Origin: a virus
Taxonomy: Duplodnaviria; Caudoviricetes
Direction: 5' to 3' (one strand)
DNA: 52,099 nt
Virus record (IMG/VR): IMGVR_UViG_3300048858_000105
Span: 1-52,099 of that record
Shown here: piece after piece, positions 1-52,099 of the stretch
Layout of the letters: the number at the start of each line of letters is the position of its first letter
Numbering within the stretch: position 1 is the stretch's first letter
Translations under genes and position numbers: made by a program
Notes under the pieces: generated by a model
The model's input: the letters and a program-made list of their open reading frames with translations, nothing else
The model's database searches: none
Told to the model about the DNA's origin: nothing

Positions 1-501
1 GTGACGCCCCTGCAGCCCGACCGCGGTCCGACCACCGCCTCGCTCGTCGGACGCGTGCGCGAGCGGCTGCGCGCGGATCGCACGGATCCCGCGGACGCCC
101 CCGACGCGGTCGCGCGCCTCGCCCGCGCGGAGGTCCGTCGGCACAACGAGCTCGCTCTGGCCCGCGGAGGGACGCCCATCGACGACGAGGCGGGACACGT
201 GCGAGACGTGCTCGCCGCCGTCACGGGGCTGGGTCCGCTGCAGCCCTATCTCGACGACCCGGAGGTCGAGGAGCTGTGGATCAACGCGCCCGACCGGGTG
301 TACATCGCGCGGGCGGGGGTCTCCGAGCGCACTCCGCTGCAGCTGACCGACTCCTCCGTCCGCGACCTCGTGGAGCGGATGCTGCACGCCACGGGGCGCC
401 GCGTGGACCTGTCGCAGCCTTTCGTGGACGCGTCGCTGCCGGACGGATCGCGCCTGCACGTCGTGATCGGCGGCATCGCGCGGCGTCACTGGGCCGTGAA
501 C
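1..501 (+). pseudogene. tadA: Host CpaF/TadA-family Tad pilus ATPase, 5' fragment interrupted by the prophage
   Basis: GLGPLQPYLDDPEVEELWINAPDRVYI...RRVDLSQPFVDASLPDGSRLHVVI is typical of the CpaF/TadA N-domain. Similarity stops at HWAVN, where the family normally continues IRKF and then Walker A; no Walker A is present. Confidence 0.9.
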
Positions 502-525
502 GCGGACAATATCTATCCACGCGTC
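480..525. other. Putative att junction (host/phage hybrid site)
   Basis: Abrupt change from tadA codons (...GCCGTGAAC) to an AT-richer segment (GCGGACAATATCTATCCAC). The exact crossover cannot be fixed without the other junction. Confidence 0.7.
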
Positions 526-531
526 GAAGGG

Positions 532-735
532 TCACGCAGCGAGTCGACCCTCACGGACGACGCGTGCCATCCAAGGGTCGTGCGCGATTCCCTCGATCGA
601 CTCAGCTGCGCGGTGCAGCAACACGTAGTACCTCGCCGGAGTCAGACCGAGCGTGCGACGGATCGCTTCGTCCTTGAACCCGGACGGCCGCGGGTGCGCG
701 CGCTCGAAGTCGAGCAGGTCAGGAGCAGTGAGCAT
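532..735 (-). CDS. DUF3263-like small protein (67 aa)
   Basis: LLDFER...KDEAIRRTLGLTPARYYVLL...HDP resembles DUF3263. TACCGT lies 7 nt upstream of ATG 735. Confidence 0.75.
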   Translation of the reverse strand: MLTAPDLLDFERAHPRPSGFKDEAIRRTLGLTPARYYVLLHRAAESIEGIAHDPWMARVVREGRLAA

Positions 736-851
736 CCCGGCCACGGTACGCCTGGCCACCGACATAGCGCGGAGCGCGAGAGCCCATGGCCGGGTGAAGT
801 GCGGGGTGAGACCCGCTGCCGCGCGGCCCACGCGGGCGCGAGAATCCTCTC

Positions 852-986
852 GTGAACGAGATGTACGATCCGGTGATCGACGATGGACACCTCGTGCGGA
901 GCGAGGTCGACGAGCTGCTGCTCGTGGCTCATGCGGACACCGTCGAGGACCTCATCGCGAAGCTCCACGTGTACCTCAGCGCCTGA
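852..986 (+). CDS. Small hypothetical protein (44 aa), not in the ORF track
   Basis: GTG-NEMYDPVIDDGHLVRSEVDELLLVAHADTVEDLIAKLHVYLSA-stop, with GC3-rich codons. GAGAAT lies 6 nt upstream of the start. Confidence 0.5.
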   Translation: MNEMYDPVIDDGHLVRSEVDELLLVAHADTVEDLIAKLHVYLSA

Positions 987-990
987 CGCT

Positions 991-1284
991 CTACGGGGCG
1001 ATGATCTTGTGGCCGCCGGCGTTGCGGCGGGCACGACCCACCCCCGCCCACGCGCGGGCGCCGGGGATCCCGAGCAGCGCGCGCACGAGCGGCTGGCACT
1101 CCTCGTCCACCTCGTGGAAGCCAGCCCACGTGCCGACCTCCCGCGCGAGGATGTCGCCCCGCCCGCCGGCGGTGGCGAGCAGCTCGTCGATCGCGGCGCG
1201 CGGCTCCGTCGTGAACTGATGGCGAGTGCAGATCGCGGACAGGCGGACCCCGAGGATCGTGTCGGAGTGGAGGGGGCCGGTCAT
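991..1284 (-). CDS. Hypothetical protein (97 aa)
   Basis: Clean ORF with TAGCCT 6 nt upstream of the ATG. A diverged second copy at 2551-2707 conserves the amino-acid sequence. Confidence 0.75.
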   Translation of the reverse strand: MTGPLHSDTILGVRLSAICTRHQFTTEPRAAIDELLATAGGRGDILAREVGTWAGFHEVDEECQPLVRALLGIPGARAWAGVGRARRNAGGHKIIAP

Positions 1285-1407
1285 GCGGCGAGGCTACGCC
1301 GGGTGGCCGACACGATGACCGTCCGCTTCGACGCGCACGGTAGCCAACCGTCGGGCGCCCCTGCAACCCTCTGATACGTGCGGCCGGATGATCCCTAGTG
1401 TTGACGC

Positions 1408-1689
1408 GTGCCCGCCGATGAGACTGTGATCCGCACCGAGCTCATCCTCAACGGGCGCAGCTTCCTTCTCGCGCAGGGGCAGGACATCGCTGCGCTGAGG
1501 GCCCGGATCGAGGAAGCGACCCAAGGAACGGGTGCGTTCGTGGACTTCACGATCGTCGGCAACCGCTCCTTGAGCGTCCTCGTCTCCCCAGCGGCGCGGG
1601 TCGTGTTCGCCACGGAGACTGTGCCGTTCGACCCGAGAGACACGGGCGATGAGCAGGCGCCCTACGGCGAGATGTTCGACGCCATCTAG
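1408..1689 (+). CDS. Hypothetical beta-rich protein (93 aa)
   Basis: Protein-like composition; TAGTGT lies 6 nt upstream of the GTG. Confidence 0.75.
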   Translation: MPADETVIRTELILNGRSFLLAQGQDIAALRARIEEATQGTGAFVDFTIVGNRSLSVLVSPAARVVFATETVPFDPRDTGDEQAPYGEMFDAI

Positions 1690-1908
1690 CAGTGAGGCGG
1701 CCGGGCGGTTGGAGTCTGTCCCGCATGGCGGGTCAAGCCCTGGAATCAAGTTCGCGGGCAGCACCACGATCACGTGTATGCCTTTCCGACCTGAGGAGTG
1801 GCGGATTCGCCACAGCGCTGAGAAGAAGGCCCCCAGCGGGCCCCGGGAAACGGAACTGTCCTGCCAGGACGACGACGACCAGCCGGGCCGGGCCGAACCA
1901 GAGAGGTC

Positions 1909-1955
1909 GGGCCGCCCCTCCTGAGGAGCACGCTCAAACCCAGGAGGGGCGGCCC
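1909..1955. terminator. 15-bp perfect inverted repeat, terminator-like
   Basis: GGGCCGCCCCTCCTG (1909-1923) / CAGGAGGGGCGGCCC (1941-1955), between convergent genes. Confidence 0.55.
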
Positions 1956-2177
1956 TAGCTCGCTGCGCTCCTCGGGGACATCGGAAATACGAGGCCGCGC
2001 CCCGCATCGTCGCAGGATATGACCGCGAGACTACTCCCGGACGCGCCGCGCCGGAACCTCTCTCGGGCATTGAGGGCCCCCGGTCGCGACGTCGGGCGGC
2101 AGTGGCTCCGTCATGCGGTGAGCGTACGTCGAACCTTGGACGCTAGGAGTTGTCGCCGTTGGCCCCGCCCATTCACG

Positions 2178-2504
2178 CTAGAGCTCAAGGTAGCTGACCT
2201 CACACCCTGCGCCGAGTTCCTGTTGCAGGCGATTGGCGAGCGAGCGCCCGTGATTTCTCCACCTGCGCCGAGCTTCTGAGTCCACCCGCTCGTCGTCGGG
2301 GGCGCGCTCGGCGTCGTCCCTGTCATCTGCGATCGCGGCATGCAGACGAAAGAATTCTCTGTGCCATTCCTTGATCGCTTCGACGAGGTGCTCGGAGATA
2401 GGCAGGTCGGATGGCTCGATCGCGCCCTCTTCGGCACCGCGCGTTACGTCCCACAACGGCGTTTCATCCCATGCGCCTGCTAGCCGCACGCGTCTTGCCG
2501 GCAC
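2178..2504 (-). CDS. Hypothetical protein (108 aa)
   Basis: GTG 2504 is preceded by an RBS (GAGGAGAGG). Sequence TPLWD...LPISEHLVEAIKEW...LANRLQQELG. Confidence 0.7.
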   Translation of the reverse strand: MPARRVRLAGAWDETPLWDVTRGAEEGAIEPSDLPISEHLVEAIKEWHREFFRLHAAIADDRDDAERAPDDERVDSEARRRWRNHGRSLANRLQQELGAGCEVSYLEL

Positions 2505-2550
2505 GATGTACCTCTCCTCAGCCTTACGACGCTTCCTTGCTGGCGCTGGG

Positions 2551-2707
2551 CCAGCCTCGCGCGCGAGCAGATCGCCGCGGGCGCCGGCCGCATCGACTAG
2601 CTCGTCGATCGCCGCACGCGGCTCAGTCGTGAACTGGCTACGGGTGAGGATCGCCGAGAGCTTCACGCCGAGCGCGGGGCGGTGTCGGGTGGGAGCGGCT
2701 CGGTCAC
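2551..2707 (-). pseudogene. Frameshifted, truncated paralog of the 991-1284 gene
   Basis: MTEPLPPDT/frameshift/LGVKLSAILTRSQFTTEPRAAIDELVDAAGARGDLLAREAG aligns with MTGPLHSDTILGVRLSAICTRHQFTTEPRAAIDELLATAGGRGDILAREVG. Its GTG overlaps the upstream stop. Confidence 0.8.
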
Positions 2708-3087
2708 GAGGCGAGCGTCATCGTCGTGTACGTGGCGGCCAGCAGGAATGCGAGAAGGGAGAGCACCAGCGCCCAGGCTGCCATCGGGCGCCGCCTGCGA
2801 GGAAGGAACAGCGCCACGATCGCCCCTACGCCGGTGAACATCGATAGCGCCCCAGCCGCTGCTGGGACCGAATACGACAGCAAGACAGCAAGGAGGGCGC
2901 AGAAGAACGACAGCGTTCCGAGCAGGTTGCGACGCTTGGGTGGATTCACGATCGTCACCGCGACCGGAGCGCCGGCTGGCGGAGGCGCGAACGGGCCCCA
3001 AGCTGATCCGTCCCAATAGCGCTGAGCGCCGCTGGTCGGGTCGGCGTACCACCCCGCAGGCGGCGGGCTGTTCGGGGGCTGCGTCAT
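2704..3087 (-). CDS. DUF2510-domain membrane protein
   Basis: PPAGWYADPTSGAQRYWDGSAW motif followed by three hydrophobic segments. Confidence 0.85.
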   Translation of the reverse strand: MTQPPNSPPPAGWYADPTSGAQRYWDGSAWGPFAPPPAGAPVAVTIVNPPKRRNLLGTLSFFCALLAVLLSYSVPAAAGALSMFTGVGAIVALFLPRRRRPMAAWALVLSLLAFLLAATYTTMTLAS

Positions 3088-3228
3088 GCTCGCTCCTGCA
3101 TCTCTAACGGGCGGGACATCGAAGTGTCGGCGAGCGACATGCGGCCGATCGTAGCGCCAGCGCTAGGGCCTGACGAAACCGCCCCTCCCGGGGAGCCAAG
3201 TTGCTGCGTGGGGCGGTAGCGCGCCGAG

Positions 3229-3648
3229 TCACAACAGGGGAAGGATGATGAACTCTCCCGTGATGAGTCGGCTGACGAACTCGACACTGGCGCCGACTCC
3301 CACAGCGGCACTACCGATGCCTTCGACGACGAGGGCCCAACGCGGAAGGCCCGGCTCGTCATCCTTACTCTCCGGCCATCTGACCGACTGCCGAGAGGCG
3401 GCGAGGTGCAGCATCAGGATCCCGCTGAGGCCGAAAGCGACCGCCATGAGCAGCAGGAGCGCATTGATGAAGCCTTGAACGGCGTCGGGACTTTGGAAGG
3501 CGCCGATCGCCACACCAACGCCCCAGATCAAGAACGCGACAATGATGCCCGCAGCGGTGCGCGTCGCGACATCTCGCCAGAAGGACTCCTCGCGTACCCA
3601 TCGCAGAGGCCAGAACCGTGGTGGCGTTGGGCCGACGTCGCTCGCCAT
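3229..3648 (-). CDS. Membrane protein (about 3 TM), moron
   Basis: Three hydrophobic stretches; TAGCTT lies 6 nt upstream of the ATG. Confidence 0.75.
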   Translation of the reverse strand: MASDVGPTPPRFWPLRWVREESFWRDVATRTAAGIIVAFLIWGVGVAIGAFQSPDAVQGFINALLLLMAVAFGLSGILMLHLAASRQSVRWPESKDDEPGLPRWALVVEGIGSAAVGVGASVEFVSRLITGEFIILPLL

Positions 3649-3754
3649 GGGGCCAAGCTACACGGGCTGCCGGATCCCGCCGGGAACAGTGCCGACGACC
3701 GGCACGATGAGACCGCCTTCCGGGCAGTCGGCCAACGGCTCCCCCCGAGGAGGC

Positions 3755-4192
3755 TCAGTTCTCTGTCTTCTGAAAGCCGATCTCGCCGCGCTGAATGATC
3801 GGCATCAGAACGGCCTGGCCGAAAACCCGCTGCGTCAAGTCGGCGACCGCCTGACGCACATAGGGAACAAGGGCCATGATGCCGACTTCAGTGGCGAACT
3901 CGAGCCTCGCCTGCTCCGGCATGCTGAACGGCTGAACAGCCTTGTATGTCGCCGCAACGTCGACGAGCACGTTCCCGATGCCCAAGTACAGGCGGGTCGC
4001 TAGACGAACGCCGATCTCATCATCCTCTTGGCGGATCCGCATAGAGTAGGAAGGCTCGACGTTGTCCGGCAGCTGCGTCTCCTCGCTCTCCTCGTCGACG
4101 TCGGCCTGAAGCGAGAAGTATTGGATGTCGATCAAGTCGACGCCAAGCTCGAGAAGCTCACGGGCGGAGGTGACGATCCTCGGGTCTGTCAC
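3755..4192 (-). CDS. SecB-like chaperone (145 aa), TAC component
   Basis: Acidic, four predicted beta strands, then EFATEVGIMALVPYVRQAVADLTQRVFGQAVLMP, matching the SecB pattern (L.PY.R..I...T......L.LP). GTGA overlap with the upstream stop; RBS GAGGAG. Confidence 0.85.
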   Translation of the reverse strand: MTDPRIVTSARELLELGVDLIDIQYFSLQADVDEESEETQLPDNVEPSYSMRIRQEDDEIGVRLATRLYLGIGNVLVDVAATYKAVQPFSMPEQARLEFATEVGIMALVPYVRQAVADLTQRVFGQAVLMPIIQRGEIGFQKTEN

Positions 4193-4773
4193 GCAGCGCT
4201 CCTCACTGGGGCGCCCCAACCACGACGCGTGGGCACGCGCCGACTCGGATCGATACGAACGCGAGGAGCGCCTGTCGAGGTTAGCCACCCGTCATGGCGG
4301 GCGTTCCGCACGTGTGCAAGAGCGCCGTTGAGAGCGGTTATCTCCTCACGCGACATGGGCGGATACTCCTCGAGCGGCACTTCGCACATCTCTGCCCAGG
4401 CGAAGACATCAGGCCATGCCCAAACACGGTTGCCTCCGACGTGCTGGTAGTGAGCCGGGAACCCGCCCCGGCGTTTACCGACCGTCCAGAGGCGGGCGGT
4501 CTCACGAGACACCTCAAAGCGCTCGGCGATTTCCGCCACCGTGACCAGTTCCAGTTCGATGCGGACAACGTGGGCACCGATCGCACGGAGGTCTGACGTC
4601 AGCTGATTGAACGCGTCGATCGACGAGGGTGCGGCAACATCAGCGTCGACGGTCACGATCCCACCCGACATGCCTACGACGGCCGCGTACTCCAGACGAT
4701 CGAGCGCAGCGTTCTGCTCCTCAGAATCGAGGTCAAAGCCTTCGACTACCGCGATCAGCGAGTAAGTACTCAT
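4189..4773 (-). CDS. Putative antitoxin: N-terminal alpha/beta domain, HTH, and unstructured ChAD-like tail
   Basis: LVTVAEIAERFEVSRETARLW HTH and FP...VWAWPDVFAW. The C-terminal ~35 aa are R/P/G-rich with two GW motifs. Lies between a toxin-like and a SecB-like gene. Confidence 0.75.
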   Translation of the reverse strand: MSTYSLIAVVEGFDLDSEEQNAALDRLEYAAVVGMSGGIVTVDADVAAPSSIDAFNQLTSDLRAIGAHVVRIELELVTVAEIAERFEVSRETARLWTVGKRRGGFPAHYQHVGGNRVWAWPDVFAWAEMCEVPLEEYPPMSREEITALNGALAHVRNARHDGWLTSTGAPRVRIDPSRRVPTRRGWGAPVRSAA

Positions 4774-4826
4774 GCTCACCAGCTCCCTCTACTACGTACC
4801 ATGTTGTCACATGCCAACACCGGGTG

Positions 4827-5075
4827 TCACCACTGCCGCCTGTCCGGCGCGCAACCGTGGGGGCACCGCCTGGCCTTCGCCCAGATCTTCCGCGCCGTGT
4901 TCCGCCCAGTGCCGGCAACATTGATGCGGCACCCCTCCCGGGAGTGCTCACTGCAAAGCAGATAGCCAGCGGGATGCGCTCGAGCCCCGTCCGTCTCGTG
5001 GTATTCCCAGGAGAACTCACGCTCCAGCGCAGCGATGCAGTCGCGTGCGTCATGGTCACTCGGCAGTCCGCCCAA
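4827..5075 (-). CDS. Putative HicA-like toxin (82 aa, Cys-containing)
   Basis: Alpha-beta-beta-beta-alpha pattern: helix, WEY, AHP (His at the HicA GSH position), LLC, CRINVAGT, basic final helix. TTG start with RBS GGTGGAG. Confidence 0.65.
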   Translation of the reverse strand: MGGLPSDHDARDCIAALEREFSWEYHETDGARAHPAGYLLCSEHSREGCRINVAGTGRNTARKIWAKARRCPHGCAPDRRQW

Positions 5076-5110
5076 CGTCTACGCTCCACCCTGTCTTCCC
5101 GTCGTGGGCC

Positions 5111-5116
5111 ATTCTA
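5111..5116 (-). promoter_or_regulatory. Candidate -10 box (TAGAAT) for the TAC operon
   Basis: TAGAAT on the minus strand, about 35 nt upstream of the toxin start and downstream of the late terminator. Confidence 0.5.
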
Positions 5117-5165
5117 TGTTTCCTCCCAGACACCTCTGCCGGGGGGTCAGGGCTCGCTATATCGC

Positions 5166-5257
5166 GAAAGAACCGCCCCTCCCGGAGAGCCAGCCCACGG
5201 TCGACATGAGGATCATCATGTCGACCGTGTGTTACTAGCTCACCCAGGAGGGGCGGT
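5166..5257 (-). terminator. Long-stem terminator closing the late/lysis operon
   Basis: Outer stem ACCGCCCCTCC/GGAGGGGCGGT; inner perfect 14-bp stem (5196-5209/5216-5229); followed by TCTTT on the minus strand. Confidence 0.7.
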
Positions 5258-5278
5258 GTGTTCGGGTTCTGCTGCCCG

Positions 5279-5647
5279 TCAGAAGCGCGGCACGACGGGT
5301 CGGTAGCTGCCAGCCTGCTTCGGCTGCTCGTTCGGGACGATGTAGACCCCGATACCGGCGAACGCGGCCACGCCGATCTGCAGCCATTCGGCGGTCGTGA
5401 TGCCTCCCGTCAGCGCGGATGCGACGGCGATGAGGCCGGCGACGATGAACGCCGTTGCCGACTTGGCGTACGCGCCGGGCCCGGTGGGCAGGTTCGGCAC
5501 GAGGTAGGTGGCGATCGCGCCGACGCCGACGATGCCGACGTTGACGAGCTCCTCCGGCGACACGACGTCGTCGGTGAGGGCGGTGACGAGGACGCTCACC
5601 GCCGCGAGCGCGATGTAGATCAGCGCCTTGGCGTACTGCTTGATCAT
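5279..5647 (-). CDS. Holin (about 4 TM)
   Basis: Internally duplicated hydrophobic protein (AKA...VYLVPN twice), last gene of the lysis cassette; ATGA overlap with the upstream gene. Confidence 0.75.
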   Translation of the reverse strand: MIKQYAKALIYIALAAVSVLVTALTDDVVSPEELVNVGIVGVGAIATYLVPNLPTGPGAYAKSATAFIVAGLIAVASALTGGITTAEWLQIGVAAFAGIGVYIVPNEQPKQAGSYRPVVPRF

Positions 5648-5979
5648 GGCTTCTCCTTCGAGCGGGGTTCGATGTTCTGCGGGGTGCGACGCCACGAGCG
5701 CCACAGGGTGATCGCCAGGCGCCAGATGCCGGCGGCGATCGTGATGTACACGGCGAGCCGGATCCACTCGCGCCCGGGGTACTCGCCGCCGATGAGTCGC
5801 GTGAACGTCGACAGCCCGGCCCACAGCACGAGGGCGATGACGAAGTACATGAGGGACTTGCCGGCGGCGGTCTTGCGCCAGTTGAAGAACGCCGCGTACG
5901 AGATCGCGAAGAAAACCGCGCCGATCATGGAGATCGTCATGATGACGTCGCCGAGGTCGTAGAGCAGCTGCTCGTTCAT
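5644..5979 (-). CDS. Membrane protein (3 TM), putative holin or lysis accessory
   Basis: Hydrophobic segments; translationally coupled within the lysis cassette. Confidence 0.75.
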   Translation of the reverse strand: MNEQLLYDLGDVIMTISMIGAVFFAISYAAFFNWRKTAAGKSLMYFVIALVLWAGLSTFTRLIGGEYPGREWIRLAVYITIAAGIWRLAITLWRSWRRTPQNIEPRSKEKP

Positions 5980-6230
5980 CCGTGGCTCCTCCGTGGGGTG
6001 AAGGTGATTTGGATCTCGTCGCCGAAGTGGTTCTCCTCGCGGCGCTGTACGAGCTTCTCGGCGATGCGGATCACCGTCCCGGACTGCATCCGCAGGTACG
6101 CGAGCTCGCGCGTAGCGTCGCTGCGCATCTGCCGCGCCTCGGTGACGTCGGTCTCCTCGAGGGCGGATTCCACCTGCTCGGCCGTGACTGCGACGTCTGC
6201 GCCGCGTCGCTTCTTACGGGGCCACCACAT
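5976..6230 (-). CDS. Lysis-cassette hypothetical protein
   Basis: ATG 6230 with GGAGG RBS; contains ...REENHFG... and is coupled to the next gene. Confidence 0.7.
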   Translation of the reverse strand: MWWPRKKRRGADVAVTAEQVESALEETDVTEARQMRSDATRELAYLRMQSGTVIRIAEKLVQRREENHFGDEIQITFTPRRSHG

Positions 6231-6579
6231 GGTCACCTCCGGTCGGCTGCGTGTCCTCCGGGATCTGCGTGGTCGGGGTGACCGCCGCGAAGAAGTGGGC
6301 CGAGGTGCGGGTCGCTTCGAGCAGGATCGTGTTCTGCCCGCGGATCTCGACGTTCACGCGCCGCTCGTGCAGCGCCGTCTCTTTCCACTCGTCACCGCGC
6401 TTCACCTCCGCGGCGATCGCGATCGCGGCGGATGACCTCACGATCTCGATTTCGCGCTCGTGCGAAGTCCGCGTGATGATGCGACCTGTGGCGAACAGCC
6501 AGTACAGGGTCGCCAGCATGCCGAGCATCCCGCCGAGCGGGGTCAGCGACCACAGCCCCGGCAGTTCGAGGCCCTCCAC
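6214..6579 (-). CDS. Single-TM lysis-cassette protein
   Basis: N-terminal TM followed by a coiled segment; directly after the endolysin. Confidence 0.7.
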   Translation of the reverse strand: MEGLELPGLWSLTPLGGMLGMLATLYWLFATGRIITRTSHEREIEIVRSSAAIAIAAEVKRGDEWKETALHERRVNVEIRGQNTILLEATRTSAHFFAAVTPTTQIPEDTQPTGGDHVVAP

Positions 6580-6583
6580 GCGC

Positions 6584-7348
6584 TCAGTCCTTCTCGACGG
6601 CGATGCTGTGCTTGTCCAGCCATGCACGCATCTCGGCGCGCACTGCCTTCTCGACCGTTGCCCGGTCGACGCCGCCCTTCGCCGCGAGCAGAGCGGACAG
6701 GGACGCGATCGCGGCGTCCTGAGCCTCCAGGCGGCGGGCGTTGTTCTCGTTCTGCCGCTTGAGCGTCACGAAGTTGCTGCGGATCATCGCGGTGAGCTCG
6801 CCGTCCTGCCGCTCCCGCTCCTCGGTGCTGATGGCCACGGCGTCGAAGACGGCCTTGGCGTAGTTGTGCGTCATGTCGAGCTTCTTGCGCTCGTCAGCGT
6901 CCATGTCTTCCTCCTCGTATCGCCAGACGCCGTCGGCGCCCTTGTTCAGCGGAATGTGTTCGCCGCGGTGGTTGTCGCGGCTGATGTCGTACTCGAAGTG
7001 CCAGGGCTCCATGAGCGTGTAGACGCCGTTGACCCAGCGGTAGACGGTGCGGATCCACCCGTGGTCGGCGAGAATCTCCACGCGCTGCTCGTTCGTGTCG
7101 ATCGCCTCGCCGCGGCAGTGGACCGACATCTCGGCCGGGTACCCGATCGGCGCCCAGGGCCCGGTGCCGTTGAGCCACGCCTGGTACTTCCGGTGGTTCT
7201 CGTTCGCCTTCTCCGGCGTCCGATACCCCTCGGTGATCTGCTGCGGGTGCCCGATCTGCCGGTCGATGCGGAAGATCGACCGCGCCGCGTCCAGCGCGAG
7301 CTTGCCGCGGCCGTGGCCGAGGTCCGCGAGTTCCAACGTGCCGCCCAT
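6584..7348 (-). CDS. Endolysin, M15-type zinc peptidase
   Basis: GYR, SVHCRGEAID (SxHxxGxAxD) and EPWH motifs; positioned before the holins. Confidence 0.9.
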   Translation of the reverse strand: MGGTLELADLGHGRGKLALDAARSIFRIDRQIGHPQQITEGYRTPEKANENHRKYQAWLNGTGPWAPIGYPAEMSVHCRGEAIDTNEQRVEILADHGWIRTVYRWVNGVYTLMEPWHFEYDISRDNHRGEHIPLNKGADGVWRYEEEDMDADERKKLDMTHNYAKAVFDAVAISTEERERQDGELTAMIRSNFVTLKRQNENNARRLEAQDAAIASLSALLAAKGGVDRATVEKAVRAEMRAWLDKHSIAVEKD

Positions 7349-7366
7349 GACGGCCTCCTTCCATGC

Positions 7367-7398
7367 GTGAAGCCGCCCCCGAACGGGGACGGCTTCAC
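7367..7398 (-). terminator. Hairpin between the tail and lysis genes
   Basis: GTGAAGCCGTCCCC-GTTC-GGGGGCGGCTTCAC on the minus strand; weak U tract. Confidence 0.5.
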
Positions 7399-7414
7399 AA
7401 GCGAGTGGTGTCTG

Positions 7415-7564
7415 TCAGGCAGTCGGCGCGTCGGGCGTCTCGGCCTGCGCGCGCTCCTGCTCGTACGCTCGGAGCTGCGCGGTCAGCACCGCGTTCTGCA
7501 CGTTCGCCACCTGGAGCTGGTCCGCGAGCGCGTCGATGATGTGCTGCGCGTCGATCTGGATCAT
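7415..7564 (-). CDS. Small coiled-coil protein (49 aa)
   Basis: MIQIDAQHIIDALADQLQVANVQNAVLTAQL...; ATGA overlap with the upstream stop; not in the ORF track. Confidence 0.7.
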   Translation of the reverse strand: MIQIDAQHIIDALADQLQVANVQNAVLTAQLRAYEQERAQAETPDAPTA

Positions 7565-7716
7565 GCGGTCACGTCTCCTTCGTCGGCGAGCAGGGCATCT
7601 ACCTGCTCACGGGTGAGCCATCCGAGCCGGACGGCGCCTTCGAGATGGGCGGGGGTGAGCCCGTCGTGCTCGGGCTCACCCCACCTAGTGATGTACTGCC
7701 GGCCGAAGGGGTTCAC
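7561..7716 (-). CDS. XkdX-like small tail-associated protein (51 aa)
   Basis: AVRLGWLTREQVDALL resembles XkdX; GTGA coupling to the tail-fibre stop. Confidence 0.6.
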   Translation of the reverse strand: MNPFGRQYITRWGEPEHDGLTPAHLEGAVRLGWLTREQVDALLADEGDVTA

Positions 7717-10700
7717 AGCGTCTCCTCTCCGGGCTGCGCCGGCGGTGCGACCGGCTCGGGATCGGCGGCGGACGGTGGCGTGGGCTGCTGGCCCACGTCG
7801 GCCGGTTCCTGCGGGTAGGCGCCGAACGCGGTCACCTCGTCGAGCAGCGCAGTGTCGTCGTACGACGGCGACTCCGGCCATACCGTCAACGGCTGCCCCT
7901 CCACGGCCTCCACCCGGTTCACCAGATCCCGCAGGATCGGGAACAGCGCCAGCGCCACACGGTCGTAGGCGATGCCGGTGAGGTTGCCGTCCGTGTCGTA
8001 CGTGCACAGCTCCGGAGCGACCTGCTCCATCTCCTCCGCGACGGCGCCTGTGATCCGTCGCATCGGCTCCGCACCGCGACCCAGGACCGCGTCGATCATG
8101 GCCTGCTTGTCCAACCACGATCGGTACGTGACCTTCAGCAAATCGATGCCCGACGCCTCGTCGCGGACGTCGAGCTTCGACGCCTTCACCGAGGTCGACA
8201 TGGCGAGGTTGCCCTCGGTGCCGATGCGGATGTTCGCCGCGGCCGTCGTCGTCCGGCTGGTGACGCCGCCGAGGCGGACGAGCGGACCGTCCGTGAAGCT
8301 CTCCATCGAGGTGTACGCCCAGTTGGACGCCCCCTCGCTGCCGCCCCACACTCGCAGCCCCGCCGAGATGCCAGCGCCGGTCGCACGTTCGATGACGCCG
8401 AACCGGGCCGTGTGGCCGTACAGGTGGAACGCGCCGTCGTTGTGGACCTGCAGACCGTCCGTCGTCATGCGGGCCTGCACGACCCCGGCGGCGTCGGCGA
8501 GCACGTAGCCCAGGTGCGAGATCGACACTCGGTCGTATCCCTGCTCGTCCTTGAGGACGATGGTGGGCGTGTTCCCGTCTGCGCTCATCTGCATCGTCGC
8601 GCGCCACCGGTTCGACACGTCGTACATATCCAGCGCCGGCCCGGAGTACATCGTCATCCGAGCGCCCGTGTCGGCCGTTCGGATGTTGGTACCCACGAGC
8701 GTCCGGCCGGTGAGCGTGTTCGTCAGCAGGTCGTTCACGAACAGCTTGTCGACGAACGCCTGGTTCACCAGCAGCTTGTCGGCGGTGACCGCGTTGGCGA
8801 CGATCTTGTCGGTCGTGATCGCGTTGGCCGCGATCTTCGCCGCCCCGATCGACAGAGCGACGATCTTGTCCGCATGCAGCGTGTTCGCCGCGATCCGGTC
8901 GCCGTTGATGCTGTTCGCCGTCATCTTGTCGGTCGTCACCGCGCCAGCGGCGATCTTCGCCGCCTCCACCGCGTTCGCCGCGATCTTGCCCGCCGTGACC
9001 GCGTTGGCCGCGACCTGATCCGCCCCGATCGCATTGGCCGCGATCTGAGACGCGGTAATGCTGTTGGCGACGATCTTGTCGGCTGCGACCGTGTTGGCGG
9101 CCAGTCGGTCGCCGTTGATGCTGTTCGCCGTCATCTTGTCGGTCGTCACCGCGCCAGCGGCGATCTTCGCCGCGGTCACGGCGTTGGCGGCCAGCTTGTC
9201 CGCGACGATGGAAGCGGCACCGATCCGCCCGGCGTCGATACTCCCCGACGTGATCTTGCCCGCGTCGAGGTTGGCGATCACCTCGCTGGTGACCTTCCGC
9301 GTCGTCCACGCGGCCGACACCCCGACGCCCGTCTGCTCGAGCTGTGCGACGACCTCCCCCGAGGCGTTCACCTGGAACCAGATGGACCCCTGGGGTGCGG
9401 TAGTCGTGCCGGGCAGCGAAGTGGACGAGAACACGCCCGGCTTGATCGCCGCGACCGCTGCCGACTCCGACAGGGATAGCCCGGAGAACAGCTGCCGCGA
9501 CGTGCCGCCCGTGACGGAGTAGTTCGTGAGGATGACCACTCGAGCCTGCGATGTCGCGACCGGCCACGCGGTCGTTGCGGCGGTGGTGGTGTCGGTGTGG
9601 ATGCCGCGGTACGGCGTGGTCGCGGTGAACCGTGTCCACGCGGCGGGCGCGATGACGTTCGACATCCCCACGGCGTACATGTACTGGCCGCCGGAGGAGC
9701 CATTGGACACGGCGGTCCCAGCCGGGATGGCGGGGCCCGCCCACGGGACGCGGAGAGTGATGACGTTCCCGCTGATCGCGCCGTCGTCGTAGATGTTGGA
9801 GTAGAGGTTTCGCGAGTAGGTGCCCGGCGCCCACGCCTTGCCCTTGCCGTCGACGTAGTTCCACGCGAGCAGGGAGCGGTTGTAGGTCGCCGATCCCGCC
9901 GCGTTGTTCCACCCCGCGGCGGAGGCCAGCGTGATCTTCGTATCCCCAGGGTTGAGAGCCGCAGCGAGCGTGGTGCGGCTGCCGGCCTGCTCCATGTAAT
10001 GCGAGGGCAGGATCGCGAGGTTGTCCGCGTCGTACGGGCTGACGCCGAAGTAGAACCGAGACGTGACACCCGGATTCGCCTGCCTGACCCACATCGCGGC
10101 CAGCAACGGCTTGTCCGGGTCGACAGGAACGAACTCGTCGAGGGTCCGGACGTGCGGGACCTCGATGGTCGAGTAGTAGGCGCCCGCCGTCCCCGGAGGC
10201 TGATCCCCGCGCGCGAGCACGAACTGGCTGAAGTTGCGGTTCGTGTCGAGCGTGGCCGACCCGTTCGTGATGAGGTCGAGACCACGGGCCGCGATCGCGT
10301 CCGCCGTGCCGCGGGCCGACACGGCCAGCGCCTCCGCCGCGGCGATATCGCTTTGCGCGGCCGTGAGATCGTCGTTCAGGTCGGTGAGGTCGCCGTTGAG
10401 GCCGGTCATCGCGGTCTCGACGTTCGACACTCGACCCGTGAGGGCGTTGACGGCGTTCTGCGCGGCCACTGCCTTGGCGTCCGCGGTCGATGCCGCGCCC
10501 GCGGCGGCGTTGGCGGTGGACTGCGCAGCCGCGGCCTTCGCCTCGGCAGCTGCCTGCGCCGCGTCGGCCTTGTTCTTCGCGTCCAGAGCAGCCGCAGCGA
10601 CGGCGGCGGCCTGCGCTGCGTTTGCCTTGGCGGTCGCGTCGCCGGACGCCGCGGCCACGGCGGCAGCCGCTTCCGCTTCTGCCTTCGCCTTGGCGTAGGC

Positions 10701-11240
10701 CTCGGCGGCGGACTGGGCCGCAGCGGCCTTGGTCGTCGCGTCCGTCTTCGCCTCGCTGGCTGTGGTCGCAGCGGAGTCAGCGACGGTGCGCGCCTGGGCA
10801 GCGGCGCCCGTCGCCGCCTGGGCGGCGGACTGGGCCGTCTCCGCGAGCGACTGCGCCGCCGTGATGTCGCCCTGCGCCGCGGTCAGGTCGGCATCGAGGT
10901 TGGCGAGCGTGGTGTCCAGCGTCGCCAGGTCCGTGGCGAGCGCGGCGAGCTCGACCTGCGCGTCGGCGAGCTGGGCGTCGACCATCTCCATGGCCTCGTC
11001 CAGCAGCGCGTCGGCTTCGGCGAGCATGTCGCGCGTGGTCTCCCCGTCCGCGACGGTGGCGTCGAGGTCGTCCCGCAGGACCGTGACCTCGCCTGCCGCC
11101 GCGGCGCCCTGCTCGAGCGCGTCAGCGACCGGCACCGTCCCGATGGTGGAGCGCCCCAGCTGTGCCGTGCGAGAAACCGCGTCCAGGTTGCGTTCCAGCT
11201 GGACGATGGTCCGCGCGAGCCGATCGGTGTCCCTGGGCAC
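7713..11240 (-). CDS. Tail fibre / receptor-binding protein with a C-terminal S74-type intramolecular chaperone
   Basis: Ala-rich coiled coil, beta-rich domain, 10-aa (ANAVTADKIA-like) repeats, then S..K...GAVAEEM...IAYDRV. Confidence 0.9.
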   Translation of the reverse strand: MPRDTDRLARTIVQLERNLDAVSRTAQLGRSTIGTVPVADALEQGAAAAGEVTVLRDDLDATVADGETTRDMLAEADALLDEAMEMVDAQLADAQVELAALATDLATLDTTLANLDADLTAAQGDITAAQSLAETAQSAAQAATGAAAQARTVADSAATTASEAKTDATTKAAAAQSAAEAYAKAKAEAEAAAAVAAASGDATAKANAAQAAAVAAAALDAKNKADAAQAAAEAKAAAAQSTANAAAGAASTADAKAVAAQNAVNALTGRVSNVETAMTGLNGDLTDLNDDLTAAQSDIAAAEALAVSARGTADAIAARGLDLITNGSATLDTNRNFSQFVLARGDQPPGTAGAYYSTIEVPHVRTLDEFVPVDPDKPLLAAMWVRQANPGVTSRFYFGVSPYDADNLAILPSHYMEQAGSRTTLAAALNPGDTKITLASAAGWNNAAGSATYNRSLLAWNYVDGKGKAWAPGTYSRNLYSNIYDDGAISGNVITLRVPWAGPAIPAGTAVSNGSSGGQYMYAVGMSNVIAPAAWTRFTATTPYRGIHTDTTTAATTAWPVATSQARVVILTNYSVTGGTSRQLFSGLSLSESAAVAAIKPGVFSSTSLPGTTTAPQGSIWFQVNASGEVVAQLEQTGVGVSAAWTTRKVTSEVIANLDAGKITSGSIDAGRIGAASIVADKLAANAVTAAKIAAGAVTTDKMTANSINGDRLAANTVAADKIVANSITASQIAANAIGADQVAANAVTAGKIAANAVEAAKIAAGAVTTDKMTANSINGDRIAANTLHADKIVALSIGAAKIAANAITTDKIVANAVTADKLLVNQAFVDKLFVNDLLTNTLTGRTLVGTNIRTADTGARMTMYSGPALDMYDVSNRWRATMQMSADGNTPTIVLKDEQGYDRVSISHLGYVLADAAGVVQARMTTDGLQVHNDGAFHLYGHTARFGVIERATGAGISAGLRVWGGSEGASNWAYTSMESFTDGPLVRLGGVTSRTTTAAANIRIGTEGNLAMSTSVKASKLDVRDEASGIDLLKVTYRSWLDKQAMIDAVLGRGAEPMRRITGAVAEEMEQVAPELCTYDTDGNLTGIAYDRVALALFPILRDLVNRVEAVEGQPLTVWPESPSYDDTALLDEVTAFGAYPQEPADVGQQPTPPSAADPEPVAPPAQPGEETL
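8740..9270 (-). repeat. 30-nt coding repeats, including an identical 68-bp duplication
   Basis: 8896-8963 equals 9106-9173 exactly (offset 210 nt, or 7 repeat units). Confidence 0.9.
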
Positions 11241-11241
11241 A

Positions 11242-12684
11242 TCAGCCTCCGTACGTGAATGAATCCGACCTGGCGAGCGTGAGCTTTGCCGTGGTGTCGG
11301 TGAGCAGCTCCCACGCGATGACGCGGTGCCAGATCGACTGCTGGCCCCACCACGGCAGGTCCACCTCGACGCGGATATCGTCGCCGAGCTCCCACGAGCC
11401 GATCTCGGCGTGCGGGTGATCCTTGACCGTGATCGACGGGATCGTGAGCAGTTGCCGCGACCGTTCGAGCTCGGTGCGGATCACCGCGTCCATGCGGGTG
11501 CGGTTCTTGATGTCCTTCGCCGTCACGACGCGCGGCCGCCGGAGCCGCCCGTCGCGCAGCGCCGTCGTGCGACGCACCGACCCGGCGCCCTCTCCGGCAC
11601 CGATCCCGATGATCTCGTTCGCGAAGCCGTCGCCTTCACGCTCGGGACTGTCGAACGCCACGATGTTCACGCCCTGCTCGAACGACAGATCCGTGCGGCG
11701 TCGGCCGGCGCGGGGATAGTGGATCCGCAGCTCGTGCGCAATCGCCGTGTGGTCGTCATTCCAGGTGTGGTGCTCGGTGAAGTCGAACGGCGTCGTCTCC
11801 GCGAGCTCGGCGATCTCGCGGCCGAGGTCGGGACTGTCCCACCACTGCAGCAGGTACGCGCCACCGTCCTCGTTCTCCCGTTCCTTCCAGTCCGAGACCT
11901 TCTCCTTCGCCGCGTCGCGGTCCTCCTTGCGCTGATCGAGCACGTTCTTGGGCCCAACGAGTGCGGCCGTGGCGGCCTTGGAGACGGTCACCGCGGCGTC
12001 GTATGCGGTCTTCGCAGCGTTGTACGCGGCCTGCGCCGCGGCCACGCCGGTGCCCGCCTTCTTGGCTGCCGTGAGCGTCTTCTGCGCCGCCTGCTTGACC
12101 TTCAACGCGGCCTGCTTCTCCTTGTACCGCTGCTCCTTGATCTTGCGGACGTCGTCGTACGCCTTCTGCGCGACCTTCACGATCGCGTCGCGCTCCTTCA
12201 CCATCGCCTCGTAGAAGCGCACTTGGCGGGTGGATTCCGTGCCGATCCGGACAGTCGTGGAGCCGGTGACCTGCACGCCGAGGTCGGCGTCGCGGTGCGC
12301 CTGCACGTGGCCCCAGATGTCGCGTACGACGTCGGCCGGGTCGACCTTCTCCCGCAGGTACTCGTCGCCGTCGAACGGGATCCCGTGCGGGTAGGTCGTG
12401 AACCCGGCGCACTCGATCTCCCACTCCGAGCCGACGAGCTTCGAGGAGACGACGATGCCGCCCAGTCGAATGATGCCGTCCGCTTCGAGGTAGACGTACG
12501 ACCCCCACTCCTCGAGCAGGGACCGGTCGTCCTCGGCGATGCTGCCGCCGATCGCCGGTGCGAGCGAGCCGCTCAGCGCGTCCACGCCGGACAGCTCCCA
12601 CGCGCGCGTCTTCGGCCGAAGCGGGAGGTCCGTGTCCAGGAGCTGGCCCGTCAGGGCCCGCTGGACGATGTAGCGGTAGCTCAT
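11242..12684 (-). CDS. Minor tail protein (baseplate hub / Tal-like)
   Basis: Likely start MSYRYIVQR at 12684 (ATGA overlap); GIGAGEG...GSWELGDDIRV motifs; gene order. Confidence 0.85.
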   Translation of the reverse strand: MSYRYIVQRALTGQLLDTDLPLRPKTRAWELSGVDALSGSLAPAIGGSIAEDDRSLLEEWGSYVYLEADGIIRLGGIVVSSKLVGSEWEIECAGFTTYPHGIPFDGDEYLREKVDPADVVRDIWGHVQAHRDADLGVQVTGSTTVRIGTESTRQVRFYEAMVKERDAIVKVAQKAYDDVRKIKEQRYKEKQAALKVKQAAQKTLTAAKKAGTGVAAAQAAYNAAKTAYDAAVTVSKAATAALVGPKNVLDQRKEDRDAAKEKVSDWKERENEDGGAYLLQWWDSPDLGREIAELAETTPFDFTEHHTWNDDHTAIAHELRIHYPRAGRRRTDLSFEQGVNIVAFDSPEREGDGFANEIIGIGAGEGAGSVRRTTALRDGRLRRPRVVTAKDIKNRTRMDAVIRTELERSRQLLTIPSITVKDHPHAEIGSWELGDDIRVEVDLPWWGQQSIWHRVIAWELLTDTTAKLTLARSDSFTYGG

Positions 12685-13640
12685 ACCGGCACCTCGTAGA
12701 ACTGCACGTCGAACACGAGCGGCGCATCCGGCCGCGTGGACAGGTACCCACTGCCGGAGGTGCGGCGCCCCTGCAGCTTGATGACGCGGGGATCGCCGGT
12801 CTGCTTCGTGATCGGCGCGGTGCCGGCCACGAGGAGCGGCACGCGCTCGTTCCCGCTCGAGCCGACGTCGTAGTTGTAGCCCTGCTCGGCGACCATCTGC
12901 CCGCCGACGTACGCCCGGAAGTCGCCGCCCACGTTCGCGTTGAGCAGCGCGGCGAGCATCTCGATGCGCACCGCCGCGCGCGTCGCCCACTCCGGCACCA
13001 CCACAGACACGCCCCCGTTGGGCCAGTCGATGTAGCTGGACGAGGTGAGGTTCACCGCCGCCGACGGCAGCGCCGCGGTGACCACGACCCGCTCCGAGCG
13101 GGGACGGGCCAGCTTGCGCAGGTCCGTGATCATCGCCGCCGTGACCGTCCCGGTCGATGCAGGCAGCGTCACGCGCGCCAGCGTCACCGCCGAGCGGCCC
13201 TCGTAGCCGGCGACGTCCTGCAGCCGCGTCGTCCCGGCCGGCACGTTCGGGATCACGCGCGTGTAGATGTACGGGCCCACCGTCGGGTTCGCCGGGTCCT
13301 GCCACGGCTCACCGGGCATGTTCGGGTCTTCGACCTGCGCGACGATCAGGTCCGTGCGGCTTCCGCCCGACCCGGTCGCCGCGATCGTCACCTGGTCGAC
13401 CGTGGGGTTCCGGCCGACGTACGTCTGCTGCGCCCCGCCCGCGGCCCGGTTCAGGATCAGCGCGCCGCCTGCGAGGACGCGCACGCCACCACCGGGCACC
13501 GAGAGGGGTACGACCTTGAGGTCGCCCGACTCGACGATGCCCTCGGCACCCCCGGACAGCGCGTACGGCACCAGCCGCGCAACCTCGGGCGAGTGCTGAG
13601 CACCGCCGCCGACGAACCAGGGCACAGAATCCCACGTCAT
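12681..13640 (-). CDS. Minor tail protein
   Basis: MTWDSVPWFVGGGAQHSPEVAR...RTDLIVAQVEDP, an actinophage minor-tail pattern. Confidence 0.85.
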   Translation of the reverse strand: MTWDSVPWFVGGGAQHSPEVARLVPYALSGGAEGIVESGDLKVVPLSVPGGGVRVLAGGALILNRAAGGAQQTYVGRNPTVDQVTIAATGSGGSRTDLIVAQVEDPNMPGEPWQDPANPTVGPYIYTRVIPNVPAGTTRLQDVAGYEGRSAVTLARVTLPASTGTVTAAMITDLRKLARPRSERVVVTAALPSAAVNLTSSSYIDWPNGGVSVVVPEWATRAAVRIEMLAALLNANVGGDFRAYVGGQMVAEQGYNYDVGSSGNERVPLLVAGTAPITKQTGDPRVIKLQGRRTSGSGYLSTRPDAPLVFDVQFYEVPV

Positions 13641-13651
13641 GAGGGCTCCAA

Positions 13652-14518
13652 TCAGGGAGTGTGGAAGGCCGGCCGCCACGCGAGAGTCGCGGTCGGCGTG
13701 CCGTTGGAGGTACCGCGCAGCACGAACTCGTGCGCGCCGGGCGGGATGGCAGAGTCCTTGAGCCGCGTCGATCGGGGGGTGAGCCGGCCGGGTACGGCCG
13801 CTCCGTTGCGGAGGATCGTCCGGATCCACGGCCGAGCGTCGATGACCAGCACCTCGTCGTACGCGAGGGTGAGCCCCTGGAACTCCCAGCGGAACACTCC
13901 GAGCACCTCGATCACCGGGTTCGTGATCGGCCCCTGGACCGTCACGGTCGGCCATGTCGGCAGCCCGCCGCCGAGCGTCACGGCCTGCGACCGGTCCGAA
14001 GATGCCGTTGTCGACAGCGGAGCAGCGAGAGGAGCGACCAGGCCGCCTCCCGGAGGGGGCACCAGAGGCACGGTCACCGTCTGCTCTTCGCCGAACCACA
14101 GATCGGTGACCGTGGCGAAGTCGCACGTGACGCGCGAGACACCGAACCGGTCATCGTCGTCCGCGCTCGTGAACCGACGCGGCCTGCCGAACGTGACCTT
14201 GCCTCGGTCTGACCGAAGGGCCGCCACGGCGCCCGGGACGGAGCGAACAGCGTCGCCCCGCCACGCACGCCGCAGCGGCTCCATAATCGCCTTGACACCG
14301 TCTCGGTCCTGGGAGACGACGTCGATTTCGAAGGTGACCAGCGGCCCCTCGATGACATCGACGCCCATCAGCGTGCCGTCCTGAGACGGGACAGCGACGT
14401 CCTCGACGTCGATCCCGGGCGTGGCGATTGCAGGGGCGCTGGCGAAGCCCATGCCCGTCTCACGCGAGCCGAACACGAGCTCCACCCCCGGATACTCCAG
14501 CATCCATTCACCCGCCAC
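13652..14518 (-). CDS. Distal tail (Dit-like) protein
   Basis: Follows the tape measure gene; FGRPRR and GPITNP motifs. Confidence 0.8.
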   Translation of the reverse strand: MAGEWMLEYPGVELVFGSRETGMGFASAPAIATPGIDVEDVAVPSQDGTLMGVDVIEGPLVTFEIDVVSQDRDGVKAIMEPLRRAWRGDAVRSVPGAVAALRSDRGKVTFGRPRRFTSADDDDRFGVSRVTCDFATVTDLWFGEEQTVTVPLVPPPGGGLVAPLAAPLSTTASSDRSQAVTLGGGLPTWPTVTVQGPITNPVIEVLGVFRWEFQGLTLAYDEVLVIDARPWIRTILRNGAAVPGRLTPRSTRLKDSAIPPGAHEFVLRGTSNGTPTATLAWRPAFHTP

Positions 14519-17426
14519 TGCGTCCCCCTCTGCCGCCGCGCGCGTAGTGGCGCAGCTGGTGGTCGAGCTCGTTGAGGTCGTTCCGGATGTTCCCCGACGC
14601 CTGGAAGGTCACCTTCCCCACGAGCGGGCCTGCCTGAGCGGGGGCCGCTGCGACCGGAGCGGCGACCGCGGAAGCCGTCGCCGGCTGCCACGCGCCGAGG
14701 CGATAGCCGACCTCCTCCCAGATCCGCCGCGAGCGGTCCTGGTACTGCGGGTCCATCGTGATGTACGCCTCGTCGTGCCCCGCCTCGGCGAACCGGTGGA
14801 TCCCGCCGACGGTCGCGGGGTAGATCCCCGATGCCCACCCGCCCGCAGCGAAGTCCTTCGGCTTGCCGAGCTGGTAGTAGGCGCCGGCGGCGTGATCCGA
14901 CGAGACGACGCGGCCCTGGCCACTGATGCTTCGCAGCTCGATCGTCTCGAGCGTGATCCGCTTCACCGACGGGATGGAGTCCGCCCACCTCTTGAGGTTG
15001 GCGAGCTTCTGCGCCGCCGACTCCGCGCCGGTCACGGACACATCGACGCCACGGCTCTCCGGGATCGAGTGCGCCGCGGTGGCCACGTTCCGCAGCTGCC
15101 CCTCGACGTCCGACGTCGGTCCGTACATCTCGTCAGCCCACGCACGGGCCTGCTGCGGCGCGACGCCCATCGCAGTGAGCATCTCCACGACCCGCTCACG
15201 ACCTCGCCCGTAGGCAGACATCGCGTCCTCGACGGACCCGCCGTTCTCGATGATCGACACCGCCGAGTCCCGCGCGGTCTGGTCGATCTCCGCCATGACG
15301 TCGCGCAGGCCGATGGCCGCATTCGACGTGCCGCTCATCGCCTCCTGCGCGGAGCCGCCAGCGCCCACGAACTCATCGAGCGCCCCGACCGAGTCGTTCA
15401 GCACCTGGTTGAGGTTGTCCTGCGCCTCCTGAACGCCGTATGCCTCGGTCGTGAACTCGCGGATCGCGTCCTTCAGCGCGTCGATCTGCTCCTGCGCAGC
15501 CTCGGCAGACTCGCTGACCCCGTCGACGGCATTCGCCGCATCCTCCGATGCAGAAGCCGCATCCGACATGCCCGGCGTCAGGTACCCGAGCGCGATGTTC
15601 AGCAGCGTGGCGTCGTCCACAGCCATGCCGTTCGCGTTCGCGACGCCGAGGATGGCGTCCCGGTACGGGGACATCTCCTCGAGCAGCTGCTTCTGCTGTG
15701 CCCGGTTGAGCTCCTGGCTGGTCGCGAGCTGGCGGAACGCGTCCTGCGCCTGCTCCAGATCGCCACCGTTCGCGAGGTCCGCGTACGCCGACCCGAGACG
15801 CTTGATCGCGTCGTAGGAACGGTTCTGCTGGGTCGTCTGGGTGAGCATGGCGGTGAACCAGTTGTTCGACGCCTCCGCGCCGCGGTCCATCAGCCCGGGC
15901 AGATCCTTGAGACCGGTGAGCGCGTCCTCCGTGATGAAGGGCGCAATCTTGTTCTGGCCGACCGCGGCGCGCAGCTGCCCGGCGGCGTCCGCCGTGCCCT
16001 GCAGGGCGTTGACCAGCTCCTCCTGCGTCGGGATGCCGTTCTCGGAGACGGTGTTGTAGACCGACATCGCGAGCGCCGCAGCGGTGAAGGCAGCAGCGAC
16101 CGCGGGCAGATGCCGGGCCATGCCAGCGAGACCCGCTCGGGTGCCCGCGCCTGTCAGCCCGAGCGTCACCAGCGCCGCCTTGAACTCCGCGATCTGCGGC
16201 ACCGCGAGCAGCGCTGCACCACCCGCGAGACCGACGGCCGCGGCGATGACGGCGGCCGCCAGGACGGCCTGCTGGGCGCCGTCCGGCAGCTCATTGAAGC
16301 CGTCCGTCAGGGCCGTCAGCGACTGCACGAAGCCACGCAGCGGCCCGTTCGCGCCCTCCCCCATCGAGATGAGGGCGGTGTCGACCGCCCCGGTGAGCGC
16401 CTCCCAGTCGCCCTTGAGGTTGTCGAGACGCGTGGCCGCTGTGTCGGCCGCATAGCCCTGGTCGTTGACCGCGGCCGTCCAGTCGCGGATGCCAGCGGCG
16501 CCCTCCTTCATGAGGATGTTCGCGCCACGGATCGCGTCCTGACCGAAGATCATCGCGAGCGTCTGATCACGCTGCGCTTGCGTCATGCCGCCGAGAGACG
16601 CCTGCAGCTGGCCCGCCAGGTTCTCAAGTCCGACGAACTCGCCCGCGGCGTTGTACGCCTGGATACCCGTCTCCGCCATGAGGGCGGTGACTTCCTTCGT
16701 CGGGTTCGCCAGGCGCAGCAGCATCGTGCGCAGCGAGGTGCCCGCGTCGGAGCCCATCATGCCCGCGTTCGCGAACGCCGCGAGCGTGCCCACGGTGTCG
16801 TCGACGGACAGGCCGAACTGGTTCGCGACAAGGCCCGCCTGTGAGAGGGCCGCGCCGAGATCGGACATATCGCCCTGCGCCTTGCCAGCCCCCGCAGCGA
16901 GCAGGTCAGCGACGTGCGACGCCTGCCCGCCCTCGAGGTTGAACTGCGACAGCGTGGACGCCATGAGCTCGGCCGTCGCGGCGACCTCCATGCCGCCGGC
17001 CGACGCCGCGTCGAGGGCGCCGTCCAGCGCCCCACCGAGGATGTCCCGGGTCGAGACGCCCGCCTTCGACAGCTCCTCGATCGCCTGCGCCGCCTCGGTA
17101 GCGGAGTACACCGTCGATGCGCCGGCCTCCATAGCCGCGTCGCGCAGCAGCGCCATGTTGGCGGCGGTCTCGTGCGTGGCCGCCTGCACGTACGACATCT
17201 GCTGGTCGAACTCGGCGAACTTCGACACGGCCATGCCGACGCCGATGCCGACCGCCGCACCGAAGCCGACCGCGGCCGTGCCGAGGGTGTTGAACGCCTC
17301 ACGCCGCTGCGCGAGCTTCTCGATCTCCGAGCCGGTCTCCCGCGTCTTGCGGTGCACCTGCTCCATGCCCTGCATGTAGCCAGTGGCCTGCAGCAGCAGG
17401 GAGACCTTGACGGTGCGGTCGGTCAT
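14508..17426 (-). CDS. Tape measure protein (TP901-family core)
   Basis: Ala-rich, about 972 aa; YSATEAAQAIEELSKAG and GSDAGTSLRTML motifs; RBS GGAGGT. Confidence 0.95.
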   Translation of the reverse strand: MTDRTVKVSLLLQATGYMQGMEQVHRKTRETGSEIEKLAQRREAFNTLGTAAVGFGAAVGIGVGMAVSKFAEFDQQMSYVQAATHETAANMALLRDAAMEAGASTVYSATEAAQAIEELSKAGVSTRDILGGALDGALDAASAGGMEVAATAELMASTLSQFNLEGGQASHVADLLAAGAGKAQGDMSDLGAALSQAGLVANQFGLSVDDTVGTLAAFANAGMMGSDAGTSLRTMLLRLANPTKEVTALMAETGIQAYNAAGEFVGLENLAGQLQASLGGMTQAQRDQTLAMIFGQDAIRGANILMKEGAAGIRDWTAAVNDQGYAADTAATRLDNLKGDWEALTGAVDTALISMGEGANGPLRGFVQSLTALTDGFNELPDGAQQAVLAAAVIAAAVGLAGGAALLAVPQIAEFKAALVTLGLTGAGTRAGLAGMARHLPAVAAAFTAAALAMSVYNTVSENGIPTQEELVNALQGTADAAGQLRAAVGQNKIAPFITEDALTGLKDLPGLMDRGAEASNNWFTAMLTQTTQQNRSYDAIKRLGSAYADLANGGDLEQAQDAFRQLATSQELNRAQQKQLLEEMSPYRDAILGVANANGMAVDDATLLNIALGYLTPGMSDAASASEDAANAVDGVSESAEAAQEQIDALKDAIREFTTEAYGVQEAQDNLNQVLNDSVGALDEFVGAGGSAQEAMSGTSNAAIGLRDVMAEIDQTARDSAVSIIENGGSVEDAMSAYGRGRERVVEMLTAMGVAPQQARAWADEMYGPTSDVEGQLRNVATAAHSIPESRGVDVSVTGAESAAQKLANLKRWADSIPSVKRITLETIELRSISGQGRVVSSDHAAGAYYQLGKPKDFAAGGWASGIYPATVGGIHRFAEAGHDEAYITMDPQYQDRSRRIWEEVGYRLGAWQPATASAVAAPVAAAPAQAGPLVGKVTFQASGNIRNDLNELDHQLRHYARGGRGGRSGG

Positions 17427-17479
17427 GAGCACCTCCAGGCACGCGGAAGCCGCGCTCAGATCGGCGCTATGGTGAGCGC

Positions 17480-17893
17480 ATGAGACGTGTCGTCGCGGTC
17501 GCGATCCCGCTGGTGCTGCTTGCTCTCGCCGGCTGCGCGAGCGGGGCCACAGGCGCGACGCCCACCCCCACGCCGACGCCGACGCCGGAGTCGAAGAACG
17601 TCGTGGCCTGCGCCGACTTCGCGAACGTCACGATGACGTTCGGCGACGCGTTCCAGGACTCGTCCACGAAGGACGACTGGGAGTCGATCCGCGTCGAGAT
17701 GGACCGTGTTGCGCTTCGTTCCGAGGGCGACGTGAAGGAGCGGCTGACCACCCTGGTAGACGAGTGGCCCGGCATGGCCGACATCCTCTTCCGTGACCAG
17801 ATGGAGCCGTTCAACGAGCTGGTGCACGCCGTCGGTCGCGCGTGCGAGGCGGAGGGCCAGAGCGTCGAGTACAACTACCTCGTGAACGGCTAG
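17480..17893 (+). CDS. Lipoprotein moron
   Basis: Signal peptide with lipobox LAGC, a (TP)n linker and two further Cys; opposite strand to the tail operon; TATGGT 6 nt upstream. Confidence 0.85.
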   Translation: MRRVVAVAIPLVLLALAGCASGATGATPTPTPTPTPESKNVVACADFANVTMTFGDAFQDSSTKDDWESIRVEMDRVALRSEGDVKERLTTLVDEWPGMADILFRDQMEPFNELVHAVGRACEAEGQSVEYNYLVNG

Positions 17894-18309
17894 TGATCCA
17901 CGCGCACCGCTGTGAAGATGCGCGCGCGTGACGGGTCTTCCTTGAAGTCCTTCTCCCGCTGCTCGATCGCGTCGAGCGCGAAGTCACGGACCACGCGCGC
18001 CTCGTAGTGGAACTTCGCAGCCGGGTTGAACGGGTCAGCGTCCGGCGACGTCGTCTCCTCGAGCGGGAGCCCGATCGCGTTGAGGGACGCCTCGTACTCG
18101 GCGAGCGCCGCGAGTAGCGCGTACTGCTCGGCGTCGTACTCGGCCTCACGCGTCACTCGGATGACGCGGCGCCCCTCCCCGTCGACTTCTTCGACGTGGA
18201 CTTCTGTCGGCTCCCAGCCCCAGAGACGGCGCGGCGCGATCCCGAGGTCTCGCGCGATGCGGAGATCCCGAACGAGTCGCGGGTCGTCTCGGAGGCGGTC
18301 ACGAAAGGG
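17890..18309 (-). CDS. Tail assembly chaperone, frameshift extension (gpT-like part)
   Basis: Open -1 frame entered at CCCTTTC; lies between the gpG-like gene and the tape measure gene. Confidence 0.75.
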   Translation of the reverse strand, partial: PFRDRLRDDPRLVRDLRIARDLGIAPRRLWGWEPTEVHVEEVDGEGRRVIRVTREAEYDAEQYALLAALAEYEASLNAIGLPLEETTSPDADPFNPAAKFHYEARVVRDFALDAIEQREKDFKEDPSRARIFTAVRVDH

Positions 18310-18806
18310 GTCACATCGACCGACCCCACGGTGCGGTTGACGTGGATGACGGCCTGCGCGATCCGGTCGTGCTCGCCGTCGGAGATCTTCTTGTCGATCG
18401 TCGCCCACTGCTCGGCGGTGATCTCGTGCTCGACGCCCTGCTTGTCGACGTACACGGCGCTGTTCATGGCGGCGTGCATGAAGAACTTCGTGGGGTTGAA
18501 CGCGCCCGCGTCCACGCCCTTGCGGGGCGGGCAAGCGAGGAGCCAGGCGTTGTACGTGTGGCGGTCGACGCCGGTGATGCGCAGCGTGATCGAGGCGGCC
18601 TTGATGCGCTCCTCGATCTCCTCGACGCGCTTGGTCGCTGCGGCGACGCCGGGCATCGCCATGCGCGCGTCCTGCACGCCGTTGCGCGCTCCGGGGATCG
18701 CGGCCATCGCCTGGTCCCGCTCGTCGAGCAGGTTCTTCTTCAGGCAGATCGGCACGTCCTGGTAGGGCGCCTCGTACTCGTCGAGCAGGGAAGTCAGATC
18801 AGACAC
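18153..18806 (-). CDS. Tail assembly chaperone (gpG-like)
   Basis: Follows the major tail gene; RBS AAGGAG; low-complexity Ser-rich tail after the slippery site. Confidence 0.8.
   Translation of the reverse strand: MSDLTSLLDEYEAPYQDVPICLKKNLLDERDQAMAAIPGARNGVQDARMAMPGVAAATKRVEEIEERIKAASITLRITGVDRHTYNAWLLACPPRKGVDAGAFNPTKFFMHAAMNSAVYVDKQGVEHEITAEQWATIDKKISDGEHDRIAQAVIHVNRTVGSVDVTPFVTASETTRDSFGISASRETSGSRRAVSGAGSRQKSTSKKSTGRGAASSE
18303..18309 (-). promoter_or_regulatory. Programmed -1 frameshift heptamer C CCT TTC
   Basis: X XXY YYZ in the correct phase (V-T-P-F, then R-D-R-L in the -1 frame). Confidence 0.75.
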
Positions 18807-18847
18807 GGGTGTACTCCTTCACGGGTGGTCACGGGAGAGAGGGAAGG

Positions 18848-18883
18848 CCGGGCCGTCCAGCCCCGTGTAACTGGACGGCCCGG
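18848..18883 (-). terminator. 13-bp hairpin after the major tail gene
   Basis: CCGGGCCGTCCAG / CTGGACGGCCCGG followed by a pyrimidine run. Confidence 0.55.
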
Positions 18884-18889
18884 GGTCTG

Positions 18890-19402
18890 TCAGGCGCCAG
18901 CGACGAGCTGTCGCAGCTGCGTCCAGGCGCCGGCGACGGCGACCTGCTGGCTGATGCGGTCGATCGCGTTGTCCTCGACCGCGACGACGTCCTGCTCGCC
19001 GAGCTGGATGGGCGTCGCCTGGTACCAGTCGCCGACGGCGAACTCCTCGGCGTCCTCCTCGACCTGGAAGAACTCGACGAGGATCCCGGAGAGGCCCTCC
19101 TGCAGCGCGAGACGCGCCTCGTCCTCGGTCGGCTCGTTGAGGTTGAACGAGTACTGCAGCGCCATGTCCTTGGACTTGCTGCCGAAGCGCTGGAAGTCCT
19201 GGGCGGTGCAGTACCGGGAGTCGGTGATCTTGTTCTGCGTCAGCGACTTCGTCAGACCGGTGCGGGTGATGTAGCAGGAGACGTTGTCTCCAGCGGTCGC
19301 CTCCGCGACGGTGATGGCGTCGATGTCCGCGACCGTGCCCGGGATGAACACGACGCGGCGCGTGCCCATGCTGGGAACGCCGGCGGGGATGGTCAGGGTC
19401 AT
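18890..19402 (-). CDS. Major tail (tube) protein
   Basis: 170 aa; NVSCYIT...ITDSRYC motif typical of actinophage tail tubes; gene order. Confidence 0.85.
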   Translation of the reverse strand: MTLTIPAGVPSMGTRRVVFIPGTVADIDAITVAEATAGDNVSCYITRTGLTKSLTQNKITDSRYCTAQDFQRFGSKSKDMALQYSFNLNEPTEDEARLALQEGLSGILVEFFQVEEDAEEFAVGDWYQATPIQLGEQDVVAVEDNAIDRISQQVAVAGAWTQLRQLVAGA

Positions 19403-19405
19403 GTC

Positions 19406-19621
19406 TTACTCCTCGGTGTCCACGGGGCTGGCGGGTGATGCGGGCCGGCGGGCACTGCCGCCGCCCTTGCTGACGTGCGCCTTGGGGCGCCGCTGGCGAG
19501 TCGTCGGCGGGTACCGGCGCTCGTCGACCTTCTTGTGCTTCTCGGGGTCGTACTGCTGCTCGGGCACGTCGTACTCGTGCCCGGTGCTCTTGTTCTTGAC
19601 GCGGACGAAGCGAACGGCCAT
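19406..19621 (-). CDS. Small basic protein (71 aa)
   Basis: MAVRFVRVKNKSTGHEYDV; coupled to the tail terminator stop. Confidence 0.7.
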   Translation of the reverse strand: MAVRFVRVKNKSTGHEYDVPEQQYDPEKHKKVDERRYPPTTRQRRPKAHVSKGGGSARRPASPASPVDTEE

Positions 19622-20046
19622 CAGGCCTCCCTTGCTGGGATCGAGTGGAGGGTGAGGCGACGCACGGCGATGAACCGCGGCGACGTCGGGATGCTGGTGT
19701 CCTTCTGGACGGGCTGGGTGCCTGCGGGCGCGAGCTTGAAGCAGCGCCGCCCGGGGACCGTGAGGATGCGATCGTTCAGCAGGGCGTACACGCGGCCGTC
19801 GGTCCATGTCGCCTGCCAGCGCGTGCGTCCGACAGAGTGGAGCGTGAAGGTCACGTCGACGTCCTGGTGCTCGCCGAGCATCGTGCGCGACTCCGAATAG
19901 CCGGTGTCGTGGTGCACGTTCACGTACAGGTCGGGGTCGCCCTGCACGTCCCCGTCGAACACGAACGGCGCGATCGGCTGGTCCGTCTTGAGGACGTCGA
20001 TCAGCGCGGCGACGTGCCGCTCGATCAGGTCGGTCGGCGTGGTCAT
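19621..20046 (-). CDS. Tail terminator / completion protein
   Basis: Size, VFDG motif and gene order. Confidence 0.7.
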   Translation of the reverse strand: MTTPTDLIERHVAALIDVLKTDQPIAPFVFDGDVQGDPDLYVNVHHDTGYSESRTMLGEHQDVDVTFTLHSVGRTRWQATWTDGRVYALLNDRILTVPGRRCFKLAPAGTQPVQKDTSIPTSPRFIAVRRLTLHSIPAREA

Positions 20047-20459
20047 AGGCCTGCCGCCCTCAGCGCGTCCTCGACGGCGCGGTCGATGCCGCGCTCGAAG
20101 TCGGCCTCGTTGGTCTGCAGCGCGGCGTGACCGAGGCCCATCGGCGAGTTGTTCACCGAGCCGTACTCGATGAGGTTGCCGAGCGCTCCCTGCGCGCGGG
20201 ACTTGTCCGGTCCGATCTCCGCTTCGAGCTGCGACCCGGAGCCACTGTTGCCGCTCCCGTGCACGTCGTAAGTGATCGAGTACGGGAACGCCGGCGCGTG
20301 CGCCATGCCGACGGCGTTCTCGCGCCAGGTGTCGCGCACGTGGCGCGCCGTGACCTCGATCGCCTGTCGGAGATTGCGCCCTGAACGTGGGGGGACCTCA
20401 CCCAGCTGGCTGGCGAGCTTGCTCAGATCGGAGGCGTCCACCTCGATGCCGTCGGCCAT
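20043..20459 (-). CDS. Neck protein, HK97 gp10-like
   Basis: SITYD...AEIGP...LIEYGSVNN motif. Confidence 0.75.
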   Translation of the reverse strand: MADGIEVDASDLSKLASQLGEVPPRSGRNLRQAIEVTARHVRDTWRENAVGMAHAPAFPYSITYDVHGSGNSGSGSQLEAEIGPDKSRAQGALGNLIEYGSVNNSPMGLGHAALQTNEADFERGIDRAVEDALRAAGL

Positions 20460-20474
20460 GGGCGCCTCCGTTCG

Positions 20475-20897
20475 TCAGGTGTGGCTCAGCACCTCCACGG
20501 GGAGGCGTCGCGCGGTGGCGAGGGACTTGAAGTGGCGGCCGGCGATCTGGAAGCGCACGCCGACGTTCCCGGGGTTGTCCGGATCGGTCAGCACTACGCC
20601 GACGTCGTCGAACCGCACGGTGGCGGCGGCATCTGCGTGCTCGCCGGTCATCGGGAGCTTCACCAGCGGGCCCTGCATGGACTGCCGCTGCCCGGCGACG
20701 TCGTCACCGCGCGGTGCCGTGTCGCTGATCTGCATCTCTGCCGGCCCCTCGTACACGTCCGCGAAGGAGGGATCGAGCTGCCCGGTTGCGGGGTTCGGCG
20801 TGGGTTCGCCCTCGCGGCGGATCTGCACCGTCGCCCGCATCCGGGTCAGCGCGAGCTCCTGGCCGCGCTGCAGGATGTCCGGCGTGAACCCGTTCAC
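20475..20897 (-). CDS. Head-tail stopper (DUF6093-like)
   Basis: M.ATVQIRR...VYEGP...ATARRLPV; GTGA coupling. Confidence 0.75.
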   Translation of the reverse strand: MNGFTPDILQRGQELALTRMRATVQIRREGEPTPNPATGQLDPSFADVYEGPAEMQISDTAPRGDDVAGQRQSMQGPLVKLPMTGEHADAAATVRFDDVGVVLTDPDNPGNVGVRFQIAGRHFKSLATARRLPVEVLSHT

Positions 20898-21325
20898 GAC
20901 TGCCCCAACCGGATCGAGAACGCGCCACGGCGTCGGCGCGTGCGCGGGACGAGCTTGTCGATCTCGGCCTCGGTCAGATAGACGAGGCCGGCCGACACGG
21001 AGGAGTCGCGCCGACGGCTGAGCGTGCGGTCGTAGTCGTCGACCGCTTCCCGCTCCTCCTCCTGCAGCCACCCGTCCGGGTTGATCAGGTACCGGCGCAC
21101 CGCGTCCACAACCGTGGACCGGAACCGGCGTTCCCAGTCCGCCACTGCCTCGGCATCCGCGAGCGGCGGCACTCCGGGCGTCTCGTAGACGCCGCGGAGG
21201 CGGAGCTCGTCACGAAGCTCCGCCTCCACGTCACCGATCCGGGTGGACGCGACCGCCTCCTCCTCACCGGTGAGCGCACGCCACCGATCCGAGATGTCCT
21301 TGCTTGTGACAGTCGGCCACCCCAT
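20894..21325 (-). CDS. Head-tail adaptor
   Basis: DI..RWRALT.EE...V.R.L.NPDG...DDY...G.VYLT.AE pattern. Confidence 0.8.
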   Translation of the reverse strand: MGWPTVTSKDISDRWRALTGEEEAVASTRIGDVEAELRDELRLRGVYETPGVPPLADAEAVADWERRFRSTVVDAVRRYLINPDGWLQEEEREAVDDYDRTLSRRRDSSVSAGLVYLTEAEIDKLVPRTRRRRGAFSIRLGQS

Positions 21326-21328
21326 CGG

Positions 21329-21769
21329 TTACTCCGTCGGGATCTGGGCGCCCTCGAGCGCCTCGATGATGTCCTCGCGAGTGGCCTCGTCGGGGATCTC
21401 GATGTTCACGCCCTTCGCGGTCGCGGCCTTCACCGCGTATGCGCGCCAGGCGTCCTTGCCGGAGCCGGCCCCGCCCTTCGGCGGGATGGTCAGCGCCTCG
21501 GCCGGCGACCCGCTCGGGTCGCTGCCCTGCACGCTGCCGTCAGCGCCGCTTCCGTCGCCGGAGGCACCGCCGGTACCCTCGGCGGTTCCCGTCGCGCCAG
21601 CGGGCGGCACCGCGCCGGAGCCGTGCTGTTCCGGCTCGCTCTCGGCCGCGAGGAGGTGCGCGCCGACCGTGGCGCCCTTCGGCACCTTGTCGCCGGCTTT
21701 GAGGATGCGGTCCTGGGTGCCGACGCGGACGATGGTGATGCCCTCGAAGTCGTCACGGATCTTCGCCAT
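21329..21769 (-). CDS. Head-associated hypothetical protein
   Basis: Directly after the capsid gene; Gly-rich linker and PPKGGAGSGKDAWRAYA...TREDII tail. Confidence 0.75.
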   Translation of the reverse strand: MAKIRDDFEGITIVRVGTQDRILKAGDKVPKGATVGAHLLAAESEPEQHGSGAVPPAGATGTAEGTGGASGDGSGADGSVQGSDPSGSPAEALTIPPKGGAGSGKDAWRAYAVKAATAKGVNIEIPDEATREDIIEALEGAQIPTE

Positions 21770-21784
21770 GATGAGTCCCTTCTG

Positions 21785-21815
21785 AAAGGGCGGGGCGCCC
21801 GTAGGCGCCCCGCCC
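21785..21815 (-). terminator. Intrinsic terminator after the major capsid gene
   Basis: 12-bp stem GGGCGGGGCGCC, TACG loop, then TTT. Confidence 0.7.
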
Positions 21816-21821
21816 GTTCGA

Positions 21822-22844
21822 TCAGAGAACCTTCGCCGCGAGGCTCAGGTCCGCGTTGGCGAGCACCGGCATGGCGATCGCGTCGGAGACGACCTCCGCG
21901 ATCAGCGGGGGCTTCTCACCGCGGTACACGCCCGCGACGATGCCCGGCTGCTCGGCCGGCTCGATGCCGAAGCGCTCGTCGGTCGACGTCAGGGTCTGAC
22001 CCCAGAACGTCGCGCCGAGCTCCGTGCCCGCCCAGTCGTCGGTGTCGACCGGCGCAGGCAGCAGGAACAGCTTCGAGTCGTCCAGCACCTTGCCCGAGGA
22101 CGTGCGGCGGTCGTACCGGATGATGTCCGGCAGGCCCGCGCCCGTCACGATGCCACGCACGTCCGCGTCGGTGGCCGGACGCGAGGCGCCGTTGATCAGC
22201 TGCACGCGGAACTGGTCGCCGCCTGCGAGCGCGCGGAACACGCGGTTCGTGACGACGATCGCGCCGGGCTCGACGCCGTTCGTCTCCCGGTAGACGTCCG
22301 TGATCTGCTCCAGGAACGCCAGGCGGTCCGCGTCCGGGTCCGTCCACAGCGTGGAGGCCGTGACGTTGTGCGAGTCCGAGCGGCCGAAGCTGTCGGCCGC
22401 GCCGAGCTCGGGGATCGTCGCGATACCCGTGTTCAGCACGACACCGCGCAGCTTCTCGATGCGGTCGGCCACCGCGCGGACCACGCGGTCCGTGGTGCGC
22501 AGGATCGCGTTGCGCACGAGGTCGTCGCTGTCGCCGCCGCCGTTGCGAGTGCGCAGCTGCTCGTACTCCGACACCGGGATGTTCTGTCCCAGAGCGGGGA
22601 GCTCGAGGATGGTGCGCTTCGCGGGCTCACCCTTGCCGACCTCGGGCTCGGCGTCGAAGGCGCGGAACCGCGCCTCCTCGACCAGACCCTTGCGGCCAGA
22701 GATGAACCGCACGACGGTGTCCACGACCTCGCGGTTCGGCAGGAACCGGGCGAGCGTGCCCTTCTCCGCCTCGTACTCCTCGAGCGAGCGGCGCGCGTAC
22801 CCCGTGAGGTCGGCGGGCTCGATCAGATCGGTCCAGAGAGCCAT
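21822..22844 (-). CDS. Major capsid protein (lambda gpE-like family)
   Basis: 340 aa; A.FRAFDAE, ELPALG and C-terminal A.A.PVL motifs; gene order. Confidence 0.9.
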   Translation of the reverse strand: MALWTDLIEPADLTGYARRSLEEYEAEKGTLARFLPNREVVDTVVRFISGRKGLVEEARFRAFDAEPEVGKGEPAKRTILELPALGQNIPVSEYEQLRTRNGGGDSDDLVRNAILRTTDRVVRAVADRIEKLRGVVLNTGIATIPELGAADSFGRSDSHNVTASTLWTDPDADRLAFLEQITDVYRETNGVEPGAIVVTNRVFRALAGGDQFRVQLINGASRPATDADVRGIVTGAGLPDIIRYDRRTSSGKVLDDSKLFLLPAPVDTDDWAGTELGATFWGQTLTSTDERFGIEPAEQPGIVAGVYRGEKPPLIAEVVSDAIAMPVLANADLSLAAKVL

Positions 22845-23221
22845 CAGCCCTCACCTCCCACGAACGTGAAGCCGGCGGTCACCGCGGCGTCGGCGGAGTC
22901 GACGTGAGCGATCGGCAGCTTCGAGATGTTGATGATGCCGTGGCGGAGGATCGGCGCGCCGAAGTCCTCGTTCCCGTTCACCTTCTGATCGGTCAGGAGG
23001 TAGCCGAGCTTCTCGCCCGCGGCACCCGTGTAGGGCTTGATCGCGGACTCGTCGGCGGCGTTCACCTCCGTGCCGGAGCGGAGATATCCGTCCGGGTAGT
23101 GCGTGGTGCTGGTGAATGCGCTGATGTCGATGACGGCGGTCCGAGCGTTACGGATGCCGTGCGTCGATCCCAGCCACGTCTGATCACCGGCACCGAAGGT
23201 CTCCGTGCGGAGCTTGGGCAT
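22844..23221 (-). CDS. Head decoration protein
   Basis: D..WLGS.HG...HYPDGYLRSGT...HG motif; between the scaffold and capsid genes. Confidence 0.8.
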   Translation of the reverse strand: MPKLRTETFGAGDQTWLGSTHGIRNARTAVIDISAFTSTTHYPDGYLRSGTEVNAADESAIKPYTGAAGEKLGYLLTDQKVNGNEDFGAPILRHGIINISKLPIAHVDSADAAVTAGFTFVGGEG

Positions 23222-23223
23222 GG

Positions 23224-23883
23224 TCAGTCCTTTCCAGGCTTCTTCTTGTGGATCTCGTCGTAGAGGTCACGACCCGACTGGACGGAACCGCCCGATGCGT
23301 TCGCGTCGCGCTCGCCCTGGCCGCGGAGTCGACGCGAGGGCTTGGCGCCCTCCGTCGAGTTCTCCTTCACCCAGGTGGCGAGCTTCGCGTCGTCGACGGT
23401 CTTGCCGTCTTCCTTCACGAACTGCGAGCGGTCCAGGGAGAACAGCTTCGACGCCGAGAACACGCGGCCCTCGAGCGCCTTGTCGAGACGGTCGCTGACG
23501 CGCTCGATCGCGAGCTCCTTGTCCTTGGCCGCCAGAGCATTCGCGATGCGCTGGTCGACGTCGTCTTCGGAGATCGTCGGCTTGTCGTCGTCGTCCGCCT
23601 TCGGCTTCTTGCTGTCGCCCTCGGGCTTCTTCTCCGTGAGCTTGCGTCGCTCGTCCTCGCGGGCGTTGCGCTCAGCGCGCGCCACCCGCTCAGCGATGAT
23701 GCGGTTCAGCTCCTCCTGCGATGCAGGGGGCTTGAACTCGGAGCCGCCGTTGCCGCGGTCTCCGCCCTCGCCGCCCTCGCCGCCGCCACCTTCGCCTTCC
23801 ACCGGCGCGAAGTAGCGCAGGAAGGGGCGGTGGTAGGAAGGGGCGAACCCCGCCCCGAGCTGTCCGAAAGCGTTGCGCTTCAT
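23224..23883 (-). CDS. Capsid scaffolding protein
   Basis: Highly charged and helical; SQEELNRIIAERVAR; gene order. Confidence 0.85.
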   Translation of the reverse strand: MKRNAFGQLGAGFAPSYHRPFLRYFAPVEGEGGGGEGGEGGDRGNGGSEFKPPASQEELNRIIAERVARAERNAREDERRKLTEKKPEGDSKKPKADDDDKPTISEDDVDQRIANALAAKDKELAIERVSDRLDKALEGRVFSASKLFSLDRSQFVKEDGKTVDDAKLATWVKENSTEGAKPSRRLRGQGERDANASGGSVQSGRDLYDEIHKKKPGKD

Positions 23884-23897
23884 GTCGTGTGACCTTT

Positions 23898-23942
23898 CCG
23901 TTTACGGCCCGTCGGCCATCACCGTTTAGGGCCCGTCGGCCA
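23898..23942 (-). repeat. Tandem 21-bp direct repeat in the scaffold leader
   Basis: TGGCCGACGGGCCCTAAACGG and TGGCCGACGGGCCGTAAACGG (20/21 identical). Confidence 0.9.
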
Positions 23943-23998
23943 ACCGCGAACACGCTCGCGTAGCGCCCCGCCGGATGACGGGAAGACATGGGTGGACG

Positions 23999-25381
23999 TC
24001 AGCGCCGCCGACGCCGCGGGGCTGCAGCGGCGCGCGCGACGTTCTCGGCTTCGAGGCGCCTGAACACGAGCGACGCCGTGTCGTCGCTCAGGCCGAGCGC
24101 CTCGTAGAGGCGGAAGAGTGCCGGCTGCTTGCGCGGGTCGATCTTCGCGATCTCGCGCGCGAGCGTGGCTTCGAGTTGTCCGATTCGGTCTGTCGACGCG
24201 GGAACGCCGCGCGCGCCCGACGAAGCATCCGCGCTGTTCAGCCCGGCGCTGCGCGGCAAGAACCCCGTGCGGCGCGCGTAGTCCAACCGGTACGCCGCGT
24301 CGAACAGGCGCCGCTCGGAGGCCGTCATCGTCGCCCTGTTCAGCGGATCGCGCACTCCGGATGCGACGGCATCGAAGCGCGCCGCGCGGCCCGTGACCAC
24401 TCGCTGATTGCCGACCAGGGCAGTACCGCGTCCGCGTCCGGTAGCGAGCACCTGGGCATCCGTGCGCACGCCGGGGGAGAACCTCACCGCCACCTGGCCC
24501 CGCTCGCGAACGTACCCCTCGGAGCGCATCAGGGTGATCGCCTTGGCGCGGTCCCCGCCAGCTCGGGCGTAGATGTCGTCCATCGTGAGTCGGGCAGGCG
24601 TGCCGTAGCGACGAGCGGATCGTGCCGTCGCCAGGCCCCGGTTCGAGACGTTCACGACGCGGTAGATGTCGCCTCCATCGCGAATCGCTCGAGCTTCGGT
24701 GACGCCGAAGATTCGATCCTGCTCAGCGGCGTGCAGACCCCGGAAGTACGCGTACGGATCGGTGCGCATGTCGCCGGCGACGTCCTCGCTGGCGGGGATG
24801 TGCTGGCAGTCGCACCTGGGATGCCGGAGGAAGCCCTCGTTCCAGCGGAACCACTTGCCGGCGAGGACCGCGCAGCGACTGCAGCTCGGCGGGTTCAGCA
24901 TTCGGACGTACCCGGTGATCGTCGGTCGCTGAGCGATGTCGGCGGCGTACACCTCGCGGCGCGTGTCCGCGAGGACCGTCAGAGTGGTCATCGTCAGCCA
25001 TCGGCCGCCTACGGCCAGCGCCTCCGCGGGCACCTGGCCGTTCTTGACCGCGGTCTTCGCACGGATCACCGACTCGTCGTACAGCGACTCGATGTCGCGG
25101 CCGTCCGGTGCAGTGCCCAGGAACGCGTCGGCGGCGAGGACGCCGACGGGGCGGTCCGCCTGGCCCGTCTCGCCGAGCACCCGCGCGGTGTAGGGCAGCG
25201 CGTTGACGACAGCCGCACGACGGCCAGCCCCCACGACTTCGAGCAGCTGGGGCCGGACACGAGCCCACGACTCCTCGAAGTCGTCGCCCATCCGGCCCCA
25301 CAGCCGCCTGACTGCCGCCGCGGTCGTCGCACTGATCGCCTGCTGCGCGCGGTACTGCTCAGACGCCGCCTGCGGAAGCAT
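23999..25381 (-). CDS. MuF-like minor capsid / head morphogenesis protein
   Basis: YVRML..PSCSRCAVLAG...RHPRCDC..IP motif; follows the portal gene. Confidence 0.85.
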   Translation of the reverse strand: MLPQAASEQYRAQQAISATTAAAVRRLWGRMGDDFEESWARVRPQLLEVVGAGRRAAVVNALPYTARVLGETGQADRPVGVLAADAFLGTAPDGRDIESLYDESVIRAKTAVKNGQVPAEALAVGGRWLTMTTLTVLADTRREVYAADIAQRPTITGYVRMLNPPSCSRCAVLAGKWFRWNEGFLRHPRCDCQHIPASEDVAGDMRTDPYAYFRGLHAAEQDRIFGVTEARAIRDGGDIYRVVNVSNRGLATARSARRYGTPARLTMDDIYARAGGDRAKAITLMRSEGYVRERGQVAVRFSPGVRTDAQVLATGRGRGTALVGNQRVVTGRAARFDAVASGVRDPLNRATMTASERRLFDAAYRLDYARRTGFLPRSAGLNSADASSGARGVPASTDRIGQLEATLAREIAKIDPRKQPALFRLYEALGLSDDTASLVFRRLEAENVARAAAAPRRRRR

Positions 25382-26741
25382 CGTTGAGTCCCCTCATCGC
25401 GGCGACGAGCTGCGAATCCTGGATCGCCTGGGCGTCCCAGTCCCGCATCTTCTCCTGCTGCATCGGCGTGTATCCGAGGTCGTCGCGTGCCTGCTCGATC
25501 GGGAGGATCGAGCGTCCCGACGTGTCGCGAGCCTGAACGAGCTTCACGATCGCGTCGGCCTTCTGCGCGATCGTGGGAGTCGACGGGTCGCGCCACATCG
25601 TCTCGATGTTCTTCGGCCGCGCGTCCTCCGCACGGCCGAGCTCCATGAGCACGAGCCGCTGCACCTGCTCCCACCGCGTGGACAGCGTCTGCTGCTTCCT
25701 CTCGGCTCGCTTCACCAGCTGTGCCTCGGCCGACCGGATCGCGTCCGCCGAAGGGGGGTTGTCGCCCTGGAACAGCAGGTAGTGGCTGGGGAGGCCCAGC
25801 TGCATCGCCACGATCTGCATGAGCAGCTTGATCGTCTCGTGGAAGTTCGTCAGCGCCGCCTCGGGGAACTGCCCGAACTTCGCATCCTTGTTCTCCGTGC
25901 CCCACATGCGGCCGGAGATCATGGAGTACGTGTTGATCGGATTCCCGTTCTCGTCGACGAAGTCCGACTCATCCAGCCCGGTCGCCCAGCGGCGGGGGAG
26001 AGCATGGAACTCTGCGGACACCATCATGTCCGAGGCGATCTTGTTCAGCGCGTCCAGCGGCGACAAGACCGGCTGGAACACGGGACGACCGAGACGCTGG
26101 TCGAACTTCCCCGTGCGCGCCCGACCGAGCACGCGAGGATCGTTCATCAGCGGCACCAGAGCGCAGAGCTTCTGATCGTTGCCGTCGAAGGTCTCGTCCT
26201 CGCGCCAGTCCCCGCGCTCGTAACGCCAGGTGACGCCACCCTCCTGGTGGAGGTACGTCATCCAGCGCGTCTTGTCCGGATCCGTCCACCGCTTGATGCC
26301 GTGACGCACACGCTTGGTCCGCGGGTCGTCCTCGTGGATCGCGTCGAACGGCGACTCGATCGTGATGATCGGGGCGTCGTCGTCGTCCTCACCCGGGCCG
26401 ACCATGGCGTAGCCGCGGCCGAGCGCGAGCGACTCGCGGTGCACCTGCTGGGAGATGAACGGGCCCTCGTTCTCCTGCCACGTCTCCCACAGCTCGTCGT
26501 CCGCCTCTGCGCCGCCAAGCCGGAACCCCTCGATGTCCAGACGGTTCTCGTAGACGTCCACGGCGAACAGGCCGAGGTTCAGGACGATGGGGGAGAGCCG
26601 GTAGCCGAGCTCCTGCTGCAGCACCGGAGCGATGAACCGCAGCGGCTGCTCACCCTCGAAGTACGCGTCGTACCGCTCGAGCGGCTTCCGCTCACGGGAC
26701 AGGAGCCGGGAGAGGCGGAGTGCCTCGTCGAGTTCGGTCAC
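25359..26741 (-). CDS. Portal protein (SPP1 gp6-like)
   Basis: YFEGEQPL, AEFHALPRRW, NPPSADAIRSAE and WRDP.TPT motifs. Confidence 0.95.
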   Translation of the reverse strand: MTELDEALRLSRLLSRERKPLERYDAYFEGEQPLRFIAPVLQQELGYRLSPIVLNLGLFAVDVYENRLDIEGFRLGGAEADDELWETWQENEGPFISQQVHRESLALGRGYAMVGPGEDDDDAPIITIESPFDAIHEDDPRTKRVRHGIKRWTDPDKTRWMTYLHQEGGVTWRYERGDWREDETFDGNDQKLCALVPLMNDPRVLGRARTGKFDQRLGRPVFQPVLSPLDALNKIASDMMVSAEFHALPRRWATGLDESDFVDENGNPINTYSMISGRMWGTENKDAKFGQFPEAALTNFHETIKLLMQIVAMQLGLPSHYLLFQGDNPPSADAIRSAEAQLVKRAERKQQTLSTRWEQVQRLVLMELGRAEDARPKNIETMWRDPSTPTIAQKADAIVKLVQARDTSGRSILPIEQARDDLGYTPMQQEKMRDWDAQAIQDSQLVAAMRGLNDASAGGV

Positions 26742-26754
26742 ACCGCCACCCCCT

Positions 26755-28377
26755 TCACCGCCAGACGCGGACCTTCGCTCGTGGTTTCACCGGCACCCAG
26801 CCGGCGGCGATCGCGTCCGCGCGCGCCTCGTACGCGAGGGCGGCTCCGACGACCGAGTCGATCTTGCGGTTGCTGTTTGGGTTCTCCTTGCGCACCAGCC
26901 GGTGCGGACCCCGCCTCGCGACGTACGCGTTCCGGAAGTGCTCCATGAAGGTCGGATCGCCGGAATGCCAGACCTGGAACGTGCGCAGGTCGATGTGTAG
27001 CCGATCGAGCGCCGCAGCTATGGGGACGTACCGTGATGTCGCCCATGGGATGACCCGCTCCTCGCCGAACTCGCTGACCAGATCGTCGATGTCCGATCGC
27101 CACTCGTGCGGGTCGGCGTACATGCGCGACACCGTGTAGCGCTCGAACGCCTCGCGGATCGTGGCGAGTACGTCCGACCTCGGCACTTCCCACCAGTTCC
27201 CCGCGGGTCCCTCGGGCTTCGACCAGATGCCGACAGGGAACAGGAAGCCGTCCGACATGCGCGAGCCGATCAGCACCGTCGAGTCGTCGTTCAGCGAACC
27301 GTCGAAGCCGAGCGCGATCGCCGTTCCCGGCTCAAGGACGAGCGGAGGCCGCTCCCGCGGATCGCCAGCATCAGCCGGGACCGAGGCGTCCATCCGCTCG
27401 ACCACCGCAACGGGGATCCACGCATCACGCGACGACAGGGGCCGGTTCAGGTAATACCGGGCCGCCGTCTCCTCGTCGGGACAGATCCGCGGGTCGTTCA
27501 TGTCGCGCCACTTGCGCTCCATGTCCTGCCACGCTGCGGACGCCCCGTAGACGTACTCGAGCTGCTTGACCGTGTGGTCGTGATCCTTGATGTCGATCCG
27601 GCCCTTGGCCTCCCGGTGGTCGACGTAGACCCGGGCGGACAGCTCCTTCTTGCGCCAAGCGGTCAGCGTCGTCTCGAAGACGCTCTCCTCGCCAGGCCGG
27701 TACGCCGTCGACGTCTGCAGCATCCACGGCTCAGCGATCTTCCGCTTCGACAGGTTGCGCGACACGGTCGCGTACATCTGCCGCAGCTCGTTCAGGATGT
27801 ACAGGTGCGTCTCGTCCGCGACGGCGAACGTCTCCTTGCCGCCGTCCTTCGACGCGGCGCCCGACGTCGTCGCGCGGATCTCCCCGCCATCGGGCAGGTA
27901 GATCGCCGTCGCCGACTGGTACTGCCGAACGCCCGCCGAACCGCCGTAGATCTCGGGGTGATTCTCCTTGCCCCACTCCACGATGTACGCGACGTTCTCG
28001 AACGTGTTGCCGGCCTGCGACTCCTCCGTCGCCATGCACTTGATCAGCGGGGTCCGCACCCGGCGCCCGACCGGCTGACCGTCCTCATCCCAGTGGGAGA
28101 ACCGGACTGGGCCGTACGCCTCGCACACCGCGATGAACCCGGCGATCTCCGACTTCGCCCGACCCTTCGCACGGGACAGCACCGCCTCGTCGTACTCCCG
28201 CTGACCCGTCTCAGGGTTCAGCCGGTAGCACTCGATGATGAAGTCACGCATCTCGTAGTCGAGCTCAACGGGCTCGCCCTGGACGTCACCGGGCCCATGC
28301 ACCATGTACGACTCGATGAAGTCGATCAGCTCGTAGCCCAGAGAGCAGACATGCCCCTCGAACAGAGGCCGGAACAT
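26755..28377 (-). CDS. terL: Terminase large subunit
   Basis: RAKGRAKS Walker A variant, VADETH Walker B, LGFDGS and KID nuclease motifs; likely start 28377. Confidence 0.95.
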   Translation of the reverse strand: MFRPLFEGHVCSLGYELIDFIESYMVHGPGDVQGEPVELDYEMRDFIIECYRLNPETGQREYDEAVLSRAKGRAKSEIAGFIAVCEAYGPVRFSHWDEDGQPVGRRVRTPLIKCMATEESQAGNTFENVAYIVEWGKENHPEIYGGSAGVRQYQSATAIYLPDGGEIRATTSGAASKDGGKETFAVADETHLYILNELRQMYATVSRNLSKRKIAEPWMLQTSTAYRPGEESVFETTLTAWRKKELSARVYVDHREAKGRIDIKDHDHTVKQLEYVYGASAAWQDMERKWRDMNDPRICPDEETAARYYLNRPLSSRDAWIPVAVVERMDASVPADAGDPRERPPLVLEPGTAIALGFDGSLNDDSTVLIGSRMSDGFLFPVGIWSKPEGPAGNWWEVPRSDVLATIREAFERYTVSRMYADPHEWRSDIDDLVSEFGEERVIPWATSRYVPIAAALDRLHIDLRTFQVWHSGDPTFMEHFRNAYVARRGPHRLVRKENPNSNRKIDSVVGAALAYEARADAIAAGWVPVKPRAKVRVWR

Positions 28378-28793
28378 CAGGCCCCCTGTGCGCGCTGCCG
28401 GGCAGCCTCGATCGCAGTCACCCGCCCGGACTTCGCCGTCGACGCATATGCACCGCGGGCGCCGCCACGCTGCTGCGGGCGCTTGCCAGTCGCCTGATCC
28501 GGAAGCCGGAGCGCGGCGAGCAGCTGCTTCATCAGGTTCGCCGTCGCATTCGCCTGCGTCAGCGCCGCGTCGATCTTGAGCTCGTAGTCCTCCGTCTGCA
28601 GCCGGTGGGTGAGATGCGCCCACGTGTCGACGTCACCGCGCAGCAGCTCATCGAGCTTGTCCAGGCGATCCTTCGCGCGGCACGCCTCGGCCAGGGTCAC
28701 CAGCTGGGCCGCATCGAGGTCATGCGAATCCGCGATCGCGTCCCACAGCGAACGGCCCCCAGGCCCCAAGCCAGACGGACGCTTCACGGCCAC
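28377..28793 (-). CDS. terS: Terminase small subunit
   Basis: P.GL...GR.LW...L.EACR..DRLD.L...LLAALRLPD pattern; coupled to terL. Confidence 0.85.
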   Translation of the reverse strand: MAVKRPSGLGPGGRSLWDAIADSHDLDAAQLVTLAEACRAKDRLDKLDELLRGDVDTWAHLTHRLQTEDYELKIDAALTQANATANLMKQLLAALRLPDQATGKRPQQRGGARGAYASTAKSGRVTAIEAARQRAQGA

Positions 28794-28839
28794 GGCACAC
28801 CCCCTCAGGAGGAAATTTCAGGTCTCTGGACTGCGAGGC

Positions 28840-28895
28840 ACCTCCCCGGCGGTCCGGAGGCGGTGGGTCGTTGGGGGCATCCCCCCACCCCGCGA
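28840..28895 (-). other. Possible cos/packaging-site region
   Basis: G/C-run segment (GGGGTGGGGGG...CCCCC...ACCGCCGGGGAGG) upstream of terS, in an HNH-terS-terL layout typical of cos phages. Inferred from position only. Confidence 0.4.
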
Positions 28896-28918
28896 GCGAG
28901 GCTCGTACGCTCGGTGTC

Positions 28919-29809
28919 GTGACGAGTGATCGTGGTACGGGTCAGAGTGAAGGTGGCGCCTCCAAAGCGAAGCGCGGGGTCGGGAGCGGGTTCCTCAGCG
29001 TCAGACTGCCCGGGTTGCAAGGCTCACTGCCTGCCGGCCACTCGGTCCTGAATCGGATTGTGGCTCGGGCATCCGCATCGGCGCAGGCATCTGTCGACTC
29101 TCTGCTGGATTCTGTTACGCGTGAGTGGCGCACTTCGGTTCAGTTCGAGGTGTTCTCGCGCGAGTTGTCCGGTCTTGCCCGGAACATCAGGCGCAAGTTC
29201 CTTCCCGCGAATTGGCACGAGGTGAAGCTCCCGAAGGTGGGCGTCCTTCGGTCTCTGGTGCTCGATGAGGGATTGCCCCTTGCATGGACCGTTCCGCCCG
29301 CGGTGCTTCAGCGGATCCTCGATGCTCCTTCTCCCGCCCGCCGTCGCGGCATCATCGGCGAGTCGTGGGGGGCGATCTTGCAGCACTGTCGCTCAGAACT
29401 CGATCATCTGACGTCGCGGGAAGGTCGTCAGTACGCCTACTTCATCAGCGCATCCATCACGTCGATCGAGTCCGGTCACCGAGAAGCGGGTCAGGCTCTC
29501 GCTGCCAACACGCTGGACACCATCATGACGAGGTATGGCTTCAGCTACCAGAAGAGCAAGAGCACTCCGGACGTCAGCGACCTCGGAATGGTTGACACGC
29601 TCGTCTTGGGCGCGCTCTGGGCGGCGTACCGACAGTTCTGGGGACGCACCCCCGACGCTGTCGTACCGCAGGTATTCCTCAGGCATGCGACTGCTCATGG
29701 AGTCTCACGCCGTCAGTACAGCCTCCGGAACGCAACGCTGGCGGTGATGCACCTCATGGCGGTCGCCCGATGGTGCGAGGTGCACGGTTGGCAGGATCAG
29801 CGGCTGTAA
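28919..29809 (+). CDS. Moron with a C-terminal HEPN-like RxxxxH motif
   Basis: Helical protein with FLRHATAHG...Y...N near the C-terminus; opposite strand; TACGCT 7 nt upstream of GTG 28919. Confidence 0.7.
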   Translation: MTSDRGTGQSEGGASKAKRGVGSGFLSVRLPGLQGSLPAGHSVLNRIVARASASAQASVDSLLDSVTREWRTSVQFEVFSRELSGLARNIRRKFLPANWHEVKLPKVGVLRSLVLDEGLPLAWTVPPAVLQRILDAPSPARRRGIIGESWGAILQHCRSELDHLTSREGRQYAYFISASITSIESGHREAGQALAANTLDTIMTRYGFSYQKSKSTPDVSDLGMVDTLVLGALWAAYRQFWGRTPDAVVPQVFLRHATAHGVSRRQYSLRNATLAVMHLMAVARWCEVHGWQDQRL

Positions 29810-30114
29810 TGCGCTCTCACGCCGCCTGCTGACCGATTGCAGCGCGCATGCTCCGGGCCTGAGTACCTCGACCGGTCGTGGTCGTCGTGACCGAGGTCCC
29901 ATGCGTCGGTGGGGGATATGCGCTCGCCGCAGCGTGGGCATCGGACTCGACCGGTCGCGACCTTCGGCGCCCAGCGTGCGCGGAGCCTGTCGTGTGCGGC
30001 GTCGTAGCCGCGGGCTTGGCGTGTGCCGCGGGCTCGCTCACATTCGCGGCGGTGCTCGGTGCAGCGGCCGCGGTCCACGAGGGTGGGGCATCCGGGCTCG
30101 GAGCAGACGCGCAT
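29797..30114 (-). CDS. HNH-type endonuclease (terminase-associated)
   Basis: CxxxGC, RGY, CPRCG, WDLGH and PEHARCNR motifs. Confidence 0.85.
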   Translation of the reverse strand: MRVCSEPGCPTLVDRGRCTEHRRECERARGTRQARGYDAAHDRLRARWAPKVATGRVRCPRCGERISPTDAWDLGHDDHDRSRYSGPEHARCNRSAGGVRAHYSR

Positions 30115-30218
30115 CAGGCGTCGCCGAGGCTGAACAGCCACCACATGGTGCGTCGCCAGGTGTGTTGCCAGACGAGGACGATCGTGCCTCCGGCGATGAC
30201 GCCGAAGAGGAGCTTCAT
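30114..30218 (-). CDS. Small membrane peptide (34 aa)
   Basis: MKLLFGVIAGGTIVLVWQH...; start and stop both coupled to neighbouring genes. Confidence 0.55.
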   Translation of the reverse strand: MKLLFGVIAGGTIVLVWQHTWRRTMWWLFSLGDA

Positions 30219-30421
30219 GCTTGCTCCGTGTACAGCTCGCGGGTCGGGTCCCACATGGCGTCATTCTTGCGGCGTGAGCCGATCTGGTAGGCGCGGCACC
30301 GTTCGCACTGGCTGGTCTCGCAGCCGGTGTCGCAGTGAGTGCAGGTGATGACCTTGCGGGACGGGTGCGGGTACATGACCTCGCCGCAGGCGCAGCGGGT
30401 GCCGGCTCGGAGCGCGGTCAT
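30215..30421 (-). CDS. Small Cys-rich protein
   Basis: Multiple CxxC motifs; ATGA coupling. Confidence 0.65.
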   Translation of the reverse strand: MTALRAGTRCACGEVMYPHPSRKVITCTHCDTGCETSQCERCRAYQIGSRRKNDAMWDPTRELYTEQA

Positions 30422-30513
30422 CGTTCCTCCCATGCGGGGTCGCAGCACTCGGCGGCTGCGAGGGCTGAGGAGTATTCGGATGTGCAGGTTTCGCACGCGT
30501 GCATGCCGCTCAT
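30418..30513 (-). CDS. Small Cys-containing peptide (31 aa)
   Basis: CETC...Y.S..AA.ECC; coupled on both sides. Confidence 0.55.
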   Translation of the reverse strand: MSGMHACETCTSEYSSALAAAECCDPAWEER

Positions 30514-30668
30514 CGGCTTGGCCTCGCGAGCAGGCGGGCGATGATCTCCGGTCCGGTGATCAGGCCGAGGCCGGTGTGCCCGTCCATCCAGGGCCGGGTC
30601 GGCTTCTTGACCTTGCGCTCGTGGCGGATGCCGGCGCGCTTGCGGGCCTTGCGAGCGGCGGTGCTCAT
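30510..30668 (-). CDS. Small basic protein (52 aa)
   Basis: MSTAARKARKRAG; RBS GGAGG. Confidence 0.6.
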   Translation of the reverse strand: MSTAARKARKRAGIRHERKVKKPTRPWMDGHTGLGLITGPEIIARLLARPSR

Positions 30669-30686
30669 GGCTGGCCTCCGGGCATG

Positions 30687-30714
30687 AGAAAAGCCCCGGC
30701 GCATGCCAGGGCTT
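30687..30714 (-). terminator. Intrinsic terminator in front of the late genes
   Basis: AAGCCCTGGC-ATGC-GCCGGGGCTT followed by TTCT. Confidence 0.65.
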
Positions 30715-30949
30715 CGAAGGTGGTGGGTGAGCATGGTGCGGCGGCTGGTGCCGGGGCGCGTGTGCGGGCTGGTTACCGCGCGTCCGAGCGTTCCAGTACC
30801 CGCCGCACCATGCCGGGATGCGCGCCTCGGCTTGACCCGGCTCGCGCGTGTGAAGTTGAGGATCCCCGGATCCCGTTTGCCGCGTGCGGTGCGGCTCTCT
30901 ACCCGACCACGCCACCTGTCAAGCGACCGTCGAGGAGTCTGGGTACGAC

Positions 30950-30988
30950 GAAGCCCCGGTGACCCTCGTGGAGAGGGGCCGGGGCTTC
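30950..30988 (-). terminator. Hairpin at the end of the early operon
   Basis: GAAGCCCCGG / CCGGGGCTTC arms with an inner CCCTC/GAGGG stem. Confidence 0.55.
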
Positions 30989-31042
30989 ATCTGGACAGAG
31001 TTGTCCTGCGGTTCCAGTATGCGGGTTTTCGCGGATTTCGCG

Positions 31043-31288
31043 CTACATCGTGTTGCGGCGTGTCGCCGGATTGCTCGTGTCGCCCTTCCGTGGGCGGCCG
31101 GGCCGCACGTCCGACTCGATGCGGAGCACCGCCTTCAGCAGCACCTCCGTTCGCCGCTTGCTCTTGTTGTAGCGGGTGGCGAGCTTGTTCGACTCGATCC
31201 ACCGGTAGATCTGCGATACGTGCCGTTCGACCGCGTCGGCGGCGACCTTGATCGGCACCCATTCGCGCATTTCTTCGTCGTCGATCAC
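31043..31288 (-). CDS. Small HTH DNA-binding protein, candidate late regulator
   Basis: WVPIKVAADAVERHVSQIYRWI (MerR/Xis-like HTH) and RPGRPRK; last gene of the early operon. Confidence 0.75.
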   Translation of the reverse strand: MIDDEEMREWVPIKVAADAVERHVSQIYRWIESNKLATRYNKSKRRTEVLLKAVLRIESDVRPGRPRKGDTSNPATRRNTM

Positions 31289-31407
31289 GGGTGCTCCTTC
31301 GGGTGGGCGTGGCGGCGGTGGGCTTCGAGTGCCTCGGCGATGATCTCCGGATCGAACGGGCGGCACGACCACCCGCAGGCGCACTCGATCGGCGGTTGCT
31401 CAGACAT
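31285..31407 (-). CDS. Small zinc-finger peptide
   Basis: CACGW...H...H; coupled. Confidence 0.55.
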   Translation of the reverse strand: MSEQPPIECACGWSCRPFDPEIIAEALEAHRRHAHPKEHP

Positions 31408-31735
31408 CGACACCACCGTCGGCAGGCACCGGCTCCCACGCGCCAGCCCGGGTAGCGCGGCGACGTCGTTCGATACCGGCCGTGGGTGCGTGCCGGCGCA
31501 GTTGCTCGATGTCCGCGTAGGTGTGGAGGTCGCCTGGCAGGCGGTACTCCCACTCCGTGTCGTCCTCGGTGAGAGCGGCTTCCAGGACGGCACGCGCACG
31601 GTCACCGAAGACGCCTCGAGTGATCCGGCCCACCTCTCCCCACGTGATTGTCCGCAGGTTCTTCGATGGCGTGGCCTCCCACATCGCTCTCGCCGCCCGC
31701 TCGACCATCTCGTCGGTGATCTTCGTCTGACTCAT
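31400..31735 (-). CDS. Phage hypothetical protein
   Basis: ITDEMVERAARA...ARAVLEAAL, a common actinophage motif. Confidence 0.75.
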   Translation of the reverse strand: MSQTKITDEMVERAARAMWEATPSKNLRTITWGEVGRITRGVFGDRARAVLEAALTEDDTEWEYRLPGDLHTYADIEQLRRHAPTAGIERRRRATRAGAWEPVPADGGVDV

Positions 31736-31992
31736 GACCGCTCCGGCTCCTGGGTGATGTCGTAGATGCAGAGCGTGTCCAGGAGCCAGTCGGCGTCCAT
31801 GAGCACGCGGTTGATGTGGGACCCGCACGCGAAGTAGCGGATCGTCACGTCAGCGAAAGTGCACTCGTCCCCGACCTCCCCGACCGCCCAGCGTGCGAAC
31901 GCTTCGCAGCGGTCGCACTTCGGGTAGTGCGGGTTCGGGTCGTCGACCGATGACCATGCCCACTTCGGTTTCCGCTCGTCGGTGATCTTCAC
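31732..31992 (-). CDS. Hypothetical Cys-containing protein
   Basis: GTGA/ATGA coupling; CDRC...CGSH. Confidence 0.65.
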   Translation of the reverse strand: MKITDERKPKWAWSSVDDPNPHYPKCDRCEAFARWAVGEVGDECTFADVTIRYFACGSHINRVLMDADWLLDTLCIYDITQEPERS

Positions 31993-32468
31993 GACTCGCT
32001 CCCCTCGGAGAACCCGGCCTTCATCGCGCGGAACGCAAGCGACTGCACAACCTGCTGCGGAAGTGGCTCCGGATGCGGGCGGACACGGGCCTTCTTGACC
32101 ACCGAGACTCGGCCGTCCTCGTCCACGGTCCACACGCCGCAGTCCCACGTGTCGAGCTGGTGCAGCCGGTAGTTGCCGCCGATCTTCTCGTGCAGCTCCT
32201 TCGGGACCGCGTAGACGAACCGGTGGGTGACGGCGGCCCAAGGAGCGCGCTTCCGGTAGGTGTCGCGCTTCCAGTCCGCGAGCGTCACCTTCACCTCGAT
32301 CGCCGTTCGCTGCAAGCTCTTGAACATCAACGCGTCGATCCGCCTAGTGGGTTTGGACTCCGCGGTGCGCTCGTCCCACAGGTGGTCGCCGATCACCACC
32401 TCCGGCACCACCGCCGCGTCGAGATGCGCGCGACGGATCGCGTCGAGGACGAACTTCGCGTCCATCAC
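31989..32468 (-). CDS. PD-(D/E)XK nuclease-like protein (MmcB-like)
   Basis: EV...RRIDAL...AIEVKV..ADW..D motif. Confidence 0.8.
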   Translation of the reverse strand: MMDAKFVLDAIRRAHLDAAVVPEVVIGDHLWDERTAESKPTRRIDALMFKSLQRTAIEVKVTLADWKRDTYRKRAPWAAVTHRFVYAVPKELHEKIGGNYRLHQLDTWDCGVWTVDEDGRVSVVKKARVRPHPEPLPQQVVQSLAFRAMKAGFSEGSES

Positions 32469-33052
32469 TCGCTCCTCTCTCGGATGTCGAGCGGCTCGAG
32501 GTAGTCGATCGGTCGTCGCAGACGCTCGGCGTAATCGATCTCGCCACGCGTGCTCTCGCCGATGTAGCCACCGACGTTCAGCACGAGCACCCGGTCAGCG
32601 AGGTCGATCTTCCGCTTGTGGAGCTCGTCCAGCGCGACCTTCTCGGCGGAGTCGTGTCCCACCCCCTCGCCGTGGCCGTGCTTCGCCTTCGCGTGCGGGT
32701 AGAAGCCGACCGAGAGGACGATCTTCCCGTCCATCGTCAGGTCGTAGTTCGCCTGCTGGAACTCGTCGTAGAACCGGGTCGATCCGCAGAGGACGACGAC
32801 CTCGGGGCGCGCCACTGCTTCCCTTGTGGCGGGTGTGGCTGCGGGGCGCGTGCGGTGCTGGAACCAGCGGAGGGCGATGCGGGCGTACAGGCGCGCAGCA
32901 GCGACGTAGCCCTCGGCGTACGCCGCCCGGTCGCGCATCGCGCGCTCAAACGCCGCGTTGTACGGCAGTCGAGCGGGGTATCGCTTGACAGCCGCGGCCT
33001 GCGCCTTCCTCTCGATGAGGCCGAGCGTGGGCTTCACGTCGGTGTCAGTCAT
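32465..33052 (-). CDS. Nucleoside-deoxyribosyltransferase-like (DUF4406-type fold) protein
   Basis: LCGSTRF...LHKRKIDLAD.V.V.N..GYIGEST..EI.YA. Confidence 0.7.
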   Translation of the reverse strand: MTDTDVKPTLGLIERKAQAAAVKRYPARLPYNAAFERAMRDRAAYAEGYVAAARLYARIALRWFQHRTRPAATPATREAVARPEVVVLCGSTRFYDEFQQANYDLTMDGKIVLSVGFYPHAKAKHGHGEGVGHDSAEKVALDELHKRKIDLADRVLVLNVGGYIGESTRGEIDYAERLRRPIDYLEPLDIRERSE

Positions 33053-33174
33053 GTCGTTCCTTCCGGTTCGTGGCACCCGCAGGTGCAGTCCGTGAAATCA
33101 GACGAAGTGCCCGGGAGGACAAGCCACCCCGGGCACTTCGTGTGTTCGTGACCCAGACACTCAGGTCCGGTCAC
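33049..33174 (-). CDS. Small Cys/His-rich peptide
   Basis: C..H.H..C.G...CTCGCH; coupled. Confidence 0.55.
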   Translation of the reverse strand: MTGPECLGHEHTKCPGWLVLPGTSSDFTDCTCGCHEPEGTT

Positions 33175-33836
33175 GCTGGCCTCTTGCTCACTTTCCGGAC
33201 GGGGTTCTCCGCCCGGTGGATGACGGCAAGGCGCTCCTCGCCGTCCGCGTTGCGTTCGCCTTCGCGGATTTCGTGACCGCACGCCTGGCACGCCACGACC
33301 ACCGGAAAGCCGACCGCATCCGGCGGCAGGCGGACCAACGTCCGCTGCCCGCACTCCGGCCGCGGGCACCGCACACGACGCAGCTTCCGAGGCTTCTCCT
33401 CGATCGGATGGGCCCGGTAGGCGGCATCCGCTGCGCGCGTGAAGCGCACCGCGTCCGCGGCGCCCGTCACGGTGCTCACCCACTCGGTGAGGTCGCCATG
33501 AGCGAGCCCCGACCGGAGGAACGAGAACGCCTCATCCAGCGCCAGGTAGGTGCCCGGCAGCGGGACGTACCCGACCGGGCGGGAGCCGCCGCCGCCCTGC
33601 GGGCTGACCATGCGGTCGTGCCCGTAGACGGCGTGAGCGAACTCGTCCCATCGGGAGTAGGCATGCTCGAGCCGGTGCCAGCAGCTCTCGCACAGGTGCC
33701 CGATCTGCGCTTGGCGGGGGAAGCATCCACTGCAGGCGCTGTCCTCGTCATCCTGGTGCTCGCACGTGTCGAAGTGCTCGCCCCGCGCGGTGCACGTCTT
33801 CACGTCGTCCATCTCCGACGTGATGCACAGCGTCAC
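33171..33836 (-). CDS. Zinc-finger protein
   Basis: Several CxxC pairs at both ends. Confidence 0.75.
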   Translation of the reverse strand: MTLCITSEMDDVKTCTARGEHFDTCEHQDDEDSACSGCFPRQAQIGHLCESCWHRLEHAYSRWDEFAHAVYGHDRMVSPQGGGGSRPVGYVPLPGTYLALDEAFSFLRSGLAHGDLTEWVSTVTGAADAVRFTRAADAAYRAHPIEEKPRKLRRVRCPRPECGQRTLVRLPPDAVGFPVVVACQACGHEIREGERNADGEERLAVIHRAENPVRKVSKRPA

Positions 33837-34135
33837 TCGGCGCCTCCGTTCGCGATCTCAAGCAGCACGTCCGCATGGCACGGCTGATCCAGCGGGCACC
33901 AGCACGCCAGGTTCTTCTCCGCGAGCTCGGTGCGCACGGCTTGGACATATCCGGGGTTTTCCGCACACAGCGTCCGGAACGCCGCGACCAGTTCGGCGTT
34001 CGACTGTACTGGGACGCTGCACCACAGGTCACCGCGCTTGATCGGATTGCCCCACTTCGACGGCCTCGCTACGACCACCGTGTTCTCCGGCTTCCGCCAG
34101 CCCTTCTTCCTGGACAGTTGGATCCGCTCAGGCAT
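33833..34135 (-). CDS. DUF4326-family protein
   Basis: RIQLSRKKGWRKP...RPSKWGNP...NLACWCPLDQPCHADVLL. Confidence 0.9.
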   Translation of the reverse strand: MPERIQLSRKKGWRKPENTVVVARPSKWGNPIKRGDLWCSVPVQSNAELVAAFRTLCAENPGYVQAVRTELAEKNLACWCPLDQPCHADVLLEIANGGAE

Positions 34136-34778
34136 CGGATTCATCCCTTCGTCGATCGGTGATGCTGACGACGACCGCGAGCCGCTGCTCTGGCGGCTCG
34201 GCGACTTTGTCGCCAGGCGTGTAGTCCTTGTCCGCCCACGCATAGAGCGGCTCGATCCCCGAGGTGAAGTACCGCAGCAGCAACCCGCCGCTGTTCGGCT
34301 TCGGCTTCGGCTCCCCGTTGTCCCGCCAGGCCTGCCATGCCGCCTTGATATGCGCGTTCGCCTGCTGTTGGTGCCGCCGGTCGTTGCACGAACCAACGTG
34401 CGAGCGCTCGCCCGTCAGCGGGTTCGGGATCGTCGTCTGCATGCTGGTGCGCCGCTTGCACGGCGCACCAGCTGGACGCAGCATCGTTCCCAGACAGGTG
34501 GCGGGGCGAGAGAAGTCGACCCTGTACTTGGGCACGTCCTCCCGGATCATGTGCCGGAGGGGCCCCGTGAGCTCCTCGATCGTCCCCTCGCGCCCACACA
34601 TCCGCAGGGCGCGATACGCCCAGTGCTCGCGCCTGAACGTCTTGAGCTCGTGGCGCTCCGGCTTGGTCTCCCAGAGGTGCACCCCGGCGAGGACGAACAG
34701 CTTCAAGTCCCGCGAGAGATCCCGGTCGGCGAAGATGTCTTCCCGGATCTCTGCGGCACGGTCAGAACGGTGTGTCAT
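34128..34778 (-). CDS. Hypothetical protein
   Basis: Protein-like ORF starting MTHRSDR, in the operon. Confidence 0.65.
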
Positions 34779-35286
34779 CGCCGAACGACTGCGGGACTGC
34801 CCACGAGTCGGCGCCCTGCGGCGGCTGCTGAGTGGGCCACGAGCTGCTGCCCGGCGTGCTCCACGGCTCCTGCTGTGCCGGCGCGCTCGTCGCGGCGGCA
34901 CCGCCAGCGCGCTGCCCGCCGCTCTGCGCTCGCACGACCTGCGCCGTCGCGTAGCGCAGCGACGGCCCGATCTCATCGATCTCGAGCTCGATCGTGGTGC
35001 GCTTCTGGCCCTCGCGGTCCTCGTAGGAACGCTGACGGAGACGGCCCTGCGCGATCACGCGCATGCCCTTCGTCAGCGAGCCCGCGACGTGCTCGGCGAA
35101 CTCGCGCCACACCGACGCGCGGAGGAAGAGAGCCTCGCCGTCCTTCCACTCGCCCGCCTGGCGGTCGAAGTTCTTCGGCGTGCTCGCGATCGTGAAGTTC
35201 GCCACCGCGAGGCCGCCTTGCGTGTACCGCAGCTCCGGATTCGCCGTCAGGTTGCCAACGACCGTGACCACCGTCTCCCCAGCCAT
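34762..35286 (-). CDS. ssb: Single-stranded DNA-binding protein
   Basis: [22 protein letters not shown]...[11 protein letters not shown]...DDTPF. Confidence 0.97.
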
Positions 35287-35531
35287 CAGCTCGCGGCCTT
35301 CTGCTTCGCCGCCGCCAAACGCGCATCCCGCGCGACCTGCGCCTCGTGCTTCTCCTTCGCGATCTCGGCCGCGATGAACTCGACGTCGACGTACCCGGCG
35401 AGGATCAGGCCCTCGGCCATCCGCACGCGCGTGTCCTTCTGCGACTGCGGCGACGTGTCCTTCAGCTTGTCGACGACGCGCTCGCGCACGGCGAGCCAAT
35501 CCGACGCCGCGTTCTCCGTGTTCTTGCTCAT
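35286..35531 (-). CDS. Hypothetical protein
   Basis: Coupled ORF starting [12 protein letters not shown]. Confidence 0.65.
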
Positions 35532-35884
35532 GCTGTCTCCTTGAGTGCTTTCTGTTCCATGCCCAGCAGCCACGACAGGCGGCGCTGGGCGTCTCGGGCT
35601 TCCTTGTTCAGCGCGGCGATGCGGCGGCGCTTCTCCGCCTCGCTCGATCGCGCTTCCATGCGCGCGATGAACGCGTCAGCGGACTTCTCCGCGGCGGCGA
35701 TCCGCGCAAGCCAGTCGCCTCGCTCCCGCGCGGTCTTGGCGGCCTCGTGCGCGTCGCGCATGGCACGATCGGCGGGGCCGCCAATCCGCTCTTGCTTCAC
35801 TACGTCGACCGCGGGGAACTGCTCTGCGATCGCCGCGTCGCGGTCGATCAGGTCCCACCACTCCGGCACCTCGAAGACGCTCAC
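35528..35884 (-). CDS. Hypothetical coiled-coil protein
   Basis: GTGA/ATGA coupling. Confidence 0.65.
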
Positions 35885-36009
35885 GAGCGGGCCGCCTGCA
35901 GCTGCGCCGCGGCGTAGAGCCGGGTCATGTGCCAGTTGTCGATCCGCTCGCACGCAGGGCAGCCCTCGACCCCGTCGGCGCTCTGGGTGATGTGGTTGTG
36001 GTCGATCAC
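35881..36009 (-). CDS. Small hypothetical protein (GCPAC)
   Basis: Coupled on both sides. Confidence 0.55.
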   Translation of the reverse strand: MIDHNHITQSADGVEGCPACERIDNWHMTRLYAAAQLQAARS

Positions 36010-36692
36010 GAGGCCCTCCGGTAGTCGCAGAGGGTGCACGTCCCGTCCGCGAGCAGCTTGTGCCGCCCGTCCGGGCACCGAGCCCCAGGGATGACCGTGA
36101 ACGGCCGCGGTGCGCGCGCCTGATGCGCCGTGTACGCCATCCGCGCAGTCCCGCAGGCCCGGCACTTCACACCCGCCTTCGGACCGTTCGGCTGATGCTT
36201 CTCGCAGAACGGAGAGAGCGGCGCGACCGCGCCCTCTCCCTCGATAGAGGGAGTACGGGTCGGGTCGGGTCGGGTAGCGGAAGACACCCCGCGGGAGTCC
36301 CCGAACATGTCCCCAGGGGACACATACCGGCCGTCCTGACCACGCTCCGCACGGGACGCACCACGCTCACGCTGCACCCGCTTCTTCTCCCGCTCCTTCG
36401 CGCGGTCCGCCTCAACCTGCTCACGTGTCGGCTGATACCCCGCCCAGTCGTGGAACACCCACGTCCGGTTGTCCACCTGCGACCACAGCCCCGCGAGCAC
36501 GAGCTCGTCGGCGGACTCACGCGCCGCGCCTAGCATCCGCAGCGCGCCGAGCGTGATCACGCCGTCCGTCAGATGCTGGGCCGCGTACGACCCCGCGCGC
36601 ACCCACAGGAACCCCGCCTCGGGGGACAGCTCGATCACCTTCGGGTGCGACCAGAACGCGTCATCGACTTTGAACCAGACCGTCGGACTCAC
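36006..36692 (-). CDS. Putative replication initiator
   Basis: WFKVDD.F.SHPK...TDG.I...LV.AGLW...FHDW..YQP, a pattern common in actinophage initiators; PDPTR linker. Confidence 0.75.
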   Translation of the reverse strand: MSPTVWFKVDDAFWSHPKVIELSPEAGFLWVRAGSYAAQHLTDGVITLGALRMLGAARESADELVLAGLWSQVDNRTWVFHDWAGYQPTREQVEADRAKEREKKRVQRERGASRAERGQDGRYVSPGDMFGDSRGVSSATRPDPTRTPSIEGEGAVAPLSPFCEKHQPNGPKAGVKCRACGTARMAYTAHQARAPRPFTVIPGARCPDGRHKLLADGTCTLCDYRRAS

Positions 36693-36740
36693 CTCTCTTC
36701 TTCTCTCGGTACCTCGCGCAGGCGACAGGCATGCGCGCCA

Positions 36741-37193
36741 TCAGCGCCCCCCACGGAGGTTCAGGGCACGGGACTGGGCGGTGTCGTCCGCGATCGACTT
36801 CCACGCGAAGTAGGCGTCCTCGTCGTAGACGTCGAGCATCATGTCGAGCGCGACGGTCGCCGTGACGAACTTGCGGCCGTCTCCTTCGAGGACGAACCAG
36901 GCGTGCTCGTGCTGGAAGAACACGGGCACCTTCGTCGGGTCGGCGTGGAGCGAGATCTTCACCCCCCACGCCTTCGCGGTCGCTTGCCAGATCGGGTCCG
37001 ACTCGATCCAGCCGTTCACGATCGAGTCCAGCCACAGCAGACGGGGCAGCTCGTGCTTGTTCTTCCGGCCGCCCATCCCGCCGGCGCGATGCTGGGGGAC
37101 GAGTCGGTCGCCTGTCGTTGCGGTCATCGCGCACACGCGGCCGTCGCGACGTTCGAGGTCGCGGAGGACACGCATGGGTGTGTGGTCAGCCAT
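36741..37193 (-). CDS. Degenerate HNH-like protein
   Basis: RRDG.VC...QHRAGGMGG...NGWIESDP..A...G.KI. Confidence 0.6.
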   Translation of the reverse strand: MADHTPMRVLRDLERRDGRVCAMTATTGDRLVPQHRAGGMGGRKNKHELPRLLWLDSIVNGWIESDPIWQATAKAWGVKISLHADPTKVPVFFQHEHAWFVLEGDGRKFVTATVALDMMLDVYDEDAYFAWKSIADDTAQSRALNLRGGR

Positions 37194-37365
37194 CGTCGGC
37201 TCCTTCGTCGTGGCAGTGGCACGCCTCGCGATGCCACGCCGGGATTCGGTCACGGACGGTCGAATGTCCGTGTGGTGTCCAGCAGCAGGTGCGTTTGCAC
37301 GACGCCCGCGGCCGCTCGTGGGGCAGCGTCGCGGGCGCCGTGACTCGGATCTTCGAGAACGTCAT
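37186..37365 (-). CDS. Small Cys/His-rich protein
   Basis: C...CC...CHCH; coupled. Confidence 0.5.
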   Translation of the reverse strand: MTFSKIRVTAPATLPHERPRASCKRTCCWTPHGHSTVRDRIPAWHREACHCHDEGADDG

Positions 37366-37526
37366 GCGTGCCACCGGCACAGGTCGAACCCGCGTCGGCA
37401 CATCCAGCCGTCCTCCTTCTCCGCCCGCGCGCGCAGCTCCACCGCCGTCTCACGGTCGCGCGCCTTCACCTGCTCGGTGCAGCCCTCCTTGTCACAGGTG
37501 AGGGCGTTGAACGTGCGGGCGCTCAT
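37362..37526 (-). CDS. Small zinc-binding protein (54 aa)
   Basis: CDKEGC...GW...DLCRWH; coupled; not in the ORF track. Confidence 0.6.
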   Translation of the reverse strand: MSARTFNALTCDKEGCTEQVKARDRETAVELRARAEKEDGWMCRRGFDLCRWHA

Positions 37527-38134
37527 CCGACGGCCGCCTCGATGCGCTGCGCGGAGAGGTACTCAGCGGCGCGGATCAGCAACTCGGAACGGTCGCGGAA
37601 GTTGCCGAGACCGTTGTTGCAGCTGTGGCAGAGGATCCCGCGAACCTCGCCTGTCGAGTGATCGTGGTCGGTGTGCATTGCGTATCCGCGCGGGTCCGTA
37701 GGCGGCTCCTTGCAGATCGCGCAGACGCCGCCCTGTGCGGCGAACATCGCGTCCCACTCATCGACCGTCAGGCCGAACGTCTTGAGCAGGTGCGAGTTGC
37801 GGCGCGCGCGTTCGTACTGCGCGGGGTTGGCATCCGCCCACGCGCGCGTCTTGCTTGTGATGCACGCTCGGCACAGATGCCTCGCAGACCTGCCCATCTC
37901 GGACATCGGCCTGCGTTCGCCGCACGCTGTGCAGATCCGAACACCGGCGGCGAACTCAGCCGCCTTGTGTTCGCGATAGTCCGCGGTTGCCTTGTACAGC
38001 CGATCGCGATCCGCGCCGATCCATCCGCACTTGCAGCGCGCGCGGACGCCCTCGGGTGGGGTGTTCGCGAACTTCTCGTGCGTGCCGAGGTACTCGATTT
38101 CGCGGGCGTGGCCCGCCAGGACCGCGCCTGCCAT
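37523..38134 (-). CDS. Endonuclease VII-domain protein
   Basis: FGLT.DEW..M...QGG.CAIC...DHDH.TG.VRGILC..CN.GLG.F.D. Confidence 0.9.
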   Translation of the reverse strand: MAGAVLAGHAREIEYLGTHEKFANTPPEGVRARCKCGWIGADRDRLYKATADYREHKAAEFAAGVRICTACGERRPMSEMGRSARHLCRACITSKTRAWADANPAQYERARRNSHLLKTFGLTVDEWDAMFAAQGGVCAICKEPPTDPRGYAMHTDHDHSTGEVRGILCHSCNNGLGNFRDRSELLIRAAEYLSAQRIEAAVG

Positions 38135-38199
38135 CAGCTGACCTTCCCGCCGTGGATGATCGCCCACGCCCACGGCTGACGAACCGTCAAGATGCGCAT
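38134..38199 (-). pseudogene. Truncated ASCH-domain gene stub
   Basis: MRILTVRQPWAWAIIHGGK matches the ASCH N-terminus but stops before the expected E.R motif. Confidence 0.8.
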
Positions 38200-38225
38200 C
38201 GCCGCCCCCTCGATAGAGTTCCTTC

Positions 38226-38657
38226 ATGGATCTGGTCACTGCTGTCGGCGACACCATCCCGGCCTGGCTCGGCGGCATCGGCGGAATCCTCGCGGCCCTC
38301 ATCGCTGGCTACGCCTTGTTCAGGGCAACGCGCGCAGAGGAACGGCACGTCGAGTGGCAGATCTCGAACGAGCGTCGTGACGGCCGCCGCACTGGCGTCT
38401 GGCGTCTCGTGAACACCACCTCGGGGGTGAAAGCGCTCGTGACCGGGTTCGATAACGTGAGCAACGGCGAACGCGATGCTCTTCGCGGCGGCCTCAATCT
38501 CCCGGCTGAGGTAGCCCCTGGGCACTGGATGCCCTTCGACCACTCGCGCAGCATGGCGAGCCCTTACCCGACAGTCGTCCGTGTGAGCTGGCGCGAGGGT
38601 AAGCCGCACGGGCGCATCCGCAGGAGGACATACTCCAGCACGCTCTACGTCGACTGA
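38226..38657 (+). CDS. N-terminal-TM moron protein
   Basis: One TM plus a beta-rich domain; opposite strand; TAGAGT 6 nt upstream. Confidence 0.8.
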   Translation: MDLVTAVGDTIPAWLGGIGGILAALIAGYALFRATRAEERHVEWQISNERRDGRRTGVWRLVNTTSGVKALVTGFDNVSNGERDALRGGLNLPAEVAPGHWMPFDHSRSMASPYPTVVRVSWREGKPHGRIRRRTYSSTLYVD

Positions 38658-38761
38658 CGCGGTCACGCCGCCACTGCCAGCAGGAAATCGGCGACTGCGT
38701 GACCTAGATCACGGGCAGCAGACGGTGTCACGACGGCCACTGCGATCACTAGGGTTCGAGC

Positions 38762-39337
38762 ATGGACGGCTTCGACTGGGCACAGTTCTCGTGGTTCCCT
38801 CCGCTGTTCGCCGGAGCGGCTCTGACGGCGTTCTTCGGGTGGCTGGACAGCACTGTGAAATACCGACGCGACCGATCGCTGCGGGCGGAAGTGCTCAAGA
38901 ACGAGAGCGAAGAGCGCCGTCGCATTGAGGGGCGCGAGCACGCCCAGCGTGCGCTCACGCTTGTGTCTGACATTCGCGACGACTTCGAGACGAAGCGCTT
39001 TAGCAACCTCCCTACGCTGAGCATGGAATGGGATGGTCAGCGCGTCAGGGCGCTTCGCGATGCCGGACTCCTGATCCCTGAGGAGCGTGTTCGTAGTGCC
39101 GTAGCCGACGCGACGAACATCGTTACCGCGTCCAGCGTTCTCGCGGATGCCGAGGGATGGGAAACGGTTCCTGCTGAACTGCAGCGCGGGGCGGTCGCAC
39201 GCCTTCGAGTCATCGTCGCTGCGTACCTCCGCGGGGACGATCTGCCCGCAGACCCGTTGGAATGGGTCACGACGAAGGCCGCCGCGCTTCAGGCTGAGTG
39301 GAGGCGGGCTGTTGAGCGGGAACAAGGCGGGGACTGA
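38762..39337 (+). CDS. N-terminal-TM moron protein
   Basis: One TM plus a helical domain; opposite strand; TAGGGT 6 nt upstream. Confidence 0.8.
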   Translation: MDGFDWAQFSWFPPLFAGAALTAFFGWLDSTVKYRRDRSLRAEVLKNESEERRRIEGREHAQRALTLVSDIRDDFETKRFSNLPTLSMEWDGQRVRALRDAGLLIPEERVRSAVADATNIVTASSVLADAEGWETVPAELQRGAVARLRVIVAAYLRGDDLPADPLEWVTTKAAALQAEWRRAVEREQGGD

Positions 39338-39342
39338 CGTGC

Positions 39343-41928
39343 TCACGCGGCGTCTCCTTCTTCGATAGCGAGCAGATCGAACAGGGAGGGCGTCGCCTGC
39401 TCCCGGTCCAGCTCGCGCTGGTACATGACGGCGTCGCGGAACGACGTCGGGTTGAGTTCGGACGCCCGGCCGCGGCGGCCGAGCTTCCGGGCGCGCAGCG
39501 GCACCGTGCCAAGGCCGCCGAACGGGTCGTACACGAGCTCGTCCCGGTTCGAGAACCGCTCGATCAGCCGGTCGACGATGTCGAACTGCAGCGGGCAGAT
39601 GTGGAACTCGAGCGCGCGCCGGGACTGCTCCCCGTTGAGGGTGAGCATCCGGTTCACGTCGTCCCACACGTCCCCGCGCCACGACCCCGGGTCGAGCGAC
39701 TTGAACGTCGACGGCAGCGCCCGCTTCGCTTCGAGCGCCTCGCCCGTGGCGACGTGCGCGCCGAAGTCGTAGACGTGCGACTTCCACTGCTGCTTGAACA
39801 GGCGCGACCGCATCTCCGGTGCGAGCGCGACGAGCTCCTCCGGCGTCAGCAGCCGATCACCGCTGGATCGCCAGTCTGCGGCGGCGTCGATCTGCCACCG
39901 GGCGAGCGAGTAGTCGGCGACGTCCTTCGATATCCGCGTGTCGGCATAGCCCTTCGCGCGGTCCGACTGCGGCTTGTGGAATAGCAGGATGTACTCCGGC
40001 GAGCCGACGCCCATCTTGGAGCCGTCCTTGCGCATCTCCGTGTACCCGAGGCGATAGGTCTGGTTGTTCTCGCGCACCACGTCGGTCGTGACCGTGATCA
40101 TGCCCATGTAGTCGAAGCCGTGCTTCAACCCGTGCGCGAGCGCCTCGGCATGAAACGGCGAGACGGTCGGGATGCCGGCGCCCGTGACGTTGCCGAACTG
40201 GATCCGGTCCTTCACGTGGCAGGCATAGATCCGGCCGGGCTTGAGCACCCGCAGCAGACCGGGCGTGAGGTAGTCCATCTGCTGCCAGAAGTGCTCGTTG
40301 TCGTCGGTGTGCCCGAAGTCGTTGTAGCTCGGCGTGTACTCGTAGTGGTTCGAGAACGGGATCGACGTGACGATCAGGTCGACCGAGTTCTCGGTCATCT
40401 GGTCGCGCACTTCGAGCACGCTGTCGTTCAGCGCGATCAGCCACTCCTGGCCCGCCTCCTCGCGTCGCTCGACGCCCATCGACCGGGTCAGCGCAGCCGA
40501 GATCGCATCGGGGTTGAGGCCGAACTCGCGGATGACGTCCGACATGGTGTCGGTCAGCGCGTCGTGCTCCTGCCACTTCGCCAGCAGGGTGTCGCGGATC
40601 TCCGACTCGGTCTCGGCGTAGATCAGATGCACGGTGCACGCGCGGGTCTGCCCGAACCGCTGGATCCGGTGCACCGCCTGGATGGTGTCGTTGAACTTGT
40701 ACGTCACCCCGACGAACACGGCGACGTTCGCCTGCTGCAGGTTCATGCCCTGGCCGAGCATCACCGGCTTGCCGATGAGGGCGTACGTCTCGCGGTCGCG
40801 CCACTGCTGGATCCGGCGCTCTGCCTCGATGTCGTCGAGTCCGCCGTGCACCGACGAGAACGACAGGCCCTCGGCGGCCAGCGCGCGCTCGATTGCGGAC
40901 TGCTCGTCGTTCAGGTCACACCAGAGGATGATCTGCTCGTCCGACGAGTGCTGAGTGCGCACGATCGTCATCAGCTGCGCGACGCGCTCGTCGAGTGTCT
41001 CCCGCTTCTCGCGCGCGGCGCCCTGCAGCGACATCGCGCCGCCGCGGACGAGCACGCCCTGACCGTCGCGGTCGATCTCGTCGGACTGCACGCCGACCTG
41101 CACCTGGTGCCAGTCGATCGTCAGCGCCGGGAGGTCGTAGCCCTCATCCGAGTGGCCGAGGTCGGACGGGCGCTGCACGAAGCACGCCCACGTGTTCAGC
41201 CACAGCCAGAACTCGCGCTCCTTGTGCGGGTACAGGCGCAGGTTCCCGGCCTTCGAGCTGTCGCGCTGGAAGAACCGCGTGAGGGCCTGGCCGGTGTCCA
41301 TGATGCCGAGGAACCCGGCGTAGTGGATCAGCTCCTTGTGGCGGTTCGGCGACGGCGTCGCGGTTGCGACGAACCGGTACGGCAGGCCGTCGAACAGGCC
41401 GAGGAACTCCTGGTAGGTCTTGGATCCGAACGAGCGCAGCACCGACGCCTCGTCGAGCGAGACGGCGTCGAACTGGTCGACGTCGAGCTTGCCGTCGCGG
41501 ACGCTCTCGTAGTTGGTGACGTAGATGCCGGACCAGTCGGAGTCGATCTCCTCCGTGCGTCGGATGAACCGCACCTCGATGTCGAGCAGGTCGCGACCGT
41601 CGCGGATGAACTCGCCGCGCACGCCGAGCGGCGCGATGATGAGAGCCCGGCCGCCGGCGACCTGCGATCCCGGGTGGGTGATCGTCAGCCGCAGCGTCTC
41701 CAGCTGCATGATGCTCTTGCCGAGGCCGAACTTCGCGAAGATCGCCCGGCGCCCGCCGGCGACCGCCCAGCGGACGATGTCCCGCTGGTGCGGCAGGAGG
41801 ACGGGGGAGACGTCGTCCTCGTGGACGGGGAATCCGAAGGTCTTGTCGAACGCGACCTTCTCGCGGATGAACGCCTCGTACGGGGCGGTCGGGTGGTCGA
41901 GGAACGTGGGGGACAGTAGAGCGCTCAA
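39343..41928 (-). CDS. SNF2-type helicase / N6-N4 DNA methyltransferase fusion
   Basis: GLGKS, LDEAS, TATPSPN and QA.HRI.RFGQ helicase motifs; TSIPF and YDPFGGLGT methyltransferase motifs; TTGA coupling at 41928. Confidence 0.9.
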   Translation of the reverse strand: MSALLSPTFLDHPTAPYEAFIREKVAFDKTFGFPVHEDDVSPVLLPHQRDIVRWAVAGGRRAIFAKFGLGKSIMQLETLRLTITHPGSQVAGGRALIIAPLGVRGEFIRDGRDLLDIEVRFIRRTEEIDSDWSGIYVTNYESVRDGKLDVDQFDAVSLDEASVLRSFGSKTYQEFLGLFDGLPYRFVATATPSPNRHKELIHYAGFLGIMDTGQALTRFFQRDSSKAGNLRLYPHKEREFWLWLNTWACFVQRPSDLGHSDEGYDLPALTIDWHQVQVGVQSDEIDRDGQGVLVRGGAMSLQGAAREKRETLDERVAQLMTIVRTQHSSDEQIILWCDLNDEQSAIERALAAEGLSFSSVHGGLDDIEAERRIQQWRDRETYALIGKPVMLGQGMNLQQANVAVFVGVTYKFNDTIQAVHRIQRFGQTRACTVHLIYAETESEIRDTLLAKWQEHDALTDTMSDVIREFGLNPDAISAALTRSMGVERREEAGQEWLIALNDSVLEVRDQMTENSVDLIVTSIPFSNHYEYTPSYNDFGHTDDNEHFWQQMDYLTPGLLRVLKPGRIYACHVKDRIQFGNVTGAGIPTVSPFHAEALAHGLKHGFDYMGMITVTTDVVRENNQTYRLGYTEMRKDGSKMGVGSPEYILLFHKPQSDRAKGYADTRISKDVADYSLARWQIDAAADWRSSGDRLLTPEELVALAPEMRSRLFKQQWKSHVYDFGAHVATGEALEAKRALPSTFKSLDPGSWRGDVWDDVNRMLTLNGEQSRRALEFHICPLQFDIVDRLIERFSNRDELVYDPFGGLGTVPLRARKLGRRGRASELNPTSFRDAVMYQRELDREQATPSLFDLLAIEEGDAA

Positions 41929-42491
41929 CGCCCAACTCCATTCGTTGCTACGGCGTGGTCGGCCGGGATGATGTCGAACGGTGCGCCGTGGTGGCGGGCG
42001 CACATCGCCGCGAGCACGAGGGCGTCGGCTTCGTCGTTGCCCGTCACCTCGACGTCGGGGTAGCGGCGAATGACAGCCGCGAGAACGGCATCCTTCGGGG
42101 CATTGCCCTTGCCTGTCGCGTACTTCTTGACCGATGTCGGCGGGATGATCACGGTGTCGATGCCGCGGCGCTCGAGCTTGGTCCGGACGAGCCACCACAG
42201 GCCGCCGCGCTCGTGGGCGGAGCCGCCCGTCGATCCGAAGGACGGCCCCTCGATCGCGACATGAGTGTGTTCCGTCGTCGGGACGTGCTCGAAGATCTCG
42301 GCGACGAGTCGGATGAGTCGCTCAGCCGTACCGGCGGTCGTCGGGGCTGGCTTGGACGTCACGCGGGACACGGTCGCGTGGCCCCTGTGGGCGACCGCGA
42401 TGCCGGTCGAGGTGAGGGACAAGTCCAGGCCGATGAAGATCGGCTCCGGAGGGGCCTGTACGGTGACAGCGCCCAGGTCGAGAGTGCTCAC
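41925..42491 (-). CDS. RuvC-like Holliday junction resolvase
   Basis: IGLDLSLTSTG, AIEG, KKYATGKGNA.K and DEADA motifs. Confidence 0.9.
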   Translation of the reverse strand: MSTLDLGAVTVQAPPEPIFIGLDLSLTSTGIAVAHRGHATVSRVTSKPAPTTAGTAERLIRLVAEIFEHVPTTEHTHVAIEGPSFGSTGGSAHERGGLWWLVRTKLERRGIDTVIIPPTSVKKYATGKGNAPKDAVLAAVIRRYPDVEVTGNDEADALVLAAMCARHHGAPFDIIPADHAVATNGVGR

Positions 42492-42515
42492 GGTGGTTCC
42501 TTCGGGGTATGCGAA

Positions 42516-42545
42516 GGGCCGCCGTCGCGAATGCGACGACGGCCC
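42516..42545 (-). terminator. Intergenic hairpin
   Basis: 13-bp stem with one G-U pair and a 4-nt loop. Confidence 0.45.
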
Positions 42546-42559
42546 GTGGGAGAAGGGGG

Positions 42560-43165
42560 TCAGATGGCGAGGGACGTGCGGAGCTGCCGCACCCACTCGT
42601 TCTGCGAGCGCACGCGGTTCTGCTCGTCCACCAGCTGCTGGCGCGCGTCCGCGACGCGCTTCGACAGCTCCGCGAGGTGCCGCGCGCGGTACTGCGCGAC
42701 CTCCACCCGCTCGGGGACGGGCGGCTCATAGTGGCCCGTCAGGGAGCCGCAGTCGAACCGCTCCGACTCCTCGAGCTGTTCGAGCATGAACCGCTTGAGG
42801 CCGTCGTGCTCCTCGGACGGCGGCTCCCACGCCCTGACCTGCTCCGCCATCTCTCGATACCGCGCCCGCAGCTCACGCTTCTGCTGCAGGTACTCGTCGC
42901 GATACCGGATGGCATCGGCGATCTCCTCGTCCTGGCTTGCGGCCCACTCGTCGTCCGAGCGGCCCTCCGCCTCGAGCAGCTCGTCCATCGCGTCATGCAC
43001 GCGCTGCTCCTGGTAATCGGCGACGACCATCTCGCGAATCTCCACGTCGGGGCTCTCGTCGCGCTGCAAGATCGCCGCACCCATGGCACGCGAACACCGC
43101 AGCACGAACTCCGCGAACGTGATCTCCTTCCCCTCGTAGATCGGGGCGGTGTACCCACTGGGCAT
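42560..43165 (-). CDS. Conserved phage hypothetical protein
   Basis: MPSGYTA.I..G..ITF.EF.L.C.RAMGA...W.PP..EH..LK.FM.EQL. Confidence 0.8.
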   Translation of the reverse strand: MPSGYTAPIYEGKEITFAEFVLRCSRAMGAAILQRDESPDVEIREMVVADYQEQRVHDAMDELLEAEGRSDDEWAASQDEEIADAIRYRDEYLQQKRELRARYREMAEQVRAWEPPSEEHDGLKRFMLEQLEESERFDCGSLTGHYEPPVPERVEVAQYRARHLAELSKRVADARQQLVDEQNRVRSQNEWVRQLRTSLAI

Positions 43166-43413
43166 CAGTTCTCTCCTCTCAGCCAGGCTGACTCGTAGTA
43201 CGGAAGGGACGGGTCGATGTGCAGCGCACCCTCGGCCCAGAGCTCGGCCGCGGCCTTCTCTTCGAACGGCTTGCGGATCAGGTCGCCCACCACCGGCCAG
43301 GGGATCGCGGGCTTGGACAGGGCATACAGGGTCTGGGCTCGCACGATGATGCGGTCCATGTCCTCGTCGACGTACTCGGCGTAGGTCTTCTTCGGTGCGG
43401 TCTCGGTGCTCAT
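43165..43413 (-). CDS. Hypothetical protein
   Basis: Coupled ORF starting MSTETAPKK. Confidence 0.65.
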   Translation of the reverse strand: MSTETAPKKTYAEYVDEDMDRIIVRAQTLYALSKPAIPWPVVGDLIRKPFEEKAAAELWAEGALHIDPSLPYYESAWLRGEN

Positions 43414-43778
43414 GCGTCGCTCCCGTGGTCGGCGTACAGCTGGCGTTCGGCGCGCTCCGTGGCGACCTCCGAACGCAGGGCGTCGGCGACCGCGGCGCAC
43501 CAGCGGAGGCGCGCCTTCTTCGCTTCGACGGTGGATTCCGCGGCGCGGAACTCCTTGTGCAGACGGTGAGCCTCGGAATCCGCGTCCGCCATCCGCTCGG
43601 CGGCGGCCTGCGAGAGCTTCTGCTCCTGGTGCTTGGCCGTCTCCATGACCACCGCCCGGCGGTACTCGAGGTCTGCCTTCCGGGCGCCGTAGGCGGTGAT
43701 CGCGGCGTCGAACTCCTTGATCTCCCGGTCCCAGCGCATGAGGTGATCGTTCAGGCGCTGCTGTGTGGGGAGCGGCAT
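43410..43778 (-). CDS. Coiled-coil protein following the recombinase
   Basis: Helical, 122 aa; coupled to the recT stop. Confidence 0.7.
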   Translation of the reverse strand: MPLPTQQRLNDHLMRWDREIKEFDAAITAYGARKADLEYRRAVVMETAKHQEQKLSQAAAERMADADSEAHRLHKEFRAAESTVEAKKARLRWCAAVADALRSEVATERAERQLYADHGSDA

Positions 43779-44755
43779 CAGGGGCTCACCTCGCCCCGTG
43801 CCACCGCGGCCTCGTGCTCGGCGGCGATGCGCGCTTCGTACTCCGCCTCCGTCTCCTCGGCGAGTGTCGCGGGCTCGGAAGCGGCGGGCGGCTCAGCCGC
43901 CGCTGCCTCGGTCGGCTCATCGGAGACGATCTGCGCGTCCTCGGTGATTGCCTCCCGAGAGAGCACCCCCGCACGGGCGAGCCAGGCGGCCTTGAGCGTG
44001 TCCGTCGCCTCGTCGGCATCGACCATGCGGACCTTGATCTCCTCGAGCTCGTCACGCGTCGTGGCGGCCGTGATCAGCGCCGCCCAGTTGGTGCCCGGCT
44101 CAGCCGCGGCCGACTCATCGACAGGCGTTACTTCCAAGCGCATCTCGTCGTCCGTGTAGATCCCAGACAGGTCCTGCGGGAACGCCTTGCGGAGGCCGAG
44201 CGCCTCGGCGCACTTCGCGAGCTGGCCGGGGCCGCGCTGCTGCCACATGGCGGTGAGCGCGCCCTTCTTCGTGTACTGGGCGTACTCGTCCCAGGTGGCA
44301 ATGCCGACGGCGGGCTTGTCCCAGTCGTGGCGGTAGACGTTGACTCGCGCCGCAAGCGGGTGTTCACCGTGCAACGCTTTGACGAACACGGGGACCCACT
44401 CGCCCGACGCGGTCAGCCACTCGGGGGCGCCCTGGCCGGCGTACTTCTTCGAGCGCTCGGCGATCACGCGGAACCCGTCGATCGCGGTTTGGATCGACCA
44501 CTCGAGCCCGTCGGAGCCGAACCTGCCGATGCAGTAGATCTGCCGCGCGAGAGGATCCAGGCCCGTGCGCTCGCACGTGTGCAGGAACCGAGCCACGACC
44601 GGACGGGGCGCCAGGACCTTCTCGCCCCGACGGTCGCCGTACGAGTGGGTGAAGACCAGGCCTGCGGCCTCGATGATCGCCTTCTCCTCGGCGGTCCACG
44701 CTTCGGTGTCGCTCGTGGTGGGCAGAGTCGCGAGGGACTTTCCCGCGGTGTTCAT
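43778..44755 (-). CDS. RecT/Bet-family single-strand annealing protein
   Basis: TGLDPLARQIY.I.R...IDGFRVIAERS...W...QLAKCAEALGLRKAFP..LSG.YT.DEM. Confidence 0.92.
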   Translation of the reverse strand: MNTAGKSLATLPTTSDTEAWTAEEKAIIEAAGLVFTHSYGDRRGEKVLAPRPVVARFLHTCERTGLDPLARQIYCIGRFGSDGLEWSIQTAIDGFRVIAERSKKYAGQGAPEWLTASGEWVPVFVKALHGEHPLAARVNVYRHDWDKPAVGIATWDEYAQYTKKGALTAMWQQRGPGQLAKCAEALGLRKAFPQDLSGIYTDDEMRLEVTPVDESAAAEPGTNWAALITAATTRDELEEIKVRMVDADEATDTLKAAWLARAGVLSREAITEDAQIVSDEPTEAAAAEPPAASEPATLAEETEAEYEARIAAEHEAAVARGEVSP

Positions 44756-45378
44756 GCGAATGCTCCTTCGAGAGCGCGGGCCGCGTCGAGCGCGGCGAGG
44801 ACTTCGTGCGCGATCGGCACGATCAGGGACGTCGCGGCCACGATCTCGGGGTGGTCGCGGTGGTAGACGAGGGTCTGCGGGTCGCGGCGCAGCTCCCACT
44901 CGGGCATGTCGCCGGATCCGCCGCGGATCAGCTCGCCCCACACCCACTCGGCGTACGCCGCCTCGGGGATGCAGTACATCTGCCACGCAAGCTGACGGAT
45001 CTCGTACGGCGTCGGGCGGGTGATGACCTTGAGGTGCTTCGCCTTCGTCTCGACGATCACGAGCTCGTCGCCGACGCGCTTCGTGCCGTCCACCGTCGCG
45101 GCGAAGCGGCGGTTCTCCGGGTGGTGGATCAGCAGGCTGTTCGCTTCGGCACCGGCCCACGCGAGGAGCATCGGCTCCCACCGGTTCCCCGATCGCGTCG
45201 AGTCGTTGCCGTGGAACTCGCGCGGAGCGAGGATCTGCCGGACGTACGTCTCGACGCTCGACGTCTTCGCGAACTTCCCGGCCGTCGACGAACCGATGGC
45301 CTTGTCGTGCTGGCTCAACCAAGACTCCCGGTCGTTCGAGTCCGCGAGCGTGCGGCCCAGGACCGCGAGCGCGCTCAC
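44752..45378 (-). CDS. YqaJ / lambda-exonuclease-family recombination nuclease
   Basis: W......IGSS, G...EP, ATVDG, VETK and Q..WQM motifs. Confidence 0.88.
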   Translation of the reverse strand: MSALAVLGRTLADSNDRESWLSQHDKAIGSSTAGKFAKTSSVETYVRQILAPREFHGNDSTRSGNRWEPMLLAWAGAEANSLLIHHPENRRFAATVDGTKRVGDELVIVETKAKHLKVITRPTPYEIRQLAWQMYCIPEAAYAEWVWGELIRGGSGDMPEWELRRDPQTLVYHRDHPEIVAATSLIVPIAHEVLAALDAARALEGAFA

Positions 45379-45629
45379 AGCCCCAGCTCCTGCTCGATCA
45401 GCGAGACCAGGTAACCCTGCGTGCGAGCGTTCGGCGCACGAGTTCCGAGGAACGCGATCAGGTTCGCCGTGCGCTGCTCAGCGCCCAGCGCAAGCTGCGC
45501 GTGCAGGCGAGCCTTGTCGAGCTGGATCACCGCGAGCATGTGCGGTGCCATCTCGACGCCGTTGATGATCGAGTCCGCTGCCTTCTGCAGCTGCTGGGCC
45601 CGGTCGATGTGGTCGACTCGTTCACCCAT
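45375..45629 (-). CDS. Hypothetical protein
   Basis: A.LAL..EQRTANLIA motif; coupled. Confidence 0.7.
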   Translation of the reverse strand: MGERVDHIDRAQQLQKAADSIINGVEMAPHMLAVIQLDKARLHAQLALGAEQRTANLIAFLGTRAPNARTQGYLVSLIEQELGL

Positions 45630-46876
45630 CAGGCGGGCACCTCCTCGGCGAGGGCGCCGTCGCGGATGGTGAATCCGATCAGGCGGGACTCGTCGCGGTC
45701 GCGCTCCATCAGGACCGTGTAGCCGCGCTCGTCCGCGAGGCCCGCGATCGCCTGCAGGGAGTCCGCGTCGAGCAGGTCGCCGTCCCGGATGATCACCAAG
45801 CGGAGCTTCGGATCCCCGGCGGTGGCGATCGCGAATGCGATCTTGCGGCGCTCCGCCGAGTTGACCTGGCCGAACGGGATGCCGTTGAACGTCACGCCCT
45901 CGTCGGTCACCGACAGGCCCGGGACAGGGAACTCCGCCGCTGCGAGCCCGGCTCGCTTGTCCTGCTCGATCCGGTCGAGCTCGGCCTGCGCCGCCTTCTG
46001 CGCCGACGTGTAGTCGCTGAGCTCCGCGGCGAGCTTGCCGTACTCGCGCGCCTGTCGCCGCGCGCGATTCGTGTCCTCGATCGTGCGCAGCTGCTCACGC
46101 AGGGGCTCCACATCGATCGGCTCCGGCTGGATCTTGAGGGTGCGCCACGCGCGCTCCTGCCGGTCCGCGGCCTCCTCGCGCCGACGCTTGAGCTCCTCGA
46201 TCTGCCGGTCGAAGTCCGCGACCGCGTTGGCCGCGTCGTCGTACTGACGGCGAGCCAGGTCGCGGGCGCCGTTGCTGGCCTCCGCCTGCGAGATCTGCTG
46301 GATGATGTCGGCCGCCGACACCTCCTCAGTGGAGTAGCCCGCCGGCGGCTTCTGCAGGGACGACAGGGCGCCCTGCAGACGCTTCACCTCACGGCCAGCC
46401 TCCAGCCGGCGCTGCTCGGCGGCGAGCTTCTCGCGGGCGATCGCGTCCAGGTCGAACGGCAGCGTCACCTTCTCGAGCAGGATGTCGCGCTGCTTCTTCT
46501 CGTCGAGGTTCAGGAACGCGACCGGATCGAAGATCGCTCCGCCCGTCAGCTCGGCGACCACGTCGGACGGGCGGGAGTATCGCGCGCCGTCGAGCGCCTC
46601 GACCTGCAGCGCTCCGGCCGTGCCGTTCTTCTTCCATGTGCGGATGATCCGCAGGCCGAGCTCGTCGTCGACGTACTCCGCGCGCGCCTCGTCGGCGCCC
46701 TCACGGATCGGCTTCGGCGTGAGCTTCGTGCCCTTCGGGTCGAACAGCTCGGCGATCGCGTCGATGAACGATGACTTCCCCGCGCCGTTGCCGCCAGCGA
46801 TGAGGACGAGGCGGCCCGAGGGGGACAGCTCGATGTGGCGGACGCCCTTGTAGTCGGTGACCTTGAAGGTCTGCAT
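45629..46876 (-). CDS. SMC/Rad50-like AAA ATPase
   Basis: GGNGAGKSS Walker A, long coiled coil, degenerate signature and Walker B (IIRDGDLLD). Confidence 0.88.
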   Translation of the reverse strand: MQTFKVTDYKGVRHIELSPSGRLVLIAGGNGAGKSSFIDAIAELFDPKGTKLTPKPIREGADEARAEYVDDELGLRIIRTWKKNGTAGALQVEALDGARYSRPSDVVAELTGGAIFDPVAFLNLDEKKQRDILLEKVTLPFDLDAIAREKLAAEQRRLEAGREVKRLQGALSSLQKPPAGYSTEEVSAADIIQQISQAEASNGARDLARRQYDDAANAVADFDRQIEELKRRREEAADRQERAWRTLKIQPEPIDVEPLREQLRTIEDTNRARRQAREYGKLAAELSDYTSAQKAAQAELDRIEQDKRAGLAAAEFPVPGLSVTDEGVTFNGIPFGQVNSAERRKIAFAIATAGDPKLRLVIIRDGDLLDADSLQAIAGLADERGYTVLMERDRDESRLIGFTIRDGALAEEVPA

Positions 46877-46907
46877 GAGTGCTCCTGGATGGTGTCGGGG
46901 GCGCTGG

Positions 46908-47075
46908 TTACGCGCGCTTGCGGGGGAGGAGCGGCCAGGCCGCCCAGGTGAAGCCGGCGACGCAGATGCCGCAGGCGAGGTCTGCCCCGTTGGTGACCGG
47001 GGCGCCGGCAGCGATGCCGCACGGGACGGCCGCGATCAGCGCGGCCGCGGCGAGGATGAAGCGCCAGGCGCTCAC
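46908..47075 (-). CDS. Small 2-TM membrane protein
   Basis: MSAWRFILAAAALIAAVP...FTWAAWPLLPRKRA; coupled. Confidence 0.6.
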   Translation of the reverse strand: MSAWRFILAAAALIAAVPCGIAAGAPVTNGADLACGICVAGFTWAAWPLLPRKRA

Positions 47076-47227
47076 GACTGCGCCCGGATCTTCTCGGTGC
47101 AGCGGGCGCAGACGGCCGTGACCGGCTGCAGCGTCGTGCGGTGGGCGACCGGCTTGCCGCAGGCGGTGCGTTTGCCGTCGACGACGATGTGCGAGGTTCC
47201 GGAGGGGAACGAGAGCAGGTACCTCAT
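47072..47227 (-). CDS. Small zinc-binding protein
   Basis: H...TACG...CARC. Confidence 0.6.
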   Translation of the reverse strand: MRYLLSFPSGTSHIVVDGKRTACGKPVAHRTTLQPVTAVCARCTEKIRAQS

Positions 47228-47556
47228 GCGTCCTCCGCGAGTGCCCACAGCTGGCGACGGCGGCCGCGCGGCGGGTCCGTCTTGCCGACGAACTCCGTCA
47301 CGCCCTTGCGGGACAGCTCGACCGGGGTCGACCGCATCCGCGAGGCAGAGAAGCCCAGCTCGCGAGCCTCCGCGATCTTCACGATCTGCTCGGCCGTCAT
47401 GGGCTTGCCGTGCGCGCGCATGATCTCGATCGCGGCCTGCTGCGATGCCCACACGTGCGCACTGGAGATGCTGTCGGCGGCCTCGTGCGACGTGTCCGGG
47501 TCGGCCTTCCGCGCGACTGCGACGTCCTCCAGACGGAACAGCTCCTCGACGCTCAC
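47224..47556 (-). CDS. Winged-helix DNA-binding protein
   Basis: AR..DP.TSHEAA...S..R....EL...G motif. Confidence 0.75.
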   Translation of the reverse strand: MSVEELFRLEDVAVARKADPDTSHEAADSISSAHVWASQQAAIEIMRAHGKPMTAEQIVKIAEARELGFSASRMRSTPVELSRKGVTEFVGKTDPPRGRRRQLWALAEDA

Positions 47557-47858
47557 GACGTCGCCACCGATCGCACGACAAGCCGGATGCACTTCGGGCA
47601 CCACTCGTTGAGCTGCTTCCCGTCCCACGTCGTCTTCGAGTCGGGGTTGGGTTCTGTTGCGGTGAACGGCACCATCTGGCCATCGCAGAGGACGGGGCGC
47701 ATTCCGCCGCCGCCCCAGGCATCCCGGCCTCGGACGCCGCACAGCGCGCCGCCGAGACTGAAACGCCGCCCGTCCTTCATTGCCGCACGGCGGATCGCGT
47801 GCTTCACGTCCCCGTTGACCGGGATCGCTTCGACGTACTCAGGATCGGTGTGCGGCAT
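47553..47858 (-). CDS. Hypothetical Cys/His protein
   Basis: H...ALCG...WCPKC. Confidence 0.65.
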   Translation of the reverse strand: MPHTDPEYVEAIPVNGDVKHAIRRAAMKDGRRFSLGGALCGVRGRDAWGGGGMRPVLCDGQMVPFTATEPNPDSKTTWDGKQLNEWCPKCIRLVVRSVATS

Positions 47859-48348
47859 GCTTCACTCCTCCGTGTCCCGTCGCCGGCGTCTCCGTCATCA
47901 GCGACTGCCAGTAGCGGAGCTCGCGCTCCGCCTTCTCGATCTGTCGGGCGATCGCGTTCGCCTCAGCGACCGACTCCGCCCCGAACGCGGCCATCACGCG
48001 CTCGCGCTCGACGATCAACTCGTCCCGCTGCGCCTCGATGCGCGCGGCCTCAACCGCGGCCTCCTCCCGCTCGCGAGCCCGCCGCTCCTTCACGCGGTCG
48101 ACGTGGCGCTTCGACCGATCCCGGTCCGTCGTCTCACCGATCGACTTGAGGAACGCGCGGCGCGAGCGGTGCTCGTCCGTGTCGGACATGCCTGCATTCA
48201 CCCGCAGCTCCGGACGCTCCGGATGGGTGTAGAAGGCGATGCCCTTCGAGTTGACGCGGTCGAACGCGTACCCGTGGGACTCGATCAGTGCGACGTACTT
48301 CTTCGCGCACTTCCCGTACGTCGGGACGCCGACGTGGTTCTTCGGCAT
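47839..48348 (-). CDS. Early protein with a HicA-like N-terminus and a coiled coil
   Basis: Helix-HGYAF...KG...YTHP...V...SD pattern, then a charged helix. Confidence 0.6.
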   Translation of the reverse strand: MPKNHVGVPTYGKCAKKYVALIESHGYAFDRVNSKGIAFYTHPERPELRVNAGMSDTDEHRSRRAFLKSIGETTDRDRSKRHVDRVKERRAREREEAAVEAARIEAQRDELIVERERVMAAFGAESVAEANAIARQIEKAERELRYWQSLMTETPATGHGGVKHAAHRS

Positions 48349-48489
48349 CAGGCGACCTCGGGATCGGCGTTCCGCGCCGCTCCCTCCGGCCCCGGACGGT
48401 CCGGAGAGCCGCGAAGAACTCCGACTCCTCACGGTTCACGTCCACTGCACCGGCGCCCACGTTGGTGAGCGCTGCGATCGGCTTCTGGT

Positions 48490-48609
48490 TCATGTGTGCC
48501 TCCTGATCCATGCCGCCACCCGGGCCCAGAGGGACGGGGGGAACGACTGCTGAATGGGCGCCGTTGCGATCACGTGGCGCGACGCGGGAACGGCCTGGTA
48601 GTCGGTCAT
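48490..48609 (-). CDS. Small early protein (39 aa)
   Basis: Strong RBS GAGGAGG; amphipathic C-terminus. Confidence 0.55.
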   Translation of the reverse strand: MTDYQAVPASRHVIATAPIQQSFPPSLWARVAAWIRRHT

Positions 48610-48632
48610 CGAGACCTCCTCTAATCGGGTGA

Positions 48633-48710
48633 TGGTGGCGCGCAGCCGGAGGCTCGAACTCCGGATCCTCAAAGGCCCGTAGGCACGAGGACGCCGCCGC
48701 CCCCTGCGCG
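48633..48710 (-). ncRNA. tRNA-like structured RNA (non-canonical)
   Basis: 7-bp acceptor-like stem CGCGCAG/CTGCGCG, T-arm CCGGAG-TTCGAGC-CTCCGG and 3' CCACCA; no D arm or canonical anticodon loop. Confidence 0.6.
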
Positions 48711-48791
48711 ATCTCCTCTTCTCCACGCCCAGCGGGCGGCTCGGGGGAGAGCCCGAGTGAGCCGCGCGCGTTCCAGCGCGCGCAGCCCCGT

Positions 48792-48834
48792 GCCCTGCCG
48801 ACGGCTCGAAACGTCGGTGCCTGCCTCCCAGGGC
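48792..48834 (-). ncRNA. Second, minimal tRNA-like element
   Basis: GCCCTG/CAGGGC stem stacked on CCGACG-TTTCGAGC-CGTCGG. Confidence 0.45.
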
Positions 48835-49178
48835 GCCGTCGATCTCGCTCGACGCCAGCGAACAAACTCACGCCTTCGCCGATGGGGCCGCCCGTGAAGG
48901 GGCCTACTGACACGGCTCGTCAGCGCTACTCGGACGACGTGACCTCACGAGCCACGCCTGCCCCGGAAACCCGGGGTCACCGCCCCGCGCGCGCCTGAAT
49001 GCTCTTTCGGAAGGAGCCGGCTACGTCCGCGGGACTTATCGCTGTTGAGTTCGCCCCGTGCCTCTTAGCCGTTCCAAGGGGATGAGGTGGGGAATGAAGT
49101 TGTGCCCGGGCGCCCGTTTCCGGGTACGCCGAGTAGTGCCTCGCAGCGCCTGCGACAGCGGCTGGGGGCGGGGGAGGG

Positions 49179-49298
49179 TTAGGCGGCGGAGTAGCGGTAC
49201 TCCGAGCCGCTGGGTTCCTGAGCCTTCGCCAGCAGGAAGTCCGCGAGCGCCGTCAGGCACTCCTCACGGGTCTTCTCGCCGGGCTCGTCGTTAGCCAC
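49179..49298 (-). CDS. Small protein downstream of cro (39 aa)
   Basis: GTG overlaps the cro stop; MANDEPGEKTREECLTALADFLL... Confidence 0.5.
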   Translation of the reverse strand: MANDEPGEKTREECLTALADFLLAKAQEPSGSEYRYSAA

Positions 49299-49537
49299 TA
49301 GGCGGCTTCCTGCAGTGCGTCCGTCCGGACGACTTCGAAGGCCTCGCCCAGGCCGAGGCCGAAGGCATCGCAGAATCCCGCGATGAATGCTCCGGACGGC
49401 TGGCTGCCGCTCATCACGCGGCGGAGGGTGGTGCGGTCGGCACCGATGAGGCGGGCGAAGGCGTCTTCGGAGTTGATTCCGCGGACCTCGCGCAGCCGCT
49501 CGACGAGTCCCGGCTTGATGCGAATCGCAACGCTCAT
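49298..49537 (-). CDS. Cro-like XRE HTH regulator
   Basis: SEDAFARLIGADRTTLRRV..G..PS..FIA; divergent from the repressor. Confidence 0.88.
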   Translation of the reverse strand: MSVAIRIKPGLVERLREVRGINSEDAFARLIGADRTTLRRVMSGSQPSGAFIAGFCDAFGLGLGEAFEVVRTDALQEAA

Positions 49538-49565
49538 TTCGATGCCTCTCTGAATCAGTGTTGCC

Positions 49566-49699
49566 TTGCAGTGATGCAAGTGTGCCACATAGCGGCGTGA
49601 TTTTGGCGCAGGATTGACGCGTTGTGGTGGTCTTGTGAGGCCAACCCGCAAGACTGCACCGCATTTCGGTTGACAGCTGATGCAAAAGTGCATCAAAGT
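49566..49699. promoter_or_regulatory. Lysis/lysogeny switch: operators and repressor promoter
   Basis: Palindrome TGATGCA-AAAG-TGCATCA (49678-49695) and a related site TGATGCAAGTGTGCCACA (49572-49589). TTGACA (49670-49675), 18-nt spacer, CAAAGT, then ATG 6 nt later. Confidence 0.75.
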
Positions 49700-49705
49700 G
49701 GGAGC

Positions 49706-50146
49706 ATGACAAGCCGCAAGGAGTACCTGCTCGCCGCCACGGGCGCGCGTAGCGCACGCGCTATCGCCGCAGCAGCAGGCCTCGACGCCTCTACGGTGAA
49801 CCGCCAGCTGACCGGAGCGTCGGCCCTCACCATCGAGACGGTCGTCGCCATTTGCCGGGCCTACTCACTCGACATGGCCGAGACCTTCGTCGGGGTCGGC
49901 TTCATCACCCCCGACGAAGCAGATCACCTTGGCCGCGCACACGGACTGGCGGAGTACTCCGACCTGGAACTCGCGCGCGAGATTGTCCGCCGCATCGAGG
50001 AAAGCGAGGCCACACCGGTCCTAACGGAACCGCTCGATGTCGGTGGCGTCGTGCAGGATCTCCCGGAACGCCAGCGCGAATTTGGGCTCGCTGCGCGTAG
50101 TAGGGCGAAGGACCGCGGGTTGGATGAAGGGGGATTCCATGCGTGA
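49706..50146 (+). CDS. Immunity repressor (XRE HTH)
   Basis: SARAIAAAAGLDASTVNRQL...V.AICRAY...G.IT..EA...SD.EL..E; followed by the protease and integrase. Confidence 0.88.
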   Translation: MTSRKEYLLAATGARSARAIAAAAGLDASTVNRQLTGASALTIETVVAICRAYSLDMAETFVGVGFITPDEADHLGRAHGLAEYSDLELAREIVRRIEESEATPVLTEPLDVGGVVQDLPERQREFGLAARSRAKDRGLDEGGFHA

Positions 50147-50612
50147 CAGCACCCGAGCGTCACTGCTCGACATGGCGGATGCGCTCGAGGTGCGGATCGT
50201 CTACGCCGACCTGAGCCACCTGGAGCGCGATGGCGACTACTGCTTTCGCACGAACACCATCCGACTGCAGGAAGGCATGGCGCCCAGGCTGTACAACTCG
50301 GTCCTAGCGCACGAGCTTGCTCACGCGGTCTTTGGAGACTCGCGCAGCATGTTCGGGCCTATCAACGCCAAGCAGGAGCGACGTGCCGACGAGTGGGCCG
50401 CGCTTCGGCTCATCGATCTGGACGCATACCGGGAAGCCGAGCACCTGCGCGACGGACATATCCCGTCCATGGCCTACGACCTCGGTGTGATCGAGGACAG
50501 CGTCGAGGCGTACCAGCGAGTTCTGGTCCGCGTAGGTGACACGCTGTACCTCCAGCCACGGATGGGCGCCGGTCAGTGGGCCGAGCGCATCGCCCTCGCA
50601 GAACCGGCCTAG
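50139..50612 (+). CDS. ImmA/IrrE-family metallopeptidase (candidate antirepressor)
   Basis: LAHELAH (HExxH) and QERRADEWAA..LI motifs. Confidence 0.92.
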   Translation: MRDSTRASLLDMADALEVRIVYADLSHLERDGDYCFRTNTIRLQEGMAPRLYNSVLAHELAHAVFGDSRSMFGPINAKQERRADEWAALRLIDLDAYREAEHLRDGHIPSMAYDLGVIEDSVEAYQRVLVRVGDTLYLQPRMGAGQWAERIALAEPA

Positions 50613-50617
50613 CGAAG

Positions 50618-52099
50618 ATGCGGGGCTTGAGCACAAACGTGCAGCGGCTTCCTCTCCGCCAGCGTCGCGGGCTGGCGTTGATCCGTGTATCGAAGGAACG
50701 CGACGGCATGACGTCGCCCGACGTGCAGCGCAACGCGATTCAGCAGTTCGCCGACTCGCAGAACATCGAGGTGATCGACTGGATTGAAGGTCTAGACGAG
50801 TCGGGATCGGACAGGAAATCCGCTTGGTGGCCGCGGCTCGACCAGTCCATCGACCGCATGCAAGCTGGCGAGTGCGACGTCATCCTCGTGTGGCGATTCA
50901 GTCGCGTCGGCCGCCAGCGCCTCCGCTGGGCGATTGCCCTCGACCGAGTCGACACGCTCGGGGGGATGATCCTCTCCGCAACCGAGCCGATCGAGTCCGC
51001 GACAGCCTCCGGCAGATTCACGCGCGGCATGCTCGGCGAACTCAACGCGTACCAGGCGGAGCTGATCGGCGAGATGTGGAAGGAGACCCACCAGCGCCTG
51101 CGGTCGCAAGGCCTGCCGCACGGGGGCCACCATCGATTCGGATACCAGCGCGTCGACGGCAGGTTCGAGCCGGACCCCGTGACCGGCCCGATCCTTGCGG
51201 AGATCTACAGACGCGCGCTCAGAGGTGACGGAGCGGGGCGCATCACACGGTGGCTGAACGAGCAGGGCATCCCGACGACCCAGGGGAACCCGTGGATCAG
51301 CACGAACCTCTATCAGATGCTCGACAGCGGGTTCGGAGCTGGCCTTATCGTTCATCGACCTGGCTGGAAGAACAAGCGACTCCCCAAGAGCGAGTGGAAG
51401 TTCTATCCCGGCGCCCACGAAGCGGTGATCGAACAGGGAGAGTGGGCGGCTTACTGGCAACGACGGCTGTCGCTCTCTGAGCCATCCCGCGCAATCGAGG
51501 CGCGTCATCTGCTAACCGGTCTCATCCATTGCGCCGACTGCGGCGGACGCATGAACGTCACGCATGGGCGCTACCGCTGCATCCGAGCCGCGCGCGTTCG
51601 CGGAACCGGCCGAACGCAACTCTCGATCGAAGCGCCGGCCGTGGAGCGGGCCGTCGAGCGGTGGGTGATGAGTCTCGCCGATGACACCGACGCGCTCCTG
51701 GACGCGCGAGCAGCCACCGCAAAGCGGAAAGTCCGGTCGGTGAACGATGCTGAGGCGATACAACGCAAGATCGCCCGCCTCGAGGAGAAGATGGCGGCGC
51801 TCACCATCCAGCAGCTCGGGGACAATGCGATCCCCGAAGCGGCGTACCAGGCGACGATCAGGAAGCTCGACGCCGATCACGCCAGCCTCGCTGCACGACA
51901 GCAATCCGTGGAACTCGTGAACGCTCAGCGAGAGGTGGACGTGAGGGAGATCGCGACACACCTTCAGAGCGCGTGGCGCTCGCTCGCTACGCACGAGCGC
52001 CGGCAGGCGCTCCGAGAGGTCGTCTCTGCCGTGCTTGTGAAGCCCACCGGCCAAGGGGATCGAATCCTCATCGTCCCGCGCTGGGAAGCGCGCGGTTAG
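50618..52099 (+). CDS. Large serine integrase
   Basis: IRVS catalytic Ser, S...Q, D..SG, RFSRVGR; recombinase domain; LLTGLIHCADCG zinc ribbon; coiled coil. Confidence 0.96.
   Translation: MRGLSTNVQRLPLRQRRGLALIRVSKERDGMTSPDVQRNAIQQFADSQNIEVIDWIEGLDESGSDRKSAWWPRLDQSIDRMQAGECDVILVWRFSRVGRQRLRWAIALDRVDTLGGMILSATEPIESATASGRFTRGMLGELNAYQAELIGEMWKETHQRLRSQGLPHGGHHRFGYQRVDGRFEPDPVTGPILAEIYRRALRGDGAGRITRWLNEQGIPTTQGNPWISTNLYQMLDSGFGAGLIVHRPGWKNKRLPKSEWKFYPGAHEAVIEQGEWAAYWQRRLSLSEPSRAIEARHLLTGLIHCADCGGRMNVTHGRYRCIRAARVRGTGRTQLSIEAPAVERAVERWVMSLADDTDALLDARAATAKRKVRSVNDAEAIQRKIARLEEKMAALTIQQLGDNAIPEAAYQATIRKLDADHASLAARQQSVELVNAQREVDVREIATHLQSAWRSLATHERRQALREVVSAVLVKPTGQGDRILIVPRWEARG

Follow-up and report, generated by a model that had tools for sequence, protein, structure and literature searches.

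The window, that is, the whole stretch of 52,099 nucleotides of viral DNA that was analysed, carries a cassette of three co-oriented genes on the minus strand, g1-g2-g3, immediately downstream of a lysis cassette (holin and endolysin). The first gene, g1 (4827..5075, minus strand), starts with TTG and encodes a putative toxin of 82 aa and pI 8.4, modelled as alpha-beta-beta-beta-alpha and containing five Cys (positions 13, 41, 49, 71 and 75). The second, g2 (4192..4773, minus strand), encodes a putative antitoxin of 194 aa with its TGA stop at 4189-4191; the open reading frame opens at an alternative GTG at 4779, and the recorded 194-aa form begins at the ATG at 4773. The third, g3 (3755..4192, minus strand), encodes a predicted SecB-like toxin-antitoxin-chaperone (TAC) chaperone of 145 aa and pI 4.3, whose GTG start (4190-4192) overlaps the g2 stop by a 4-nt GTGA (4189-4192). 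This gene structure is established here. All that the sequence-only reading had described of it is present in the sequence, namely the three co-oriented genes and their sizes, the five Cys, the GTGA overlap and the tail of g2, which ends with HDGWLTSTGAPRVRIDPSRRVPTRRGWGAPVRSAA exactly as quoted by that reading.

The cassette genes are more than chance open reading frames, because database homologues exist for all of them: three for g1 (56-78% identity; 3 matches among 3 candidates), nine besides itself for g2 (10 matches among 453 candidates) and seven besides itself for g3 (8 matches among 69 candidates). Note that the window's own g1 is absent among the proteins on record, and gene callers therefore appear to have missed it here. 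A terminator-like hairpin with a T-rich tail (5175..5190, minus strand) separates the holin/lysis genes upstream from the cassette downstream, although the hairpin scan, with 2 overlapping sites versus 0.9 +/- 1.1 in shuffles, is not significant alone. Actinobacterial -10 boxes follow the pattern TANNNT. The -10 box that had been proposed for the cassette can be read from the sequence as TAGAAT (5111..5116, minus strand), about 35 nt 5' of the g1 start, but it stays a candidate, since a scan for sigma-70 two-hexamer promoters upstream of g1 returned 0 promoters. A Shine-Dalgarno-like GGTGGAG (5084..5090, minus strand) precedes the TTG of g1, and a GGAG/GAGG of this type lies 4-10 nt 5' of every start in the cassette (g1, g2 and g3). 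Neither direct nor inverted repeats were found in an operator search of positions 5060-5200, and a tRNA scan of the window found none. The GC3 of the cassette genes is 0.69-0.80, versus 0.94 for the endolysin gene. The host of this prophage is probably a Microbacterium. The prophage integrase is a large serine recombinase, and the cassette lies about 45 kb from it, at the opposite end of the prophage; it would represent a moron, flanked by the lysis genes on one side and by the prophage end on the other, a placement that we judge probable jointly with the explanation of the whole cassette as a TAC operon.

Sequence profiles and structure models clearly point to g3 as a SecB-fold, TAC-type chaperone, despite its escaping the Pfam SecB model. 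A g3 profile of 148 sequences, compared with the PDB, matched M. tuberculosis Rv1957 (5mtw_C) with an E of 7.8e-10, the lone other row having an E of 0.95. The AF2 model of g3 (pLDDT 96.0, pTM 0.88) gave 22 Foldseek matches at E <= 0.001, with 5mtw chains in ranks 1-4 (TM 0.67-0.73) and the SecB proteins of E. coli and H. influenzae behind them. The SecB fold and homology that had been anticipated are thus established, with the M. tuberculosis TAC chaperone as the nearest known protein, at about 19-20% identity. Pfam SecB (PF02556) did not match g3 at E <= 1, and matched just 4 of its 148 relatives at E <= 0.01 (best 0.0011). The g3 family profile matches 668 cluster representatives at E <= 0.001, a hidden SecB-like clade that Pfam SecB largely misses. 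Since most of this clade goes unseen by that model, TACs are probably under-counted in Actinobacteria.

In g2, the N-terminal 75 residues (4549..4773, minus strand) form a compact acidic domain of pI 4.05, predicted to bind the toxin, and its structural neighbours in the ESM Atlas are unnamed protein clusters only. Residues 76-135 (4369..4548, minus strand) correspond to an AlpA/excisionase/MerR-like HTH, as judged from profile matches to PHROG 'excisionase and transcriptional regulator' families (phrog_2620 at E 3.3e-8, others at 4.1e-4 and 9.3e-4), to HTH_17 (E 0.0028, below the Pfam cut-off) and to the AlpA-family structure 8c3t (E 0.18). Moreover, residues 33-130 of g2 align with positions 33-131 of the 174 in PADLOC PDC-M06B (E 4.2e-7). 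The resemblance to PDC-M06 concerns component B only, component A not being present and g1 and g3 matching no PADLOC model; a literature search found no mention of PDC-M06. The remainder of g2 (residues 136-194) is strongly basic, with a pI of 11.6, and includes the C-terminal tail (aa 160-194; 4192..4296, minus strand), a putative chaperone-addiction (ChAD) element with conserved G162-W163 and G185-W186. All 10 close homologues keep both Trp residues, W163 and W186.

The question had been set beforehand of whether antitoxins without a SecB neighbour are also tail-less. Among 21 scorable related loci, the g2 tail and g3 were both present in 11 and both absent in 10, and none was discordant (0/21). 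In this survey a tail is an extension of 35-59 residues beyond the last helix, and a short end one of 9-17 residues. Tail and g3 occur together in the window and in L004, L005, L006, L007, L008 (where g3 is interrupted by the contig end), L012, L050, L053, L054 and L055, and the window, L004, L005, L006, L007, L008, L012, L050 and L053 all show the order g1-g2-g3. The loci without g3 comprise eight with a short-ended g2 (L002, L003, L010, L011, L014, L056, L057 and L059) and two whose g2 has a different C-terminal domain (L051 and L052); the genome holding L002, searched whole, contained no g3-family match (0/1). On the g2 tree the tail/chaperone label has to change 4 times (bootstrap range 3-5). 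The starred branches force just 1 change, and the 21 loci are therefore not 21 independent events. The co-occurrence of tail and chaperone is established by these counts, and the all-or-none pairing is, at the level of sequence, the signature of chaperone addiction. In agreement with the TAC-type operon that the sequence-only reading had proposed, the SecB-like gene overlaps g2, the order is toxin-antitoxin-chaperone, and the C-terminal extension that follows the antitoxin HTH is absent from two-component homologues, occurring only where a SecB-like gene follows.

For g1 and g2, the putative toxin and antitoxin of that proposal, binding to each other has model support. The modelled g1-g2 complex reached ipSAE values of 0.82, 0.82 and 0.80, versus 0.01 for the best control. 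The mark concerned is attained by 58 of 80 solved complexes, compared with 2 of 110 mismatched pairs, a calibration that is only approximate with custom alignments. The runs had at least 97% of the contacts in common, with partner pLDDT of at least 85. In the modelled interface, residues 15-45 of g2 face residues 33-35, 38 and 46-72 of g1, the g1 part including the invariant His34, so that the acidic N-domain of g2 is the predicted binding site for g1. Profile searches of the PDB found no solved complex similar in sequence to g1-g2.

What kind of toxin g1 may be was approached through its relatives and its model. H34, G37 and C41 are shared by all 21 relatives, most of which also retain C49 and C71-x-H73; C41, C49, C71 and H73 possibly constitute a metal site. 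At E <= 1, g1 was assigned to no family of Pfam, PHROGs, PADLOC or NCBIfam, and its profile gave 0 matches to PDB sequences at E <= 10. In the ESM Atlas its top feature score, 0.83, was to unnamed clusters, which we take as a lead only.

The HicA-like character that had been attributed to g1 is weakly supported. In its favour, the predicted topology agrees (model pLDDT 80.4), and structural re-alignment of the model placed HicA3 (4p78_C) at rank 1 of 786 chains (Z 4.5, 64/66 residues, rmsd 3.1); many dsRBDs followed further down. HicA rows comprised 4p78 (Z 4.3-4.5) and 6g26 (Z 3.8), together with 5yrz (Z 4.4) and 1whz (Z 4.7), which we assume to be HicA-type; all Z scores of g1 are below 5, hence also below the caution line of Z 8 in the VIA structural comparison, and tie with those of unrelated folds such as T7 Gp1.2 (Z 4.7), VRR-NUC (4qbn, Z 4.1-4.3) and PafA. 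Against it, g1 had no match at E <= 1 to Pfam HicA_toxin (PF07927, 27-bit cut-off), and Foldseek searches of the PDB returned 0 matches at E <= 0.001, HicA3 appearing at rank 32 with an E of 2.9. One of 8 distant relatives did touch PF07927 over its full length, sub-threshold (12.7 bits, E 0.14), and HicA_toxin is the sole Pfam family met over the domain by any g1 relative. With hhalign, the 21 relatives aligned to 26 canonical HicA proteins over 56 columns, His34 falling on the GSH His (P 0.0067); the 8 distant relatives gave a P of 0.0036 against canonical HicA, and 13 close sequences a P of 0.017 over 20 columns against the 26, the associated probabilities being only 2.7-9.1% (5.7-9.1% for the alignments of His34 with GSH). 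The g2 family, compared with 17 HicB neighbours of canonical HicA, aligned over just 17 HTH columns (P 0.015), and no HicB-like sequence was seen in its N-terminal domain. Our results therefore describe a g1 that is only weakly HicA-like, in a g1/g2 family remotely resembling HicA/HicB.

These observations leave some weight, though the lesser share of it, with g1 being a toxin other than a HicA-type RNase, such as a metal-dependent nuclease or a target-binding blocker, its dsRBD-like topology then being convergent. That neither sequence nor Foldseek searches linked g1 significantly to HicA, and that VRR-NUC and T7 Gp1.2 tie with the HicA rows, would fit such a protein. So would the invariant C41 and the largely conserved C49 and C71-x-H73, in a pattern that canonical Microbacteriaceae HicA proteins do not have. 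However, HicA chains recur in the top structural rows, and the weak profile alignment covers the whole domain in HicA register, His on His, with no other Pfam family touched by the relatives. In hicAB the toxin gene comes first, and the antitoxin has its DNA-binding domain C-terminal to its binding domain; the cassette mirrors both arrangements. A remote relationship to HicA is the reading of the fold that we carry forward. Metal binding or redox sensing by the Cys3-His cluster, should either prove real, would be novel among HicA-like toxins.

Comparison with known systems places the cassette among the TACs. As in M. tuberculosis HigB1-HigA1-SecB^TA (Rv1955-Rv1956-Rv1957; 5MTW), the order is toxin-antitoxin-chaperone, g3 being homologous to Rv1957, and the putative antitoxin is extended at its C-terminus by a segment containing Trp and Arg, which may be compared with the ChAD residues W108, R110 and Y114 (PMC6377645). 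Unlike that system, g1 is not of HigB/RelE fold, g2 is not a HigA/Xre protein and its tail is without sequence similarity to the M. tuberculosis ChAD; moreover, the M. tuberculosis operon lies on a chromosomal island, whereas the present cassette is prophage-borne. According to PMC5105189 (Bordes et al. 2016), TACs are known on HigBA, MqsRA and HicAB pairs, and one HicAB-SecB has been validated, that of Methylomonas methanica MC09 (Mmet-TAC), in which a HicA-type, dsRBD-like toxin gene likewise lies upstream of the antitoxin gene and the antitoxin ends in a transferable ChAD, for which the g2 tail is the putative counterpart. In contrast, the Mmet HicA and HicB are canonical, and Pfam recognises neither g1 as HicA nor g2 as HicB; the conserved Cys3-His cluster of g1 is a further difference. 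PMC3581621 (2012) gives a ribbon-helix-helix for TAC HicB antitoxins, unlike the AlpA/excisionase-type HTH of g2, and already notes an unclassified 'HTH-like' antitoxin community and toxins of unknown function in TACs.

The three-gene TACs of E. coli, HigBAC (NT1F31), CmdTAC and MqsRAC, are also prophage-encoded, but their hosts are proteobacterial and their toxins are the HigB RNase, the CmdT ADP-ribosyltransferase and MqsR. For CmdTAC, an excess of the chaperone is reported to do away with defence. With canonical HicAB the cassette shares a small basic putative toxin placed first, as modelled the alpha-beta-beta-beta-alpha order with a His before strand 2, and a putative antitoxin in which a predicted N-terminal toxin-binding domain precedes the DNA-binding domain; the tail-less two-gene g1-g2 forms (L002, L010, L011, L014, L056, L057 and L059) have the canonical HicAB layout as such. 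It differs in the absence of significant sequence similarity, in the Cys cluster of g1 and in the HTH type of g2. The cassette thus adds a variant to the known TACs, HicAB-based ones included. To call it a candidate new anti-phage system, as had been done, overstates the case, since TACs on HigBA, MqsRA and HicAB were already described in PMC5105189, and the 'HTH-like' antitoxins and toxins of unknown function in PMC3581621. The g1/g2 family itself is undescribed. Within the literature text available, no characterised actinobacteriophage TAC was found, and g2 relatives may be present in the TAC antitoxin communities, the 'HTH-like' one among them, that the supplements of PMC3581621 and PMC5105189 set out.

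Relatives of the pair occur both on chromosomes and in phages. Of 22 loci, 17 have an HMM-recognised g1-like open reading frame directly 5' of g2, and inspection by eye adds a further 4. L003 keeps g2 without g1, and g1 is truncated in L010 and frameshifted in L055. We found g1 in 8 of 401 genomes (5 of them strong), versus canonical HicA in 27 of 151 Microbacteriaceae genomes, and a tblastn search of 50,697 phage records with g1 gave no match. Scans with the g2 profile confirmed 3 of 68 pattern matches in genome contigs, 5 of 489 in metagenome contigs and 0 of 129 in viral contigs. The chromosomal relatives adjoin GmrSD, ResIII and Mrr restriction genes in 3 of 3 loci inspected, and no integrase was seen near them in the stretches examined.

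Taken with the gene order and the tail/chaperone pairing, these data make it probable that the cassette is a tripartite type II TAC operon in a prophage. Here g1 would be a small basic toxin of dsRBD-like (HicA-like) fold, with an invariant His and a Cys3-His cluster, and is most likely an RNase. The acidic N-domain of g2 is predicted to cap the g1 face that bears His34, and its AlpA/excisionase-type HTH probably autoregulates the operon. The basic, Trp-bearing tail would make g2 dependent on g3, as the co-occurrence suggests; g3, presumably a tetramer, would bind this tail and shield g2 from aggregation or proteolysis, by homology with Rv1957. For the E. coli prophage systems, bioRxiv 10.1101/2024.02.24.581848 and PMC11618068 propose that phage structural proteins vie with the ChAD for the SecB-like chaperone. 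A similar trigger may operate here, g3 being titrated, for instance, when a superinfecting phage brings in its structural proteins, in the manner of HigBAC/CmdTAC; g2 would then be lost and g1 would arrest the cell. The cassette is likely a candidate module of phage defence or addiction.

The same architecture could also serve post-segregational or anti-excision addiction that stabilises the prophage, or a stress-responsive growth switch as proposed for the chromosomal M. tuberculosis TAC, and we regard such a role as unlikely. PMC3581621 presents the first TAC as responsive to stress, the cassette occupies an end of the prophage, a position also known for stabilising morons, and the family is without a known phage trigger or defence phenotype; the orphan g2, the truncated g1 and the frameshifted g1 noted above would be ordinary TA-type decay. 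However, all E. coli prophage TACs tested gave phage defence (bioRxiv 10.1101/2024.02.24.581848; PMC11618068). Restriction genes adjoin the chromosomal relatives in all three loci inspected, and an immunity repressor adjoins one phage relative, which argues for defence as well.

That the cassette is no toxin-antitoxin system is very improbable. Large serine recombinases need an accessory directionality factor, and the prophage encodes such a recombinase, so that g2, whose best named matches are the PHROG excisionase/regulator families and which also has weak HTH_17 and AlpA-family matches, could be a phage regulator or recombination-directionality factor, with g1 as a small metal-binding cofactor and g3 as the chaperone that folds g2; but the cassette is at the other prophage end from the integrase, restriction genes adjoin the chromosomal relatives, around which the stretches examined showed no integrase, the all-or-none tail pairing with a gene whose nearest known relative is a TAC chaperone fits chaperone addiction, and the conserved His face of g1 lies within the modelled interface.

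As a TAC operon, the cassette would belong to a recently recognised class of phage-sensing defence whose mechanistic work is all in E. coli and M. tuberculosis, and would bring to it a new TA pair, as no current toxin, antitoxin or characterised-defence model recognises g1 or g2 (for g2, the PADLOC candidate PDC-M06B only). The close relatives with and without tail and chaperone are a natural experiment that isolates the addiction element and supplies ready controls. With more doubt than confidence, we extend this to g1/g2 as an unnamed actinobacterial TA family, in which a metal-binding (Cys3-His) offshoot of HicA-like toxins and an AlpA-type-HTH antitoxin would have swapped repeatedly between two-gene and chaperone-addicted three-gene forms; together with the Pfam-missed SecB-like clade, it might be a widespread, unannotated superinfection defence of temperate actinobacteriophages, cultured Gordonia phages included, sensing the structural proteins of incoming phages via the chaperone. 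In Gordonia phage Agueybana, an unannotated 96-aa open reading frame upstream of gene 45, not recognised by the g1 HMMs at E <= 1, resembles g1 by eye only. The related module of this phage adjoins its immunity repressor, and mapping of defence and trigger is therefore feasible in cultured Gordonia phages, which are non-pathogenic and in which related modules lie beside that gene.

In the 52,099-base IMG/VR provirus record, a minus-strand lysis block reaches down to about 5280 and contains a Phage_holin_2 gene (5644-5979, minus; E 1e-24). The block also includes an endolysin-like ORF (6584-7348, minus) whose DNA resembles endolysins of Microbacterium phages, 19 of the 20 matching phage records being Microbacterium ones. 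A large serine recombinase (50576-52099) occupies the window end opposite the cassette. The first element downstream of the lysis block is a terminator-like hairpin (5190-5175, minus), separated by a TAGAAT box (5116-5111, minus) from the putative toxin gene g1 (4827-5075, minus), which has a TTG start and encodes 82 aa with five Cys. The putative antitoxin gene g2 follows (4192-4773, minus; 194 aa in the protein collection), and then g3 (3755-4192, minus; 145 aa), whose GTG start overlaps the g2 stop as GTGA. A ribosome-binding site of the GGAG/GAGG type precedes each gene. Thus, all the elements listed in the sequence-only reading, namely three co-oriented genes, the g2 C-terminal tail that it quoted, the GTGA overlap and a box downstream of the terminator, are present in the window. 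The GC3 of the cassette (0.69-0.80) is lower than that of the endolysin (0.94), as expected of an acquired moron. The nearest named homologues in the g3 and g2 searches belong to M. lacticum and M. aurum, and the host genus of the prophage is presumably theirs; the sole public run with window DNA is labelled soil metagenome. Immediately downstream, the cassette is followed by two small predicted membrane proteins (2704-3087 and 3229-3648, minus), of which one contains a DUF2510 domain (E 2.4e-7); they could be additional morons, serving for instance in superinfection exclusion, or host flank. In the prophage early region (43778-46876, minus), a 514-aa ORF contains a RecT-family recombinase domain (E 2.3e-22) and adjoins a 415-aa AAA/SMC-like ATPase ORF.

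Our results identify g3 as a SecB-like chaperone of the toxin-antitoxin-chaperone (TAC) type. Used alone, g3 had no match in Pfam, PHROGs, PADLOC or NCBIfam. A word-indexed search recovered eight proteins, g3 itself included, among 69 candidates, and a profile built from these eight reached 668 cluster representatives with an E of 0.001 or lower, of which 335 were at <= 1e-10 and 21 at <= 1e-30. Against the solved structures, a profile of 148 of these representatives gave one significant match, 5MTW chain C (E 7.8e-10), which is Rv1957, the SecB-like chaperone of the M. tuberculosis TAC; the only other row had an E of 0.95, and the eight-sequence profile found the same single chain (E 0.027). 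The AlphaFold2 model of g3 is very confident (pLDDT 96.0, pTM 0.88), and its best Foldseek matches were four 5MTW chains (E 2e-7 to 7e-7, TM 0.67-0.73), followed by the E. coli and H. influenzae SecB proteins (E 3e-5 to 1e-4). Both profile and fold therefore bear out the SecB-like assignment of the sequence-only reading. Since the Pfam SecB model detects only 4 of the 148 relatives at E <= 0.01, routine annotation will largely overlook this clade.

The g2 protein is laid out like a chaperone-addicted antitoxin, in three parts: an N-terminal domain that is acidic (aa 1-75, pI 4.05), an HTH and a basic tail (residues 136-194, pI 11.6), the last preceded by the conserved helix ALNGALAHVR. The HTH is AlpA/excisionase/MerR-like, matching phrog_2620 (E 3.3e-8), PADLOC PDC-M06B (E 4.2e-7), AlpA-family 8c3t (E 0.18) and, below the cut-off, HTH_17 (E 0.0028); no profile similarity to HicB was seen outside 17 HTH columns. 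All 10 close homologues keep the tail residues G162-W163 and W186 unchanged. In the M. tuberculosis chaperone-addiction element (ChAD), the important residues are a Trp, an Arg and a Tyr within an extended peptide (PMC6377645); the g2 tail resembles it in chemistry but not in sequence.

If the tail were a chaperone-addiction element, as had been proposed, antitoxin homologues with no SecB neighbour should also be tailless. Related loci were collected from genome contigs (3), metagenome contigs (5), a g1 search of 401 Microbacteriaceae genomes (8 matches, 5 strong) and a g2 search of 401 class-level genomes (11 matches); every locus was scanned with g1, g2 and g3 HMMs, and the g2 C-termini were read. 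Eleven loci (the window, L004, L005, L006, L007, L008, L012, L050, L053, L054 and L055) have a g2 tail of 35-59 residues and a g3 homologue immediately downstream, that of L008 being cut by the contig end. In eight others (L002, L003, L010, L011, L014, L056, L057 and L059; L056 with just 345 nt downstream of g2), g2 ends 9-17 residues past the helix and a g3 neighbour is absent, as it is in two loci (L051 and L052) where g2 has a different C-terminal domain. Thus, tail and g3 were discordant in 0 of 21 loci, as the proposal predicted. Outside this count are L009 (tail present, contig ending 85 nt later), L013 and L049 (duplicates of L002) and L058. The whole genome holding L002 had no g3-family match. 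A tree of the g2 core, built from 22 rows without the tail columns, requires 4 changes of the TAC/TA label (bootstrap range 3-5). Its strongly supported branches demand just one, which leaves it uncertain how many independent events there were. In the g2-like proteins of L051 (1006-2286) and L052 (1015-2307), the extra domain that replaces the tail is about 150 residues long.

Structural modelling supports binding between g1 and g2. The model of g2(1-135) with g1 gave ipSAE values of 0.82, 0.82 and 0.80, the best of three controls giving 0.01; 58 of 80 solved complexes attain this ipSAE mark, as do 2 of 110 mismatched pairs, a calibration that is only rough with our own alignments. At least 97% of contacts agreed between runs, with partner pLDDT of at least 85, and no sequence-similar solved complex was found. 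The predicted interface pairs g2 residues 15-45 with g1 residues 33-35, 38 and 46-72, so that the acidic g2 domain would cover the g1 face bearing His34. HicB neutralises HicA in this manner.

Of 22 loci, 17 have by HMM a g1-like ORF immediately upstream of g2, and four others (L051, L054, L055 and L059) have one by eye. The window's own g1 is absent from the proteins on record, which indicates that gene callers readily overlook so small a gene; among 10 examined starts, five were TTG, three GTG and two ATG. Signs of toxin-gene decay were seen in L003 (3806-4000), where g2 is kept, g1 is gone and homology to L014 begins at g2, in L010 (1534-1755), with a premature TGA after 69 codons, and in L055 (1994-2323), where g1 is split over two frames. 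Distant g1-like toxins in four three-gene loci (L004 3253-3942, L050 2181-2879, L053 563-1315 and L054 616-1290) carry a C-terminal extension of about 140 residues, acidic and coiled-coil-looking, which the window g1 lacks.

The AF2 model of g1 (13 sequences) is alpha-beta-beta-beta-alpha (pLDDT 80.4). Foldseek returned nothing significant (HicA3 at rank 32, E 2.9), and VIA-align against 48,161 chains gave no Z >= 5. Its tied top rows held HicA3 4p78_D (Z 4.3, 64 aligned, rmsd 3.2), B. pseudomallei HicA 6g26_E (Z 3.8), and 5yrz_D (Z 4.4) and 1whz_A (Z 4.7), which we take to be HicA-type, together with dsRBDs but also T7 Gp1.2 and VRR-NUC. Re-alignment to 786 chains placed HicA3 4p78_C first (Z 4.5, 64/66 residues, rmsd 3.1) with many dsRBDs below it; each of these Z values falls short of the tool's caution line. 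For profile comparison, 26 canonical HicA proteins were taken from genomes of Microbacteriaceae, in 27 of 151 of which PF07927 is present. The 13 close g1 sequences aligned over 20 columns (P 0.017), and adding 8 distant ones extended this to 56 columns, the whole domain (P 0.0067, probability 5.7%), with His34 on the HicA G-S-H histidine; the distant relatives alone gave P 0.0036 (probability 9.1%). In topology and register g1 thus looks HicA-like, as in the sequence-only reading, but by the family's own test it does not belong to the HicA family. One of the eight distant relatives gave a full-length, sub-threshold Pfam HicA_toxin match (E 0.14; 12.7 bits, cut-off 27). H34, G37 and C41 do not vary among the 21 relatives, and C49 and C71-x-H73 are present in most; these conserved Cys/His residues suggest a structural metal site, one that canonical HicA lacks. 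We consider g1 a likely toxin, HicA-like only remotely; if it is a toxin, HicA-like RNase chemistry is a reasonable expectation.

TACs with HigBA, MqsRA or HicAB pairs are well known, and a HicAB-SecB TAC of Methylomonas has been validated by experiment (PMC5105189). According to Sala et al. (PMC3581621), the HicB antitoxins of TACs have ribbon-helix-helix domains; an unclassified 'HTH-like' antitoxin community and unknown-function toxins that 'could represent new TA families' are also described there, and the supplementary lists of that study might already include g2 relatives. The literature searched yielded no characterised actinobacteriophage TAC. A genome announcement mentions a SecB look-alike in Gordonia phage Wrigley without connecting it to TA systems (PMC9670969). 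Our cassette shares the tripartite logic and the chaperone family with known TACs, whereas its g1/g2 pair is unrecognised by any family library searched, g1 has an unusual Cys3-His feature and standard models miss the g3 clade. It is therefore a variant within known TACs. A TAC mechanism is probable for g1-g2-g3.

All three chromosomal loci checked adjoin restriction-type genes: a GmrSD_N+HNH gene in L002 (2430-3596), a ResIII helicase with a nuclease-like end in L003 (857-3805) and an Mrr_cat endonuclease in L004 (5198-6628). This suggests that the chromosomal g1-g2 relatives reside in defence islands. Of 50,697 phage records, 12 (7 Gordonia phages) contained g3-like genes and 4 (2 phages) contained g2-like ones, and g1 was not found. 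In Gordonia phage Agueybana (L060, MZ274304), the immunity repressor is followed, in its own orientation, by a g2-like gene with a long tail (gene 45, E 3.5e-18) and by a 144-aa SecB-like ORF that overlaps the gene 45 stop (3079-3513, E 4e-27); as annotated in the record, gene 44 begins only at 3250. E. coli HigBAC has a similar, cI-adjacent position (bioRxiv 10.1101/2024.02.24.581848). By association, the restriction-gene neighbours and the repressor-adjacent module favour a lysogen-expressed defence role, and we lean slightly towards an anti-phage function over one in addiction or stress.

Between the Agueybana repressor (gene 46) and gene 45 there is an unannotated 96-aa ORF (2143-2433) with a GW...GH motif by eye and no match to the g1 HMMs at E <= 1. 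The same phage may carry a second TAC-like module (4256-5109), in which HTH gene 42 precedes gene 41, a weak g3-family match (E 2.9e-5). Finally, in Gordonia phage Suerte (L061, MN428057; 1500-2899), genes 39 (176 aa, no family), 38 (Xre HTH_3, E 3.3e-10) and 37 (SecB-like, g3-family E 2e-26, with a 4-nt overlap with gene 38) lie between the immunity repressor and the integrase. All three carry the label of hypothetical or HTH protein, and together they resemble a TAC based on another TA pair.
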